Of a stretch of DNA of 64,000 nt, positions 1 to 64,000 are shown piece by piece. The notes beneath the pieces were generated by a model, which did not search any database, was not told the DNA's origin, and worked only from the letters and a program-made list of their open reading frames with translations. The DNA is from Promethearchaeota archaeon (GTDB lineage: Archaea > Asgardarchaeota > Hermodarchaeia > Hermodarchaeales > Hermodarchaeaceae). Numbering within the stretch: the stretch's first letter is position 1; the number at the start of each line of letters is the position of its first letter. Where the stretch lies: NCBI GenBank assembly GCA_048938385.1, contig JBHLMG010000002.1, positions 1-64,000 on the forward strand, written 5' to 3'. The position numbers and the translations under genes are program-made.

Positions 1-653
1 TCGGCGAGCATGCCGCGGCCGAGGTATTCGGCGCGGAAGTGGCCGATGAGGGAGTCGACGATGAGGAGGCGGACTTTGTCGAATTCGGGGTTGTCTTGGA
101 TTTGTTGGACGAGGAGCATTTGGTGGTCGCTGTTGTAGGCGCGGCCGACGATGATGTTTTTGAGGGCTTGGGTGGGGGGGAGGTTTTTGGCTTGGGCCAT
201 GTTGATGACGCGTTCGGGGCGGAAGGTGCCTTCGGAGTCGATGTAGGCGGCTTTGGCGCCGCATCCGCCTTGGTCGGGGGGGAGTTGGACGTTGACGCAG
301 AGTTGGTGGCAGATTTGGGTTTTGCCGGAGCGGAAGGCGCCGGCGAGTTCGGTCATGCTGCCTGTTTCGATGCCACCGCCTACGAGGGCGTCGAGTTCGC
401 GGCTGTTGGTGGTGATGCGTTCAATGGTTTGGCGTTTCTTCCAAAGCTTGTCGGCGGTTTCGAGGCCAATGCTGGCCATGCGTTGGGCGGATTCGATGAT
501 CTTTTGGGCTGTGCTGGCGCCGATGCCAGCGAGGCTGGTGAGTTCTTTCACAGAGGCGGCAGCGATGCCTTCGATGGTACGGAAACCACATTCTTCGAGT
601 TTTTGGGCGACGGTGGGTCCGACGCCTTCAAGTTTTTCCAGTTCCGAGGGCAT
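1..653 (-). CDS. radA: DNA repair and recombination protein RadA (runs off the left edge; not in the ORF track)
   Basis: Reverse translation from ATG at 653 gives MPSELEKLEGVGPTVAQKLEECGF (HhH N-domain), then LDALVGGGIETGSMTELAGAFRSGKTQICHQLCVNVQLP (Walker A), YIDSEGTFRPER, GRAYNSDHQ, LLIVDSLIGHFRAEYLGRGMLAE (Walker B). The 39..692 + ORF is its antisense shadow. Confidence 0.97.
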   Translation of the reverse strand, partial: MPSELEKLEGVGPTVAQKLEECGFRTIEGIAAASVKELTSLAGIGASTAQKIIESAQRMASIGLETADKLWKKRQTIERITTNSRELDALVGGGIETGSMTELAGAFRSGKTQICHQLCVNVQLPPDQGGCGAKAAYIDSEGTFRPERVINMAQAKNLPPTQALKNIIVGRAYNSDHQMLLVQQIQDNPEFDKVRLLIVDSLIGHFRAEYLGRGMLA

Positions 654-709
654 GAGTTGTACTTCCTGAACGGATTTCGTGTGGGAGTCTAGTATGAGGA
701 GAGTGGGGA

Positions 710-790
710 GACCTTGCCGAAAGTATTCGGAGATAAGGCAAGGCAGGTCACACCCGCGTGGAATGTGTGTGGTGTTCCCTATTATACATA
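710..790 (-). promoter_or_regulatory. Putative radA promoter and structured leader
   Basis: Minus-strand TATA-like TATGTATAAT at ~781-790. Inverted repeat CCTTGCC (712-718)/GGCAAGG (737-743), with an overlapping alternative hairpin CCGAA-AGTA-TTCGG (717-730). Confidence 0.35.
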
Positions 791-899
791 CTGGTTTGAT
801 GGTAAGGGGTGCCTAGCCCACCCTGTTCTCCTTCACCAATCCTCGGTCGGGGTTTATAATCCTTTGACACCCCCCAGGCGAAGTGAAGATTATGGCTCA

Positions 900-2771
900 C
901 TACACTGCCTTTGCTTCAATAATTTCAGCGAGACCTGACTCTTGCAATGCAGTTTTGGTTGGATGGCCTTCAGCATCACACCCGCGGCGAAAATAAAGTT
1001 CGGTGAGGGATTGGTCGAAGTCTTCGGCAGTAGTGAATGCCGTGAATCCTTTCGTGGGGCCTTCTGGAACAGGTTCGTTTAAAAAGCGGGGTGGAAGGCT
1101 GTCGTATTGTCGGGGTGGAAAATCGTATTCTCGGATGTTGAACATACGTGCAAGTAGCCAGATCCGAGTGGCTGCCTGGGTTACAGAGGTCAGGGTTGCC
1201 CGAGTGCCTGTGACGGTTTTGAGGATGGTCGCGCAGTCTTTGATGGCTAGCCGGGGTGAAATAGAATGGGTGAAATGACAGATGATGAGGGAATCTTTCA
1301 GAATCTTCAAGTTTTGTTGCTCAATTAGGGACTTGAGTACTGTGATGGCACTCGTTTCTGGAGGTTTCGTGGTCGAAGGCCATCCTCGAAGGTGACTCGC
1401 TCCTGCGGCAGCGGTGGCGTAGCTTAATCCGAGCCCTAATTTGCCGCGTGGATCCCAGGCTGGGAACTCCAAACCCTTAGCATGAACAGCAATTGCTTCT
1501 GCGGTTTCCCCAAGTTGTTGAGCAAAAGTTCGCACTCCTTGAGCTAGGTGATCGCCAATTCCTTCGCGTTGAGCAATTTGTTGTATCATTGTCAAAACCG
1601 CGTCAGTGTCACCAAAGTTAATCCTGGCTGCTTCGAACCGTTCTGGTAAAAGGTTCTTTTGTGTCAATTCCATGAGAAAGCCAATCGTATTGCCTGTGCT
1701 GATTGTATCTAGTCCCAGGCGATTACATTCATAGTTATACTGTACAATGGCTTCGATCTCACTCACTCCTAGGTTTCCTCCCATCAAACCAAGGGTTTCG
1801 TATTCGGGGATTCCAACTTTCTCAATCGAAGAGGTTGTCATTCCGGGAAAAATGGGTTCCTTGAGGGTCCAAGCGCAACTGATTACGCATCCTTCACATG
1901 GAGTCCGTCTCTTCTTACCCCCATAGCTTGATTCGATGGCTTCATCGGTGATCTTACGATATCCGTCAAAGTGGGTGCACTGAAAGTTCTTCGTGGGAAA
2001 CATGCCAATGCTATTTGAATAATCTACCAACCAAGGTGTTCCATGGTAATGGAGGGAATGTCCTTTTTGTTTGGCTTTTCGTGCCCGTTGTGAAAGGCGT
2101 ATTAGGAGGGTGCGTTCTTCGTCAGTGTCGGGAACAGGAATCCGCTGTTTCTCTCCACGAACAGCGATCGCTTTCAAGTTTTTTGCCCCGAAGACGGCAC
2201 CAAGGCCTCCTCGTCCAAAGTTACGGAAGTAGTTATGTGTTAAACAGGCAAATCGAACAAGGTGTTCACCAGCGGGTCCGGTCGAAACAACCTGAATCTT
2301 AGGGTCCTGTTTACGGAGGACGCTCTCTGTCTCATGGGTCGTGGTTCCCCACAAATGACTGGCATCGTTAATGGAGTGTCCCTCGGGGTGTATTTGGACC
2401 CAAACAGGATGTTCGGCTTGCCCTTCCACGATGATGAGGTCATAACCCGCTCGTTTTAATTCCGGACCTAAATATCCACCAATGCTACTATCGATATACA
2501 AACCCGTAAGAGGGCTCTTGGAGACCGCGGCACATCGTCCCGTGATGGGTACACGCGTTCCTTGAGCAGGTCCTGCTGCTAAATAGAATCGATTCTTTGG
2601 TCCCAATGGATCTGCTCGTGGAGGAGTTTCTCGGTAAAGGAAATAAGTGCCTAAGCCTTTCCCACCAAGGAACTGGGAGAGCACCTCTTTTGAAATCGAT
2701 TCTTCAGTAAATCGTTGGGCAGTTAAATCAACGCGAAGCAATTTCCCTGTCCAACCAAACATTACCATCAA
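900..2771 (-). CDS. aor: Tungsten-dependent aldehyde:ferredoxin oxidoreductase family protein
   Basis: N-terminal GWTGKLLRVDL, SKSPLTG, GRGGLGAVFGAKNLKAIAV, CEGCVISC, EYET, GLDTISTG, WDPRG and GASH motifs; 623 aa. Confidence 0.95.
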   Translation of the reverse strand: MMVMFGWTGKLLRVDLTAQRFTEESISKEVLSQFLGGKGLGTYFLYRETPPRADPLGPKNRFYLAAGPAQGTRVPITGRCAAVSKSPLTGLYIDSSIGGYLGPELKRAGYDLIIVEGQAEHPVWVQIHPEGHSINDASHLWGTTTHETESVLRKQDPKIQVVSTGPAGEHLVRFACLTHNYFRNFGRGGLGAVFGAKNLKAIAVRGEKQRIPVPDTDEERTLLIRLSQRARKAKQKGHSLHYHGTPWLVDYSNSIGMFPTKNFQCTHFDGYRKITDEAIESSYGGKKRRTPCEGCVISCAWTLKEPIFPGMTTSSIEKVGIPEYETLGLMGGNLGVSEIEAIVQYNYECNRLGLDTISTGNTIGFLMELTQKNLLPERFEAARINFGDTDAVLTMIQQIAQREGIGDHLAQGVRTFAQQLGETAEAIAVHAKGLEFPAWDPRGKLGLGLSYATAAAGASHLRGWPSTTKPPETSAITVLKSLIEQQNLKILKDSLIICHFTHSISPRLAIKDCATILKTVTGTRATLTSVTQAATRIWLLARMFNIREYDFPPRQYDSLPPRFLNEPVPEGPTKGFTAFTTAEDFDQSLTELYFRRGCDAEGHPTKTALQESGLAEIIEAKAV

Positions 2772-2823
2772 CTCTTCGCATTCGCTCCATTAACCTTCAC
2801 CGACGCATAAAACCTTAATGTAT

Positions 2824-2866
2824 CTTTAACCCTCACACCGTAAAGAACCACTACCTAGGGTTAAAG
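2824..2866. promoter_or_regulatory. Inverted repeat in the aor/SBP divergent promoter (candidate operator)
   Basis: CTTTAACCCT (2824-2833) and AGGGTTAAAG (2857-2866) form a perfect 10-bp inverted repeat. A near copy of the half-site, TTAACCTTCAC, lies at ~2790. Confidence 0.4.
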
Positions 2867-3088
2867 GCTCCTCTACCAATCTTTGATTGAATCAATGGTC
2901 TTTTTCCTAGAGGCTTCTCGTTGTCAATATAATTCTAACGAGATGAGAAACTGTTCTTTTCCTGTAAGGCGTTATTATGATTTTGAAGGTACCGCAATGA
3001 CAAGTCATTTAAGGAAAGAGCATACCTTCTCAATGGAATCGTAGCACTAGCTACGAATCGGAAAAACACCAAGAGGTTTGAAACCAAA

Positions 3089-4951
3089 TTGGAGCGAAAA
3101 CGCATTTATCAGCTTTTTGCGATCCTCATGCTCTGTGCATTAGTACCAATGTTTCTAGCCTACACTGGTAGAGAACCTGCTCCGGTCGCCTATGCTGCTC
3201 CTACGCAAGGTGATGTATGGGACCCAACCGGTCCTTACGCGGACAGGGTTATCTTCCATGTAATTGTTGGTCAAGATGTACAAGTCGCAGCCCTGATTCA
3301 GGGTCAAATTGACCATCTTGCCGACAACGTTGAAGCCTCCTATATCGAGGATCTAGAAGCAAACCCCGACATTGAAGTCACGCGAAGTGGCCGGCTTGGA
3401 TTCGGTCACCTCTCGATCAACTGCCAGCGATATCCCTACACCTATCCCCAACTCCGTCGAGCTCTGGCTCTAGCAGCTGACAAGCACGAAGTTGCTACCA
3501 TCATGTGGGGTGGCTTGGGCTTCGCCCTCGACACACCTGTTCCTGAGCTCGCTGGTGTCTGGCACAATAACAACACTCCTTCCTACAAGGAGCCTCAGGT
3601 AGCCGCTGCTGAAGCTCAGCTCGCAGCTGCTGGCTTCATTGACAACGACGGTGACGGGTATGTAGAATCACCTGATGGATCACCGTTCACCTTCCGGCCA
3701 ATGTACTCCATTGAAGCTCCCCAGTGGGGCGCTGCCATGCAATCTCAAGCCGTCTACTGGGATCAGGCTGGAATCAGCGTTGAACCCATGCCCGTTGCAT
3801 TCAACACCCTTCTGGATATCGTCTATACCCTACCACGCAACTATGATGGTGCTAACTACGCCTATGGCGTTAGTCCCAACCCACTGATCCTTCAGAACTT
3901 CGTTACCGACCAAATCGCTAACCCAGAAGGCAACCACCTGAACTGGGCCAATGATACATTCGACTACTGGGTCGATATCATGATGACCTCATCAGACTAC
4001 GACACTGTACTTGATGCATCACACCAAGCCCAACAGGTCTTTGCTGAACAAGTACCGATGCTTATCTGGTACAGCAACTGGGAAGTCAACGCCCACCGAA
4101 CTGATAAGTGGGAAGGCCACATCGTCATTCCTGGCTGGGGAACCGCCGGAATGAACCGCTGGACCCCCCGCATTGTCAAACTCAAGGAAGGACAACCCGA
4201 ACGGGATCCGACTCTGGGTACTGGTGGAACCTTCAACACGCTCATTGCTTCTGCAATGGACTCACAGAACCCCTTGACCTCCACCAGCGTCTATGGCAAC
4301 TACCCACTTGCCCAAATCTACGCTAGCCTTACTGGTCTCAATGACCCACGAGATCACTCACCCACCTTTGGTGGTGGTGGAATCTCATACTATTGGGAGA
4401 TCACTGAAGAAGGCGATCACCTACGCTTCGACTTCACCCTCCAAGGTGCTGATGCCGAACACCCAGCAGCCTACTGGCATGACATGGGTGGTGCAAAGGG
4501 TGGTAAAGTTACCGCTGACGATATCAAGTTCACCTACGACTACATCGTCAACAACTCTATCCCTGGGTTCGTCGTTGCTATTCCATACTACAATTCCTGC
4601 GAAATCATCGACGATTACCATGTCACCATTCGTTCGAATGGCAGGAGCTATTGGGCCTTCGATCAGCTTCGACAATGGACGATTCTACCCAAGCACATCT
4701 GGCAAGGTATCGTTAGCCCAACGACCTTCTCCAACCCACAACCCATTGGTTGCGGACCCTTCAAGTGGTATCAACGCGTTGAAGGCGAATACGTCGAAAT
4801 GGAGTTCTGGGAGAACTACCATGTTGGTATCGAGGGCCACAGCCCTGGAGAAGTAGAGCCAGTTAGCTACTTGGCCATCTACCTTGCTGTAGGTGTCCTC
4901 GTCATTGTCGTCGTACTCCTTGGCAGTGTCTGGTACCTCCGCAAGAAGTAG
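3089..4951 (+). CDS. Family 5 (Opp/Dpp-type) ABC substrate-binding protein, circularly permuted, with signal sequence and C-terminal TM anchor
   Basis: Motifs LRRALALAAD, GGTFNTLIASAMDSQNP, WHD..VTADDIKFT and PIGCGPF. Hydrophobic N- and C-termini, ending WYLRKK. Strong C-ending codon bias. Confidence 0.9.
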   Translation: MERKRIYQLFAILMLCALVPMFLAYTGREPAPVAYAAPTQGDVWDPTGPYADRVIFHVIVGQDVQVAALIQGQIDHLADNVEASYIEDLEANPDIEVTRSGRLGFGHLSINCQRYPYTYPQLRRALALAADKHEVATIMWGGLGFALDTPVPELAGVWHNNNTPSYKEPQVAAAEAQLAAAGFIDNDGDGYVESPDGSPFTFRPMYSIEAPQWGAAMQSQAVYWDQAGISVEPMPVAFNTLLDIVYTLPRNYDGANYAYGVSPNPLILQNFVTDQIANPEGNHLNWANDTFDYWVDIMMTSSDYDTVLDASHQAQQVFAEQVPMLIWYSNWEVNAHRTDKWEGHIVIPGWGTAGMNRWTPRIVKLKEGQPERDPTLGTGGTFNTLIASAMDSQNPLTSTSVYGNYPLAQIYASLTGLNDPRDHSPTFGGGGISYYWEITEEGDHLRFDFTLQGADAEHPAAYWHDMGGAKGGKVTADDIKFTYDYIVNNSIPGFVVAIPYYNSCEIIDDYHVTIRSNGRSYWAFDQLRQWTILPKHIWQGIVSPTTFSNPQPIGCGPFKWYQRVEGEYVEMEFWENYHVGIEGHSPGEVEPVSYLAIYLAVGVLVIVVVLLGSVWYLRKK

Positions 4952-4990
4952 GTTGACAGCCCAGAAAGTCGTTGACATAAATGTCACAAC

Positions 4991-5036
4991 ATAGGTGCCT
5001 TGATGGCACCTATCCTCTCTTTTTTTCTGGTTTTTT
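4991..5036 (+). terminator. Hairpin plus U-tract terminator of the SBP gene
   Basis: ATAGGTGCC-ttgat-GGCACCTAT is a perfect 9-bp stem, followed by two T runs. Confidence 0.8.
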
Positions 5037-5136
5037 GGATCTTACCCAAGTGTAACTTCAGTTAACGAAAATCGCGTTTGTGAGTAGGTATTGCCACTTT
5101 CGGCATGATTATAACCTAATAGGCGAATTTTGCGCC

Positions 5137-6078
5137 ATGACACTCCACGACCCTACTGCTTCAGATGATACCAAATCGGAAACTAATGAATCTGCGGTCC
5201 ACTTAACCTGGTCTGAGCGCTTACGATATTTGTATCCTCCCATCATCGCCATGATCTTCTCGTTGTTCATAGCGTACATAATCTTGCTTGCTAATCCTCT
5301 GTTTTTCATCAGTGTTCCACCTAGCGCCGACCCTTTTGAAAGCCTTTTAGTTCTACTCGTCATCGCCCTAATTGGTGGTGCTGCCACATTAGCGACTTTT
5401 ATGGTATTTCAGCATGGAAATGAATGGTTGCATCGCGTCCTCATCGCTGCGTTCGTCTCCCCCCTCTTCTTCATACTAACGGTGTTTATGGGGCAAGCAC
5501 TGTTTCTGATCCTCATCTATCCGGGATTAACGAACCTCCATCTGTCACTCATAGCCATGGCCTCAATCATGTTCTCTGCCTTTTCCATGGTGTTCATCTT
5601 CACTGATGCTCTTGGTCCAGGGGCACGCAATGGATTATTCACTGTATATGGAGTGATATTAGGCGTGTTTTTAGGAGTTAATTTCACCTGGTACATCTCT
5701 ATCACTCTCTTAGGCATCCTCGCAGTGCAAGATGTACTATTTGCCATGAAACTGGGCCCAATCATTATTGACGCTGACCTTAAGCGACACGCCCGATCAG
5801 CCTTTACATTCGCCGTCGGACCTATGGTGATTGGTGTTGGCGACTTGATCGTGTATGCATCCTTAGTCGCCTTTTCACTCCGCTATTTAGGCTGGATCTT
5901 AACGGGTTGGACTTTCATTGCTATTCTGATTGGCTGTTTGTTCAACACGCAAATCGTAGCTCGCTATCCAAACAAAGCGATACCAGGTCTTCCTCTTCCC
6001 CTAATATGCGCTCTGGTTCCAATCACTTTTGGACTGACCCTAATTGCCGTTCTTGGACAAAGTTTCCTATTGATCTAG
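5137..6078 (+). CDS. Presenilin/signal-peptide-peptidase-like GxGD intramembrane aspartyl protease
   Basis: About 9 TM segments. First catalytic Asp in AVQDVLF (YD motif variant), second in VIGVGDL, and a PAL-equivalent IPGLPLP. ATG at 5137 is preferred over the track start at 5080. Confidence 0.85.
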   Translation: MTLHDPTASDDTKSETNESAVHLTWSERLRYLYPPIIAMIFSLFIAYIILLANPLFFISVPPSADPFESLLVLLVIALIGGAATLATFMVFQHGNEWLHRVLIAAFVSPLFFILTVFMGQALFLILIYPGLTNLHLSLIAMASIMFSAFSMVFIFTDALGPGARNGLFTVYGVILGVFLGVNFTWYISITLLGILAVQDVLFAMKLGPIIIDADLKRHARSAFTFAVGPMVIGVGDLIVYASLVAFSLRYLGWILTGWTFIAILIGCLFNTQIVARYPNKAIPGLPLPLICALVPITFGLTLIAVLGQSFLLI

Positions 6079-6127
6079 GTTGTCGAAGGCGTTCTTGGAT
6101 TCAAGTTACTGGTAAATTCTGTTAAAA

Positions 6128-6784
6128 GTGGAACGAAACCTTTATGCCTCTTCATTCCATGTACGCTTTAGGGAACCTCCTGGGAGTGTAACAGTGACTG
6201 ATAGGCTAGCCCCCACCGATGTTCATGAACGAATTCAGGACAAGCTTACCGATTTTGGACTTAAAGTAGTCATGATGGGTGATGGTGCGGTGGGAAAAAC
6301 CTCTCTCGTCCTCCGTTATACTCAAAACACATTTTCTCCCGAATATAAACAGTCTCTGGGTGCTAGTTTTGCTGTCAAGGATTTGAAAATTGATGAGCAA
6401 AAGGTTAAACTAGTAATTTGGGATATCGCTGGACAACCCTCTTTTCGACAAGTACGCCGTCACTACTATAGCGGTGCTCATGGAGCACTCCTAGTTTTTG
6501 ATGTAATAAAACCTACAAGCTTCATGACTCTCAATAATTGGTACAACGATTTCAAGACAGTAGTCCCGGAAGGAATCATTGTTCTTATTGGAAACAAAGT
6601 TGATCTCGAAGAGAAACGCGTCGTTCCACCAGAGGCCGCACACATGCTCCAACGCTGGTGGCAAATCCCTTACATTGAAACCTCTGCAGCCAATGCCACT
6701 GGTGTATCTGACGCCTTCTACCTATTGGCACGTAAAGTAATTGAACTGGCAAAGGTCAAAAAATATTCGGATAATACCCAGTGA
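6128..6784 (+). CDS. Rab/Ras-like small GTPase
   Basis: GDGAVGKTS, WDIAGQ, NKVD, ETSA. The true start may be ~20 codons downstream. No C-terminal prenylation Cys motif. Confidence 0.93.
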   Translation: MERNLYASSFHVRFREPPGSVTVTDRLAPTDVHERIQDKLTDFGLKVVMMGDGAVGKTSLVLRYTQNTFSPEYKQSLGASFAVKDLKIDEQKVKLVIWDIAGQPSFRQVRRHYYSGAHGALLVFDVIKPTSFMTLNNWYNDFKTVVPEGIIVLIGNKVDLEEKRVVPPEAAHMLQRWWQIPYIETSAANATGVSDAFYLLARKVIELAKVKKYSDNTQ

Positions 6785-6794
6785 ATTTAATAGG

Positions 6795-7208
6795 TTACTG
6801 TTCACGATTCTTGCTTACTTGGAGGGTAAGCCCCTCAATCCTGTCAACTCGAATAGCCGCACCGATAACTAATGGCTCTTGAGCTCGTGCTTTCCAGACC
6901 TCTCCCCGTACTTGGACTTTCCCAAACCAACCAGAATGATCTTGAATGAAATCAGTAAGCGTCACTCCGGCCTGTCCGATAAGTGGATCGTACACCGGAA
7001 TGGAAGCGCTCGACCAATAGGTATAGATCTTTACCAGTGTAAAAAGTAGTAGACCGATCACAACAATGCTCATACCGGGAATAATGTAAAACGGAGCCAG
7101 ATTAATGAGCAGAATAAACGCGATAACAGCGATAATGGCTTCTTCGATAACATTGAATAAAATGAAGGTAACCAACCGCTTTTTCCTCGCATTCTCTTTG
7201 TTAGTCAT
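6795..7208 (-). CDS. NfeD-like membrane protein (C-terminal OB fold)
   Basis: Two TM helices, then LIGQAGV...GKVQVRGEVWKARA...RIEGLTLQV. Confidence 0.88.
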   Translation of the reverse strand: MTNKENARKKRLVTFILFNVIEEAIIAVIAFILLINLAPFYIIPGMSIVVIGLLLFTLVKIYTYWSSASIPVYDPLIGQAGVTLTDFIQDHSGWFGKVQVRGEVWKARAQEPLVIGAAIRVDRIEGLTLQVSKNREQ

Positions 7209-7348
7209 TGGTTCCCACTAAACTCCAGGGTAAGTATTATAGATCAATCGTGATAAAATTCATTTTCATTCCAGAAAAGTCAATACTATCGGTAGCCTTT
7301 TACCAAGAGGGGAACCAGCAAATACAATTGTTGGAGGTCATATAGGTC

Positions 7349-8569
7349 ATGGCAGAAGAAGAACTGGCATATGAGCTTAATCTGCTACGAAAACTTGTAG
7401 AAATCAACACCACGGTAACTAGCGATACACGAATGGGATATGCGGAATGCTCCGAAATCATCCGCCTAGAGGCTCAACGTCTAGGTTTAGGTACAGAAGT
7501 ACTTGATGGACGCGATGTCACCATTGATGGGGAATCGCGCCCAAATGTTTTGGTCTCTTTAGATGGCACATCCGATGTAGATGTTCTCTTAGTAACGCAT
7601 CTGGATGTCGTTCCTGCAGATCCAGCAAAATGGAAAACGCCGCCCTTCCAATTGCGTGTCACCAAAGATCGTGCCTATGGTCGCGGGGCGGCGGATGATA
7701 AATCTAATATCGTCGCTGCACTGAGTGCAATGCGAGAACTTGCCAAAGGCGAACCTGAAGTTAATATCAAGCTCATAATCACAGTTGATGAAGAAATAGG
7801 AGGCCGTGCAGGTATTGGGTACCTCTTCGATGACATCGGCATCGAAGGTGATGCAGGAGTAGTCATTGACAGTGCTCCAAATTACATCAGTGTCGGTGCT
7901 AGTGGTGCCTTATGGGGTCAACTAATCATTAAAGGTCAAGGCGGACATAGTGGTCATCCTGAGCAAGCAGACAACGCGATTTACCGTGCCACTGCTTATA
8001 TTGAAAAACTGAAAGGGTATCATACTAGGGTTTCAAAAATCCGAAGCGGTCTAAACGCGCCCCCGGAAGGACCTTTTCCCAAAGTTCATGGTCGGTTTAC
8101 CGTGACCATGATTCAAGCTGGTGAAAAAGAGAATGTGATTCCTGCTGAATGCGAAATCAGATTCGACCGTCGATTGATCCCAGAAGAAGATCCCAAGAAA
8201 GCAGAAGCTGACTTGTGGGACTACATGCAGAAACTCGCAAAATCCCAAAAGGTCACAGTGGATGATTTTAAAATTCTCAACTCCATAAAGGGCTACTTCA
8301 CAGATGCAAATCAACCCTTTATCCAACACTTTTCTGACCTAGCCCGAGAAGTCGTTGGTAAATCCCTGCCCATAGTAGCTGACCTAGGAGGCAATGACGG
8401 AGCACACCTCGCACAGGCTCAAATTCCTACCGTCTGCTTTGGAACTATTCGTCATGATACAAATTATCATGCACCCAATGAATTCGTGTACTTGAAAGAT
8501 GTACAAATTATTCGAGATGTCTTAGTAGCACTGGGTAAGAGTTCCGCAAGCGTATTCAGTTCACCCTAA
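7349..8569 (+). CDS. M20 family metallopeptidase/deacylase (ArgE/DapE-like)
   Basis: THLDVVP, YGRGAADDK, DEEIGG, GGHS, GGND and YHAPNE motifs. Confidence 0.93.
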   Translation: MAEEELAYELNLLRKLVEINTTVTSDTRMGYAECSEIIRLEAQRLGLGTEVLDGRDVTIDGESRPNVLVSLDGTSDVDVLLVTHLDVVPADPAKWKTPPFQLRVTKDRAYGRGAADDKSNIVAALSAMRELAKGEPEVNIKLIITVDEEIGGRAGIGYLFDDIGIEGDAGVVIDSAPNYISVGASGALWGQLIIKGQGGHSGHPEQADNAIYRATAYIEKLKGYHTRVSKIRSGLNAPPEGPFPKVHGRFTVTMIQAGEKENVIPAECEIRFDRRLIPEEDPKKAEADLWDYMQKLAKSQKVTVDDFKILNSIKGYFTDANQPFIQHFSDLAREVVGKSLPIVADLGGNDGAHLAQAQIPTVCFGTIRHDTNYHAPNEFVYLKDVQIIRDVLVALGKSSASVFSSP

Positions 8570-8805
8570 GACTCCCCGTAACCTTAAAAGGGAACCAAAA
8601 GCCGCTCAACATTAACTCCCTAATACTGCAGCCATCAAATCAATTGGCGCCTGCACCTCATGCTGTTCGAAGGGTAGTTATAGAAATGCCTTACAAAGTT
8701 ACCAGAGCCGCTCTAAGGTCAACGCAAAGATTTAAGGCTTCCTCTCCCTTGTTTGAACGGTTATAGGTTTTAGTCGGTGCCGACAACCAAGCGGGGTCCT
8801 TCCAG

Positions 8806-10695
8806 ATGACAAATCATACATCCAAACCTAAATCCAGCCTGCAAGTTAGCTCCGAAACAGAGAGCGTAATCCGACGTGGTGAAGTTGCTGAGTTCTTCCG
8901 AAAACGAACACAACTTGTAGGGTTTTCCATGGAACTCCACAAGTTCACCCAATACTGTGCAGAATTCAGTGATAACTCTCTCGATGCACTAGAGGCGTAC
9001 TACTGGAAACAGGAAGCTAAATCCAATAAACAAAGAGCTGGACCTATACTGTTACCCGAACCTCCTCAAGCGTTAGGTTATGGAGTTATCCCTCCCCCCC
9101 TGAACACCTTAAAACGCTCAATGTCAGCCACAACTATTTCAGAACGCATCAAAACTTTAGTTGCCCCGGTTCGAGAAATACTCAACCACGAACCCATTCT
9201 TATTATGATACTCCAAGAATTAGAAAAACCCGAAATTCTCCCCTCAGAAATCGCTGGTCGAAATCTGCTCATGTATAGTTTTGAAACCATCGATACAGGT
9301 ATTGGAATGACTCAAAAAGATTTACAGCAGTATGGACTCTACCTTGCCAGTAGTAAAAGCCTCCAGCTTCGCCAAACTCGGGGAAGCCAAGGTTTTGGAG
9401 CTTCCAGTGCTTTTAGTGACGCCCAAAATACCACGGGTCGTCCTGTAGTCGTAGCTAGTCGTCACCCTGTAGAAAGGCAAGGGCATGCCTCTATCTTTTT
9501 TACAACAAGCAAGAACAAGAAAGATTACATCTTGAAAGAAACTCCTATCTCGATGTCTTTCAACCACGGAACATATCTTCGGCTTACCTTCCTTAACCTG
9601 CCTTACCGTCGGGCATACGCAGATGAATATGTTCGTCAGACCTCTTATTTGAACGCTCATATCAACATCATCTTCATTGATCCTTATGGAGAAATCCATC
9701 TTTACCCACGACGCGTGCAAGAGTTCGTCAAAGAACCAAGTTATGCCTTACCTCATCCCGCCTCAACAAGTATTGGAGACTTTCAAGATCTAATTCGTAA
9801 TACCACCCAGTCAAACCTCATCAGTCTGTTATCGAGGAATTACTGTCGATTAAGCGTTCGAAAAGCGCGTCAAATCATTTCCAAGGCTGCAAAGCGCTTG
9901 AGCAAGGAGTCTCTAATCCCAACTCAGTCTCCGAAAAGCCTCTCTCAAAAACAGGTGAAGGCGTTGTATTCAAGTTTCATCGCTGAAAAATACTACGCGC
10001 CACCCACTGAAACAGTGGTACCAGTTGGGGAAACTATCATTCGAAAAACCCTGAAAGAAGTGTTTAACGCAGAATTTGTCGAAGCCGTAAGCCGTCCACC
10101 CACTAGCAGTAAAGGTCTTGCCTTTGCTGTGGAAGTTGCTGCAGTCTATGATCCCACTCTCCCTAACCAGTCAGGTGTAGGTGTCCTTTATCGTTTCGTT
10201 AACCGCACTCCAAAACTGCGGGATAACTCTGATTGTGCTATCTGGAAAGCTGCTGCTTCAGTTAACTGGCGTAATTATCGGATGGAGGTAGCAAGTAACG
10301 GGTTACCTACAGGTTCCGTTCGACTCGTCGCCAATGTGGTAGGACCATTTGTTCACCTCATCTTCAAAGCGCAATCCAAACAAGCCTTGGCTGAAGACGA
10401 TATTCTTCTAAGGGAACTAAAACTTGCCTTTGAAGAAGTCGGACGAAAACTCCGCCGCCACATTGTGCGAGTGATCACCCGACGCGAACAGGAACGCCGT
10501 GCTGATGTCCTGCTCAAGTACTCGCGTCAGGTAGCCCGCTCCCTAGTAGCGATTCAAAAAACAGATTCTCAGATGTCTAAAGCTCAGCTGGAAGCACTTC
10601 CCCAACAACTCGAAGAAGTAATCACCAAGATTGCAGGCATTGAGCCGTCCATTCGAACTAACCTCGAAGAGACCAAAGAGGTGGCTATTGAATGA
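8806..10695 (+). CDS. top6B: DNA topoisomerase VI subunit B (insertion in the GHKL domain)
   Basis: EFFRK..LVGF, EFSDNSLDA (N box), DTGIG, RQTRGSQGFG, LPHP, YRFVNRTP, NWRNY, SKQA. Overlaps top6A (ATGA). Confidence 0.93.
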   Translation: MTNHTSKPKSSLQVSSETESVIRRGEVAEFFRKRTQLVGFSMELHKFTQYCAEFSDNSLDALEAYYWKQEAKSNKQRAGPILLPEPPQALGYGVIPPPLNTLKRSMSATTISERIKTLVAPVREILNHEPILIMILQELEKPEILPSEIAGRNLLMYSFETIDTGIGMTQKDLQQYGLYLASSKSLQLRQTRGSQGFGASSAFSDAQNTTGRPVVVASRHPVERQGHASIFFTTSKNKKDYILKETPISMSFNHGTYLRLTFLNLPYRRAYADEYVRQTSYLNAHINIIFIDPYGEIHLYPRRVQEFVKEPSYALPHPASTSIGDFQDLIRNTTQSNLISLLSRNYCRLSVRKARQIISKAAKRLSKESLIPTQSPKSLSQKQVKALYSSFIAEKYYAPPTETVVPVGETIIRKTLKEVFNAEFVEAVSRPPTSSKGLAFAVEVAAVYDPTLPNQSGVGVLYRFVNRTPKLRDNSDCAIWKAAASVNWRNYRMEVASNGLPTGSVRLVANVVGPFVHLIFKAQSKQALAEDDILLRELKLAFEEVGRKLRRHIVRVITRREQERRADVLLKYSRQVARSLVAIQKTDSQMSKAQLEALPQQLEEVITKIAGIEPSIRTNLEETKEVAIE

Positions 10696-11921
10696 CGACA
10701 CATCCACGCACTCGCGCAATTAATAGTAGTTTAGCTAAACACCTTGGCAAAACCAGCGTTCCTACTGACGGATCTTTTTCAGCAGTCCAAAAACTGCGAT
10801 CACTCCTTCAGGAAACACAAACCAGCTCGCAATTGCCAAAGGGAGTGCGCATTGTTACCGAAAAGGAGGTTAATCTGCTCCATAAGGAGATCCATGACCT
10901 CATGCGCAAATTGATCAAGGAAATTTCGAAGGGAAATCCCCCCTCTCTCGAGTTACCACTAAGGGGTGGAGGGAACATCGTGTGGGACGAAGAAAATGAT
11001 CTGCTTTTACTCGGTGAGAAGACGACGATTCGGTCCCTTGGAAGTCTTCGCACCGCTAGAGATGTCACCCGGCTTATTCGTGTATTGGAAATTGTGCATG
11101 AATTGTTAGAGAAAGATATCCATGCAACAAAACGAGAAGTCTTCTATAACGATGTTAAACTCTTTGAAGATCAACGTCAAAGTGACAATGCCATCGATGA
11201 TATCGCCCCATTACTTGGTACAAATCGCGAATCTACCCATGTCGTCGCTAGCGCCAAGGGAACCGTCTTAGGACGCCTTACACTCGAGGATAGTGGGGAT
11301 CGAATTGATTGTACGCGCCTAGGCACTGGTGGTTGGTCTATTACTCCCTTTTTGGATCGGGTTGAAATTGTTGAATCCGATGCAGAGTTCATCCTCATCG
11401 TTGAGAAGGATGCTGCTATGCTTCGGCTCAGTGAGGCAAAATGGTGGAACCGTTTTCCTTGCATTCTGTTGACGGCTCGTGGCTCACCCGACATTGCCAG
11501 CCGTATTTTCACTCGGCGATTAGCCAAGGAACTCAATATCCCCGCCTTCACCCTTGTTGATGCTGATCCCTTTGGACACTATATTCATAGTGTCTACCTC
11601 CGAGGGAGTAAACGACTGAGCTATGAAAGTCCCTTTCTTGCTACTCCTGAACTCAAACTTTTAGGCGTTTTAGGGCGAGACTTAGATCAATACAATATCC
11701 CCAAAGAATGCCGACTCAAAATGACGCCTGAAGATGTCAAACGAGCCAAAGCTATACTCGAAGAACCCTTTGTGGCGCAAAATCCCAAATGGGTTGCTGA
11801 TATTAAATTAATGATGAAACGCAAAGAGAAGGCTGAGATACAAGCCCTAAGCAGCCACGGCTTTGAGTTCTTAGTTGAAACCTATCTGCCTACAAAACTT
11901 GAAACAGGCGATTGGATCTAA
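10692..11921 (+). CDS. top6A: DNA topoisomerase VI subunit A (Spo11 family)
   Basis: TKREVFY (catalytic Tyr), IVEKDA, TARGSPD, DADPFG, KAEIQAL. Confidence 0.97.
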   Translation: MTTHPRTRAINSSLAKHLGKTSVPTDGSFSAVQKLRSLLQETQTSSQLPKGVRIVTEKEVNLLHKEIHDLMRKLIKEISKGNPPSLELPLRGGGNIVWDEENDLLLLGEKTTIRSLGSLRTARDVTRLIRVLEIVHELLEKDIHATKREVFYNDVKLFEDQRQSDNAIDDIAPLLGTNRESTHVVASAKGTVLGRLTLEDSGDRIDCTRLGTGGWSITPFLDRVEIVESDAEFILIVEKDAAMLRLSEAKWWNRFPCILLTARGSPDIASRIFTRRLAKELNIPAFTLVDADPFGHYIHSVYLRGSKRLSYESPFLATPELKLLGVLGRDLDQYNIPKECRLKMTPEDVKRAKAILEEPFVAQNPKWVADIKLMMKRKEKAEIQALSSHGFEFLVETYLPTKLETGDWI

Positions 11922-13963
11922 TTCGTGTTCAAATGAAAGAGATCTTCTAACAAAGCTGCCGGACAGGTCCATTCCTGTTCCATTGTTTGAAATAGCGCAT
12001 GAGGAATGCCATGGATTTGAGGAAGTAAGGATGAAATTATTGTAGGGCTGGAGACGGTGGTTCCATAATGGGCTGCAATCAGTGGTAGTGTTTTGATAAA
12101 CGGGACCAGTCCCCCCTTTGGAAATCCTGCTGTGAGGAGAAGAGCAGGTTCTGCTGAAGTTAATTGTGACTTGAGTGAGGAGAGATGCCATATTTGGTAG
12201 ATTGGAAGTAAGCGAAGGCTGCTCAGTAATTGTTTATCGAAATGCTGCTCTTGGGGTTGGATATCAGTGATCATCGTTTCCTGTAGCGGCGTATTTGATA
12301 ACCCTAAGTAAGGTTTGATGATTGTTGGAGTGAGCTGCGTGATGTAATTGCTTGCAGTGGTTACTGAGGTTTGGGCTTTTTCAGCCACTTGGCGTTGGTT
12401 TAGCCGCATGTTATTTTGAAGGGTGACAATGACACGAAGCGCTTCGCGTCGTAGTTTCAATGGAGGGCCTTCATATTCCAGTTGGATATTCACCATATCT
12501 GGGCTTTTCTTTCGGCGGAGTGTGCTTCTAGCAAGGATTGACCAATCATCAAGAGGAAATTTGTTCCAGTAACGAAAGGACCATCCCCATTCAAAAGCAG
12601 TGATTTGCCTGAGAATTGCAGTAGTCTTCGTTTTCTGGGTCCATTTCTGTAAGTAGTCCCAGAACCCTGTAATTGTCTTCTCTGGAAGGATGAGGATTGC
12701 ATACAATGTTGGATTGGTGAGGGTCAATGGAGTTTGGATACGGACACAATACGGGAACATCAAGAGGCGTTGTCCCAGTTGTTGAAGAAGCTCTACAGAT
12801 TGGTCTAAGGGTTCAGGCGCATTAAGGCGAAGGAGCAGAGGTGTAAGGTTGACTTTTCGGTAGTTGAGTTCTCCTTGGAAGAAAAGACCAAATCGATTCT
12901 CTAATCTAGTTAGGTTTCGTTTAATAGTACTCCGGGCTAGCTTAGTCTCTTTTACTAGCTGCCGTTCACTGAACCTTGGATTCTTCGCCAGCGCTACCAA
13001 GATTTTCCGTTGGGCATTGGCTACGGTTTGAGGAATTTTGATATCTGCGAGTTCCTGTTGAACGACTAAGACAAAAGCACCTTTGGGGATGTCCGTCACC
13101 TCTTGATCAAGTGCATGTAATCGATGGAAGAGGCTGGGGAGCCGTTTCTGTTGGAGTAGCTGTGGGACAAAAGGAGCAATAGAAGCAATCCAGTTTAACT
13201 GCTCTGAGGCTAGGCGTATCCCCCCCCATTTTATTTGTGTCCACAATTGACGCTGAGGTTCATTTAGGAGCGTGGCCACGATTTGATTAGCGAATTCCTG
13301 AATATCGGGTGCAGTATGGAATCCGGCGGGAAGAACCAAACGCACAGCTTCACGTAGCAGTAATCCCTTCGCTAAAGAAGGAACAAAGAGAAAGGGTGGA
13401 TGAATGTTAACCACATTTTCACTTGGATAATACTTCACGGACCACCAATCTTGTTCGGTGGTAAAAAAGGAATATATCTTAGGGGAGATGAGAGTTCCTT
13501 GACGGATTCCAAACAATTTTTGGATTTGGTTGATACCCTGTCTGAAAATACTGGGTAGTGTGGCAAGGTGTTGTGCCCAGAGCGGCGTTGGATCAAAGTG
13601 GTCCTTTGCTAGTTTAGCGACGATGGAATTGAGCTGCCTAGGAATGTTTCTGGTAATTAGCGTGTCTGGATGGCGAAAGAAATCCAATGTCTGTAGGAGG
13701 GAGAGGAGAAGGGGTGGATCAGGATTGAGCTGTTGAATGGCGTGGGCTAGTAGACAGGCTCCAAATCGCGCGCTAGCTCTTCGCCAACCCAGGGCGTCTG
13801 GCGCTTCGAGAGGGCGTCTCAGAAGTTCTTCAAGAAATCGTGGATTTCCTTGAAAGGTTTCTGGTGCTACTGCAGAAACCCAAAGCATCGTTTGGCTAGG
13901 CTGTATCGCATGCTCCATCCAGGGAAATAAGATGTCTTCGGCGGTTGGCGACGAATTCGTCAT
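11918..13963 (-). CDS. Large protein with two winged-helix/Lrp-AsnC-like modules (putative transcription regulator)
   Basis: Two wHTH signatures, NPRFSERQLVKETKLARSTIKRNLTRLE and NMRLNQRQVAEKAQTSVTTASNYITQL, each followed by an alpha/beta segment. The ~310-aa N-terminal region is unassigned. Confidence 0.65.
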   Translation of the reverse strand: MTNSSPTAEDILFPWMEHAIQPSQTMLWVSAVAPETFQGNPRFLEELLRRPLEAPDALGWRRASARFGACLLAHAIQQLNPDPPLLLSLLQTLDFFRHPDTLITRNIPRQLNSIVAKLAKDHFDPTPLWAQHLATLPSIFRQGINQIQKLFGIRQGTLISPKIYSFFTTEQDWWSVKYYPSENVVNIHPPFLFVPSLAKGLLLREAVRLVLPAGFHTAPDIQEFANQIVATLLNEPQRQLWTQIKWGGIRLASEQLNWIASIAPFVPQLLQQKRLPSLFHRLHALDQEVTDIPKGAFVLVVQQELADIKIPQTVANAQRKILVALAKNPRFSERQLVKETKLARSTIKRNLTRLENRFGLFFQGELNYRKVNLTPLLLRLNAPEPLDQSVELLQQLGQRLLMFPYCVRIQTPLTLTNPTLYAILILPEKTITGFWDYLQKWTQKTKTTAILRQITAFEWGWSFRYWNKFPLDDWSILARSTLRRKKSPDMVNIQLEYEGPPLKLRREALRVIVTLQNNMRLNQRQVAEKAQTSVTTASNYITQLTPTIIKPYLGLSNTPLQETMITDIQPQEQHFDKQLLSSLRLLPIYQIWHLSSLKSQLTSAEPALLLTAGFPKGGLVPFIKTLPLIAAHYGTTVSSPTIISSLLPQIHGIPHALFQTMEQEWTCPAALLEDLFHLNTN

Positions 13964-14041
13964 TGACTAATCCTGCATTGATGGTAGGTAAAAAGGGAGA
14001 GGGTTGGGGCTATAGGTATCAGCCCCAGGAAGAATTTTAGA

Positions 14042-14812
14042 TTAATCGAGATCGACTTCAATGCGGCGCAAGAGATAGAGTAGCTTGTGCTCAATGGAAT
14101 TGATTTTGGGGACGGTGGTTAGGACGATGGCTGTTTTGCGTCCAGGCACAGTGAAGGTTAGTTGTCCTGATCGGAGGATTAAGAACTCAAAGATGTCATT
14201 GATCTCTTTGTGGAACATGACATTAGATGTTCCGTATCGTTCCACATCGCCTAAAATGCCTTTCTTGTAAATAATCTCGTTGGGATTGACCTTGAAGTAA
14301 TAGACTTGGGCTCGAATCCAGGCGATGAAGATCGCTATTAAAAAGATGATGAAGAACGCCACTTGGACATTTAGGTTCATGGAGAGACCAAGAATAGCTG
14401 GGTTAATCCAAGGAACGGTGCCAGAAACGATGTAAATGAGAACTGTGCCTAATATTGCTATGATGATCAAAGAGATGATGGCTATGACGACATTTTTTCC
14501 GAAGTCAAAAGTGACTAACAGGAGGTTGAAGAAAAAGATGATTAGCCACACAAAAGTTACTGTATTAACGATTTGCTGATAAAAAGTTGGATTAACAACG
14601 GCGTAAAGAATTCCTGTGATATACAGGAAGACAGCAACGAAGAGGGAAATGATGGCCATCGGATAGAAAAGAACGATTTTAGAATAGCTGCGGATGATAA
14701 CTTCGTTAATTTCCTCAGTGGGTTCCACTGGCTTGGCGGGGAGAGGGGGTTTAGGAGTGGGTTCAGGAGTAATCGGTAATTGTGTTGGTTCCTCAGTCAT
14801 TTTATGAGTCAC
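14042..14812 (-). CDS. Membrane protein with 4 TM helices and a C-terminal beta-rich (bPH-like) domain
   Basis: Pro-rich N-terminus, four hydrophobic helices, then YFKVNPNEIIYKKGILG..GQLTF. Confidence 0.6.
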   Translation of the reverse strand: MTHKMTEEPTQLPITPEPTPKPPLPAKPVEPTEEINEVIIRSYSKIVLFYPMAIISLFVAVFLYITGILYAVVNPTFYQQIVNTVTFVWLIIFFFNLLLVTFDFGKNVVIAIISLIIIAILGTVLIYIVSGTVPWINPAILGLSMNLNVQVAFFIIFLIAIFIAWIRAQVYYFKVNPNEIIYKKGILGDVERYGTSNVMFHKEINDIFEFLILRSGQLTFTVPGRKTAIVLTTVPKINSIEHKLLYLLRRIEVDLD

Positions 14813-14862
14813 CTAAGTCAGTGATACTATTTGCCTTCAATCTTTGGGCAACTACTTAACCT

Positions 14863-15420
14863 TTACTCAGGCGCTCTATTCTTATACGGGTTAAGAATTG
14901 GTTCAATGACCCCAAGCTGGAGCAACAACGCCAAACTCGCCCATATTCCTGCTTGAACAGCATCGATACTCGCTGTAATAACGGCAAATGCTGGCAGGAT
15001 TCCAGCAATGAAGACTTCAATAGAAAAGGTTGGAAGAAAGCCACCAAGTACCACTGCTAACAGCATGCAAAGTGCAATCCAAAGTGATTTTGGGATTTTA
15101 TGTCGATAAAACGAAGGGATGCCTGTACTCAACCCTAAGGCGATGTTACCAAGGATAGGAATTAAGAACGGTTCCCAGAGAGCACCACTCATCCCGACAA
15201 AGACTCCACAAAGAACCCCTCCTAGAGGTCCGAGTAACAATCCTGTTAGAATAGGCACTAAAAATCCAGGCGTAAGATTTACATAAGGAGTAAAGGTGGG
15301 AATGACAAGTTGGCGTAATGCAATACCCAGCGCTGAAAACAGGGCTAGAATAGCGAGCCAAAGTGAGAAGGGAAGCGATCCAGAGTGTACTGGTTGGAGA
15401 GTGATGCGTGAGGAAGGAAT
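14863..15420 (-). CDS. ECF transporter S component (frame extended upstream; possible ATT start)
   Basis: The track ORF (131 aa, GLLLGPLGG motif) has no stop upstream until 15433-15435, and the extension reads as the missing first helix and loop (LAILALFSALGIALRQLVIPTFTPYVNLTPG). ATT at 15420 follows a G-rich SD-like run. Confidence 0.7.
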   Translation of the reverse strand: MPSSRITLQPVHSGSLPFSLWLAILALFSALGIALRQLVIPTFTPYVNLTPGFLVPILTGLLLGPLGGVLCGVFVGMSGALWEPFLIPILGNIALGLSTGIPSFYRHKIPKSLWIALCMLLAVVLGGFLPTFSIEVFIAGILPAFAVITASIDAVQAGIWASLALLLQLGVIEPILNPYKNRAPE

Positions 15421-15439
15421 GGAGGTTTCCCCCTATTAC

Positions 15440-16156
15440 CTAGGTATCTTTGAGAATGATTTCTTTATCTGATTCAAAAAGCTTCAAAGCAGTCTCGACA
15501 ACCTTTGAAAAGTTGTCTGTTGGAAATGGATCTTGTTCTTCGTCGCACAACTGCAATTCAAGGGTTGTTTCACCCACATATAAAAACGCGCTATAATAAC
15601 CCCAAGCCGTCACTAGAACGAAACTTAATGACGGTTCTTGGAGGTGAAGATTACCATCGCGGTAAGTGACGAAAAATTCGTTACCTTCTAATCCCCGACC
15701 ACCGTGTTCTCGAACAGCTGCATCCAGTGCTGTTAGGAAACGAGTCACATCCTGAAGTGAGTAACGAAGACCATAGTTCATGGTCCAGTTATACACCTCT
15801 GCAGTTGTGGTTTCAGTTTCAATAGATTCTCCTTCGAATTTAAATTTCACACGTTTCTTCACGGGTCCGATGGTTGCCTCAGTCTTCGCTTTGAGCTGAT
15901 TCGTAACTTCTTCGAGGAGAGGCACTTGAGCTGCAACTACGGGGAGGTCGATATACCCCCAGAGGGCTTTTCCTGAAGATACATATACATTAAGGGTGAG
16001 GGGGTCAGACTCTTCCCCAGCATTAATTCGTAGCTCCACCATTTCGCCCATAGGGTGCATACGCACTTCCCATTTGTCGCTCAAGGCTTGATGTAAATTG
16101 GCGAGGAGTTTACCTGTCTTCCAAACAAAGAGTGGGCACTGGTATTTGTTCATCAC
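15440..16156 (-). CDS. Hypothetical protein
   Basis: 238-aa ORF with protein-like composition; no motif recognised. Confidence 0.7.
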   Translation of the reverse strand: MMNKYQCPLFVWKTGKLLANLHQALSDKWEVRMHPMGEMVELRINAGEESDPLTLNVYVSSGKALWGYIDLPVVAAQVPLLEEVTNQLKAKTEATIGPVKKRVKFKFEGESIETETTTAEVYNWTMNYGLRYSLQDVTRFLTALDAAVREHGGRGLEGNEFFVTYRDGNLHLQEPSLSFVLVTAWGYYSAFLYVGETTLELQLCDEEQDPFPTDNFSKVVETALKLFESDKEIILKDT

Positions 16157-16243
16157 TTTGAGTCGCCTTTAATTCTTGGTGCTTTGTCACCCGTTCAAAT
16201 ATGTTTCGAAATCACAGACAATACAAAACCACAAGATCATGGG

Positions 16244-16864
16244 CTAAGTGCTTTGGGAATGTTGTGCCAGTAAATCTTCGTTAGTTTTCTTGAAGCGTTT
16301 GACTAACTCAGCTATGACTCCATCAAGGAAGACTGCTGATGCAATTTCGAATTGGGTACCTTCAGGAGTTAGACTAGCTTCTTCTCCTTTCTCTCGTCGA
16401 GCAATATCGATTTTAGTACGCCCCATCAACTTTACTACTAAATCACTCATCCGGCCAATCCAGCTTTCAGGATAACTGGTTATGGAGATTATTTGGGGGT
16501 TTTGATCAAGGTAGTTTTCGATAATTGCTTTGACGATGGTAGTACGGCCACTACCAGAGATTACGAGAAGTAGATCGCCTTTGTGAAGATGTGGAACAGA
16601 TCGACTATTCGTAATGAAGTAGACAGGGACATTGAGATGTTCAAGACGTGTTTGAAACATTTGTCCTACCATTGCCGATCGTCCACTTCCAACAACAAAA
16701 ATACAATGTCCGTCGCGCGCTGTCTTTTCGATGATGTCAACGAACTTCGTAACAGTTGAAGCTTCGGTTCTGAGGAATTCGATGTTTTTTTGGATATTGT
16801 CGGTGATTAACTGCATCGCCCGAAGAAATGTTCCATCCTTATTGGCTCCCGCTGTGGATTTCAA
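16244..16864 (-). CDS. hxlB: SIS-domain sugar isomerase, 6-phospho-3-hexuloisomerase-like
   Basis: FVVGSGRS, GDLLLVISGSGRT, PEGTQFE and a C-terminal QH. SD-like AGGTGA before the TTG start. Confidence 0.85.
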   Translation of the reverse strand: MKSTAGANKDGTFLRAMQLITDNIQKNIEFLRTEASTVTKFVDIIEKTARDGHCIFVVGSGRSAMVGQMFQTRLEHLNVPVYFITNSRSVPHLHKGDLLLVISGSGRTTIVKAIIENYLDQNPQIISITSYPESWIGRMSDLVVKLMGRTKIDIARREKGEEASLTPEGTQFEIASAVFLDGVIAELVKRFKKTNEDLLAQHSQST

Positions 16865-16991
16865 TGGGACATTTCACCTACTGCCCCAAAAGAGGTTCTC
16901 CTTTAAAACTATGTTCTTTCTTGGTATTTTGATGAAATGGACTTCTAAAAAGAGTCTTAAGCGGTGAAGTTCAGGGAACCCAAAGGATCAA

Positions 16992-17624
16992 GTGATTATG
17001 ACCCACATCTCCTCCCCTGCGGAACCAACGCAGATGGATAAAAAATTGATGAGTTGCCTTCAAGCCCATGTTTTCTCACAAATGGATGGTGGGAGTCTTA
17101 CAGTAATTGTACATGCTGGTAACAACGACTATATTCGATTTGTACATTCTCTGATTAGTCGGTTTCTTAAGGCGCGTCAATGTGTTATTGTCTTCGATTA
17201 TCATCGACGAATCAAACTGCTCTATTTACGACATTTGCTTCAAACAGGCACTTCTGATATAACCCCATCAGAAAATCGCCTTTTTCTACGAGTAATCCTT
17301 GATGAAACCCATGCTCTTGATGAGCTGATCCGCTTGCAACGACGCACCCTTTCAACTAAGCGACCTTCGATTCTTATTATGGTTGATCCTTCCGGATTAT
17401 TTGGTCGCCAACGAGGAGGAGTGAAGCAATCCGCTCAAGCACTCGAACTCCAGTATGAGGCTGCAAAATCTTTTGCACAGAAAGGGTATGCGGTTTTAGT
17501 GACTGATTTTGGAGGTCGACAATTCCATCGCATCGAATCTATTGTGCCTTCACAATTAGCATATTCAGCCAATCTCGTTCTCCAGTTTCTTCCTCGAAAA
17601 ATTATACTCTCTAATTTTCAGTAG
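16992..17624 (+). CDS. Degenerate RecA/RadB-fold protein lacking Walker A
   Basis: GGSLTVIVHAGNNDY sits at the P-loop position, followed by VIVFD, LFLRVI, ILIMVDPSGLF (Walker B-like) and YAVLVTD. The strand order matches the RecA core. Confidence 0.55.
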   Translation: MIMTHISSPAEPTQMDKKLMSCLQAHVFSQMDGGSLTVIVHAGNNDYIRFVHSLISRFLKARQCVIVFDYHRRIKLLYLRHLLQTGTSDITPSENRLFLRVILDETHALDELIRLQRRTLSTKRPSILIMVDPSGLFGRQRGGVKQSAQALELQYEAAKSFAQKGYAVLVTDFGGRQFHRIESIVPSQLAYSANLVLQFLPRKIILSNFQ

Positions 17625-18684
17625 CGTTGTTTTTTGATTTAATTGACGGTTGAACCGACAAGGAAGATATCGCTGCACTACCACAATTTGTGCAAAAAGC
17701 TGAATCAGGTCGAAGGGGTGTTCCGCATTTTTGACAAACTGAAATGTCTCGCTCCAAAGGAATAACTTGCCGGGTTCTTGCGCGTTGGCGTTCTAAGGCT
17801 CGCATAAACTGTCTTTGCTGGTGTTCAACCATCACTCCACGAGCTCCAGAATAAAAAGCTACAGACAAAAGAGGGATGAGAGGAGCGACCATTGCAACTG
17901 GAATTTGTGTAAGAACTATGAGTAATACGGGACCAACTAATTCCAACGAGATGCCTAAAGCCTGAAAGATGTACTCAAGGGTTAAATACACATGGACGCC
18001 GAGAGTATGAGCGAACACCATAAAGATGGCTCCGAGAAGTATCGCACCGAAGATTCTTTGCCAATGTTGACGCCGCATTTCAAGACTCTGGCTGATTGCG
18101 CTCCTTACAGATTTTCCCGCAATGATTAAGTTAGCTGGAACGAAGAAGAAAAATAACAACACAAAGGGAGTAGCTACTACTAGGAGATCCGCTATAGCTA
18201 ACAAAGTAGCAGTGACAAGGCCTGTGGCTACTATAGAAGTGGTAGGAAAATGGGGTGCAGAGTAAACCTTTGCTATTCCCTTAAGTTGTGGTTCTTTTTG
18301 AAACACTTGATGAATCGTTACCACATTCAAGATGAAAACTGCAAAGAAAGTAATGAATGTCTGCACAAAACTCAATATCGTATTTAATCTCATTAGATCA
18401 AGAAGGAGAGTAAAATTAGGAGGGAAGGCTAGTAGCTCTTGAATTGCTAGTTCGTTTATTACCTCTAGGGTGGTATTAACAGGAATTAATATGAGCGCTA
18501 ACAAAGTTCCACCGATGAAGAATACCAAGACGAGCCATCGAAACTCCATTTGGAGTAAAGTAATGCTCTGTTTCAGCGCCTCACCAAACGACACATCTGC
18601 AAGCCATTTACTTTTTTGTTCTGACAGGTCCTGTGTATAAACACTTGCTGAATGAGGTGCTGATCGAGGCTTCAAAACTGACAT
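17611..18684 (-). CDS. Multi-TM membrane protein with a C-terminal zinc ribbon
   Basis: About 6 TM helices and CQKCG...FCTNCG. Confidence 0.75.
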   Translation of the reverse strand: MSVLKPRSAPHSASVYTQDLSEQKSKWLADVSFGEALKQSITLLQMEFRWLVLVFFIGGTLLALILIPVNTTLEVINELAIQELLAFPPNFTLLLDLMRLNTILSFVQTFITFFAVFILNVVTIHQVFQKEPQLKGIAKVYSAPHFPTTSIVATGLVTATLLAIADLLVVATPFVLLFFFFVPANLIIAGKSVRSAISQSLEMRRQHWQRIFGAILLGAIFMVFAHTLGVHVYLTLEYIFQALGISLELVGPVLLIVLTQIPVAMVAPLIPLLSVAFYSGARGVMVEHQQRQFMRALERQRARTRQVIPLERDISVCQKCGTPLRPDSAFCTNCGSAAISSLSVQPSIKSKNNATEN

Positions 18685-18857
18685 TGAAACTCCTCTTAGG
18701 GTACCACTAGCGATACTTGTGAAAGGAAGGGTATCTTAAAGATGCTGGTTGCAACAGCTAGCGTCTCTTCGATACAGTAAACCATCTTCGACTCCTATCT
18801 GGGGGTTGCTCTGGCTACAGAAACTTTTCGGGTTCTCTCATAGTCTGTTCCAGCGTA

Positions 18858-19433
18858 TTAGGACGCGAAGGATGAATAAATGAACGGATGCAATCGTTCT
18901 CGGAGTTCGGCTAGACGATTATAGATAAGAAGGCGTGTAGTTTGGTCAAACAACTCTGCGACATTCTCACCTGATCGTGCAGAAGTTTCAAAGTAGTTAT
19001 CAAATTCAAGGTTAATGTGATGTTGATAAGCTTCCGCTCGAGATATTTCTCTTTGAGAAGCCAAATCAACCTTATTTCCGACGAGAACCGAGGGCACTTG
19101 ATCAGGTACAGCCTGGCGGAAGGCTTGTAACCACCCTTGCAGGTTATCAAAAGTCTCTGGTCTAGTTAAGTCAAACGCAACTATCACTGCGTCACTACCA
19201 AGAAAATAGAGCTTCCGAACACTTTCGAACCGAGGTTGGCCTGCCAGGTCCCATATAATTAGTCGGATTAGCACATCACCAACAATGATTTCAGAGCAAT
19301 TGAGTTGAGTTCCAATGGTCTGTAAATACGAATGGTCGAAGGTTTTATCGATAAAACGAGTAATCAAGCTAGTTTTTCCAACCATTGGATCTCCGATGAC
19401 TACCAGCTTGAAAGTATGCTCGTTCATTGCCAT
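18858..19433 (-). CDS. Rab/Ras-like small GTPase
   Basis: GDPMVGKTS, YLQTIG, WDLAGQ, NKVD, ETSAR. Confidence 0.94.
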   Translation of the reverse strand: MAMNEHTFKLVVIGDPMVGKTSLITRFIDKTFDHSYLQTIGTQLNCSEIIVGDVLIRLIIWDLAGQPRFESVRKLYFLGSDAVIVAFDLTRPETFDNLQGWLQAFRQAVPDQVPSVLVGNKVDLASQREISRAEAYQHHINLEFDNYFETSARSGENVAELFDQTTRLLIYNRLAELRERLHPFIYSSFAS

Positions 19434-19673
19434 GGGGGGTCGCTCGCATCAGCCTACTACTGTCTAAGTCGTTCAGATAGGAGATTTAAATTATATTATG
19501 ACGCAGTACCCCGGAGGATAAGTTCCCTAAATGGCTTTTCCTCGTTTCTTGGGTGTTTACTCCTTCATCCTTCGTTCATATGAAGGATTTAATGGCGCAA
19601 AAGCTCTGAACTACCTGTCTCTGCGATATATTTAAGCTGAAAAAATCGTAGTGCAACCAGGAGCGTTCCTGAA

Positions 19674-21008
19674 GTGACAATTCAAATCGATGATGCCGGA
19701 TGGGGGGATCCCGTCGGTGGAGTAATTTTAGGTATTTTCCGCATAGAAACCAATGAGTATTTGGTTAAGGAAATAGAAGTTACTCATTTTCAGGGTGATA
19801 ATTTCGCCCAAAAAACCTTCTTAGACCGAGGCCTTAAACTAGTATTAAACGCCCTTCAGTGCCTGAAGGTTGCTAGGGATGAACCGATTCAGGTTTGTCG
19901 GGGAGCAGTTCTGGACGGGGTCCGAGCTGGCCTCAAAACGAAAGGCTATGATGTGATTCCTACAAAAATTGAGGGCTATCTCCAAGAGCTTGTTGAGACG
20001 AGTTTTGTAGATACCCTAGCATCATATGGCATCGTCAATCTCCCCCGAGTCAGTGGAAAGGAGCGCTTCTTTCGTCAGCTAGAATGGGTGCAGGATGACT
20101 TCAAGCGTCGAGAACGCTTTGCTAAGACCGGATGGAAGAACTGGTCTACAAAACTTCGAAGGTGGCGACCCAAATGGCGTCGCGGTCAAGCCAACTCCAT
20201 GGCTCCGCCTATTATCATTAAATTGGGCGGAAGCATCATTTCTGATAAAACAAAAAGATCAACAGCGCGTCTGAAAACCATTCGGCGATTAGCTTCAGAA
20301 ATTGCTACAGTAACAACCCACCCCATTATTGTCATACATGGAGGAGGATCCTTCGGCCACTTCCCCGCTCAAGAATACACACTACGCGAAGGGGGAAAAA
20401 GTAAACGGAAGAAATTAGGAGTAACAGAAACGGCTTTAGAAATGAACAAACTCACCCACCGAATTCTTTCGGCTTTTCATGAGGTTAATCGTCCTGCAAT
20501 TCTGATTCGCTCATCTTCTGCAATCGTATCAATAAACGGTAGAATCTCTCACATGGACTTACAGGCGCTCCGAGAATTCCTCCGGCAGGGCTTCATTCCC
20601 ATCCTCTCAGGTGATGTTGTAGCGGACACCGTAACCAATTTCACCATTGTTAGTGGAGACCAGATCGCGATGTATTTGGCTCGGATCCTCCAGGCAAAAC
20701 TAGTCATCTTTGCCACTGATGTCGATGGATTGTATACGGCTGATCCCAAAGAACAGAAAAACGCCCAGCGAATAGAGTTGATTACTCCTGAGACAGTAGA
20801 TGAAATTCTTCAAGAAATTGCAGTGGGTGAGGCAGTAAAAGCTGCAGATGTAACTGCTGGTATGCGTGGCAAGCTTGCTGAAATTTTCAAGGGGCTTCCT
20901 GAAAATTGCGAAGTTCTTATCACAGATATTCGCAAACCTGGAACTCTCCAGCGAATAATCGCTGGTCAAGCTGTTCCTGCAACTCGATTGCGACAAGGAA
21001 AAGTATAA
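19674..21008 (+). CDS. Fusion of an N-terminal RNase HII-like domain and isopentenyl phosphate kinase
   Basis: aa 1-165 begin IQIDDAGWG (cf. IDEAGRG). From Met at 20199: IIKLGGSIISDK, HGGGSFGH (IPK His), SGDQ, DVDG, DVTAGMRGK. Confidence 0.85.
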   Translation: MTIQIDDAGWGDPVGGVILGIFRIETNEYLVKEIEVTHFQGDNFAQKTFLDRGLKLVLNALQCLKVARDEPIQVCRGAVLDGVRAGLKTKGYDVIPTKIEGYLQELVETSFVDTLASYGIVNLPRVSGKERFFRQLEWVQDDFKRRERFAKTGWKNWSTKLRRWRPKWRRGQANSMAPPIIIKLGGSIISDKTKRSTARLKTIRRLASEIATVTTHPIIVIHGGGSFGHFPAQEYTLREGGKSKRKKLGVTETALEMNKLTHRILSAFHEVNRPAILIRSSSAIVSINGRISHMDLQALREFLRQGFIPILSGDVVADTVTNFTIVSGDQIAMYLARILQAKLVIFATDVDGLYTADPKEQKNAQRIELITPETVDEILQEIAVGEAVKAADVTAGMRGKLAEIFKGLPENCEVLITDIRKPGTLQRIIAGQAVPATRLRQGKV

Positions 21009-21045
21009 GCTGGTTTTTCACTTTATGGAGCAATGTTACTGAGGT

Positions 21046-21711
21046 TTGGTTGGCGTGTTTAGCTTCACTTACTTTGGCTATGCCGCTATTCTTGTCCAAC
21101 TTGAAAAACACCTGCTCTTCGATCCCGGTATCATTGATGGAAAACCCTTGGTTGATGTTACTAAGGTTCACCCAGCCTATGTTCTTGTGAGTCAAACATC
21201 TAGTGAACACATCGGAAATGCCAGCGAGTTTCCTCGTAAGCAAGGAAGCCTAATTATTGGCACCGTTCAAGTGCTTGACTTAATACGCAAGGCTGGAGTT
21301 GCTGGGTACGCTGTTGCGGAGCTTAAGAATAACGAAACTAAGCAGCTTGGGGGAAACATCCAGCTTACAGGATATCTCCTAAGGCGAAGCGGATTCTTGG
21401 CTTCCCGCTCCCTTGCTTTTGAGGTCAAAAGTACCCAAGGGTGCATTACCTATCTGGGTAAAGCTAAAGAAATAGGTCCTTTCACAGACACTCAGCCAGA
21501 TTTACTTTGCGTCGCTGTTGGAGATAAGCTTGGTGGCAGTCTTAGTCCAGAAGAGGCGGTCAAGGTAACGCAAGCGATTGATCCTCGCTACGCCCTACCA
21601 ATATGTGGAAATGCATTACAGCGGACCAGATACATTACGCTTATCCAAGCCAGTGGCTCAGCTACCACTCCAATTAATCTTCAAATGGGCGACACTTTCA
21701 CTCTGCTTTGA
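21046..21711 (+). CDS. Metallo-beta-lactamase-fold protein with a degenerate metal motif
   Basis: FTYFGYAA..LLFDPG..YVLVSQTSSEHIG replaces THxHxDH. C-terminal SPEEAVK..PRYALPI lacks the usual His. Confidence 0.7.
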   Translation: MVGVFSFTYFGYAAILVQLEKHLLFDPGIIDGKPLVDVTKVHPAYVLVSQTSSEHIGNASEFPRKQGSLIIGTVQVLDLIRKAGVAGYAVAELKNNETKQLGGNIQLTGYLLRRSGFLASRSLAFEVKSTQGCITYLGKAKEIGPFTDTQPDLLCVAVGDKLGGSLSPEEAVKVTQAIDPRYALPICGNALQRTRYITLIQASGSATTPINLQMGDTFTLL

Positions 21712-21717
21712 TGGCTC

Positions 21718-22518
21718 TTACTTTTGCACCAGCCGTTGGTAGAGTTCAATTCTTCGATCTAAGACAATGTGGTTTTGAGCTGTAATGTTCTTGTCCCGAG
21801 CTTTCGCTGGGTTGATTTCTGCGATCAGAAGTCCAGGTCGGTTTAAAGACCCTTTTGCTAACACATCACCAAGGGTGTTAGTAATTTGACTATGTCCGGT
21901 GAAAGTAAGTGTACGCTCGTGACCGACCCGATTTGCTAGAATGGTAAAGATCCGGTTTTCAATGCTTCGTGCTATCATGGTCCGTTGTGCATAGGGGAGA
22001 ACTAAGTTTGCTGGAATGCATAAGATCTCACAGCCCTCTAACATGAGGATTCGGGCGGCTTCCGGAAACGCCCAATCAAAACAGACCAAGACTCCTATTT
22101 TGACAGATGATATCTCCCATACTTTAGGTGGGATTTGTCCTGGTGTAAACCATTCTTTTTCCCGTGCAAATAAATGGATTTTTTGATAACTTTCCACAAT
22201 TCCTTCAGGGCTAACAATTACTGCTGAGTTAAACACTTGATTGTTTAATCCAAGTTCTGCAATCCCCCCTACGATAGTGATTCCGTGTTCTCGGGCTAGA
22301 TGAATCCAGAGCTGGGTTGTGGAACCTTCCGGGATAGGTTCTGCAAGTCTTAATACCTGGTCTGGGGACGAGAAGTTGTAACCTGTACTGCAGAGTTCAG
22401 GAAAAACTATCAGGTTAACCTCTTGTTTTCCTGCTCTTTGAATGACGCGTTTGAGTATTTTACGATTGGCTTCAGGTTCAGCGAACCTAGGATGGATCTG
22501 GGCTGCGGCTACTTTCAT
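21718..22518 (-). CDS. Carbon-nitrogen hydrolase (nitrilase superfamily)
   Basis: E-K-C triad: FPEL, YQKIHLF, VCFDWAFPE; also ARSIEN. Confidence 0.93.
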   Translation of the reverse strand: MKVAAAQIHPRFAEPEANRKILKRVIQRAGKQEVNLIVFPELCSTGYNFSSPDQVLRLAEPIPEGSTTQLWIHLAREHGITIVGGIAELGLNNQVFNSAVIVSPEGIVESYQKIHLFAREKEWFTPGQIPPKVWEISSVKIGVLVCFDWAFPEAARILMLEGCEILCIPANLVLPYAQRTMIARSIENRIFTILANRVGHERTLTFTGHSQITNTLGDVLAKGSLNRPGLLIAEINPAKARDKNITAQNHIVLDRRIELYQRLVQK

Positions 22519-22710
22519 GGTTATGGTCCCTCTTCCACTTTGGCGTAGCTTGCCTATTTCAGGATTCCTCCCCCCTTTCGACTAATTGCTAGGGTGCAAA
22601 AAAATGCCGTTTCCACACTTCTCTGGGACTCTTTCTTCGATGCGTCTTTGCACCTTTAAGTAGACTTCTACAAGTCTGCTCAACAGTGGCTTTGCATCAG
22701 GTTCCTAACG

Positions 22711-23691
22711 GTGAGTCCTTGTATGAGTATCAGTTCAACTATTCGTTTCCATCTCGATGAACTCCGAAGTATCAATGGTGTAGAAAATATCTTCCTCGCT
22801 CAACGCGATGGGTATCCGATCACAAGCGCTGGTGTTTGGTTTTCCAATGATGAAATCTTTGGTATTTCAGCGGCTGCATCAGCCATCTATGCAGTAGCCC
22901 GACGATTATACACTAATCTTAATTATGCCCTAGTTGAGGGGGAACAAGCAAAGTTTCTCATTGTAGCGTTTCCCAATAATTCCAACTTCTTCTTATCTCT
23001 CACCACCCGGACCAATGTGAACCTGGGCGCCATCATCCACTCCCTTCATCACTGCACAACCCAAATCTACCCTCATCTGTTCGAGCTAGGTTCATTACCA
23101 CCACTCCGAAGCTACACGCCAGGGCAAGAAGCTTCAATCCTGGATCGATTTAAAGCACAGGACAAACCTCTCCATTCGCCAAGTCCGCGTATAAGTCACC
23201 AATCCCTTGTGCTCACCAACTCCATGGTAACAAAACTTCGAGCCCTTTTATCTGATTTCATGAACCTACTAGATGGCGCCCACCCCACTTTTATTTCACT
23301 TAATGGCGGCTATCCCATAACTCCAAAAAACCAGCTGGACCCCAATATAAGCGCCCTTAGTGCGTTCACCTTTGCTTTATACGATACCTGCAAGAAAGTT
23401 GGTTGGATTACTAAACGCACAAACATCTATCAGGTCGTAATTGATTCAGGCCCTCAACACCACTTTATCTATAATACTGGTTCGAGCATCTTCAGTACGA
23501 CTCTGCAAAAGGTTAATTCCAGATTAGGGTATCTCCGACTACTAATACCCACCTTCACCACGCGGATTGAGGAAACCCTAACGGAAGCCACCCAACCTGT
23601 TCTACAACCTCAAGCACACCAGCCAATTCCTACTAACCGCTTCTTAGAAGGTTTCCTTTCTCCCTTTCAACCACCAACGCAATCAAGCTGA
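22711..23691 (+). CDS. Tandem roadblock/LC7 (MglB-like) domain protein
   Basis: Repeat 1: LRSINGVENIFLAQRDGYPI..ISAAASAIY..NLGAI. Repeat 2: FISLNGGYPI..LSAFTFALY..RLGYL. Confidence 0.82.
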   Translation: MSPCMSISSTIRFHLDELRSINGVENIFLAQRDGYPITSAGVWFSNDEIFGISAAASAIYAVARRLYTNLNYALVEGEQAKFLIVAFPNNSNFFLSLTTRTNVNLGAIIHSLHHCTTQIYPHLFELGSLPPLRSYTPGQEASILDRFKAQDKPLHSPSPRISHQSLVLTNSMVTKLRALLSDFMNLLDGAHPTFISLNGGYPITPKNQLDPNISALSAFTFALYDTCKKVGWITKRTNIYQVVIDSGPQHHFIYNTGSSIFSTTLQKVNSRLGYLRLLIPTFTTRIEETLTEATQPVLQPQAHQPIPTNRFLEGFLSPFQPPTQSS

Positions 23692-24256
23692 TATCCAACA
23701 CTCATCGTTTGGAGTAGTAAGTTCTTGTAATTTGAAATAGTCTTCAAAAGTTCTGCCATGAGTGAGGAAATCACTAGTATCCAAACGTTGTCTAAATGCT
23801 AGAGACGAGACGAAAAATCGATTCTATTGAAAGCTGTACATGACAGACTCTCTTCTTTGATTTTGGCACTCTAGAGATATATCAGAGTGGCTGGACGATC
23901 CACATCACCATTTGATCTGCCACTGACCAGGACTATTATGCTGAAACTCGGTCAGCAGTGTTATCTAAAACTGGTTGGAAAATTTTCGTAGTCACCTCAC
24001 AACCCTGCCTTCTCCACGACAACACCCAATCGTGGAAGGAACTACAGTTCTTCATTGGTGGCACATTAGGCAATGATCTACCTGTAGTAATGGCCTTAAA
24101 CAAATAGGATACGCCAAATCCCGTCTCCGACACTTTTGAAAAGCTCTTCTCTTGAATAATGGCGTTCACTTCGTTCATGCTATTACAACAACGGGGCACC
24201 ACATCTGAGAAACCTTCTCCAGGATCTTGTAGGTGGTATTTCACAAAATTCAGTAA
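23692..24256 (+). pseudogene. Decayed MglA-family small GTPase
   Basis: Remnants: LIVWSSKFL*FEIVFKSSAMSEEITS (ruined G1), QTLFFDFG (23844), I*SATDQDYYAETR (G3), KIFVVTSQ, PVVMALNK*D (G4, TAG 24105) and FVHAITTTGHHI*ETF (G5). At least six stops and two frameshifts. Confidence 0.85.
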
Positions 24257-24344
24257 TTTGGCTATGTCATCAAGGTCATCTGTACAATACAACGGGCAGT
24301 CTTTTACACAGGAACATCGTATAAGGGAATTTGGAGTGTCTTCA

Positions 24345-25721
24345 ATGAAACCTAAAGTGTTGACGGAAAACGAAATCATAGAGATGTTAACCAAGGTCAC
24401 CGAACAAGAAATTGAAGACTGCAATGCTCATATCCTCACCCCACTGAAAGATATGATTTTGGCCAGTGGCGTTCCAGGGGGAGCTGTAGTCAAAGATCAT
24501 GAGGGCAATGAATATCTGGATTGCACGAGCCAGGCCTGGACGCTCAATGTCGGATATGTCCATCCTGATGTCATCTTTGCAACCCAGTTCCAGTCTGAGC
24601 GTCTCACTCATGTCCGCTTCGGATACCCGACTGTTCCCCGGATCAAACTTGTCAATAAACTCTCTCAAATTGCTCCTGGTCGACTGAAAAAAGTCTCTAT
24701 TCAAAATCAAGGTGGATCTACTGCTATTGAAGCCGCGATGAAACTTTCCATGATCCACAAACCTGGCGCATCCCTCTTTGTCACACATTGGCTAGGCTAT
24801 CACGGAGCTACGCTAGCCACAATTACTGCTAGTAATTGGATGCCTAATCCCCTTATTCGTTTCTCGAATATCGGACAGCAACACTTCATCAAAGCTCCAT
24901 ACCCTTATTGTTATCGTTGTCGAGGACAACAAGATCCAAAAGATTGTGACCTAGAATGCCTTCACTACCTTCGCAACCTGATTATGTTTGGTACGAATGC
25001 ACCAGTCGCTGGAATCATCATCGAACCAATGCAAGGACCCGGGGGACAAATCCCTGCACCCCAACGGTACATTGAAGCCTTACGCGAATTATGCACAGAA
25101 CTTAATATCCACCTCATATGGGATGAAGCCCAAACGGCCTTTGGGCGGGTCGGCCGTATGTTTGCTGCAGAAATTTATGGGGTTTCACCTGATATGATGG
25201 CTCTCACAAAAGCTCTCGGTGGTGGATTGCCTCTCGGTGCTACTTTAGCAGATGAAAAATTCGGGCAGTTCACTCCAGCAGAAGAACACAGCACCTTTGG
25301 TAGTAGTCCACTAGGCATGGCTGCTGCACTCGTTAACATTGAAGTCATTCAAAGGTTAAACCTCCCACGCCGTGCTGAAATTCTGGGGAACCACATCAGC
25401 CAACGACTCCGAGAAATTCAGGCAAAGAACGACCACATCGGTGATGTTCGTGGTCCTGGTTTGTTCATTGGTATTGAGATAGTCAAGGATAAAGAGGCTA
25501 AGGAACCAGCGAATACTCTTGCTGATACCATTGTTCGTGAAGGATTGAAACGAGGAGTAATCTACGACCTGAGTATGCCCTTCATGCGTTTTCTAAAATT
25601 CCAACGGAATGTCATCAAGATTAAACCTCCCCTCACTATTTCCGAAGAACAAGCGGACAAGGCTGTCGATGTTTTCGAAGAATCGCTGAAAGCAGCGTTG
25701 AAGGATCTAACTGTTTTATAA
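24345..25721 (+). CDS. Class III PLP-dependent aminotransferase
   Basis: DHEGNEYLD, GSTAIEAAMK, GYHGAT, IIEPMQGPGG, WDEAQTAFGRVG, TKALGGG. ATG at 24345 follows GGAGTG. Confidence 0.93.
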   Translation: MKPKVLTENEIIEMLTKVTEQEIEDCNAHILTPLKDMILASGVPGGAVVKDHEGNEYLDCTSQAWTLNVGYVHPDVIFATQFQSERLTHVRFGYPTVPRIKLVNKLSQIAPGRLKKVSIQNQGGSTAIEAAMKLSMIHKPGASLFVTHWLGYHGATLATITASNWMPNPLIRFSNIGQQHFIKAPYPYCYRCRGQQDPKDCDLECLHYLRNLIMFGTNAPVAGIIIEPMQGPGGQIPAPQRYIEALRELCTELNIHLIWDEAQTAFGRVGRMFAAEIYGVSPDMMALTKALGGGLPLGATLADEKFGQFTPAEEHSTFGSSPLGMAAALVNIEVIQRLNLPRRAEILGNHISQRLREIQAKNDHIGDVRGPGLFIGIEIVKDKEAKEPANTLADTIVREGLKRGVIYDLSMPFMRFLKFQRNVIKIKPPLTISEEQADKAVDVFEESLKAALKDLTVL

Positions 25722-25823
25722 CTACTAGGCTTTTTATCTAACTGCGCTCTTGCTTACACTAATGATTACCTTAACTGGTTGGTTAGACCGATTCCTTGAT
25801 AGGAGTAAAGTTGTGGACCAGAA

Positions 25824-26381
25824 ATGATGAATGTCGGGATCCTCAAAGTCTTACTCATCGGTGAAGGCGGTGTTGGAAAAACCAGCCTCCTTAAACGCTA
25901 CACTTGGAACACCTTCGACGATAGCATGAAACTCACCGTAGGCGTAGATTTTGCAGCGAAGAATGTCGAATCTGGTGATTGGAGATCAACACTCCAAATT
26001 TGGGATCTCGGGGGGCAAGTCCGGTTCCGGGATTTAGCCATCTCTTATTTTAAGGGGGCTAAATTAGCCATTGCTGTCTTCGACATTTCTAGTCGCTATA
26101 CAATGGATCGGTTAGACGAGTGGATTAAACATCTATACGATTCTATCCCCGACTGCCCACTCGTTTTCGTTGGCAACAAGGCTGATCTTCGCAATATCTT
26201 CGACGAAACACAATCTTTAGTGTCCCTAGCTGAAGGCATCGAATATGCGGCACGATATAGCGCTCCCTTTATCGAAGCCTCTGCAAAGGATGGAAACGGT
26301 GTCACAGAACTCTTTGATGTGGTAACCTCAATCCTGAAACAATTGTATCCCGATCGTGTTTCCGCAGGATTTGTTTTCTAA
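25824..26381 (+). CDS. Rab/Ras-like small GTPase
   Basis: GEGGVGKTS, LTVGVDF, WDLGGQ, NKAD, EASAK. Confidence 0.94.
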   Translation: MMNVGILKVLLIGEGGVGKTSLLKRYTWNTFDDSMKLTVGVDFAAKNVESGDWRSTLQIWDLGGQVRFRDLAISYFKGAKLAIAVFDISSRYTMDRLDEWIKHLYDSIPDCPLVFVGNKADLRNIFDETQSLVSLAEGIEYAARYSAPFIEASAKDGNGVTELFDVVTSILKQLYPDRVSAGFVF

Positions 26382-26469
26382 TCTTATACAATTAATCCAC
26401 GAGTTCCATTGGATTTTAGCGAAGCATTTGTACCGAAATATTGCACAAGTGACAAACAATTCTTACACC

Positions 26470-26528
26470 TATGATTAATTCTCATAACGTTAGTGCAACC
26501 ACTGTGTGAAAGTTGCAAACATATAAAG
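26470..26528 (+). promoter_or_regulatory. hdr operon promoter with upstream palindromes
   Basis: TATA-like ATATAAAG at 26521-26528. TGCAAC-N12-GTTGCA (26494-26517) and TATGA-N7-TCATA (26470-26486) lie just upstream. Confidence 0.5.
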
Positions 26529-26557
26529 CGAAAGGCGAGTGAATTTCAGGGAAACTG

Positions 26558-29107
26558 GTGGTGGCAGCCATCGCAAAAGCCAAACAACCCAACAAGGAGA
26601 AACCCCGTATCGGTGTCTTTGTCTGTGAATGCGGACGCAACATCGCTGGCGTAGTCGACTGCGCTGCCCTAGCAAAGGGTGCAGAAACCTTAGACGGCGT
26701 CGTCACAACCAAAGTCAACAAATTTACTTGTTCCGACCCTGGTCAGGAAGAAATCAAACGGTTAGTTAAAGAAGAAAAATTAGACCGTGTCGTCGTCGCT
26801 GCCTGTTCACCACGCATGCACGAACCCACTTTCCGACGATGCACCGAAGATGCTGGGTTGAATCAGTTTTTCTTTGAAATGGCAAATATTCGCGATCAAG
26901 GCACTTGGTGCCATGCTAGTGACCCCGAAGGCTGTCAGGAAAAAGCTGGCGATCTGATCGCTAGCGCCGTTGCAAAGGCTCATCACCTCCAACCACTCGA
27001 AGTCCTCAAAGTACCTGTCACCCATACAGCTCTCGTCATTGGAGGTGGTGTCTCCGGCATCCACGCAGCCCTCGATATGGCTGACGCTGGTTATAAGGTC
27101 TACCTCATCGAACGCTCCCCTACTATTGGCGGCATTATGGCGCTCCTCGATAAGTGTTTCCCTACTTTGGATTGTAGCATTTGCATTTTAGGTCCTAAGA
27201 TGGCGGAAGCATCTCGTCATCCAAATATTGAGGTGATTACAAACGCGGAGGTAACGAAGGTTGAGGGATTTGTCGGAAATTTCAAAGTGCAAGTGACCCA
27301 GCGGCCACGGTATGTGGATATCGATAAGTGTAACAGTTGTGGGGATTGCCAAAAGGTATGTCCCGTTCTAGTCCCGAATAACTTTGATGCTAACTTGGGT
27401 TGGCGACATGCTATTTACATCCCATATCCGCAGGCTGTGCCAGCTGCGTATCTGATTGATCCTGACCATTGTTTGGGGCTTAGTCCGAAGGAATGCATGA
27501 TGTGTTATGATGCCTGTAACAAGGCAGGACAAGAAGCGATTCTGCCTGATGATGTTGAGAAAGTCCATAAGTTTGATATCGGTGCCATTATCGTCGCTAC
27601 GGGTTACGAGCCTTATGACCCTACTCCCATTACCGAATATGGATACGGTGTTTATCCGAATGTGATTACTGCCATTGAACTTGAACGACTCATCAATGCC
27701 GCGGGACCAACAGAGGGTAAAGTGATTCGGCCTTCGGATCAGGAAAAACCCCACAGCTTCGCCTTCATTCAATGTGTTGGAAGTCGTGATGAACGCACGA
27801 ATATTTACTGTTCGGGTTTCTGCTGCATGTATACAATCAAGAATGCACTTCTTCTCCACGAGAAATATCCAGACGCGGAAATCACCATTTACTATATGGA
27901 TATCCGCACCAACTTCAAAGACTATGAGGAGTTTTATCAACGCGCCCGTCGGGCTGGTATCCGGTTTCAACAGGGTCGCCCTGCTAAAATCACCGAAGAT
28001 CCCCAGACTCAAAACCTCTTCGTCCACGCTGAGGATATGGCTACTGGTAAACCCACAAAACGCGAATTCGAAATGGTTATCCTCAGCACCGCTGCTGTAC
28101 CTAGTAAAGGAACGGAAGAGCTTGCCCGAGTTCTGAATGTTCCTCTTGGGCCGTCTGGGTTCTATATGGAAGCTCACCCAAAATTGAAACCCGTCGATGC
28201 AGCTACTGAAGGCGTATTCTTCTGTGGTTCTGCACAAGGACCCAAAGACATCCCTGCGAGCGTTGCTCAGGGAAGCGCTGCGGCTGCGCGGGCGCTTCGA
28301 ATCATTACTCAAGATGAATGGGAAATTGAGCCCATCGTCGCGGTCGTTAATCCAGAATTATGTCGGAGTGCTACTGGGAAATGTGGAATCTGTGTCTCTC
28401 GTTGTGCATATGGTGCTATCTCTGCTGAGCCTGGCAAGCCTGCAGTCGTTACTCCCGCGAAATGCCATGGATGCGGGACTTGCGTTGCTGAGTGTCCTGC
28501 TGGCGCAATTACTCAAATGCATTTTACAGACCAACAAATAATGGATCAGATCACGGCGTTACTAAAGGAGAAACCTGAAGACAAGATATTTGCCATGTTG
28601 TGTAACTGGTGCAGTTATGCTGGAGCGGATTTAGCAGGTATTAGTCGGTATGACTATCCAACTAGTGTTCGTGGAATTCGAGTGATGTGTTCTGGTCGAA
28701 TGTCAGATAAATTCATCTTGGAGGCTTTCAGATTAGGTGCTGGCATGGTGCTTATGTCTGGCTGTCGATTGACAGAAACCGGAAGTGATTGCCACTACAT
28801 TAGTGGTAATGTGTGGGCTGAGAAGCGAGCAAACCGAATGAAAGCGTACCTTGAACGGATTGGGATGGACTCGCGTCGGTTTAGGTTAGAATGGGTATCA
28901 GCTGCGGAGGGAGATAAATGGGCTGCTGTCACCACTGAAATGGCTGAACAGCTTAAGGAAATGGGTCGAGATTTCATCGTTGAAGAAAATGACCGGTTAC
29001 GACCTGAAATCGAAAAACGCCTAGCCCGGTTGATAAAGGAAGAGGCACCAGAACCAAAAGCGAAGCCTAAGGCGAAACCAACAACCACTAAGGCGAAGGC
29101 ACAATGA
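26558..29107 (+). CDS. hdrA: Heterodisulfide reductase subunit A fused to MvhD
   Basis: GVFVCECG, AACSP, NIRDQ, VIGGGVSG, FPTLDCSIC, QCVGSRD..YCSGFCC, GPKDI and ferredoxin motifs. C-terminal MvhD: CNWCSYAGAD, RVMCSGR, DCHYISGN. Confidence 0.96.
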   Translation: MVAAIAKAKQPNKEKPRIGVFVCECGRNIAGVVDCAALAKGAETLDGVVTTKVNKFTCSDPGQEEIKRLVKEEKLDRVVVAACSPRMHEPTFRRCTEDAGLNQFFFEMANIRDQGTWCHASDPEGCQEKAGDLIASAVAKAHHLQPLEVLKVPVTHTALVIGGGVSGIHAALDMADAGYKVYLIERSPTIGGIMALLDKCFPTLDCSICILGPKMAEASRHPNIEVITNAEVTKVEGFVGNFKVQVTQRPRYVDIDKCNSCGDCQKVCPVLVPNNFDANLGWRHAIYIPYPQAVPAAYLIDPDHCLGLSPKECMMCYDACNKAGQEAILPDDVEKVHKFDIGAIIVATGYEPYDPTPITEYGYGVYPNVITAIELERLINAAGPTEGKVIRPSDQEKPHSFAFIQCVGSRDERTNIYCSGFCCMYTIKNALLLHEKYPDAEITIYYMDIRTNFKDYEEFYQRARRAGIRFQQGRPAKITEDPQTQNLFVHAEDMATGKPTKREFEMVILSTAAVPSKGTEELARVLNVPLGPSGFYMEAHPKLKPVDAATEGVFFCGSAQGPKDIPASVAQGSAAAARALRIITQDEWEIEPIVAVVNPELCRSATGKCGICVSRCAYGAISAEPGKPAVVTPAKCHGCGTCVAECPAGAITQMHFTDQQIMDQITALLKEKPEDKIFAMLCNWCSYAGADLAGISRYDYPTSVRGIRVMCSGRMSDKFILEAFRLGAGMVLMSGCRLTETGSDCHYISGNVWAEKRANRMKAYLERIGMDSRRFRLEWVSAAEGDKWAAVTTEMAEQLKEMGRDFIVEENDRLRPEIEKRLARLIKEEAPEPKAKPKAKPTTTKAKAQ

Positions 29108-29661
29108 ATGTTGAAGAACGACTGGAAGAGATTGCCGAAAAACTGGCAAAACGCGTTGATACCAAAAGTTGTTACGCTTGTGGTACTTGTGTTGCTGCTT
29201 GTCCAGTCTCGCGTCTTACTGGTGGAGAACTCTATCATCCCCGTCGCGTCGTAAAAGCCACCTTGGAAGGAGAAGGTTTAGAACTCCTGGAGAAGCCAAC
29301 CTTATGGTTATGTACTAGTTGTCATGCCTGCCTTGAACATTGTCCTCAAAAGGTTCCTGTTTCCGAACTCATTCAAGACCTCCAAAACCTAGCGAGTTCA
29401 ATGGGTCTTGCTCCAGAAGATATTGTCTCGGAAGTTGAAAATATCCTCGACACCGGGTGGGCTCTCGCTCCTAACGAAACCGCGAATAGACAACGTGAAG
29501 AACTCGGTCTTCCACCTATTGCGATAAACAAACGTGGTAATAAAGACTTGATCACCATCGCTAAGGCGACTGAATTATTAACGCGTTTGGATAAAATCAA
29601 AACACACCGCCTCGCAGAAGCCCAAGCTGCAAAAGAAGTGGCTCAGGGAGGTAAAACCTGA
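29104..29661 (+). CDS. hdrC: Heterodisulfide reductase subunit C
   Basis: CYACGTCVAACP and WLCTSCHACLEHCP; overlaps hdrA. Confidence 0.93.
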   Translation: MNVEERLEEIAEKLAKRVDTKSCYACGTCVAACPVSRLTGGELYHPRRVVKATLEGEGLELLEKPTLWLCTSCHACLEHCPQKVPVSELIQDLQNLASSMGLAPEDIVSEVENILDTGWALAPNETANRQREELGLPPIAINKRGNKDLITIAKATELLTRLDKIKTHRLAEAQAAKEVAQGGKT

Positions 29662-30569
29662 TGTCTCCTAAACCCTGGGCCCTGTATATGGGCTGTGTGA
29701 TTCCGAATCGACTTCCCTATATGGAACTCGCTATGCGTGAAACCCTTCGATACTTTGAAATTGAAACTTCTGATATCAACGGTTTCACCTGTTGCCCTAA
29801 CCCCTTAACGCTTCCTCACATTGACCACCACGCAGCGCTAGCTATCAGCGCAAGAAATCTTGCCATCGCTGAAGAGCAAGGTCTCAATCTCCTTACTCCC
29901 TGTAATGGCTGTTTTGAAGCTCTAAAAGGCACAGCAATCAAGCTGAAAAACGATAAAGCCCTCCACCAAGAAATCAATGCAATCCTAGCAAAGACTGGCC
30001 ATGAATTCAAAGGCATCGTTCAAGTTAAACATTTTATCCAATTGCTCTTTGAAGACATCGGATTAGGGACTATTGCTGAATCAGTTGTGAATCCTCTCGC
30101 CGACTTGACTGCAGCAGTGCATGTGGGTTGTCATATTTTACGCCCGAGTAAATTACTCAATGTAGATGATGCACAACGACCCATGTTGTTACACCAACTT
30201 GTTCGTGCACTGGGGGCGAAAACGGTGTTCTTTCAAGACGAAATGGATTGCTGTGGGTACGGTACCCGTCCCGCAGACCGAGATCTCTCCTTACAGATGA
30301 CAGCCAATAAAATCGTGAATATGAAACGAGCTGGTGCTGAAGCATTAGTAGCTATTTGTCCTGCATGTACCTTACAGTTCGACTTGATGCAACGTCTTGC
30401 ACTCCGAAATACTGAGGACAAAACTCCTGTTCCGGTCTTCTACTACCCTGAACTTCTCAATCTCGCTTTGGGAACTCCCCCGGAAAAGTTAGGATTTAAT
30501 TCTCATCGAGTTAAAGTTGACACGGTATTGGCAAAACTGGTACCTACACATGAACAGGTCATCGGCTAA
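29661..30569 (+). CDS. hdrB: Heterodisulfide reductase subunit B
   Basis: Two CCG domains: GC..TCCP..CNGC and GCH..DCCG..CPAC..QFD. Confidence 0.94.
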   Translation: MSPKPWALYMGCVIPNRLPYMELAMRETLRYFEIETSDINGFTCCPNPLTLPHIDHHAALAISARNLAIAEEQGLNLLTPCNGCFEALKGTAIKLKNDKALHQEINAILAKTGHEFKGIVQVKHFIQLLFEDIGLGTIAESVVNPLADLTAAVHVGCHILRPSKLLNVDDAQRPMLLHQLVRALGAKTVFFQDEMDCCGYGTRPADRDLSLQMTANKIVNMKRAGAEALVAICPACTLQFDLMQRLALRNTEDKTPVPVFYYPELLNLALGTPPEKLGFNSHRVKVDTVLAKLVPTHEQVIG

Positions 30570-30664
30570 TCGCTGCAAATCCCTGAGGAACAACATCGAT
30601 TCCAAAACAATCTTTTGGAATAAAATCTCATGCTCATCTAGTCATTGGAAGGGAGCACACATCG

Positions 30665-31387
30665 ATGCAGGCAATATTGACTAAACAGATTCGGGAAAAT
30701 ACAATGAAATGGGGGGCAGATTTGGTTGGGTTTGCGCCTGTCGAACGGTTTAACCGGTATATCCTCGATAATCGTCCAACAGCTTCGTTACCTCAGGCAC
30801 GCACTGTCATTGTGTTAGGACTTCAAATGGTGGATCCCCTTCTGGATTTGTGGCTCCATGCACCACCATCTACTGGTGCTGGTCGATACACGATGGGGCG
30901 CGTCTTTGAAGATGAAATTCTGCGTGCAATCTGCTATCGTCTTGCGTTATTTATGTACAAAAACGGAATCGAAGCCAAGGTTCTTCCCTATGGACCCGAT
31001 GCTGAAGAAGACCAACAAGGATTTCTCTACTTGAAAGAAGCAGGGGTCCTAGCGGGGTTGGGAGTAATCGGGAAGAACAACCTTCTAATCAATCCTACAT
31101 ACGGACCCAGGATACGATTACGTGCTGTAGCTATCACTGTAGATTTACCTTCCAGTCGTGTAATGACTGAAAACCCCTGGTGTAACGACTGTGATCGTTG
31201 CATCCGGGCATGTCCCGTTAACGCTCTTGAGGGTGGGAAGTACAATCGAGAAAAATGCCTTACTAGCCCGTTACATCGTCGTAAATTATCACCTGCTACA
31301 GAACTCTGGTGTACGCGCTGCGCCACAGTTTGTCCAGTAGGCGCTAGCGTGCCCTCAGACGATAACCTTCGCATTAAGGTATCCTAG
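30665..31387 (+). CDS. QueG/reductive-dehalogenase-like Fe-S (probably cobalamin-binding) protein
   Basis: GADLVGFAP, AGLGVIGKNNLLINPTYGPRIRL, CNDCDRCIRACP, CTRCATVCP. Confidence 0.85.
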   Translation: MQAILTKQIRENTMKWGADLVGFAPVERFNRYILDNRPTASLPQARTVIVLGLQMVDPLLDLWLHAPPSTGAGRYTMGRVFEDEILRAICYRLALFMYKNGIEAKVLPYGPDAEEDQQGFLYLKEAGVLAGLGVIGKNNLLINPTYGPRIRLRAVAITVDLPSSRVMTENPWCNDCDRCIRACPVNALEGGKYNREKCLTSPLHRRKLSPATELWCTRCATVCPVGASVPSDDNLRIKVS

Positions 31388-31438
31388 CGAGATAAGTGAG
31401 ATTTTAAGTACCACCTATGTTGAAGAGACACTACTTCT

Positions 31439-32818
31439 TTGGAGGAAGAAATCGTGGATTCTCGTGACCTTATCATCGTTGGCGCAGGTCCTGCAGGTGC
31501 CCACTTGGCAAACCGAGCAGCACAACTCGGACTGGATGTTCTCCTATTAGAACGGCTTCCACACGACCGAGTTGGAGACAAAGTGTGTGGTGAAGGGATT
31601 GCCCTGCACCACCTCAAAAATGCCGGAATTCCTTATCCGGTGGGTAAAGAACTTGGTAACACTATCAACGGAATTGACATTTACCCTCCCAGCATGAAAA
31701 ACTATGTCACTGTGAGTCAACGGATGGAAGGAGAGCCCTGTGACGGGTGGACTATTGATCGCCTCTATTTCGGTCAACGCCTCCTCAAATATGCTGTAAA
31801 ATCAGGCGTAACAATTCATGATAACGCTCATGTACTTGAACCGATTCAGGACAACGGTACGATCATCGGTGTCAAATATAAGGACATCAAAAAGAACCAG
31901 TTGAAGGAAGCGTATGCCAAAGTTACCGTTGACGCTAGCGGGATGTCAGCCACATTACGACGTAAAATACAACATCCTTTCATTGAACGCACCATTGCTC
32001 TCAGCGACCAAGCCGTCTGCTACCGAGAGATTCTCGAACTCCAAAAGCCCTTCGAACCTGCCGACCGCTGTTGGATTATCATGGACGATCGGTACAGTCC
32101 AGGTGGCTACACATGGATCTTTCCTCGTGGCGAGAGAATCGTGAATGTGGGTCTCGGCACACAGGGAGGTTGTGGGCACAAGCCCAAAGGACTTTACCAA
32201 CAATTCAAAACGAATAATCCAATCTTTAAGGGAGCCAAGGTACTTCATGGTGGAGGTGGTGCTGCACCCATCCGGCGACCCCTTTGGAGCTATGTAGCCA
32301 ATGGTGTAGTTTTCATCGGGGACACCGCCTGTCATGTTAATCCCATTCATGGCGGCGGAATAGGTTCCTCCATCGAAGCAGGGCATGTCCTTGCTCCCAT
32401 TATTAAAACCGCTATTGAAGCCGATGATGTTTCCCTTGAAGGGCTATGGCAGTTTAATATTGAATACAATCGGGAACATTACGGACAAAAAATTGCCTCT
32501 CTTGATATAATGCGTCGACTACTCCAGGAAGTAGGAAATGAAGAATTCGAATATGTTATCAACAATCGTATCATTACAACCGATGATTTACTCCGTGCTA
32601 ATGCTGGAGAGGGTATTCAACTGTCTGCAATGGATAAAGCCAGTCGGTTCCTTCGGGGGCTGAGCCGGTTAAGGTTACTTCGGCGAATCCAGAAGGCATC
32701 AAAAGCGATGGGTGAGATGCTTCATCTTTACCAGAACTTCCCTGAAACACCAGAGACTTTTCTCAACTGGAAACAGCAAATCAAGCAAATCTACTTGGAT
32801 ATGGGTTACCAACCCTGA
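31439..32818 (+). CDS. Geranylgeranyl reductase (DGGGPL reductase-like)
   Basis: IVGAGPAG, KVCGEG, PGGYTWIFP, NVGLG, GDTACHVNPIHGGGI. Confidence 0.9.
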   Translation: MEEEIVDSRDLIIVGAGPAGAHLANRAAQLGLDVLLLERLPHDRVGDKVCGEGIALHHLKNAGIPYPVGKELGNTINGIDIYPPSMKNYVTVSQRMEGEPCDGWTIDRLYFGQRLLKYAVKSGVTIHDNAHVLEPIQDNGTIIGVKYKDIKKNQLKEAYAKVTVDASGMSATLRRKIQHPFIERTIALSDQAVCYREILELQKPFEPADRCWIIMDDRYSPGGYTWIFPRGERIVNVGLGTQGGCGHKPKGLYQQFKTNNPIFKGAKVLHGGGGAAPIRRPLWSYVANGVVFIGDTACHVNPIHGGGIGSSIEAGHVLAPIIKTAIEADDVSLEGLWQFNIEYNREHYGQKIASLDIMRRLLQEVGNEEFEYVINNRIITTDDLLRANAGEGIQLSAMDKASRFLRGLSRLRLLRRIQKASKAMGEMLHLYQNFPETPETFLNWKQQIKQIYLDMGYQP

Positions 32819-32904
32819 TAAGTGGTTTCAAAACTAGCTAAGCTTTTCCCCAAGTGTCCCCATTTATACATCACACTCCTCCCTTTTGAACTGTTACGCT
32901 CACA

Positions 32905-33813
32905 TTGATGGTGGTTCCCTTGGATTCTGATGTAATCCTGAACGCACACACTCGGCATGTTACGGCTCTTCTTTTCACTCCTGATAAAACAGTATTGCTT
33001 TCAGCTGGTATGGATAACCTCATTCAAATGTGGACGATTCCTGATTGGATCCAATCCAAGTCATTCTTCGGGCATACAAATAGCGTGAATGCCCTTGCGC
33101 TGACAGCCAAGTCTGACTTCATGATTACTGGTTCAACAGATAATACCGTCAGGGTTTGGCACTTTCCCTCTGGTGAAATTAAACACATACTAAGTGGCCA
33201 TACAAAGACAGTATCTGCTGTCGCCGCGTCTCCAGTAGCGAACTACATCGCGACTGGTTCTTACGATGGGACGGTGAAGGTATGGGATGTAGTGTCTGGC
33301 GTGGAAGTCTTTTCCTTATCAGAGATTGGGCGAAATGTGAGTTCAGTAACATTTTCCCCTGATGGACGAACCTTGGCTGCAGGCGGTTTAGGTTCGAATT
33401 TCTATCTTTGGGCTCTTCCTTCCGGTGAGCTTTGGAAGCAAATTGATGCTCATGAAACGGCGGTAAATTCGCTTGCTTTTTCACCAAATGGTGGTTTGTT
33501 TGCTTCGATTGGGTATGAACAACGCCTTAAGATATGGTCCACAGAGACCTGGCAAGAAGTTCATTCTATTGCCTTAGAATCTCGGGGAAATGATATGGCA
33601 TTTACTTCGAATAGTAAAAAATTGGCTGTGGCCATTGATTACGGGGTGCGTATTTGGAATGTCCGGACAGGTGAAGTTGATGTGCGATATGAGCTACCAG
33701 TGAAGGGAGTTTATGCTGTAGCAGTCTCGCCAAAACGGCGTTGGTTAGCTGTTGGCTCTGCTGATGGGAAGGTTTGGATCTGGGAGATTCGAAAAGGTAA
33801 GAAAACGAAATAG
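32905..33813 (+). CDS. WD40-repeat beta-propeller protein (~7 blades)
   Basis: Repeated (G/A)H...S.D..V..W units at ~42-aa spacing. Confidence 0.93.
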   Translation: MMVVPLDSDVILNAHTRHVTALLFTPDKTVLLSAGMDNLIQMWTIPDWIQSKSFFGHTNSVNALALTAKSDFMITGSTDNTVRVWHFPSGEIKHILSGHTKTVSAVAASPVANYIATGSYDGTVKVWDVVSGVEVFSLSEIGRNVSSVTFSPDGRTLAAGGLGSNFYLWALPSGELWKQIDAHETAVNSLAFSPNGGLFASIGYEQRLKIWSTETWQEVHSIALESRGNDMAFTSNSKKLAVAIDYGVRIWNVRTGEVDVRYELPVKGVYAVAVSPKRRWLAVGSADGKVWIWEIRKGKKTK

Positions 33814-33835
33814 GTTGTAAAATGGTAGTTGAAAA

Positions 33836-34043
33836 ATGGTCGAGGTCCTCGCCATCCTAGCCTAGGGGATAGGTCATCGGTTCCCCGGATGCTTTCCCAG
33901 GCATCTGCTGCTGTTACCGGGTCGGAAAAAGGAGCGAGGGCGTCGTGATTGCCTCGGCGCCCTCCACCAAGAGGCATAATCGAGAAGGATTGCCTGATCT
34001 CTTATTACCAGTAACAGGTACCCTTAGGCGAAGCCTGCTTTTT
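33836..34043. ncRNA. Candidate structured non-coding RNA (strand unresolved)
   Basis: GC-rich island between convergent genes, with multiple nested stems (see findings) and T-runs at both ends. Confidence 0.5.
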
Positions 34044-35340
34044 ATAGTGCTTGTGTATCGAAAGGCACATCTTGTGCATTTAGGTTTCTCGTAATTTCTG
34101 CTTCATTAACGCTAAAAGTCTTTGAAGGGTACAACCATCTCTGGAATCCTGATCGGAGGTTGCTCCAACTCATGGCTACTAATAACTGGAAGCCTACGAT
34201 GGATGGGGCAAACCATCGCCAGATGGCATAATCCATCCAGTATAGGGAGAAAATATCAATGTGTGTGGTTGCGGCAAAGATTACCGGGACTATCCAAAGA
34301 ACGAGGGCAAACGCACTAAGAGGTATTGGAGGAGTTCGCTTTTGTTTAATATGGCCAATAAGCCACCAACTCAAAGTTCCCCAGATGAGGATGATTTGAA
34401 GGATGAGTAGCCCATAGAAGAGAGGGATTGGAATAAAAGGAAGTACAGGGTTGGTGGGATAATAATTTGGAAAAGTTGCTGGCGCCAGTACATTGTAGGC
34501 TAGAACACCGAATCCAAACCAAAGGAACCCCGCTAAGTTCAGGATGAAAATGGGGGCGCTGGCATTCAGCATCATCTGTGGATCTGGAATGGGTTGAGCG
34601 ATTAATGTATGAAGGAGATAGAAACTCACCGCTCCTCCAAATATACTCAACAGAATCCAAATTTCACGCCATTGATGTCGCAAAAAAAACAAGACGATGA
34701 AGGCAGGAAGGGCAAACGCGTAGGTTTCTTTTATGAGAAAGGCGAAAGCGAGACCAATTCCCGCAAGCCAAGGCTTTCCTTGGTAAGCATAATGAGTTCC
34801 AAGGATGAGGAAGGGCATAGCAAACAACGATATCTGAAATAGTGGAATGATGTTGAAGAAAAAAGAGGATTGTACAAAGGTTGCAGCTAATGCTGCCCAA
34901 CCCGAGGTAGTGATTGATCGCACCGACCAAAAGGTCAGGATCAAATTCATTGCGGCTACTGATACACAAACCATAGATAGCGGAAAGACAAAGTTTGAAC
35001 CAGCCCAACCTGTCAGGAAGACCATGGGGTAGAAGATGAAGGGTGTCCGGTAAATCCGAAGGTCCCCAAGATCACCGGTCGTCAGAGCTGCATGTCGCCA
35101 CGCTGAATAGAAATCTTCACCATTCAACATATAGTAAATTACGGTCTTGTGCATAGTATCATCGTCAACACCAATGTGTGGCACAAACTGGGTGCCCCAA
35201 GAGTAGGAAAGGAACACTCCCCAAATTATGCTACATACTGCAAGCAATACGATGAACCCGAATACTCCTTCCTTCCTTAGAATAGCCCAATTTGATGGCA
35301 CAGGAGTTCTCTCTCCAAACCTGGGATGTTCTTTTTTCAT
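34042..35340 (-). CDS. Polytopic membrane protein, GT-C-type glycosyltransferase-like
   Basis: First external loop contains VDDD and YRTP; about 10 TM helices; LAFLIKE motif. Confidence 0.65.
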   Translation of the reverse strand: MKKEHPRFGERTPVPSNWAILRKEGVFGFIVLLAVCSIIWGVFLSYSWGTQFVPHIGVDDDTMHKTVIYYMLNGEDFYSAWRHAALTTGDLGDLRIYRTPFIFYPMVFLTGWAGSNFVFPLSMVCVSVAAMNLILTFWSVRSITTSGWAALAATFVQSSFFFNIIPLFQISLFAMPFLILGTHYAYQGKPWLAGIGLAFAFLIKETYAFALPAFIVLFFLRHQWREIWILLSIFGGAVSFYLLHTLIAQPIPDPQMMLNASAPIFILNLAGFLWFGFGVLAYNVLAPATFPNYYPTNPVLPFIPIPLFYGLLILQIILIWGTLSWWLIGHIKQKRTPPIPLSAFALVLWIVPVIFAATTHIDIFSLYWMDYAIWRWFAPSIVGFQLLVAMSWSNLRSGFQRWLYPSKTFSVNEAEITRNLNAQDVPFDTQAL

Positions 35341-35387
35341 AAAAGTGTCAAGTACCTACTCAAAAGGCTTCGGTATGAAAACTGGTG

Positions 35388-35750
35388 TTAGGTCATTTTG
35401 CAATAGGTACAATCAGATAGAGATTGCGCTCCACACACAGCACAGGTTGAGCGTACTTTTTGGCAAATCTCACAAACTTCTTTAGAAATTAAATTAGGCG
35501 TTATTTCCCTGTTACTGATTTTATGAGCGAGGAGGGCGATTTCATCAAGGATGAATTGCCCGAGGAGGGCTTGACCGCGTTCTCCTTTCATGTAGTGTGA
35601 TATTGTAGCTTCCGTTGTACCCAACAACTTAGACACTTGCACTTGCGTCATTCCATTGTCCACAAGGTTCTTGGCTAAAGCTGACTTGATAGCCGGTAAG
35701 TGCTCGCGAACTACTTTCTCACAAGGAAACGCCATATCCAAGACTTCCAA
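35388..35750 (-). CDS. HTH transcriptional regulator with a Cys-rich C-terminus (COG2522-like)
   Basis: FPCE..LPAIK, HTH GMTQVQVSKLLGTTEATISHY..GERG, and three CxxC motifs. Confidence 0.85.
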   Translation of the reverse strand: MEVLDMAFPCEKVVREHLPAIKSALAKNLVDNGMTQVQVSKLLGTTEATISHYMKGERGQALLGQFILDEIALLAHKISNREITPNLISKEVCEICQKVRSTCAVCGAQSLSDCTYCKMT

Positions 35751-35770
35751 TACGGATTAGCACTAATTCA

Positions 35771-35858
35771 TTAACAATGTTAAGTTTTTTCAATACTTTG
35801 GATTTAAGTGTTCGGAACTCACTAATCTCATTCCTCCAAACCAATATTGTTAAGTTTT
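35771..35858. promoter_or_regulatory. Paired candidate operators between the regulator and the cysteine desulfurase
   Basis: Palindrome TTAACA-A-TGTTAA (35771-35783) and a degenerate copy CCAATA-T-TGTTAA (35841-35853); both are followed by GTTTT. Confidence 0.6.
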
Positions 35859-35925
35859 AACTAGCATGAAGGTTTTCAAGGGAAAGCAACTTTAGGTTCT
35901 ATACTATACTTGTGGGTGAACTGGA

Positions 35926-37200
35926 ATGCAACCTGAAGATATGCGTCGAGATTTACCTATCACGCAACAATTCATCTACTTCGATAACGCTGCAACAACA
36001 CCTGTTCCAAGCCCAATCATCGACACGATCATTGAATATTTCGAAGAATATTGTGCTAACATCGAACGGGGAGCCTACTCGATTGCAGCGAAAGCATCAG
36101 ATGTTTGTGATGTAGCCCGCAACGATATTGCTACAAAATTACTGCATTGTGATGTGGAAGAATTCATTTTCACGCGGAATCAAACCCAAGCGGCTAACTT
36201 CGTTGCATATGCTTTAGAACATCCCTTTTTGAATCGTTGGAGTACAGGCTTTCAGTTTGCCCCGCCCCTTGTCAAATGGAGTCCTGAAAGCAAAATCGTT
36301 ACAACGCTACTTGAGCACCATTCTAATTTCATGCCATGGTTACGGCTGGCAAAACATGTCGGGGCTCAATTTCGTACAATTACTCCAACTCTGGATGGAC
36401 TACTACTCCCCGAAATGTTTGCGGAGGCCGTTGATGAAAACACCGCCTTTGTTGCCTTTCAACACGCTTCTAACGCAATGGGTACCAAACATGATGTACA
36501 AACGATTGTTCGTACTATTAAGGCGGTAAATCCTCAGTGCTTGGTTTTCATTGATGGTGCCCAAGCAGTAGGGCATATGCCTGTGGATGTTACGACCTTG
36601 GGGTGTGATTTTTACTCGTTTTCTGGCCACAAAGGGCCTCTGGGACCCCCTGGAACTGGAGGATTATACGTTCGCGAAGAACTTCTCCAACGCATGGCTC
36701 CGGCTGAAGTGGGAGGGGGAACTATCGCTGCCGTCACTGATAGTGATTACATGCTACGAAGAGACCACCGTGCGCGACGATGGGATGCAGGAACGCCCAA
36801 TATCATTGGACTCATTGGACTTGGCGCTGCTGTGAAATACCTGAATCGCATCGGTATTCAGAAAGTTGCTCAACAGGAGCATGTGTTAACTCGATACCTA
36901 CTCGATGGAATACGCGAGATTTCCAACCTTGTTGTGTATGGCCCTTATGAGGACATGACCTCGAAGATTGGCGCAGTATGCTTCAATATAGATGGATGGT
37001 TCTCACACGATGTGAGCCTTGCTTTAGATGCTCAATGGAAAATCCTTACCCGGGCTGGACATCATTGTTGCATGCCAATGATGAACCTACTTGGAGTATT
37101 AGAAAAATACCAAGGGAATGTCCGGGCGAGCTTCCACTACTTTAACCTCATTGAAGAAGTGGATGTCTTGGTGGGCGCCCTAAAAACCTTAGCCGGATAA
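35926..37200 (+). CDS. Cysteine desulfurase (SufS/CsdA type)
   Basis: YFDNAATT, EHHSN, DGAQ, FSGHKG, AGTPN, RAGHHC (group II catalytic Cys), RASF. Confidence 0.93.
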   Translation: MQPEDMRRDLPITQQFIYFDNAATTPVPSPIIDTIIEYFEEYCANIERGAYSIAAKASDVCDVARNDIATKLLHCDVEEFIFTRNQTQAANFVAYALEHPFLNRWSTGFQFAPPLVKWSPESKIVTTLLEHHSNFMPWLRLAKHVGAQFRTITPTLDGLLLPEMFAEAVDENTAFVAFQHASNAMGTKHDVQTIVRTIKAVNPQCLVFIDGAQAVGHMPVDVTTLGCDFYSFSGHKGPLGPPGTGGLYVREELLQRMAPAEVGGGTIAAVTDSDYMLRRDHRARRWDAGTPNIIGLIGLGAAVKYLNRIGIQKVAQQEHVLTRYLLDGIREISNLVVYGPYEDMTSKIGAVCFNIDGWFSHDVSLALDAQWKILTRAGHHCCMPMMNLLGVLEKYQGNVRASFHYFNLIEEVDVLVGALKTLAG

Positions 37201-37204
37201 TCCG

Positions 37205-37957
37205 CTACACTGATCGACGAATGCTACTACATACCGGACAATCCGCATAATATGCGATTGGAATCTGATCAAACCGGAGATCGTTCAAATCTATAAAAAG
37301 CAGGTGTCCTGCAAGTCGTGGTTTTTTTCCAAGTAAAATTCTTACCGCTTCATGAACCTGAATATTAGCTACTACGCCCAATAGTGTGGGGTAGATACCA
37401 ATAGTATCGCAGGTGGGCTGTCGTGCGTCATCTACACCACCATAAATGCATTCCAAGCAGGGCGTTTTTCCAGGGAGGATAGTAGTGAGGTTTCCTACAG
37501 CGCCTAAAGCTCCTGCAAAGGCGTAAGGGATACCTTGGCGAACGCAAGCTCTGTTGATGATGTAACGAGGTCCAAACCGGTCTAAGCCGTCAACGATGAT
37601 GTCCATTCCTCGAATAAGCTCATCAACAGTTTCTTCTGCGAGCTGTTCTTGTCGGGGCTCAATAGTGACCTCTGGGTTTAAGGGCTGTAAGCGGCGCGTA
37701 GCCAGAGCGGTTTTAGGTTTCCCGATGTCCTTCTCCCGGTATAGGAATTGGCGTTGAAGATTGGATGCATCGACTACATCAGGGTCAATGATTCGGAGAT
37801 GATCCACACCCAGGGTAGTAAACTTAGTAGCTGATATACTCCCCAACCCCCCAATACCAACAACCGCAACTTTAGCCGCTCGAATGCGTTTCAATCCGTC
37901 TTTTCCGACATCACGGAGTACTATAAACCGCTGATAACGCGCATCCTTTGAAGGCAT
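37205..37957 (-). CDS. ThiF/MoeB/UbaA E1-like adenylyltransferase
   Basis: RYQR, VVGIGGLG, DVVDASNLQRQ, PCLEC, CDTIG, CPVC. ATG at 37957 is preferred because the track start overlaps the upstream gene. Confidence 0.93.
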   Translation of the reverse strand: MPSKDARYQRFIVLRDVGKDGLKRIRAAKVAVVGIGGLGSISATKFTTLGVDHLRIIDPDVVDASNLQRQFLYREKDIGKPKTALATRRLQPLNPEVTIEPRQEQLAEETVDELIRGMDIIVDGLDRFGPRYIINRACVRQGIPYAFAGALGAVGNLTTILPGKTPCLECIYGGVDDARQPTCDTIGIYPTLLGVVANIQVHEAVRILLGKKPRLAGHLLFIDLNDLRFDQIPIAYYADCPVCSSIRRSV

Positions 37958-37976
37958 GAGGCGATCTCCAAAGCGA

Positions 37977-39494
37977 TTACAAGGCGGCCCGTTGCTTTGC
38001 TTCTTCAAAAAGCTGTCGACCCTTATCTGAAACTTCAATATCTGCAGAGGGGAGACCACGACCCACGGTCCGATGAATCGAAACAACCTCCTCTTCTTGC
38101 AAGTCTAAGAAGAATTTGTCCAACCAGGCGGCCAGTGAAACACCAAGCGTTGGGCTAAAGCCAAGCTCTTTAGCTGAGACACGGTACTTACCCTCAACGA
38201 TTTTGGTAGCAAATGTCGTGAGCACTATGTAGTGTTGGTCTTTCTGCAAGAGGATATCTTGGATGCGTGATCGGGCTTCCATAGCTGCAAGCCGATCCCG
38301 GATTTCGGTAAATCGGCTGTACTCTTCTTTCATTTGTTCAATTTCCGCTAAGGCCTTCTCTAACTGCTTTTCCAATTTTTCACGTTCTTTACCGATGGCA
38401 TCACGATCCTTGGTAACCTCTTTGAGGGCTTCTTGCTCCTCTTCTAACTGCGAGATTTTTAGTTCGTGAGATTCTTTCAAACTCTCTAGTTTTGAAATTT
38501 GGCCTTCTAGGTCGGCTATGCGTTTCGATGCTTGGGCTAGTTCCTGTTTAGAAGTAGTGAGCTCCTCCTTGGTTGCAGTTAAAGTTTCTTTAGTTGTTTC
38601 TAGCGATTGAATATCCGTCTGCAATTGCTCACGGGCTGTATCTCGTTCTGCTTCCAATCGCTGATGTTCAATCTTCAACTCTTGGAGTTCCGTGGTTACG
38701 GCATTCATCTCTTTCTTGACAGCAGCCTCAGATTGTTGGGCTTGCTGGAGTTGTTCTGATAGAGCTTTAATTTTAGCCTCTAAATCGTGCTTGGTCGCCG
38801 TAGCTGCGGATTGAGCGGTCGCCGCTGCCTCTGAAGCCGCAGAGTATTTAGCCTTCAGCTCTTCGATTTGCTGCAGAGCCTTATCTTGTTCACTGATCGC
38901 CTTTTCGCTCTGTTCTTTGAGTTGCAATAGATCCGCTTCGGTTTTCTTCAATGATTCAGATAGCTGCTTATTTGTGGCCTGCAATTTGTCAATTCGTCGT
39001 GCATCACGGGTTGACTGCGACTGCATCCGTTTCTCCAAATCGGCAATCCGCACTCGTGCTTCAGCCAATTCGGCTTCGAGTTCTTGCCGTGTTTTTTCAG
39101 AAGCAGAAATTTCATCCTGTAACCGTTTTCGTAGTTCTTCTCGCTCCGAAGCCGTCATGGCAGCTAAAGCACTCAGCTCATCCGCTGCTCCTGATAAACC
39201 AGCCTTTGCCCGAGTAATTTCTTGAATTTTCGCTCGGGCTTGTTCATTGAAACGCTTAGCTTCTGCTTTCACACCTTCTTGAATATCGTTCACAACAGGA
39301 CCACTCAATCGCCCAAATCCGATGGCTTCCATGCGTTTTTCAACGCGATCGGCAAGCATCAAAAGGCTGCGTTGAAGATCACGCGTTAACACATCAATTG
39401 CGTCTACGATGTCATTGGTAAGTGCTTCAATTTGGCGTTTTAAGACTTCAGTGCGTATAGCTTTATCTTCGGCTTCTTGCGCCATTAAACCCAC
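37977..39494 (-). CDS. Long coiled-coil protein with a C-terminal winged-helix-like domain
   Basis: About 400 aa of E/K/Q/A/L heptads, then a globular tail (VSAKELG...LQEEEVVSI...IEVSDKGRQL). Confidence 0.8.
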   Translation of the reverse strand: MGLMAQEAEDKAIRTEVLKRQIEALTNDIVDAIDVLTRDLQRSLLMLADRVEKRMEAIGFGRLSGPVVNDIQEGVKAEAKRFNEQARAKIQEITRAKAGLSGAADELSALAAMTASEREELRKRLQDEISASEKTRQELEAELAEARVRIADLEKRMQSQSTRDARRIDKLQATNKQLSESLKKTEADLLQLKEQSEKAISEQDKALQQIEELKAKYSAASEAAATAQSAATATKHDLEAKIKALSEQLQQAQQSEAAVKKEMNAVTTELQELKIEHQRLEAERDTAREQLQTDIQSLETTKETLTATKEELTTSKQELAQASKRIADLEGQISKLESLKESHELKISQLEEEQEALKEVTKDRDAIGKEREKLEKQLEKALAEIEQMKEEYSRFTEIRDRLAAMEARSRIQDILLQKDQHYIVLTTFATKIVEGKYRVSAKELGFSPTLGVSLAAWLDKFFLDLQEEEVVSIHRTVGRGLPSADIEVSDKGRQLFEEAKQRAAL

Positions 39495-39900
39495 CTTGTA
39501 TTAAGGGATCCAAACTCACCCTAGTTTGAGCGTGTGAACCTAGATAAGGTTTCCTCCTCCAAGACAATGGCAATTATTTCTAATAAAACCTATTCCTCTT
39601 CTTCCTCGATAATCTGAAAAGTTCCTGCTAAGAATAGGAACTATACACGATGCCAATTAAATTTCATCCACTATTCAAACATTCTCCTTGCAATTCTCCT
39701 CATCCTGGTAGTAAATTGAGGGGGTTCAATGCATCCGGGATTATTGGCTCCTAGCTATCGTTTTCATGGTTGTATTTACCGTCCGTTTGTTTGCAGGCAA
39801 AATCAAACAGTTCCGTCAACCCTACAAGAAGTACATGATACTTTGAGACCAGAGAGTTTATAGGGTGTTACTCGCCCGATGGACCAGACTTTAACTGAGA

Positions 39901-40269
39901 TTGATTACTATGGACACCGAAACTATTCTCAGCGTATTGCGTCGGGTTCTCGATCCCGAACATCCAATAAGCGTTGTTGAAATGGGTCTTGTGAAGGCAG
40001 AAGATGTAATCATAGACAAGGACGCTATCCGAGTGCAATTTACTCCCACTGTACCTGGGTGTCCTATGGGGGCAGTTATTGGTATAATCATTCGAAAGGC
40101 CCTTGAAGACGCATTTCCAACTCAAAAGGTTCAGGTGCGAGTGAAACCTGGAACCCACTTGCGAGAGGATACCTGTAACACCTTGATTAACGATGATACC
40201 CAATACCAATCCGCCATCGAAAAATTAACTGCTTCCGGAGCTTTAGATCGCTTAATTGTAAAAGAATAG
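39901..40269 (+). CDS. DUF59/MIP18 (CIA2/FAM96-like) Fe-S targeting protein
   Basis: DPEHP, FTPTVPGCPM..IG, PGTH..E. Confidence 0.88.
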   Translation: MITMDTETILSVLRRVLDPEHPISVVEMGLVKAEDVIIDKDAIRVQFTPTVPGCPMGAVIGIIIRKALEDAFPTQKVQVRVKPGTHLREDTCNTLINDDTQYQSAIEKLTASGALDRLIVKE

Positions 40270-40414
40270 GTTCACAGCTTTTAGTAGGGCTGCTCACTTG
40301 TAATGTCGTAGCTGGTTTTTTACTGCGATCTATCAAGAGAATCAAGGGTTTGGATAATCTTATTGGGAAGATACGGAAAAACAGTGCAAGATTGGCATCT
40401 TTGGTGAGCTTTAC

Positions 40415-41878
40415 ATGGGCAAATCTGGGGACCAACTAATCGCCGTTATCGATCTTGGAACTACGGGAAATCGCTCGGTGCTCTTCGATCTCCAAGGAAA
40501 TGAGATCCTGAAAGCATATCGTGAGTTTCCAACAATCACAGAGGAACCTCAGCAAGCAGAACAGGAAGCGTCGGATTGGTGGCGGACTACCACTGAAACT
40601 ATGCGAGAGGTTGCTACGCATCAAACTGTAACATCAAAAGAAATCGTTGCCGTTTCAGTTGTAACCCAACGGGCAACCCTCGTTCCACTGGATTCTCAAG
40701 GAAATCCTTTAGCCCGAGCTATGACTTGGATGGATGGACGATTCTCAACCACTGAAGAAGAGCGGGAAGAGTTAGTCAAATCTCGTTTAAGCGTTCGTCG
40801 AGCCTTATGGTTCAAGGATATGCTCCCCGAGGTGTTTAAAAAAACTCACAAATTAGCCACCCCTGATGCTTTCTTATATCATCGCTTAACTGGAAAACTG
40901 GTCTCTGACCAAACAAACCATTCTTTTGGACTTCTTGACCGTGAAAAACTAACTCTTTCTGACACACTAGGTGATGATTTAGCGCTTCCAGTATCACTGT
41001 GGTCAGATCTTGTGATGTCGGGAACGATAATAGGGGAAATTACAAAAGAAGCTGCGCAAGCTACTTGTCTCCCTCAGGGTACGCCTGTCGTTGTTGGTGG
41101 AGGTGACCAACAATGCTCGGTCGTTGGGTTGGGGGTTATTGAAAAGGGTGCTGCAAAAATGACCACGGGAACTGGCACCTTTATTGTTACACCAGTTGAT
41201 GGAGAAAAACGAGATCCATTCGGCGTCTTATTCAGCCATCCTCATGTCTTACCCAATCAATGGGTTTTAGAGGGCGCGGCTCCTGGGACTGGCACGATTC
41301 TTCGCTGGTTCCGAGACGAATTCGGACATGTTGAATGTGCCGTTGCTGAACGGCTGGGTCGGGACCCTTACGATTATATTACCGCTGAGGCCGCACAAGC
41401 TCCACCCGGCTGCGATGGTCTAATTCTCTTTCCGTTCTTTATCTATGGATTGGGTATTATTGAAGGATTAGGATTTCAACATAAGCGGGCACATTTCACC
41501 CGCTCAATAATGGAAGCCATCGCTTTCATCTCACGGTTTCTCTTAGACACCATGGGTACGGTGAATGTCACTGTGGATGAACTCCGGTTAGATGGTGGTG
41601 GTGCACGGTCTGCACTTTGGCGACAAATCCATAGCGATATCACACAGAAACGGTGTATCCTCACGGGCGTAGATGAAGGAAGTGCCCTAGGAGCTGCTAT
41701 CATCGCGACAGTAGGGCTCGATCTCTATCCCTCTATTGAAAAAGCCGTGAAAGCAATGGTGCATCATCGTCAAACTCATACACCAAATCCTGAGAACTTC
41801 GATATTTACAATCAGGGATATTCGAAGTTTCAGCAAATCCTCATGAGTAAGCTATCTGAACTTGTCAAACACATCTAA
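40415..41878 (+). CDS. FGGY-family carbohydrate kinase
   Basis: IDLGTTG, TQRAT, WMDGR, GGDQ, TGTG, DGGGARS. Confidence 0.92.
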   Translation: MGKSGDQLIAVIDLGTTGNRSVLFDLQGNEILKAYREFPTITEEPQQAEQEASDWWRTTTETMREVATHQTVTSKEIVAVSVVTQRATLVPLDSQGNPLARAMTWMDGRFSTTEEEREELVKSRLSVRRALWFKDMLPEVFKKTHKLATPDAFLYHRLTGKLVSDQTNHSFGLLDREKLTLSDTLGDDLALPVSLWSDLVMSGTIIGEITKEAAQATCLPQGTPVVVGGGDQQCSVVGLGVIEKGAAKMTTGTGTFIVTPVDGEKRDPFGVLFSHPHVLPNQWVLEGAAPGTGTILRWFRDEFGHVECAVAERLGRDPYDYITAEAAQAPPGCDGLILFPFFIYGLGIIEGLGFQHKRAHFTRSIMEAIAFISRFLLDTMGTVNVTVDELRLDGGGARSALWRQIHSDITQKRCILTGVDEGSALGAAIIATVGLDLYPSIEKAVKAMVHHRQTHTPNPENFDIYNQGYSKFQQILMSKLSELVKHI

Positions 41879-41886
41879 CCTGTAAG

Positions 41887-42420
41887 GTGAAAGAAATGGA
41901 AGCAATTGAAGCAATTTCCACTCGCCGCTCAATCCGTAACTTCACTGATCTGGAATTAACGGATGAACAAATTCATGACTTGTTGAAAATCATGGTTGCA
42001 GCTCCCAGTGCAGGGAATAAACAACCTTGGCGGATCTATGTTGTTCGTGATACCAAGGTTAAACGGAAACTAGCTATTGGTGCTGGTGATCAGGAGTTTA
42101 TCAACGAAGCTCCTGTGGTCTTTGTCGTTTGCCGGGTACCTGAAGAATCTGGGATTCGTTACGGGAATCGAGGTCGTAATTTTTATTCCATTCAGGATAC
42201 AGCTGCGATGACTCAGAATTTGTTGATTGCTGCGCACGCTATGGGCTTAGGGGCGTGTTGGGTCGGAGCATTCAACGATAGTGCTGTTGTTGCAGCTATC
42301 GAGTGCCCCCAGGGTATTTTACCTGTGGCTATTATTCCTGTTGGCTATCCGAAGGTTCTTGGTTCACTTCGTGGTCGACGTCCGCTGGACTCTGTTGTTA
42401 CCTTTATTCCATCCAAATAA
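41887..42420 (+). CDS. Nitroreductase family protein
   Basis: RRSIRNF, APSAGNKQPW, GLGACWVG, PVGYP. Confidence 0.94.
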   Translation: MKEMEAIEAISTRRSIRNFTDLELTDEQIHDLLKIMVAAPSAGNKQPWRIYVVRDTKVKRKLAIGAGDQEFINEAPVVFVVCRVPEESGIRYGNRGRNFYSIQDTAAMTQNLLIAAHAMGLGACWVGAFNDSAVVAAIECPQGILPVAIIPVGYPKVLGSLRGRRPLDSVVTFIPSK

Positions 42421-42426
42421 GTGGTG

Positions 42427-43140
42427 CTAGATCAGGTCTTTCCCAAGGATAAGTCGAATGCACAAAGGAAAAACCCAGATGAACGCAGTTATAGCAGAGA
42501 TGATCTCGGGAATTGCAACTCCTGTAAAGGGTAAGACTGGTATTGTGTAGTAAATCACCCATACGCTAGCACTAATTAATGAAAGAAGGAAGGCAATGAT
42601 GCCCCAAAGCCGGCGCTGAGGTTCCAGCATCAATCGAACGCCATATAGCATTCCGGCAAGGAGCACACTAACGAAAAATCCTACTGAGACTGCGAAGTGA
42701 ATGCCAGTTATACCCTCATGAAAAATCCCAATTGCGATGAGGAAGAGGACAGCGATGGTAAGTATGACCGAAGCAATGACACCCAGTATGGAACGCTCGA
42801 AATAATGGTGCCATATTAGCCATAGGGTTACTGCAAGGGTAATCAATCCTCCAAGGCTTAACCCCCCGTTAAACACTGGAGCAGCCACATTGGTTCCTGG
42901 AACTCCATTGGATCCTCCAAGCATCCAAGGGTGTCCTAGATCACTCAACGCGTTCGTATACCAATTGAACCATGGCGATAGTAGAATTGCTACGCCAATA
43001 CTTATGAAGGCAATCAATGGTCCAATGATTCCGCACCAACCCGCAAATCGAGCTGATAGAAGAAACTCACGGATTGGATTAACCTTTTTTGGTTCCTCTT
43101 TCTCTTGCATAATATTCACCCATTGTTCAAGAGCCAACAA
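42427..43140 (-). CDS. DUF998-like membrane protein
   Basis: SPWFNWYTNALSDLG, GIF..H, VAIPE; about 6 TM helices. Confidence 0.8.
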   Translation of the reverse strand: MLALEQWVNIMQEKEEPKKVNPIREFLLSARFAGWCGIIGPLIAFISIGVAILLSPWFNWYTNALSDLGHPWMLGGSNGVPGTNVAAPVFNGGLSLGGLITLAVTLWLIWHHYFERSILGVIASVILTIAVLFLIAIGIFHEGITGIHFAVSVGFFVSVLLAGMLYGVRLMLEPQRRLWGIIAFLLSLISASVWVIYYTIPVLPFTGVAIPEIISAITAFIWVFPLCIRLILGKDLI

Positions 43141-43194
43141 TTAATTTGGGTTCTAATACCGATGGTCCTTCGGATAAGACTTGTGCCTGAACCC

Positions 43195-43842
43195 TCAAGT
43201 ATGCTTGGTCCTGGAGGGTGCTAGGTTTTGGAGCTCTGGGGGAAGTGGTTCACCAATAGTTTGGTATTCTGCAGCCAATTGTGTCATAAAATCAACTAAG
43301 AGTTGGTGCCGAGGTGCAGCAAGCTGCTTGGCAGTTTTCGTGTGAAGTAACGCGTTGAGTTTCAATAATTTGCGGTGAATGTGTTCGATAGTTCCTTTGA
43401 GTCCCCGTTGTTGAACCAAGCTTTCAGCAATCGTTCGTGCTAACCCTAGCGCTCCCATTGCATCGAGCTTGTCAGCATCGCTGAGAATTTGCCCTTCGAG
43501 GCTCTCTGGTGAGAGCTGTTCGCTGAACCGATGAGTCCGAATGGCGCTTGCGACCAAGGATAACTTCTCCTTTGAAAATGTTGTAGTAGCAAGGAACGCA
43601 ACTGCCATGTTTGCTCCAATCTCTGCATGGGAAACTCCAGATACCTCTTCTTCGGATCGACCGATATCATGAAGCAATGCGGCTGCCTCTAGGATTTCAA
43701 GATCGGCTCCTTCTGCGGCCCCAATAAACCGACACAGTTCACGCACACGCAGAGTATGCTCATAAGAATGGGCTCCTCGTTTTCCAATATGAATAGCATC
43801 AAAAGCGAATTTCTCAATACTCTGAATGAGTGTTGCATCCAT
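43195..43842 (-). CDS. HD-domain phosphohydrolase
   Basis: HSYEHTLRV, LLHDIG, HAEIG, DADKLDAMG. Confidence 0.92.
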   Translation of the reverse strand: MDATLIQSIEKFAFDAIHIGKRGAHSYEHTLRVRELCRFIGAAEGADLEILEAAALLHDIGRSEEEVSGVSHAEIGANMAVAFLATTTFSKEKLSLVASAIRTHRFSEQLSPESLEGQILSDADKLDAMGALGLARTIAESLVQQRGLKGTIEHIHRKLLKLNALLHTKTAKQLAAPRHQLLVDFMTQLAAEYQTIGEPLPPELQNLAPSRTKHT

Positions 43843-43851
43843 AAGGCCTCT

Positions 43852-45153
43852 CTACCCCCCCTCGTTTTGGTATTGCGAAATTGGTTGGTCCACCACAGCT
43901 TTTCCAACTCGTCGCATACGATAGACTCCGTAGGCAATCGGCAGAATCAGAAAGGTTATCACCGCAAGTAATGCCGAAAGCGCTGCTCCTATCATACCAA
44001 AATACTCAACACCAAAGTGGATGTTGTGTTCAGACAACAGAACCCAAGAGAGTACAAAAATCACAGTACCAATCATCATTGCATACAACCCGAACGGATT
44101 TGGTGAAATGTTTCGTTGCAACTTCGCAGCTCCCAATAGAACCAGTGCAAAAGTTAGGAGGAGGAGACCCATTTCAAAGAGCCCAAAATTACGAAAGGGA
44201 GGAATCACTGATACGACGCTCAACCAAGACCAATTAATGAAATACTGATTCACGCGAAACCGATAGTAAAAGACCAGGGCTGGGTACACCATGCCAAACA
44301 CGGCTACAGCAATTGACGCACTAGGAAGGCGTTTCCATAACACTATAGCCATCACAGCAATCACTATTGGACAAACTAACCAAAGATAGTGGACATATTC
44401 ATACGGAGCCAAACTCAGCAACCAAAGAACAGGGAGACCGAGAGAGAAATCTGGAGGTGTAGGTCCAGGTTGCTGACCGTTGATCATTACTATGAAGATG
44501 AGGGGGTACCACGCCCAGATAAGGATGGGAATTAGAATGCTAGCGAATAGGAGAAATGCCCAATATCGCGCCGATGTGATGTTCTGTGATGGGATTCCAA
44601 GGTATTCGACTAGCCATCGGACAGCTTTTACCAAGGTATAACCCAGCAAAATCACTTGGAAAAAAACTAGCAGGATCCAAGAACCTCGAAAGATTAGGTT
44701 ATAGAATCCATTGGGTCCAAAGAGCAATCCACTCAGTGCGGAGTTAAGGTAGAATGGTGGAATCACGAAGGTAAAGAATAGCGCGCAACCTATAACAACG
44801 AGTGGTGAAACAAAATGTCGGAAGCGGGATTTGAACAAGAGCTTCTGACCGAACCCGAACAGGGCGATGAACCCAAGTAAGAGAAATCCGGAGAAAGCGC
44901 CACATCCGGCAAAGAAAGCCACTCGTAGGGTGTTTGCCACAATGGGTTGTATTCCTTCTATGGGATCGAAGAAAAATAATCGTAGGGGGCTTTGGATGAG
45001 GGAAGCCGCAATGAAGAATCCTAAAGTGCTAATGAATACAACGCTGTGGACGATATTCTCGCGGTTGAAGAATAAACGCAATCCTGCAAAATAATCTTTC
45101 AAAGCTTGCCATGCAGTGGCAGGTAACTGCCTCAGTGAATTTTGAAGTCCCAT
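43852..45153 (-). CDS. Hypothetical polytopic membrane protein
   Basis: 433 aa with about 11 hydrophobic segments. Confidence 0.75.
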   Translation of the reverse strand: MGLQNSLRQLPATAWQALKDYFAGLRLFFNRENIVHSVVFISTLGFFIAASLIQSPLRLFFFDPIEGIQPIVANTLRVAFFAGCGAFSGFLLLGFIALFGFGQKLLFKSRFRHFVSPLVVIGCALFFTFVIPPFYLNSALSGLLFGPNGFYNLIFRGSWILLVFFQVILLGYTLVKAVRWLVEYLGIPSQNITSARYWAFLLFASILIPILIWAWYPLIFIVMINGQQPGPTPPDFSLGLPVLWLLSLAPYEYVHYLWLVCPIVIAVMAIVLWKRLPSASIAVAVFGMVYPALVFYYRFRVNQYFINWSWLSVVSVIPPFRNFGLFEMGLLLLTFALVLLGAAKLQRNISPNPFGLYAMMIGTVIFVLSWVLLSEHNIHFGVEYFGMIGAALSALLAVITFLILPIAYGVYRMRRVGKAVVDQPISQYQNEGG

Positions 45154-45336
45154 AGAGTTTCACCGATGCCTGCAATTTTTTGGCTTAGACCTTTTAGCTA
45201 TCGAATAAAAACCTAGTCCTCGACTCCCTACTACGAATAACCCAGCAGAATTATGTATTATTTGCTGAACTTCGGAAATTATAAGGGCGTAGTTTTTGGG
45301 TGATTATACTGCTGTAATCGATGTAGTTGATGTATT

Positions 45337-45810
45337 ATGGCCTTGATGGGATTTCTTATGCTGGTCCTTGGTGGGGCTTTACTCCTCGCATCTGGGCAAT
45401 CTCTTGTCTTAGACCCCATTGCAATTTCACAATTGTCAACCCTCCTCAACACCGTTTTAGGATCCGGAATTGGTGATATCCTTATTACTATCATGGTGAT
45501 AGCGACGAGCCTTGGTGGGGTTTGTGCCATTATCGGTGGGATTATCTGGTATGCAGCAGGAACGGGAATCGGTGCCCTCGTTGGACGAATCATCGTGGGA
45601 GTTGCCTCCTTTGCCGCCACGTATTTTCTTGTTATGCAAATCCTATCCGCAGTTAATCTCGGTCTCTTCGCTCAACCTCTCCATGTAATCCTCGGGCATT
45701 TCTTTGGAATGGGCGTGAGTTTTACCAGCGTTCTACTTATTGTCCTCGGTGACTTGGTCGGTGCCGGACGCCAAAAAGAATACCAACCTTCACCTGCTGC
45801 TCATCTTTAA
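45337..45810 (+). CDS. Hypothetical Gly-rich membrane protein (4 TM)
   Basis: 157 aa, almost entirely hydrophobic. Confidence 0.7.
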   Translation: MALMGFLMLVLGGALLLASGQSLVLDPIAISQLSTLLNTVLGSGIGDILITIMVIATSLGGVCAIIGGIIWYAAGTGIGALVGRIIVGVASFAATYFLVMQILSAVNLGLFAQPLHVILGHFFGMGVSFTSVLLIVLGDLVGAGRQKEYQPSPAAHL

Positions 45811-47054
45811 CGCGTTTTACTAGCCTGGAGCGTTTCAGGTACAAGGAGCAACACAGCCAAAAACGCCAGAATATTCAAACTGGTAGCAAAAATCATGTTG
45901 CCCCGCAGGGTCGAAAGCACAAACTGGACGAGTGTTCCACCAATAATAGGACCAATTCCTGAACCTAGCAAATTCGCAGTCGCAATTATAGCCATCGCTC
46001 GTCCTCGTTTAGAAACCACGCTTAAATCCGCAGCCGCAGCATAGCTAGCTGTATACACCAAAGGATACAATGGGATAATCCAAAGTACCATGGCAATCCA
46101 AGGGTCGATAACAAACAAATACACGATCATAAACACCGCATATCCCGCAAAGCCAAGCAAGATTATCGGCTTACGGCCAAACCGGTCACTACCAAATCCT
46201 GCAAGTAAAGTGAATCCTAATCCGACTAATGCTGCAAAACCGTTAGAGATTCCAAGCATCAATGTGGTTCCTGCAATTTCTTCGACGAAATAGATTCCGA
46301 AGAAAAATGAAAAGGCGTTCACTCCGATACTCCCGATCGCCACGGTTACGGCGAGAATTATAAGACTTCGACTTAAAATCAGTGTAGGTCCAGTAGTTGA
46401 ATCTGGGTTCTTAAATGCTTCTTCATTGCTCTCTGAATTAGTGTTTCGTGGAACCTCTCGGACTATTAGGAGGATAATAGTGACACCGGTCAAGTACGCT
46501 ATACACCCAACGAAGAACAGCCCAGACATCTGAATTAAGCTTATTAAGAATCCACCCCCAAACGCCCCCACAGACCATCCTAGGCTACTCGTGGACAATA
46601 GCAATCCTACGCTTCCACCCTTGTAGATGCGTGCTTCTGTCAGATACGCGTTTGCCATGGGAACCGCAGCCACTGAAAACAAGTACGCAGCACAAGTGAC
46701 TAACAGGAAGGATAAGCTATCTTGAATGAAAATATAGAGGAAAAAAGCGACGCCCTGTGCGATGAACCCCACGGCGATGAAAGGGATCCGGCGCTGCCAG
46801 CGATCAGAGAGGACTCCCCAGAAGTAAACACCTGCCAGTCCAACAAGCACAGGTAATCCCCCCACCAATCCGATAAGGAGAAAAGCGGTTTCCCCGATTC
46901 CTGTAAAAAGGTACAGTGAACCGAACTGCCAGAAAATGGACTGCGAGATATGGAACAGTGAAAATCCGACAAGAATGCCCCAAATGTGGTGACGAGGAAC
47001 TCGAGAAGAAAGGATGGTCTTGCTCTCATTCTCTGACATGGTAAGCAGTGCCAC
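45807..47054 (-). CDS. MFS transporter
   Basis: 12 TM helices; GVLSDRWQRR and GSDRFGRKP motif A copies. Confidence 0.93.
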   Translation of the reverse strand: MALLTMSENESKTILSSRVPRHHIWGILVGFSLFHISQSIFWQFGSLYLFTGIGETAFLLIGLVGGLPVLVGLAGVYFWGVLSDRWQRRIPFIAVGFIAQGVAFFLYIFIQDSLSFLLVTCAAYLFSVAAVPMANAYLTEARIYKGGSVGLLLSTSSLGWSVGAFGGGFLISLIQMSGLFFVGCIAYLTGVTIILLIVREVPRNTNSESNEEAFKNPDSTTGPTLILSRSLIILAVTVAIGSIGVNAFSFFFGIYFVEEIAGTTLMLGISNGFAALVGLGFTLLAGFGSDRFGRKPIILLGFAGYAVFMIVYLFVIDPWIAMVLWIIPLYPLVYTASYAAAADLSVVSKRGRAMAIIATANLLGSGIGPIIGGTLVQFVLSTLRGNMIFATSLNILAFLAVLLLVPETLQASKTR

Positions 47055-47155
47055 CTAGACACCCTGTTGATAAAGCTTTGTGTTCTGACACTTTCAGCAT
47101 TCTGTGTTCTCTGATTTCCAGTGAGTTTAAATGACACCAAGCCTCCCCTTTTCCT

Positions 47156-47845
47156 GTGACACCTAGCACATCTGATTCTGAAATACAAATCTCCCGTGCA
47201 ACTGATACTCGGGTTCAACACTTTCAGTCAAAACTACTTCGCTGGTTTCGTAAATATGGGCGTGATCTACCTTGGCGTCGCACTCGAAACCCCTACCACA
47301 TTCTAGTTTCCGAGATGATGTTGCACCAAACCCAGGTTGACCGAGTAATTCCGAAGTACCACGAATTTCTTGACGCCTATCCGACGTTTGAAGCCCTCGC
47401 TGCAGCACCGGTTGAAGAGGTGGAGCAGCTCTGGCGACCCCTAGGCTATAACTTTCGTCCAAAACGCCTTCACGCGATTGCTCAATGCGTCATCCAGCAC
47501 CATAACGGGCAACTTCCCGATACCCTCAAGACTCTTCAATCTCTATGTGGTATCGGTCGATACACTGCAGGGGCTATTCTCAATTTCGCCTTCCATAAAG
47601 ATGCACCCATACTGGACACTAATGTACGACGCGTGCTACGACGGTTCTTCGCAATCCCTGGCAATCCACACCGCGCACCCGCCGTAAAGCAGCTATGGCA
47701 CCTCGCTGAGCGCATAATCCCCTCTGGGCAAGGGTATATCTTTAATCAAGCCCTCCTTGATTTCGGAGCCTTACTCTGTACGGCACGGAACCCCTCATGC
47801 CTTAAATGTCCCTTCAACGATGACTGTCCTTTTCCCTCTTTGTAA
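47156..47845 (+). CDS. HhH-GPD DNA glycosylase, short MutY/MIG-like with a 4Fe-4S cluster
   Basis: RDLPWR, SEMMLHQT, LCGIGRYTA, LDTNV, CX6CX2CX5C. No C-terminal MutT-like domain. Confidence 0.9.
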   Translation: MTPSTSDSEIQISRATDTRVQHFQSKLLRWFRKYGRDLPWRRTRNPYHILVSEMMLHQTQVDRVIPKYHEFLDAYPTFEALAAAPVEEVEQLWRPLGYNFRPKRLHAIAQCVIQHHNGQLPDTLKTLQSLCGIGRYTAGAILNFAFHKDAPILDTNVRRVLRRFFAIPGNPHRAPAVKQLWHLAERIIPSGQGYIFNQALLDFGALLCTARNPSCLKCPFNDDCPFPSL

Positions 47846-47851
47846 GAAGGG

Positions 47852-50800
47852 TTATGCTATTTTTTTCCAAGAACTCGATTTCCGCTGTAAATGGATTATC
47901 AGTACAACTAAGACCACTATGAAAGCACTGGTGAAGACGAGTCCTGTTATGAGCATGAGTAGTTCCCAGGGCAGTGGTGGGCCCCCTATTCTCAGTAATA
48001 TCGTGAAGACGCTAGAGGATGTGCGTGAAACCGTATACATTCCATCCGAAGCGTTTACTCGCACCAAACACATGTCAGTAGGCGTTATTCCCAAAATCCC
48101 GTCTTGCCCTTCATAGAGAAGGCTAGTTTGCGTAGTGTTTGGTTCAATGACCTTCCACGAGAACCCTGCGTCATTACTCAGTTCCACAGAAAAGTGCAAA
48201 CTTTCGTCCCCGTAGTCCACATTCTCATCTGTTACCGTCCAGTTGATGCGGAAAGGTTCCGGGCCAAGAATTTCACCTCCATCCGGTTCCAAAACGGTAA
48301 ATACGGGGGGAAAGAAGTTCTTGATAGTGACATTGCGGATATGTCGATCGTTGGTAAAGCCAATAGTTTGTCCAAAATCCAGTGAAGTACCGGTAAGGAA
48401 GGTGGTGCGGACATCACAGACTTGATTGAGGTCAATCGATGCGGTATCAAAGGTAGTGGTCTGTCCTTCACTAATATGGTCGAATGGTCTCCATGCATAG
48501 ATCTCAGAGTACCATCCCATCGGCACAACTCCTGAGTAGTAGTCGATTCCAATCGTGTAGTTACCTGTAACGGGTGCTACGAAACTTCCAACTTCAGGGT
48601 TGCCATGGGACCAATGGCTGACCAAACTATTAGCCCAGGTCTGATCTACTCCCGGTTGCCAAACGAAGATGTCACAATCATCCCAGACGCCATGGATTAG
48701 AGTGCTCCCTTCTCCATCAGACCAAGTGCCAAATTCAACGCTAAGTTGGACGACATCTCCTTCTTGGAGAAACGCATAGTCGTAAGCTTCACGGGGATTA
48801 TGATCTGGATGCCACCCAGCAAGTACTGGTTCCTGAATGGTGCCATAATGGGTTTGACGATAGATACGCAGGATTTCTAGTTCGGTTTGGCGGATGTAAA
48901 TGGTGGGAAACTCTGGTAGGAGCAGAGAATCCCAAGTTGCCGAGAGAGTGACATGCGGGTGTTCCCATACGCTATCGTCGAAAAGCGATGCATTGGCAGC
49001 ACTGCTTACATTTAGCTGTGCGGTTGGAAGGGTCCATTGGATAGGATACAAGGGGTGGTTCTCCACACCGTAAGCCACGGTAATCCAGAACTCTTCAGGA
49101 CCACCACTCGTCCCTCCAGTTCGGGAGGTGTGGACGGCGATACCGATGAGCCCCCGATTGAGGTAGGAGCCCCAGGTAATTCCCCGGATATCGTGGCTAG
49201 CATCGAAGAGCAGGACATTCTGACATTCCCAGGTGGATTCGCTGGCGTATCCATACTCGTCCCACCGCGAATCCGATTCCATGAGGTGATACCCATAGGA
49301 ACTGTAGTACAGTAAGACATCAAGACAGGTGTTTGGATCGCGCCAGGTCACATTGACAAATACATAACTGACATCGGTCACTGTGGGGTAGGCGTCAACG
49401 AAGTAGAAGCGCCAATCACCTGAGCGTTTTGATCCTATATATGGTACATTACTGAAAGCAGCTCCATTATCATAGGGTGTGCCTTGGCTACCACCCCAAG
49501 TATGGTAGATGCCAGGAGCGGTCATGTTCAAATCCACGCGAATGCTCAGAGGAAGGTGAGTTCTTCCTGTGCCATTCACGGCTTCTATGAAGCCCTCATG
49601 CATTCCTGGAGTAGCGTCGGAGGGGGCTGTGATGGTAACATTCCACAGAAATGGAAAGTCAGGAGATTCCAAGCTGGTGTATTGATGTAGTGACACCCAT
49701 GACCATGACACTCGGTCATAGAGGCGAATGGTCACATTGACTATCAAAGGGTATCCTAGGTGTGTGACAGATCCAATATCATAGTAGTAGAGGGCTGGAG
49801 TGTGAGTGAAATGTTGAGCTGGGAATCCTAGGTTGAGTTGATGGCAATTACTCCAAACTATATCCGCAACCACACAGCTTCCTTCGAGGGGATTAGCTGG
49901 ATCAATTTGGTTGTTACCGTTTTGGTCTTGCCAATCGAAGAGAAACACACTATTGCCTTCACCTGCTGCTTCAAGTAACACATTGTGTTCTATAGACGAA
50001 TAAGAGCAGTGAACAACGGCATAATCAACAGAAAGGAACTGCGCGATGAAGGTCGGGCTAAATTCCGAAGTCAGATTTAGGGTAGTAAAGGGTTCAAAGG
50101 TAGAAAAGCTTGTGCTGGCTTGACTACTAAATTGATAGGTATAGGCGTTTAGAGCTTCGACACTCGTTGCATGAGAACCTCCAGTTTTCGCGGTGAGATT
50201 AAACCATACCGAATCCCCTTGATAGATGGGGTGGGGGAAGGCTTTCCCATCGCTCATCCTACTACTTCCGCTCGGATTGTATATCGTATAATCCATGGGA
50301 TTAACACCATAGTCGTAGCCGTAGTACAGGTTCGTGTACCAGGCCCGCCAAGGGGTCTGGCGGTCACCGAAGTAGAGTTGATCCCAAGTTATGGTCGTTG
50401 ACACCTGGATGAGGGAGTCTAAACCATCGGTAGTGTTGCCAAAAGCCAGGTGAACACTGCGATACGCGTTAACGCGACCTGCACCCTGTCGATAGATGTC
50501 GTAACCGAGGTCATCTGCTCCGTTCATAATCAGGGTCTTGAGGGTATCAGCTTTCAGACTTGCATTGACCTGTTTTACGAGGGCACAAATTCCTGCTACG
50601 ACACTGGTGCCTGATTCTATAGGATACCAATTTGGCGTGTCGTCAAAGTGATGAACTGGCACCTCAAGGCCTACCGGGGCTGGAGCAACGATGTCAGGTC
50701 CGATGTCTCCCATTGGCGTCGGACCACTACTTCCCAGGCTTAATATTCCCATGATTCCGTGAATTGTTGTCCCAGTGGCATGTGGTATCATAAATTGTCC

Positions 50801-52525
50801 GTTACTGAGTCCAACAGTAAGTGCATTAGTTGCATAAGGTGCAGCTCCGGTTCCGTATCCTGGCCCTGCAAATCCGGCTTTGTTGACAAAAAGGGTGTCC
50901 GAGTCAACGGAAAGGTAGTCCGTGAGCATGCTGTACCAATCGTACCCCCATGCCATATCAAAAGGAGCAAAACTCCAAGTGTTCCAATTCCAGTCGTTGG
51001 TAAGAATATCACAGGCAGGTCCTGAATCGTTTTGCCAGTAACTAAACCGGTCATAGGGTCGATCAACTCCCCAGAGTGGTCGGTACCCACAACCCCAGAA
51101 CCATGTGTTTATAAAATCAGAGATCGTGAAACGCTTCAACGCCATGATTTTCGCACAGGAAGCGATACCAGGGCAGGTGAAGAGGCTACCATTGTTGTAG
51201 ACATCTCGGGGTTCTAATCCCTGACTTGCAATGCCATAGGCTACGGTTGTACCATGCCCATAGTTGTCAAACATGAAGGCAAAACCACGACCTTGGGGAT
51301 CGATACCGGAAATGAGGTCACCGGTAATTTGATTCTTAAGATCAAAGGTGTTGCTCAAACTTCCCATGCTGTAGTCGTTAAATCCATCACCATCTAGATC
51401 CTCTGCTAAAACTGGATTAGAGTCAAAACGGTGGGGAAGATTGTTTGTAAAGTCCCAATCGGTTGTAATGGATGTGGTGAGGTTATTGTACTGGGCCGTG
51501 ATGGCCCAGGAGGTTTCAAAATCGATATACACAGTATCGTAGATAGAGGCCGTGTTCTCATCTACGAGCGTGTACAGGAAAAAGGCTCGTCCCTTGGGGA
51601 GCCAGTACGCAGTTTGCACTGACATGCCTATACGATAGAAACCACTGAGACTCTGTAATCCTCCAAATCCACCGACATAGCAATTTTCAGTATAGATTCC
51701 ATAAGTGCTGTTCGAATACTGGATCTGTCCGTAATCAGTGTACATGTAAAAGTCCAACCCCTCAGTAAGTAAATACCCGCCCACCGAGGGGAGCATAAAA
51801 CTTGTAAGGGCGATTCCTGATCCTCCTGGGTCATAGCTTAAAGGGCGTCCCATCTCATCAACAGCAACTGCATCCACGAGATCTGTGCAACCAAAATCTA
51901 CACCACTATCTACAACGCCAACTATAACGCCTGAGCCGTTAATGTTTGGGAATTCCGTCCATATTCGTTCAACTCCAGCAAGTGTTAACGGAGAGGGGAA
52001 CGAGGAACTTGGCACTGGGGTCAACAATGAGCTAGTTGTGTCCGCTTCGAAGGTTATGTGTTCATCACCAAGAACAAGAATTACATCGGGGTTCATGACA
52101 AGAGTTGCCAGGGCTTTGGGATCGGTGAGGCTACCATATACAATGTAACCTAGCATGAGGGGCTGTACATGAAGGATTTTCAGATTACTTTCTAAAGCTG
52201 CCCAGTTCGGCTCGTTGCGAATATTCACGATGACTGCAATCTCTCCTTTGATATAACGAAGAGCGTTGGAGGCTTCTCCCGTCATCGCCCACTCTTTGAG
52301 ACTTGGGCTACACTTCTCCCATGGGTCAAATGATGGCGGAGACGGTGAATCTGTCCCAGAAGTAAGTGGCGTATCGAGTGTTGTCTTCAAAGGCGTAGTT
52401 TTTCCAAAGAGCCCACTGTTTTTGGGTGACAATTCTACAGAGATGGCGGGGCTGAGCAAAAACAGTGACAAAAGAATGGTAAGGGCTAAGCCTGCTCTTA
52501 ACAGATGGCGGGCTTGATATTGCAT
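47852..52525 (-). CDS. Large secreted, membrane-anchored S8 subtilisin-like protein (atypical active site)
   Basis: Signal peptide, VVDSGVD, GHGTTVA, SGTS, QGAGRVNA, beta-rich C-terminal domains and a C-terminal TM helix. Confidence 0.85.
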   Translation of the reverse strand: MQYQARHLLRAGLALTILLSLFLLSPAISVELSPKNSGLFGKTTPLKTTLDTPLTSGTDSPSPPSFDPWEKCSPSLKEWAMTGEASNALRYIKGEIAVIVNIRNEPNWAALESNLKILHVQPLMLGYIVYGSLTDPKALATLVMNPDVILVLGDEHITFEADTTSSLLTPVPSSSFPSPLTLAGVERIWTEFPNINGSGVIVGVVDSGVDFGCTDLVDAVAVDEMGRPLSYDPGGSGIALTSFMLPSVGGYLLTEGLDFYMYTDYGQIQYSNSTYGIYTENCYVGGFGGLQSLSGFYRIGMSVQTAYWLPKGRAFFLYTLVDENTASIYDTVYIDFETSWAITAQYNNLTTSITTDWDFTNNLPHRFDSNPVLAEDLDGDGFNDYSMGSLSNTFDLKNQITGDLISGIDPQGRGFAFMFDNYGHGTTVAYGIASQGLEPRDVYNNGSLFTCPGIASCAKIMALKRFTISDFINTWFWGCGYRPLWGVDRPYDRFSYWQNDSGPACDILTNDWNWNTWSFAPFDMAWGYDWYSMLTDYLSVDSDTLFVNKAGFAGPGYGTGAAPYATNALTVGLSNGQFMIPHATGTTIHGIMGILSLGSSGPTPMGDIGPDIVAPAPVGLEVPVHHFDDTPNWYPIESGTSVVAGICALVKQVNASLKADTLKTLIMNGADDLGYDIYRQGAGRVNAYRSVHLAFGNTTDGLDSLIQVSTTITWDQLYFGDRQTPWRAWYTNLYYGYDYGVNPMDYTIYNPSGSSRMSDGKAFPHPIYQGDSVWFNLTAKTGGSHATSVEALNAYTYQFSSQASTSFSTFEPFTTLNLTSEFSPTFIAQFLSVDYAVVHCSYSSIEHNVLLEAAGEGNSVFLFDWQDQNGNNQIDPANPLEGSCVVADIVWSNCHQLNLGFPAQHFTHTPALYYYDIGSVTHLGYPLIVNVTIRLYDRVSWSWVSLHQYTSLESPDFPFLWNVTITAPSDATPGMHEGFIEAVNGTGRTHLPLSIRVDLNMTAPGIYHTWGGSQGTPYDNGAAFSNVPYIGSKRSGDWRFYFVDAYPTVTDVSYVFVNVTWRDPNTCLDVLLYYSSYGYHLMESDSRWDEYGYASESTWECQNVLLFDASHDIRGITWGSYLNRGLIGIAVHTSRTGGTSGGPEEFWITVAYGVENHPLYPIQWTLPTAQLNVSSAANASLFDDSVWEHPHVTLSATWDSLLLPEFPTIYIRQTELEILRIYRQTHYGTIQEPVLAGWHPDHNPREAYDYAFLQEGDVVQLSVEFGTWSDGEGSTLIHGVWDDCDIFVWQPGVDQTWANSLVSHWSHGNPEVGSFVAPVTGNYTIGIDYYSGVVPMGWYSEIYAWRPFDHISEGQTTTFDTASIDLNQVCDVRTTFLTGTSLDFGQTIGFTNDRHIRNVTIKNFFPPVFTVLEPDGGEILGPEPFRINWTVTDENVDYGDESLHFSVELSNDAGFSWKVIEPNTTQTSLLYEGQDGILGITPTDMCLVRVNASDGMYTVSRTSSSVFTILLRIGGPPLPWELLMLITGLVFTSAFIVVLVVLIIHLQRKSSSWKKIA

Positions 52526-52690
52526 AATGTTCCCTCTGTTACCAGTCCTTAATGGAGGCTTGTATTCACTCCTTTTTTACGCAATAGAGCCCTTCATCTT
52601 TATATGCTCTGAAGGGACCAATTACACTTCGACTTTAAATAGTAACTATAAAACTAACAAGCTGAGGGCGGGTAAGCCGCTACTAACAAG

Positions 52691-53605
52691 CTAGATCGTG
52701 CTTTTTCGAGGGAAATTGATCACCAGGATTCCAGTCACGACTAGCGCTAATCCGATTACGAAGGTGGGGTAAAGAGGTTCACTGAGCAGGAGAATAGAGA
52801 AGAGGGTTCCAAAAACCGGAACCAAACTGATGAAAATAGCGGCATGACTTGCACCAAGGTTCTTCAACCCGAGGAAATAGAAGAGAAAACCCAACACCGT
52901 GACAAAGATACCCATGTAAAGCACATTGACCCAAAAGCTAGGATCCACCATTGCGGGGAGAGTCCAGAACTGCTCGACCATAGCGCCAAGGAAAAAGAGG
53001 AAGGTGCCGATGAAGATTCCTCCAGCCGTGGTTTCGAGGGATGAGCGGTTTTGCATTATGATCTTCCCAAGAATAGAATAAGTTCCCCAGGTGAGCATAG
53101 CACAGAGGAGGATGAAATTACCAATGAGGTATTCTAGGCGAAATTCGAATAGGGTTTGTACGCCCACAACAAATACGATGCCTAAGAAGCTGAACAGATA
53201 ACCAACATATTGCCATCTTGAAGTAAGGCGTTCTTTAAGGAAGACGAAAGCAAGGAGGCTCACGAGGGTAGGGTTAATCCCTGCAATAATAGACCCCTGG
53301 GTTGATGTAGTGAACTGCATACCAATTAGAAAAAGGATGCCATAACCAAACACGCCAATGCTTCCAAGAAGACACCAGTTACCAATATCCCTTCGTGACA
53401 GGGTTTTCAACCTGTTCCATTGCATTGTTACTAACAGTGGGAGAAAGAACACACTGGCCGTTAAAAACCTGAAGAACCCAACGGTGGCGGGTGGGGCAAG
53501 AGCCACAACGATCTTGGCGGACACCCAGCTTCCTCCCCAAAAAATCATCCCTAACACCAGCAAGATGAAGTATTTTAGGGATCCACGATTCATACCAGCT
53601 GCCAC
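52691..53605 (-). CDS. EamA/DMT family transporter
   Basis: FWGGSW..K, FLKER, LSEP; 10 TM helices. Confidence 0.92.
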   Translation of the reverse strand: MAAGMNRGSLKYFILLVLGMIFWGGSWVSAKIVVALAPPATVGFFRFLTASVFFLPLLVTMQWNRLKTLSRRDIGNWCLLGSIGVFGYGILFLIGMQFTTSTQGSIIAGINPTLVSLLAFVFLKERLTSRWQYVGYLFSFLGIVFVVGVQTLFEFRLEYLIGNFILLCAMLTWGTYSILGKIIMQNRSSLETTAGGIFIGTFLFFLGAMVEQFWTLPAMVDPSFWVNVLYMGIFVTVLGFLFYFLGLKNLGASHAAIFISLVPVFGTLFSILLLSEPLYPTFVIGLALVVTGILVINFPRKSTI

Positions 53606-53669
53606 CGTTAAAACGCTGTTGATGACGATAGGGAGTAAAAATGCATGGATTCAGCCAAATATCCCTTTC

Positions 53670-54428
53670 CTATACTGGATAGGATTCTTCATCAAAGAGA
53701 GTAGTTTGTTTAGCGTCGCGGATGCGATGCGTGTGGGTAGTAACCGTACTTCGCTGTTGCTTGGGTCGGCTGGGGTGTTTTTCAAGAGTAAAGGTTTCCA
53801 CGGTATCGAGGCGTGTATGCCGGATGAGCACATGGAAGCGGTGGTAGGCGGTTTGCCCGATGCGTAACGGGGGCTGCGAGGCGCGTTTTGGCGTATCGGC
53901 GCTAGCTACCACAGCCACTTGCTGAATGAATGCCAGCTGCTTCAGGTAAGTGGCCAACTGAGCGCGACGGTAGACACGGGAATCTGGAGGTGTACCCGCT
54001 GCTGACGGTGGTCCGCCTTCCTCTTCTTGGAGTAGGTGCATAAAACCGTGGACAAACAGGATGGGGGCGTTGAGAGAGTGGATGGTGTCTAGTGCGTCAT
54101 CGAGGAGCGAGAGGAGTTGATCTGTGGTGAAGGCTCGTGCAACATGGAGTTGGTGCAGATACGCCGCGGGTGGAGCAGAGAGGGGGGTTGCGCGGAGATG
54201 GTTAAGGATGACATCAGGTCGAATGCCATTGTTGGCATCAATTACGGCTACGCCATGGGTCTGAGCCACCAGTCGAAGGGCGCAGGCAATGGATTGTTGG
54301 AGCAGTCGGGTGCACACGGGACTCCCATAAAGTAGGTAGCTAAGTCCAAGTTCGAAGCCTCCCCCCAGAAGTTCGTCTAGGAGATGAATGCCGGTGGGTA
54401 GCTTCATTTGCTGGTGTTGTTGGGCCAT
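53670..54428 (-). CDS. Inactivated RadA/Rad51 paralog with a C-terminal PIP-like motif
   Basis: LPTGIHLLDELLGGGFELG..LLYG, VIDANN, HVARAFTTDQ. Walker A is GSPVCT and Walker B is FVHG. The tail is KQTTLFD. ATG at 54428 is the likely start. Confidence 0.85.
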   Translation of the reverse strand: MAQQHQQMKLPTGIHLLDELLGGGFELGLSYLLYGSPVCTRLLQQSIACALRLVAQTHGVAVIDANNGIRPDVILNHLRATPLSAPPAAYLHQLHVARAFTTDQLLSLLDDALDTIHSLNAPILFVHGFMHLLQEEEGGPPSAAGTPPDSRVYRRAQLATYLKQLAFIQQVAVVASADTPKRASQPPLRIGQTAYHRFHVLIRHTRLDTVETFTLEKHPSRPKQQRSTVTTHTHRIRDAKQTTLFDEESYPV

Positions 54429-54521
54429 TGAAAACGCGGTCTGGAACATTCTACGCGTCACCCAGTACACTGCTTTCGTGAACAAAAACCCTCAAATAGT
54501 CCACAATCAACAGTCTTGTAG

Positions 54522-55289
54522 GTGTGGTTGGTTCGGTTGGCGTATCATGGGAGTGCACAGTTCTATGATCTCTTTGCGCACGGTAAGGAGGAGGAACAGG
54601 CTTTTTATCGGCTACTCGCTAAAGAAGCAGGATCCCCCGCATTAGAGCTAGGTGTTGGCACAGGAATCTTCGCATTTGCCCTTGCAGAAGATGGTATCAC
54701 GGTTGTGGGGCTTGAGCAGTCTCGAGAGATGCTGCAAGAGGCTCGGAAAAAGCTTCAAAGAGCGCCTCCTGAAATTGCTCGACGACTTCTCTTCATCGCT
54801 GGCGACATGAGTGCGTTTCAGCTAGATCAGCAATTCCGTATCGTCTATATTCCTTCTGGCAGTTTTCAGTACCTGACTACACGCGAGCAACAACTAGGTT
54901 GTTTACGGAGCGTGAAGGCCCATCTCCATAAGGATGGGTCCTTTGTCTTTGATGTTTATGTGGGTGAATCTGATCATACTGGAATTTGGCGTCGACTTGA
55001 GACGATTTCGTTGCCTGAGGGTGGGGCTGTGACGCGTTCCATTTCGACACGACTTGAAGAGACGGACAACCTCATCGATACAGTCATTCGGTTTGATGTT
55101 CACGATGAAGCTGGACGAATCACTGAAACCTTCTATGATTGGTCGCAACTAGCGGTATTAACTGTGGAAGAGGTGAAGTTCCTGCTAGCAGAGATGCACT
55201 TCCAAGTCGAGACTATCTATTCAACTTTTACTCGGAAACCTTGGGCGCCTGGATCAAAATACGCCATTTTTGTTACAGAACCGATTTAA
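54522..55289 (+). CDS. Class I SAM-dependent methyltransferase
   Basis: AQFYD, LELGVGTG, GDM, HLHKDGSFVFD. Confidence 0.92.
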   Translation: MWLVRLAYHGSAQFYDLFAHGKEEEQAFYRLLAKEAGSPALELGVGTGIFAFALAEDGITVVGLEQSREMLQEARKKLQRAPPEIARRLLFIAGDMSAFQLDQQFRIVYIPSGSFQYLTTREQQLGCLRSVKAHLHKDGSFVFDVYVGESDHTGIWRRLETISLPEGGAVTRSISTRLEETDNLIDTVIRFDVHDEAGRITETFYDWSQLAVLTVEEVKFLLAEMHFQVETIYSTFTRKPWAPGSKYAIFVTEPI

Positions 55290-55424
55290 CTACTGAATTC
55301 AATCTTTTTTGTCATTATTACATCGGATAGTTGGTTGGTACTGTTTGCTTTTATGACTAGAGGCGATATAGTGAGGTTTGGTGAGCTACTTCCGCCTCTG
55401 TCCTAGTATTGGTAGGTGTAGCAA

Positions 55425-56888
55425 ATGTCTCGCTCGTCAATTGCGTTCAATGTGAATCGGATAAAACGGCAACTTGAAGTTTGGTTAGGAGAAGAGAATG
55501 TCTCTACGGCAGAAGTGGATAAAATCTGCTACTCACGAGATGCTTGGCCTCTTCGATTGATACGGCTTGGACGGTTAGTAATCGAGTCAGAGCCTGATTT
55601 GATTGTTTGGCCTCAAACCGTTGACCAGATACAACGAATAATCCAGTTAGCCAATCAAGAACGCATCCCCCTAATCCCTGTCTCTGGAGCTGGCGGCGTT
55701 ACTGGTGGGACTCTCCCCGTATCAGGAGGAATTGTCGTTGATTTAAAGAAAATGAATCGCGTGCTAGGGCTCGATGAAGATTCCCTAATGGTTACCGTAG
55801 AGCCCGGTATCTTAGGACAGGAACTTGAGGAATACTTGGAGGCTCGAGGTTACACCACAGGGCATTTTCCATCATCAATTTTCAGTTCTGCCTTGGGTGG
55901 ATTTGCTGCTGCTCGCTCAGCGGGGGTTCTTTCTTCTAAGTATGGTAAAATTGAGGACATGATTACTGGTCTTGAGGTTGTGCTACCAAATGGAGAAATA
56001 CTCCGAACCAAGGCCGTGCCTCGTTCATCTATGGGACCTGACCTGAAACAACTATTCATTGGCTCAGAAGGTGTTTACGGTATAATCACCGAAATCACGC
56101 TTCGTGTTGCCCCGATCCCACAGGCAAGACGCTTTGCCTCCTATCTTTTTCCTGATTTAACTTCCGGAATGAATGCAGTGAAACAAATCTTCCGTCATGA
56201 TTTACAACCAGCTCTCATTCGGTTGTACGATGAAAATGAAACTCGGTTTGTATTAAGCCGCTTCAAATCGCCACCTCAGAGTGCTTGCGTCCTTAACCTC
56301 ATGTACAGTGCTACAAAAGATCTGGTTCGGTTAGAACACCGGACTGTTAAGCGAATCTGTGTTGAAGCAGAAAGCGAAGATCTTGGTCCAGGCCCCTCTA
56401 AACACTGGTGGGACAACCGGTTCGATCTCTACTACCCCTCTAACCTCAACATGGGCGCTGGTATGCTCTATGATGTACTTGATGTCGCTGCTAGCTATGC
56501 CAACCTCGAAAAGATGTATTGGGCGATGCGTGAATCCATCGAGGCAACCGGTGTGAGCACCATGAGCCACTTCTCTCATTTCTACCCTGACGGTGGAAAC
56601 ATCTATGTCATCTTCATCGGCCAGGCTGGAACTCCAGAAGAAGTTGAAGCTAAATACAATGAAGTTTGGCAAGTCGGATTAGATGCTGCTCATCAGGCAG
56701 GAGGCACCCTGAGCCACCAACATGGCGTTGGGCTCTTGAAAGCTCCTTGGATGCCTACTGAACATGGAACCACTGGCTTAGCCCTTCTCCAAGCCATTAA
56801 AAATTATCTCGACCCCAACGATATTATGAATCCTGGCAAATTGGGGCTTGGATGTGAATCAAAGAATCGGGACAAGGAGGCACAGTAA
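55425..56888 (+). CDS. FAD-linked oxidase/transferase type 4, alkyl-DHAP-synthase-like
   Basis: GHFPSS, KYGKIEDM, GPDL..LFIGSEG, LIRLYD, SHFSHFYPDG, SHQHGVG, MNPGK. Confidence 0.85.
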   Translation: MSRSSIAFNVNRIKRQLEVWLGEENVSTAEVDKICYSRDAWPLRLIRLGRLVIESEPDLIVWPQTVDQIQRIIQLANQERIPLIPVSGAGGVTGGTLPVSGGIVVDLKKMNRVLGLDEDSLMVTVEPGILGQELEEYLEARGYTTGHFPSSIFSSALGGFAAARSAGVLSSKYGKIEDMITGLEVVLPNGEILRTKAVPRSSMGPDLKQLFIGSEGVYGIITEITLRVAPIPQARRFASYLFPDLTSGMNAVKQIFRHDLQPALIRLYDENETRFVLSRFKSPPQSACVLNLMYSATKDLVRLEHRTVKRICVEAESEDLGPGPSKHWWDNRFDLYYPSNLNMGAGMLYDVLDVAASYANLEKMYWAMRESIEATGVSTMSHFSHFYPDGGNIYVIFIGQAGTPEEVEAKYNEVWQVGLDAAHQAGGTLSHQHGVGLLKAPWMPTEHGTTGLALLQAIKNYLDPNDIMNPGKLGLGCESKNRDKEAQ

Positions 56889-56890
56889 CA

Positions 56891-58087
56891 TTGCCCTCAT
56901 CGGGATCTCCCTCCCTATCATCATCGCTCAATGATTATGCTAAAATTAGCCGGCTCTGCAGCCTATGTAATCGCATGTGCCGCCATTCTTGCCCCACACA
57001 TCTAATAACTCGTTCAGATGCCTGTAGCCCAATAGGTCGAGCACTAATCATTGAGTTGTACCGTGGGAAAAAAAGCGCACTCACTGAAACTGCTGTGGAC
57101 CGGTTATACCAATGCAACCTCTGCGGTGCGTGCAAAGCCTGGTGTAAACCCCGACATGAACTTCCACACATCATCGAGCTAGCCCGAGAACGAGTAGTAA
57201 TGGAAAATCGAGTACCCACAGGAATTCTTACCTTTGACACTGAGGTGATTAGAGACAAGAATGTGTACGGTGATCCGTCCAATGAGCGCTTCTCTAAACT
57301 AAAATCCCTGCTAATACAGCCATCAGCTACTCGAGAAGTAGTCTACTTTATTGGTTGTACTACTGCGTATCGTCACCCGGAAATTGCCCTCGCAACAAAT
57401 GAAATCCTTGCCAAACTGAACATCCGCCCTAAGCTTCTCACAGGAGAACTGGGTGAGGTGTGTTGTGGATCACCACTCCTCAGGGCAGGATTTAGGGATA
57501 CAGCCAAAACCCTTGCTCAACAGAATATTGCTGCAATTGCACAAACAGGGATACGAACGGTCCTCACCACCTGTCCAGGTTGTGCTAGGGCTCTCCGCGT
57601 GGATTATCCACGTTTGGGCGTACCCTTACCAAAGAAGGTCAAAGTGTACCACATCACTGAGTTTCTAACGAAATTCCAGACACGACTAGGTCAGTTATTT
57701 CATAATCCATGGGCTAAAAAGAAGGGAAATCTATCACCTAAGATGAGTTATCATGATCCTTGCCATCTCGGGCGCGAATTAGGAGTCTACACACCTCCTC
57801 GTCGGCTCCTAAGTTTAATTCCTGGGAATGTTTTAACGGAATTTCCGCACAATCGGGATCTTGCTGACTGTTGTGGGGGTGGTGGAGTGCTACCTAAAAC
57901 CTTTCAGGCGCTTTCTAAAGCAATTACTCTAAGCCGGTTAAAGGTTGCTTCTGAGTTACAACTCGATTTGCTCGTGTCAGCGTGTCCGAACTGTAAGCTG
58001 CATTTCTCCGAAGTCTCGTCGCAAGATCCGGATTCAAAGTTACAGGTCTTAGATATCGTCGAAGTGCTGGCAAGTGCGTTACGGTAG
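56891..58087 (+). CDS. GlcF/GlpC-like Fe-S protein (2x 4Fe-4S plus CCG domains)
   Basis: CSLCNRMCRHSCP, CNLCGACKAWC, CCGSP, HDPCHLGR, CCGGGG; 2-nt gap to the upstream gene. Confidence 0.9.
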   Translation: MPSSGSPSLSSSLNDYAKISRLCSLCNRMCRHSCPTHLITRSDACSPIGRALIIELYRGKKSALTETAVDRLYQCNLCGACKAWCKPRHELPHIIELARERVVMENRVPTGILTFDTEVIRDKNVYGDPSNERFSKLKSLLIQPSATREVVYFIGCTTAYRHPEIALATNEILAKLNIRPKLLTGELGEVCCGSPLLRAGFRDTAKTLAQQNIAAIAQTGIRTVLTTCPGCARALRVDYPRLGVPLPKKVKVYHITEFLTKFQTRLGQLFHNPWAKKKGNLSPKMSYHDPCHLGRELGVYTPPRRLLSLIPGNVLTEFPHNRDLADCCGGGGVLPKTFQALSKAITLSRLKVASELQLDLLVSACPNCKLHFSEVSSQDPDSKLQVLDIVEVLASALR

Positions 58088-58618
58088 GAACATGACCATA
58101 ACGAACCATAGAATTATCGCTGAAACTATGAGCCCAATGCCATTGCCGATTAACCAGGCTCTCTCGTATGCCTTGGGAACTTTTGTTATGTTACCTGGAG
58201 GGGCTATTTGGCTCTTTTCAATATATTCGAATGCTTCAAGTGGATTTTTCAGAAATCGGTTTAGAACTGATCGGCTACTGGGATTAAGGTCCAGGAACAA
58301 GTGTCCCGCACAGCTCAATAAGAAAATTGTAATGAAGTAACGATCAACTGTAACCCACCAACCTAAGAAATATGTGGGGAGGAAGAAGAATCCTACAATT
58401 GTCAGAGGTGCAAGAACGCTATGGGTGACTATGGAGCGGTGTCCAAGAAGGGGCTTCCAATGGAAGTCAAAATCAGGAAAGATGCCACCAACCCAGGCAA
58501 CCAGGAAAAACCAGAAGCTAAAGGCCGCAGGTAATATTGAAGGAAAAATGTAAGTCAATATTGCCCAGCCGATCACAAAGGCGATAGTGGTGAGGAAGAT
58601 GTGGTCCCAACCATTCAT
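58079..58618 (-). CDS. Membrane metal-dependent hydrolase (YdjM-like)
   Basis: N-terminal His, FPDFD, HRSIVTHS, GHLFLD. Confidence 0.85.
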   Translation of the reverse strand: MNGWDHIFLTTIAFVIGWAILTYIFPSILPAAFSFWFFLVAWVGGIFPDFDFHWKPLLGHRSIVTHSVLAPLTIVGFFFLPTYFLGWWVTVDRYFITIFLLSCAGHLFLDLNPSSRSVLNRFLKNPLEAFEYIEKSQIAPPGNITKVPKAYERAWLIGNGIGLIVSAIILWFVMVMFLP

Positions 58619-58697
58619 ATGTTTTCACCGTCCTTTTCTGGGCTTTGACCTTCCCTAAAAGGCTTAGCTTTTTTCCTTGCTCCCTTTAGCGCTAGGC

Positions 58698-59516
58698 TTA
58701 GATTTCCTGAAGTTGAGGTAGTATGTCGAGGACACCATATCCAATTTTGTGAAAGGCTTCGGCATAGGGAATTTTTTTGTGTCTCCCAATTTGTTGAGCT
58801 GTACGGGTCACCCATAAGCGTACAAAAGCTTTCCATTCTAATTGATTAAGGGTGGGAATGTTAAACCCTGACTGATCCAGGCGGTTCATGGATTCCTGTA
58901 GCATCATTTGCATCTGACTTTCGTATTGTTCTACTGCTCTTATCTTCTTCTCCAGCGTTGTGCTAATATCAATGAAAGTGTTTGGGGTTGAACTCGTCCA
59001 CCCATAATACCAGTTCACTAAATGAGGTTTTAATCCCCGAGTTTGTTGGTTGGGATAATACAAAGGAAAGTGACTCGTATAACAGGCTTCGTAAAGGGTG
59101 CGTCCAACAGCCTGATGATCAGGATGCGGATCATAAGGAATGGCAGGATCAAAGCTTAAGACAATTTCAGGCTGCACTCGTCTCACGATCTCAGTATAAT
59201 GTTCCCGGAGTACTACACCGGCAGCGAGCTCGCCGTCAGGAACATCCAAATAAATGACTTCTTTAGTACCCAACACATCAGCAGCATTTTGGGATTCACG
59301 TTTCTCAGTTTCAATCATCTCCTCCAAGGTTTTTGAAGAATCAAGTGTCCCCTTTTCCCCATAGGTTGAACATAAATTCACAATCGTATGTCCATCCTCA
59401 GCTAATAACGCAATAGTACCCCCTGCAAAAAGAGCTGCATCATCAGGGTGTGCTTCCACCACAAGAATGGTTTTCGGTTCCTTTAAATCAAAAATACCTC
59501 TTTTCAACAAGTACAC
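58698..59516 (-). CDS. PIG-L/LmbE family deacetylase
   Basis: AHPDD, TYGEKG, HPDH, YESQ, AEAF. Confidence 0.92.
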   Translation of the reverse strand: MYLLKRGIFDLKEPKTILVVEAHPDDAALFAGGTIALLAEDGHTIVNLCSTYGEKGTLDSSKTLEEMIETEKRESQNAADVLGTKEVIYLDVPDGELAAGVVLREHYTEIVRRVQPEIVLSFDPAIPYDPHPDHQAVGRTLYEACYTSHFPLYYPNQQTRGLKPHLVNWYYGWTSSTPNTFIDISTTLEKKIRAVEQYESQMQMMLQESMNRLDQSGFNIPTLNQLEWKAFVRLWVTRTAQQIGRHKKIPYAEAFHKIGYGVLDILPQLQEI

Positions 59517-59610
59517 CCTGATTGAATCTGTTTACACCTTTCAAAGTAGAACTTAAAATCCTGATGCCATACCATCTAGTCAACGCGATATATTCAAGGA
59601 GACAACCTAA

Positions 59611-60546
59611 ATGACCAAATCCTCCACTCCCACTAAACCTGTTGTTGTTCAAATTGGTGAGGTTACCCTTGGTGGGAATCGTGGAGAGTATCCCACAACG
59701 CTTATTCTTTCTACATTCCATAGTCGGGACCGTATCGTATCCAATCATAAGCTGGGACACTTCGATAAACGTCGAGCGACACGATACCTCAATCGAGCCA
59801 TGAATTTGAGTCAAACTACAGGGAACCCACTTATCTTGGATGTTCTGGCTGAGACTCCTAAAGCAATGGTGACATACCTAACCTATTTATCGGAAGTGGC
59901 TGAATCTGTTCCATTCCTTATTGATAGTAGTTCGTCTGCAGCTCGTCAAGCAGGAATCCAATACATTCAGGAAATCGGACGAGCTGACCTAGCGATTTAT
60001 GATGCAATCACCCATCATACGAGTGACGAAGAACTGCAAGCACTTCAAGCTGCGAAAATCCAATCTGCTATTATCCTCGCGCATAATCCCTTAGATATTC
60101 GTCCCCGAGGGCGCTTAGAAGTTCTCCTAGGTACTCCTGAAGAACCTGGTTTAATTGCAAAAGCTGAAAAAGCTCAAATTACAAAACTGCTTATTGATAC
60201 CGTCGCTTTAGACCTCGCAGGATTAAGCCTTGCAGCTACTGCCATGCGTTTGGTAAAACAAGAGCTAGGGTTTCCAGTTGGTGCCGGTTCTGCCAACAGC
60301 GTTGCACTTTGGAACCGTTCCTCACGCATTTCTCCTGCAGCGAAACGATACCTAGCACCAGCTCTTTGTACCTACCTTCAATGCCATGGGGCTAACTTCA
60401 TTTTGGCAGGGCCTTTGCGCCGAGCTCCACGATTCTTCAGCACAGTCGCAGTGACTGATGCTTTGCTTTCGTACTCAGCCCCAGACGGATCCTATCCTGC
60501 ACCTACACCAAAATCTAAACAGCATCCTCGCTATACGATAATGTAA
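59611..60546 (+). CDS. MtrH-like pterin methyltransferase
   Basis: IGEVTLGGNRGEYPT, TGNP, PFLIDS, LIDT, GFPVGAG..N, GANF..GP. Confidence 0.88.
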   Translation: MTKSSTPTKPVVVQIGEVTLGGNRGEYPTTLILSTFHSRDRIVSNHKLGHFDKRRATRYLNRAMNLSQTTGNPLILDVLAETPKAMVTYLTYLSEVAESVPFLIDSSSSAARQAGIQYIQEIGRADLAIYDAITHHTSDEELQALQAAKIQSAIILAHNPLDIRPRGRLEVLLGTPEEPGLIAKAEKAQITKLLIDTVALDLAGLSLAATAMRLVKQELGFPVGAGSANSVALWNRSSRISPAAKRYLAPALCTYLQCHGANFILAGPLRRAPRFFSTVAVTDALLSYSAPDGSYPAPTPKSKQHPRYTIM

Positions 60547-60560
60547 TGCCCACAGCTTTT

Positions 60561-60815
60561 TTATTTTGACTTTGAATACTCTGCCAGACTTTTTTGCTTC
60601 GTCAAAACGGGTGTTTTTGACTCATCCTGCAATTGCTTTTCTTCCTTTTCGTACTCGTCAATGAGAATTGCCCGTTCTCGCACTAGACGCGGTCGGTTAC
60701 AGCATATAGTAATACCTGAAGGAAGGACGAGTTTTGATGTTAACTTACCGTGAACGCGAATTCGCTCCCCACAATGCTTGCACCGGTAAATGGTATAGTA
60801 TTTGAACCGTGTCAC
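60561..60815 (-). CDS. Small Zn-finger protein with a C-terminal PIP-box-like motif
   Basis: CKHCG...CCNRP, an acidic linker, and KQKSLAEY. Confidence 0.7.
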   Translation of the reverse strand: MTRFKYYTIYRCKHCGERIRVHGKLTSKLVLPSGITICCNRPRLVRERAILIDEYEKEEKQLQDESKTPVLTKQKSLAEYSKSK

Positions 60816-60983
60816 AGTAATCCAAGCCTGCTTAAACTAATAACTCTCAGTGAGAAGGTGTTGGTTATCTTAAAATGTTAGGATTCCTCTGAGGTTCTTC
60901 ACTCAGTAAATCTAATCACTTCTGCAAATACAATTTTGAGGAAGAAAGGTTTTGAACTCTAGTTCCCACGAAGGTAAATCGCA

Positions 60984-62231
60984 ATGCAACGAGATTTAGG
61001 TAACGATTTCATCATGCGACCTGCAACAAAGGCAGATCAAAAGGCCATCGAAACTACTGTAAAGACGGTCTTTGGAAAAACAGTTAGTCCGATGATTGAC
61101 CGACTCTTTACATACCATCCAGATTTCCCCTACTCTGACCACTTCCTCATTCTTGACACGAAGAGAAAACAAGTAGCTGCATACTTCTGCTTGTCCCGCT
61201 CAACCTGTGTACTTAACGATACTGAATTCCCTGTGGGGCACATGGAACTGGTTGCAACCTTACCCGATTATCGTCACCAAGGATTCATTCGTCGCCTTAA
61301 TGAGCTCTTCGAACAACGAGCGGAGCAATATCAACTTCCCCTCCTCGTAATCATCGGAATACCTTACTTTTACCGAAACCTTGGCTATGAATACGCAATC
61401 ACATTCGGTGGAACCCTTACCTTCCCAATAGAGCTAATACCTCTACTCAAAAAGACAGAAGACGAACCCGTTACTATTGAAGAAATTACAGAAAACACCT
61501 TCAATAGATATCTCAAGGCTCGTGACTACCGGAACTCCTACCTGGATTTCTATCGTAAAATCACACTCGCTGATTACGCGTACCTCACTCACGGAAACCT
61601 TGGAGATGACTCAGTCTATCGTTTCTATGTAATGAAACGAGGACACAATCTGCTAGGATGTTTTATGCTCTCAATTGGGTGGGGCTTTGTCGAAGTAAAT
61701 GAGCTTTGGGTGGATAATCTCTCTCATGTCACCTCAATGCTACGGTTCGTGAAAGCCATAGCCAAACGACGACGATTGCCGATACGAATCTATCTACCTT
61801 CTCGACCCGCACTTAAACCTGTTCTCGAAGAACTTAGCCGATCCAAATTCACCAAGCCTTACGCTTGGTATGTTCGTATCCCATCAGTTAAGCGATTCTT
61901 GGAAACCATCAAACCAGTTCTAGAGCAGCGACTCGCTCATTCGGATTTTTCTCACCTATCTGATTCAATTCGTATTGGCTGGTATCGTGCAGGTATAGAG
62001 ATTGTTTTCAAAGATGGAACGATCCAGGAAATCAGAGAAATCAAACGTGAGGAACCCAAAGATGTTCACGCTGCCATCCCGTTTCCTGCAATTTATCAGC
62101 TGTTAATGGGATACAAAACATTTGATGAGCTCTATCAGCTTTACCCCGACGCTGGTGGGCAGGCAATGAAACTGGCTCTCATTCAGGAACTTTTTCCGAA
62201 AATTCGTGCTCAACTTACACCTGATTTCTAA
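60984..62231 (+). CDS. GNAT acetyltransferase, Eis-like
   Basis: VATLPDYRHQG, GIPYFYRNLGY; C-terminal SCP2-like region. Confidence 0.88.
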   Translation: MQRDLGNDFIMRPATKADQKAIETTVKTVFGKTVSPMIDRLFTYHPDFPYSDHFLILDTKRKQVAAYFCLSRSTCVLNDTEFPVGHMELVATLPDYRHQGFIRRLNELFEQRAEQYQLPLLVIIGIPYFYRNLGYEYAITFGGTLTFPIELIPLLKKTEDEPVTIEEITENTFNRYLKARDYRNSYLDFYRKITLADYAYLTHGNLGDDSVYRFYVMKRGHNLLGCFMLSIGWGFVEVNELWVDNLSHVTSMLRFVKAIAKRRRLPIRIYLPSRPALKPVLEELSRSKFTKPYAWYVRIPSVKRFLETIKPVLEQRLAHSDFSHLSDSIRIGWYRAGIEIVFKDGTIQEIREIKREEPKDVHAAIPFPAIYQLLMGYKTFDELYQLYPDAGGQAMKLALIQELFPKIRAQLTPDF

Positions 62232-62248
62232 CAACCTTCTAGCGGAGC

Positions 62249-64000
62249 CTATACAAGTGGTTCTTCGGTAACTTCGGGTTTCACAGTGGTTAAAACTTGC
62301 ACACCTTGTAGAATCATACTTGCTGCTTCTAAGGCTCCATCCTTAAACAATGGTGTGTTGTTGTTACCACAGCGATACGAGAAAGTACACGCTGGACATC
62401 CTTCCATTGCTTCACAAGCACAATCTTGAATTATGATAGCGACACGGCGCCAAGCTTCCTCCAACCGGTCAAAGAGCAGTTTGGACAACCCACTACCACC
62501 TGGGCTACCATCGTAGATGAAAATCAACCCAGTTGCACCCATAGAAACACCACCCATCCCTTGACTCCCTCCGCCTGTAAGCATGTCACTACTTTCAATT
62601 AAGACATGTTCAAGGGCATGAAACCCTCCTACTGTTAGTTCCTCTTCTGTGATGGCTGTTTCTCCATTGGGCCTCGGTTGGGATGAAGGCTTTTCGAGCA
62701 GTTGCATCCAGGCTTTTACGGTCTTGATTGGCTGGGGTGCTGTAAAAAAGAAGCCCTTTGTCTGATAGGTAAATTCTAACGCTTTATCAAGGTCTTTTGT
62801 CCTCAAAACCTTGTCAGTGTAAATATCCTTGATCACATATCCCGTCACGACTTCGGTCATGCGTAAATCGGCATAATGAACAGTGAGGCCATACACTTGA
62901 CGAGAATTCAATACTCGTATAATCTCTGGGTTCACATGGCGTAAGGGCTGTGTCATTTCTCGGTGACCGGTTGGCAACCGTTTAACCACGGCTCGACCAA
63001 CATTGTGTCGATATTCGAACTCCAACGATTCATAGGTGTGTCCCGCATGGAGGTACAAGGCTCCAGGGTGGAGTTCTCCCATGGCAATTGGCATTTGGCG
63101 TTCACCAATGATTTTGCCTTCATGGATAATTTGTACACTGTCACCAATACCTCGAATCGAGTAATGCGCAAGAGAGCGTCGTGCGGTGATGATATCTGGT
63201 TTCAAAAAGCCATTAGATTTCCTGAGTAGCTTCTCCTCAAGTAAAAGTTGGAGAACTGTTTGAAACTCTTGAAATTCCTTCGATTTAATTGGAGAATCAA
63301 GTGCAGCAGCTAAAAGTTGATGATGAGCCACAACCTCGTTCTGCGGTTCAACATATGCTGCATCGATATCGGTGAAATAGTCATCAGGGTGTTCACGGTA
63401 ATAGGTGCTAATCGCTTCGTTAGCCCGAAGCGCCAACACAGCCACACTTTCTTGTCCCTTTCGTCCAGCCCGACCAATTCGTTGAGTTAGTCGGGTGATG
63501 CCCACTAACATGGACAAAACACCATCCAGATCTCCAATATCAATCCCCAACTCCAGAGTGGGCGTAGAAACCAATAAATCCAATTCACCATTCCGGAACG
63601 CATCTTCTACTTTCTGTCGATAGCTCATGGGGAGCCCCGCTCGATGAACAGCACTGGAAAGCCGAGTTCGGCGAGCAATGAGATTGATGACTTCAGCGTT
63701 CTTATGAGTATTAGCAAAGATGAGGGTTTTGAGGTTATGACGGACTAGCTCTTGGGCGACGCTAGCAATCATGGAACTCTGACTCACCCGTTCTGGATAA
63801 AGCATCAGAAAATGTATGATACCTCTCTTCGCAGTATCACATTGAATTGGAGTGACCGATCGACCAAAGAGCAGTTCAGTGAATTCCTGCGCATTCGCAA
63901 CTGTTGCTGAAGCTCCAATGAGCTGCAACGGTGGACAAAGGCGTTGGAGGCGACGCAATAGAAAATGAACATTGGATCCAAAGGCACCCACATAAACATG
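62249..64000 (-). CDS. DEAH helicase with DUF1998 Zn domain (Hrq1/MrfA/SftH family); N-terminus lies outside the window
   Basis: HVYVGAFGSNV, GASAT, HRAG, TLELGIDIG, QRIGRAGR, HALEH, YDGSPGGSG, CAC..GCPAC..C. Confidence 0.94.
   Translation of the reverse strand, partial: HVYVGAFGSNVHFLLRRLQRLCPPLQLIGASATVANAQEFTELLFGRSVTPIQCDTAKRGIIHFLMLYPERVSQSSMIASVAQELVRHNLKTLIFANTHKNAEVINLIARRTRLSSAVHRAGLPMSYRQKVEDAFRNGELDLLVSTPTLELGIDIGDLDGVLSMLVGITRLTQRIGRAGRKGQESVAVLALRANEAISTYYREHPDDYFTDIDAAYVEPQNEVVAHHQLLAAALDSPIKSKEFQEFQTVLQLLLEEKLLRKSNGFLKPDIITARRSLAHYSIRGIGDSVQIIHEGKIIGERQMPIAMGELHPGALYLHAGHTYESLEFEYRHNVGRAVVKRLPTGHREMTQPLRHVNPEIIRVLNSRQVYGLTVHYADLRMTEVVTGYVIKDIYTDKVLRTKDLDKALEFTYQTKGFFFTAPQPIKTVKAWMQLLEKPSSQPRPNGETAITEEELTVGGFHALEHVLIESSDMLTGGGSQGMGGVSMGATGLIFIYDGSPGGSGLSKLLFDRLEEAWRRVAIIIQDCACEAMEGCPACTFSYRCGNNNTPLFKDGALEAASMILQGVQVLTTVKPEVTEEPLV

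Follow-up and report, generated by a model that had tools for sequence, protein, structure and literature searches.

The gap between two convergent genes in the window (the whole stretch of 64,000 nucleotides that was analysed, from a Hermodarchaeota genome of the Asgard archaea) holds, as far as a comparison of sequences can tell, a gene-sized folded RNA element of ~185–205 bases, present in a single copy, conserved, and outside the catalogued RNA families. We hold with high confidence that a real conserved structured RNA element lies at this site. An earlier note on this DNA had claimed a novel ~200-nt multi-stem non-coding RNA here, and this claim is supported by conservation, by covariation and by the lack of any Rfam or tRNA match. 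Since the element is single-copy, has kept its position through genus-level divergence and shows compensatory changes in its helices, it is under selection. It would best be explained as the gene of a stable, folded small RNA whose family is new and has so far been found only in Hermodarchaeia. On present evidence the RNA is an orphan limited to one class, with a family outside Rfam, and it offers a concrete target for transcriptomics and pull-downs.

Locus and phylogenetic range

The element (33836–34046) occupies the gap between two genes that converge on it. To its left, a WD40 beta-propeller gene (32905–33813, plus strand) has its stop at 33813; to its right, a membrane-protein gene with a weak GT87 match (34042–35340, minus strand) has its stop at 34042. 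Further upstream lies a gene for a geranylgeranyl-reductase-like flavoprotein (31439–32818, plus strand). The GC content is 0.59–0.60 within the element and 0.40–0.50 on either side (~0.44), so the earlier description of a GC-rich island between convergent stop codons was borne out (0.60 vs ~0.44). The stems and motifs listed in that description could likewise all be read directly from the sequence at the positions given for them.

Using BLAST and a covariance model, we found one copy in the window's own genome and one copy per genome in 14 of the 19 Hermodarchaeia genomes, in each case at the same locus. The class set of 19 genomes represents one family with two genera. Three further sequences came from metagenome contigs, in a single metagenome pattern scan. 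The gene order at the locus is flavoprotein gene, WD40 gene (in the main genus only), element and convergent membrane-protein gene; the flavoprotein and the membrane protein are syntenic in both genera, with 74% and 50% amino acid identity, respectively. The second genus keeps the RNA although it lacks the WD40 gene, to which the RNA is therefore not tied. Outside the class, the covariance model, run over 151 Asgard genomes, returned nothing in the 132 others, and BLAST, run over 400, found none in the ~380 others, its five marginal hits all being rejected by the model. The earlier note had also named dispersed copies as the sign of a miniature transposon (MITE); with one copy per genome, always syntenic, the element is not a MITE.

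Five genomes of the class gave no hit. In two (G011 and G002) we could not locate the neighbouring gene in the assembly, in another two (G009 and G016) the contig ends before the expected start of the element, and in G017 the site holds a divergent sequence that the model did not recognize, with the contig ending nearby. With the neighbour gene missing, the contigs ending and the G017 site divergent, these five genomes do not establish absence. In G017, which belongs to the second genus, we observed a GCCTCC/GGAGGC hairpin followed by T5 at the position of the RNA (L130:2560–2820), with the contig ending ~120 nt further on.

Immediately to the right of the octamer TTTTTATA that closes the element, the DNA at 34044–34075 of the window is unusually conserved and carries an inverted repeat. 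In the main genus it reads GTGCTT..AGGCAC and falls within the last codons of the membrane-protein gene; in the second genus (L019:1650–1795) it reads GTGAT..ATCAC and falls in a 145-nt non-coding spacer. This conserved inverted repeat may be a protein-binding site or part of a promoter.

Folding, covariation and anatomy

Taken alone, without its relatives, this sequence gives weak evidence above chance. The folding z-score that the earlier note had put forward as a check came out differently for the two scales at which it was calculated: the minimum free energy (MFE) of the whole stretch is weak (z = −1.3 on the plus strand and −0.5 on the minus strand), and the 137-nt core reaches −2.3 on the plus strand. 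The 5′ part has conserved letters, with a z-score of ~0 on both strands relative to shuffles. The case above chance comes from the relatives, which show conservation and compensatory changes.

We counted covariation in an alignment of 17 sequences based on a covariance model built here (R1). In this alignment, 90.8% of cells are paired, and nine pairs have changed on both sides, compared with 4.4 ± 1.2 in shuffled alignments, of which 0 of 500 reach nine; controls in which the partner was slid along the sequence gave 1–4 two-sided pairs. Three of the pairs with two-sided change belong to helix H5 (UA/CG and AU/GC exchanges) and five, changing across clades, to helix H6. The covariation looked for after the earlier note was therefore found, in H5 and H6 (9 vs 4.4 in shuffles). 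The conserved helices are H4, the long-range H5 and H6.

Read along the plus strand, the element begins with hairpin H1 (33836–33855; ATGG-T-CGAG / CTCG-CCAT), which is kept in both genera with some two-sided changes and is not clearly more stable on either strand. On the minus strand U5 follows H1 directly (A5 at 33832–33836 on the plus strand). Next, at 33856–33885, comes a variable hairpin, H2, together with a block that the alignments show to be conserved, GGTCATCGGT..TCCCC, which on the minus strand reads GGGGA..(C/U)GATGA(C/U)C. Two pairings can be read from the sequence in this region, the 5′ side of an outer stem (GCCTAGGGG at 33860–68 with CCCTTAGGC at 34021–29) and GGGGA (33865–69) with TCCCC (33882–86).

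Hairpin H4 (33886–33907) has a stem of 5–7 bp around GATGC/GCATC and a nearly invariant loop, (T)TTCCCAG; the arms CGGATGC (33886–92) and GCATCTG (33901–07), read from this sequence, lie within it. With a 5-bp stem and a 7-nt loop, H4 has proportions like those of an anticodon arm's loop on either strand. The most conserved letters of the family are those of the H4 loop, the H4 3′ strand and the invariant CTGCTG linker next to it, and the alignments show ~19 nt around H4 to be invariant.

H5 (GTTACNNN / NNNGTAAC) is a long-range helix around H6. Its 5′ strand, GTTACCGG (33913–33920), pairs with 34008–34015, where the 3′ strand CCAGTAAC is followed by an invariant A34016; in the sequence itself the pairing can be read as CTGTTACCGG (33911–20) with CCAGTAACAG (34008–17). 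In this genome C33918 stands opposite A34010, which is a mismatch on the plus strand and a G–U pair on the minus strand. The linker between H5 and H6 holds an A5 run (33926–33930), equal to T5 on the minus strand, that is A4 in most relatives. H6 (33936–33964) is a 10-bp GC-rich hairpin with arms GAGGGCGTCG (33936–45) and CGGCGCCCTC (33955–64) and a variable loop, as seen in both sequence and alignment. The alignments further show an invariant CCAAGAGG after H6 (33967–33974). Then comes H7 (33973–33994), formed by GGCA/TGCC and their neighbours; the main genus has it, the G006 clade has a different form and the second genus lacks it. Also read from the sequence in this arm are AAGAGGCA (33969–76), TGCCT (33991–95) and CTCTT (33999–34003).

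The earlier note had further proposed a built-in alternative pairing, a pseudoknot or switch, based on the octamer GATTGCCT, which can be read twice here, in the H6 loop (33947–54) and at 33988–95. This proposal was not supported by the comparison with relatives. The duplication of GATTGCCT occurs in this genome only, and the H6 loop of the relatives differs (GGAGGTTAAG and others); the outer stem (33860–68/34021–29) and the AAGAG/CTCTT extension of H7 also occur in this genome only and have no counterpart elsewhere. With the second GATTGCCT, the outer stem and AAGAG/CTCTT all confined to one genome, the switch or pseudoknot is left without comparative support.

Strand of the RNA and competing readings

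We lean slightly towards a gene on the minus strand, a reading to which we give even confidence. Transcription would proceed on the minus strand from a TATA box at 34046–34039 (TATAAAAA as read from that strand) and start at about G34015. The first 135 nt would then form the conserved core, in which H5 closes a junction with H7 and H6 and H4 follows; the RNA would continue through the GGGGA..GAUGA block and two small hairpins and end at the U-tract after H1 (33836–33832), giving a length of ~185 nt.

We favour this orientation because of the TATA spacing, an indel-free spacer, A·C mismatches that become G–U pairs, the fold energies of the second genus and the position of an insertion. On the minus strand, the distance from TATAAAAA downstream to GTTAC, the first invariant block, is exactly 23 nt, against 22 nt in the second genus and 25 nt in the G006 clade, and a conserved T|G step stands at the predicted start; at the genes for RNase P RNA and SRP RNA in this genome, 23–24 nt separate the TATA box from the RNA. 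The 23-nt stretch in between (34016–34038), which would be a promoter spacer on the minus strand or a 3′ tail on the plus strand, has variable letters and a fixed length, with 0 indels among 12 main-clade genomes at ~50% identity and lengths of 22 and 25 nt in the other clades. Inside the helices we counted ~13 independent A·C mismatches on the plus strand, each equal to a G–U pair on the minus strand, vs 2–3 G–U pairs on the plus strand, and at pair 38:143 of G014 a two-sided change ends as a minus-strand wobble. The consensus-structure energies of the second genus are −19 and −12 kcal/mol on the minus strand vs −7 and −2 kcal/mol on the plus strand. Finally, three lineages carry an insertion of 190–240 nt that, in the minus orientation, lies behind the core, and the core is still conserved.

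The same RNA may instead be made on the plus strand, as a transcript of ~205 nt (33836–34038) ended by the T5 tract at 34039–43, an alternative that we consider a tangible possibility short of a probable one. Such an RNA might be the trailing part of a WD40/flavoprotein transcript, or a weak promoter close to the stop codon of that gene might produce it; it might then be released as a 3′-UTR-derived sRNA. The octamer TTTTTATA (34039–34046), which overlaps the stop of the GT87-like gene at 34042–44, can be read as a T5 terminator on the plus strand or as a TATA box on the minus strand. Of the 17 sequences, 16 share it unchanged, the remaining one having TTTTTTAAA. The T5–6 tract at the plus-strand 3′ end is itself invariant and resembles the way in which the RNase P and SRP RNAs of this genome end, in CC-T5. 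It comes after a weak hairpin in 34016–34038 (AGGC-GAA-GCCT on the plus strand) that is slightly more stable on the plus strand in 16 of the 17 sequences. An archaeal stable-RNA gene would be expected to have a TATA box ~24–31 nt ahead of its start, an oligo-T terminator and a discrete transcript; here the TATA spacing agrees with the minus strand, and the T5 with the plus strand.

Runs of T inside the RNA also bear on the choice. On the plus strand there is none above three; the minus strand has a T4 within the core of 11 of the 14 sequences, and in this genome a T5 (33926–30). By comparison, none of the RNase P, SRP and 16S RNAs in these genomes contains a T5 or more than a single T4. The minus-strand T5 at 33926–30 counts against full-length transcription on the minus strand in this genome. 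Structured RNAs are usually biased to A over U at unpaired positions, and the unpaired positions on the plus strand are 33% A and 19% U, so that its unpaired regions are A-rich. The plus strand also has the better core MFE z-scores in the main genus (mean −3.0 vs −1.8 on the minus strand), a U·G at H6 position 64:87 that is kept in nine genomes, and an upstream gene that always has the same orientation, with most genomes having no T5 between that gene and the RNA. Against plus-strand synthesis, no conserved promoter was found for it, the helices would need to accommodate many internal A·C mismatches, of which the second genus by itself has five, the 190–240-nt insertion would separate the 5′ part from the core, and the WD40 gene is missing in the second genus.

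Several further comparisons did not separate the strands. No A-rich BRE precedes the TATA box on either strand, unlike at the tRNA, SRP and RNase P promoters. The consensus-structure energies over all sequences (−20.2 and −19.5 kcal/mol) and RNAalifold give no overall strand preference, nor do the totals of 28 G–U and 17 A·C cells. Fold energies are not usable as a strand test, since the outcomes of MFE z-scores, consensus-structure energies and RNAalifold conflict among themselves and from one genus to the other; the G–U pairs in H1 and H2 that favour the plus strand in the RNAalifold table were not upheld by per-sequence folding. The motif GTGCTTGTGTAA, which stands beside the TATA box and also upstream of one tRNA gene, occurs 13 times genome-wide with at most one mismatch, as expected by chance.

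There may also be no dedicated RNA gene, the element being a structured overlap of two convergent 3′ UTRs that works on both strands as a two-way terminator, an insulator or a protection of 3′ ends; we regard this as unlikely. Most genomes have no T5 of its own for either flanking gene, so that both transcripts probably enter the element, and the frequent occurrence of both G–U (28) and A·C (17) cells, along with equal fold energies, is as expected if both strands matter. However, the loops and linkers, namely the ~19 nt around H4 and CCAAGAGG, are the most conserved parts and would be needless in a terminator or stability element, and a 135-nt three-helix junction far exceeds what archaeal termination needs.

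We find it hardly credible that the element represents a mobile element of the MITE kind or belongs to a TnpB guide-RNA (omega RNA) element. A dispersed repeat is indeed inserted at the locus in G010, G005 and one metagenome contig, yet this repeat is a separate sequence, and the element itself has a single copy in each genome, at a syntenic locus, lacks terminal repeats and has no adjacent tnpB; copy number already contradicts the reading. For the same lack of a tnpB gene at the locus we rejected TnpB omega RNA as an identity of the element, which would be expected 3′ of tnpB or as a dispersed gene-less derivative.

The inserted repeat, unlike the element, has the feature of a TnpB omega RNA. 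The insertions measure 190–240 nt (L009:1250–1497 in G010, L021:1300–1500 in G005, and L065 on the metagenome contig), and their insertion point is identical in non-sister lineages, after ..ACTC(C) and before (CC)CTGATGC, between the 5′ part and the core. Their core of ~140 nt is a dispersed repeat with 1–18 copies per Hermodarchaeia genome; the single copy of this genome is at G000:C49:1939–2077. Omega (guide) RNAs are encoded directly behind the TnpB C-terminal domain, on the tnpB strand. Full-length copies of the repeat adjoin the end encoding the TnpB C-terminal zinc ribbon (PF07282), on the strand of tnpB; the tnpB-linked copies include G006:C17:12261–12607, G010:C37:8249–8553, G008:C7:48035–48382 and G016:C100:3199–3557. 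Given this position behind tnpB, the insertions in the locus look like gene-less omega-RNA mini-transposons, with the putative omega RNA on the minus strand of the locus. The minus-strand flanks TCAGG and TCAAG may explain the reuse of one insertion site.

A small protein gene, which would use minus-strand ORFs of 33–123 codons with an ATG, TTG or GTG start before CCTCTTGG, has next to no probability: a start codon does stand at the same place in all clades, but close relatives differ in frame through 1-nt indels, in the CTGCTG linker and in the loop of H4, while the downstream nucleotides are identical, which argues for RNA rather than protein, and the varying ORF lengths (33–123 codons) and double changes that preserve hairpins are not expected of coding sequence.

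Possible function and relation to known RNAs

Our best guess at function is that the RNA would serve as a protein-bound scaffold in a small ribonucleoprotein, or would act in trans, with its invariant loop and linkers as the recognition surface. We favour this because covarying helices hold invariant unpaired letters and because the RNA is single-copy and has been retained across the divergence of the genera. In a minus-strand gene for a stable RNA, as preferred above, the helices would position the invariant unpaired letters for reading by a protein or a partner RNA, and the candidate recognition sites would be the H4 loop with the linker that follows it, the CCAAGAGG/CCUCUUGG segment and the U4 tract.

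A more specific proposal, which we rate as very improbable, is that the RNA would be the core of a Hermodarchaeia-specific ribonucleoprotein acting on the translation apparatus, with the invariant, anticodon-arm-sized hairpin H4 and a single-stranded, Sm-site-like U-tract between helices (minus strand) docking to the ribosome or to an Lsm/L7Ae-type protein. If true, the RNA would count as an Asgard analogue of small nuclear or nucleolar RNAs. On the plus strand, the H4 loop region (UGCUUCCCAGGC) is complementary to the universal 16S rRNA segment GCCUGGGAAGUA over 12 bp with one G–U. Pairing with rRNA was rejected, as the GCCUGGGAAGUA match is at about chance level (about one such hit is expected over the targets searched), and so is a 13-nt match to 23S rRNA seen in one genome only.

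The earlier note had recognized no tRNA, 5S, SRP, RNase P or riboswitch here, and dedicated searches agree. Rfam gave 0 matches in the 64-kb window at gathering thresholds; at E values of up to 10, the best match in 33700–34200 reached 15 bits, against thresholds of 35–43. ARAGORN found no tRNA at the element, and a literature search found no paper on Hermodarchaeota non-coding RNAs. A riboswitch or 5′ leader was also dismissed on gene arrangement, since both neighbouring genes point into the element and none lies downstream of it on either strand.

The RNase P RNA and SRP RNA genes of this genome, which sit on other contigs, resemble the element in layout: an 8-nt TATA box ends 23–24 nt ahead of the RNA, the body is GC-rich with several helices, and a T5 lies close by. 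They differ from it in that the element has no sequence or covariance-model similarity to either, and in that both are universal whereas the element is restricted to one class. A likeness in kind is offered by the Hgc families of Rfam, which are orphan, lineage-specific structured archaeal sRNAs found as GC-rich islands. The element shares with Hgc-type sRNAs its nature as a GC-rich island in an AT-richer genome, as a stand-alone structured RNA and as one of narrow phylogenetic range, but no Rfam family, Hgc included, matches it even at E values of up to 10.

The minus-strand block GGGGA...(C/U)GAUGA is reminiscent of the K-turn RNAs bound by L7Ae. We therefore scanned both strands of 14 sequences for K-turns, defined by a canonical stem, a 3-nt bulge and tandem sheared G·A pairs present family-wide. 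A local minus-strand candidate, AUCA-GGG-GA..GA-UGAU, appeared in 7 of the 14. Neither this genome nor G014, G006 or the second genus has its C-stem (AUCA/UGAU) intact, and this stem shares letters with the H4 3′ strand and hence competes with H4. A plus-strand candidate (GGAGCG / CGC-CAA-GA) showed no covariation. Unlike the box C/D and H/ACA K-turn RNAs, the element has no D box at guide spacing and no ACA at pocket distance.

The guide RNA classes were examined individually as well. For a box C/D sRNA we looked for a C box (RUGAUGA) and a D box (CUGA) with a terminal stem, a 12-nt guide before D/D′ and a size of ~50–70 nt; (C/U)GAUGA is there on the minus strand, but neither a D box with a pairing terminal stem nor C′/D′ at guide spacing accompanies it. 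A box H/ACA RNA would have a pseudouridylation pocket, an upper stem bearing a K-turn or K-loop, and ACA 14–16 nt from the pocket. An ACA does follow H5 on the plus strand, but the nearest candidate for the upper stem, H7, finishes 20 nt off, and all of H6 would fall within the 5′ side of the pocket. For sRNAs released by the splicing endonuclease, whose two flanks would form a conserved bulge-helix-bulge (BHB) motif, a loose scan on both strands of the 14 sequences gave only scattered, non-conserved hits.

Two observations were made on other RNA genes of these genomes. The 22 tRNA genes found in the window's own genome (L043–L064) all encode the 3′ CCA, and their promoters consist of an A-rich BRE followed by TTTWWA, which ends 25–29 nt before the mature 5′ end. 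In G006, a member of the genus, the 16S rRNA gene (G006:C71:619–4212; L123) spans ~3.6 kb for a 1.48-kb model and probably carries large insertions or introns.
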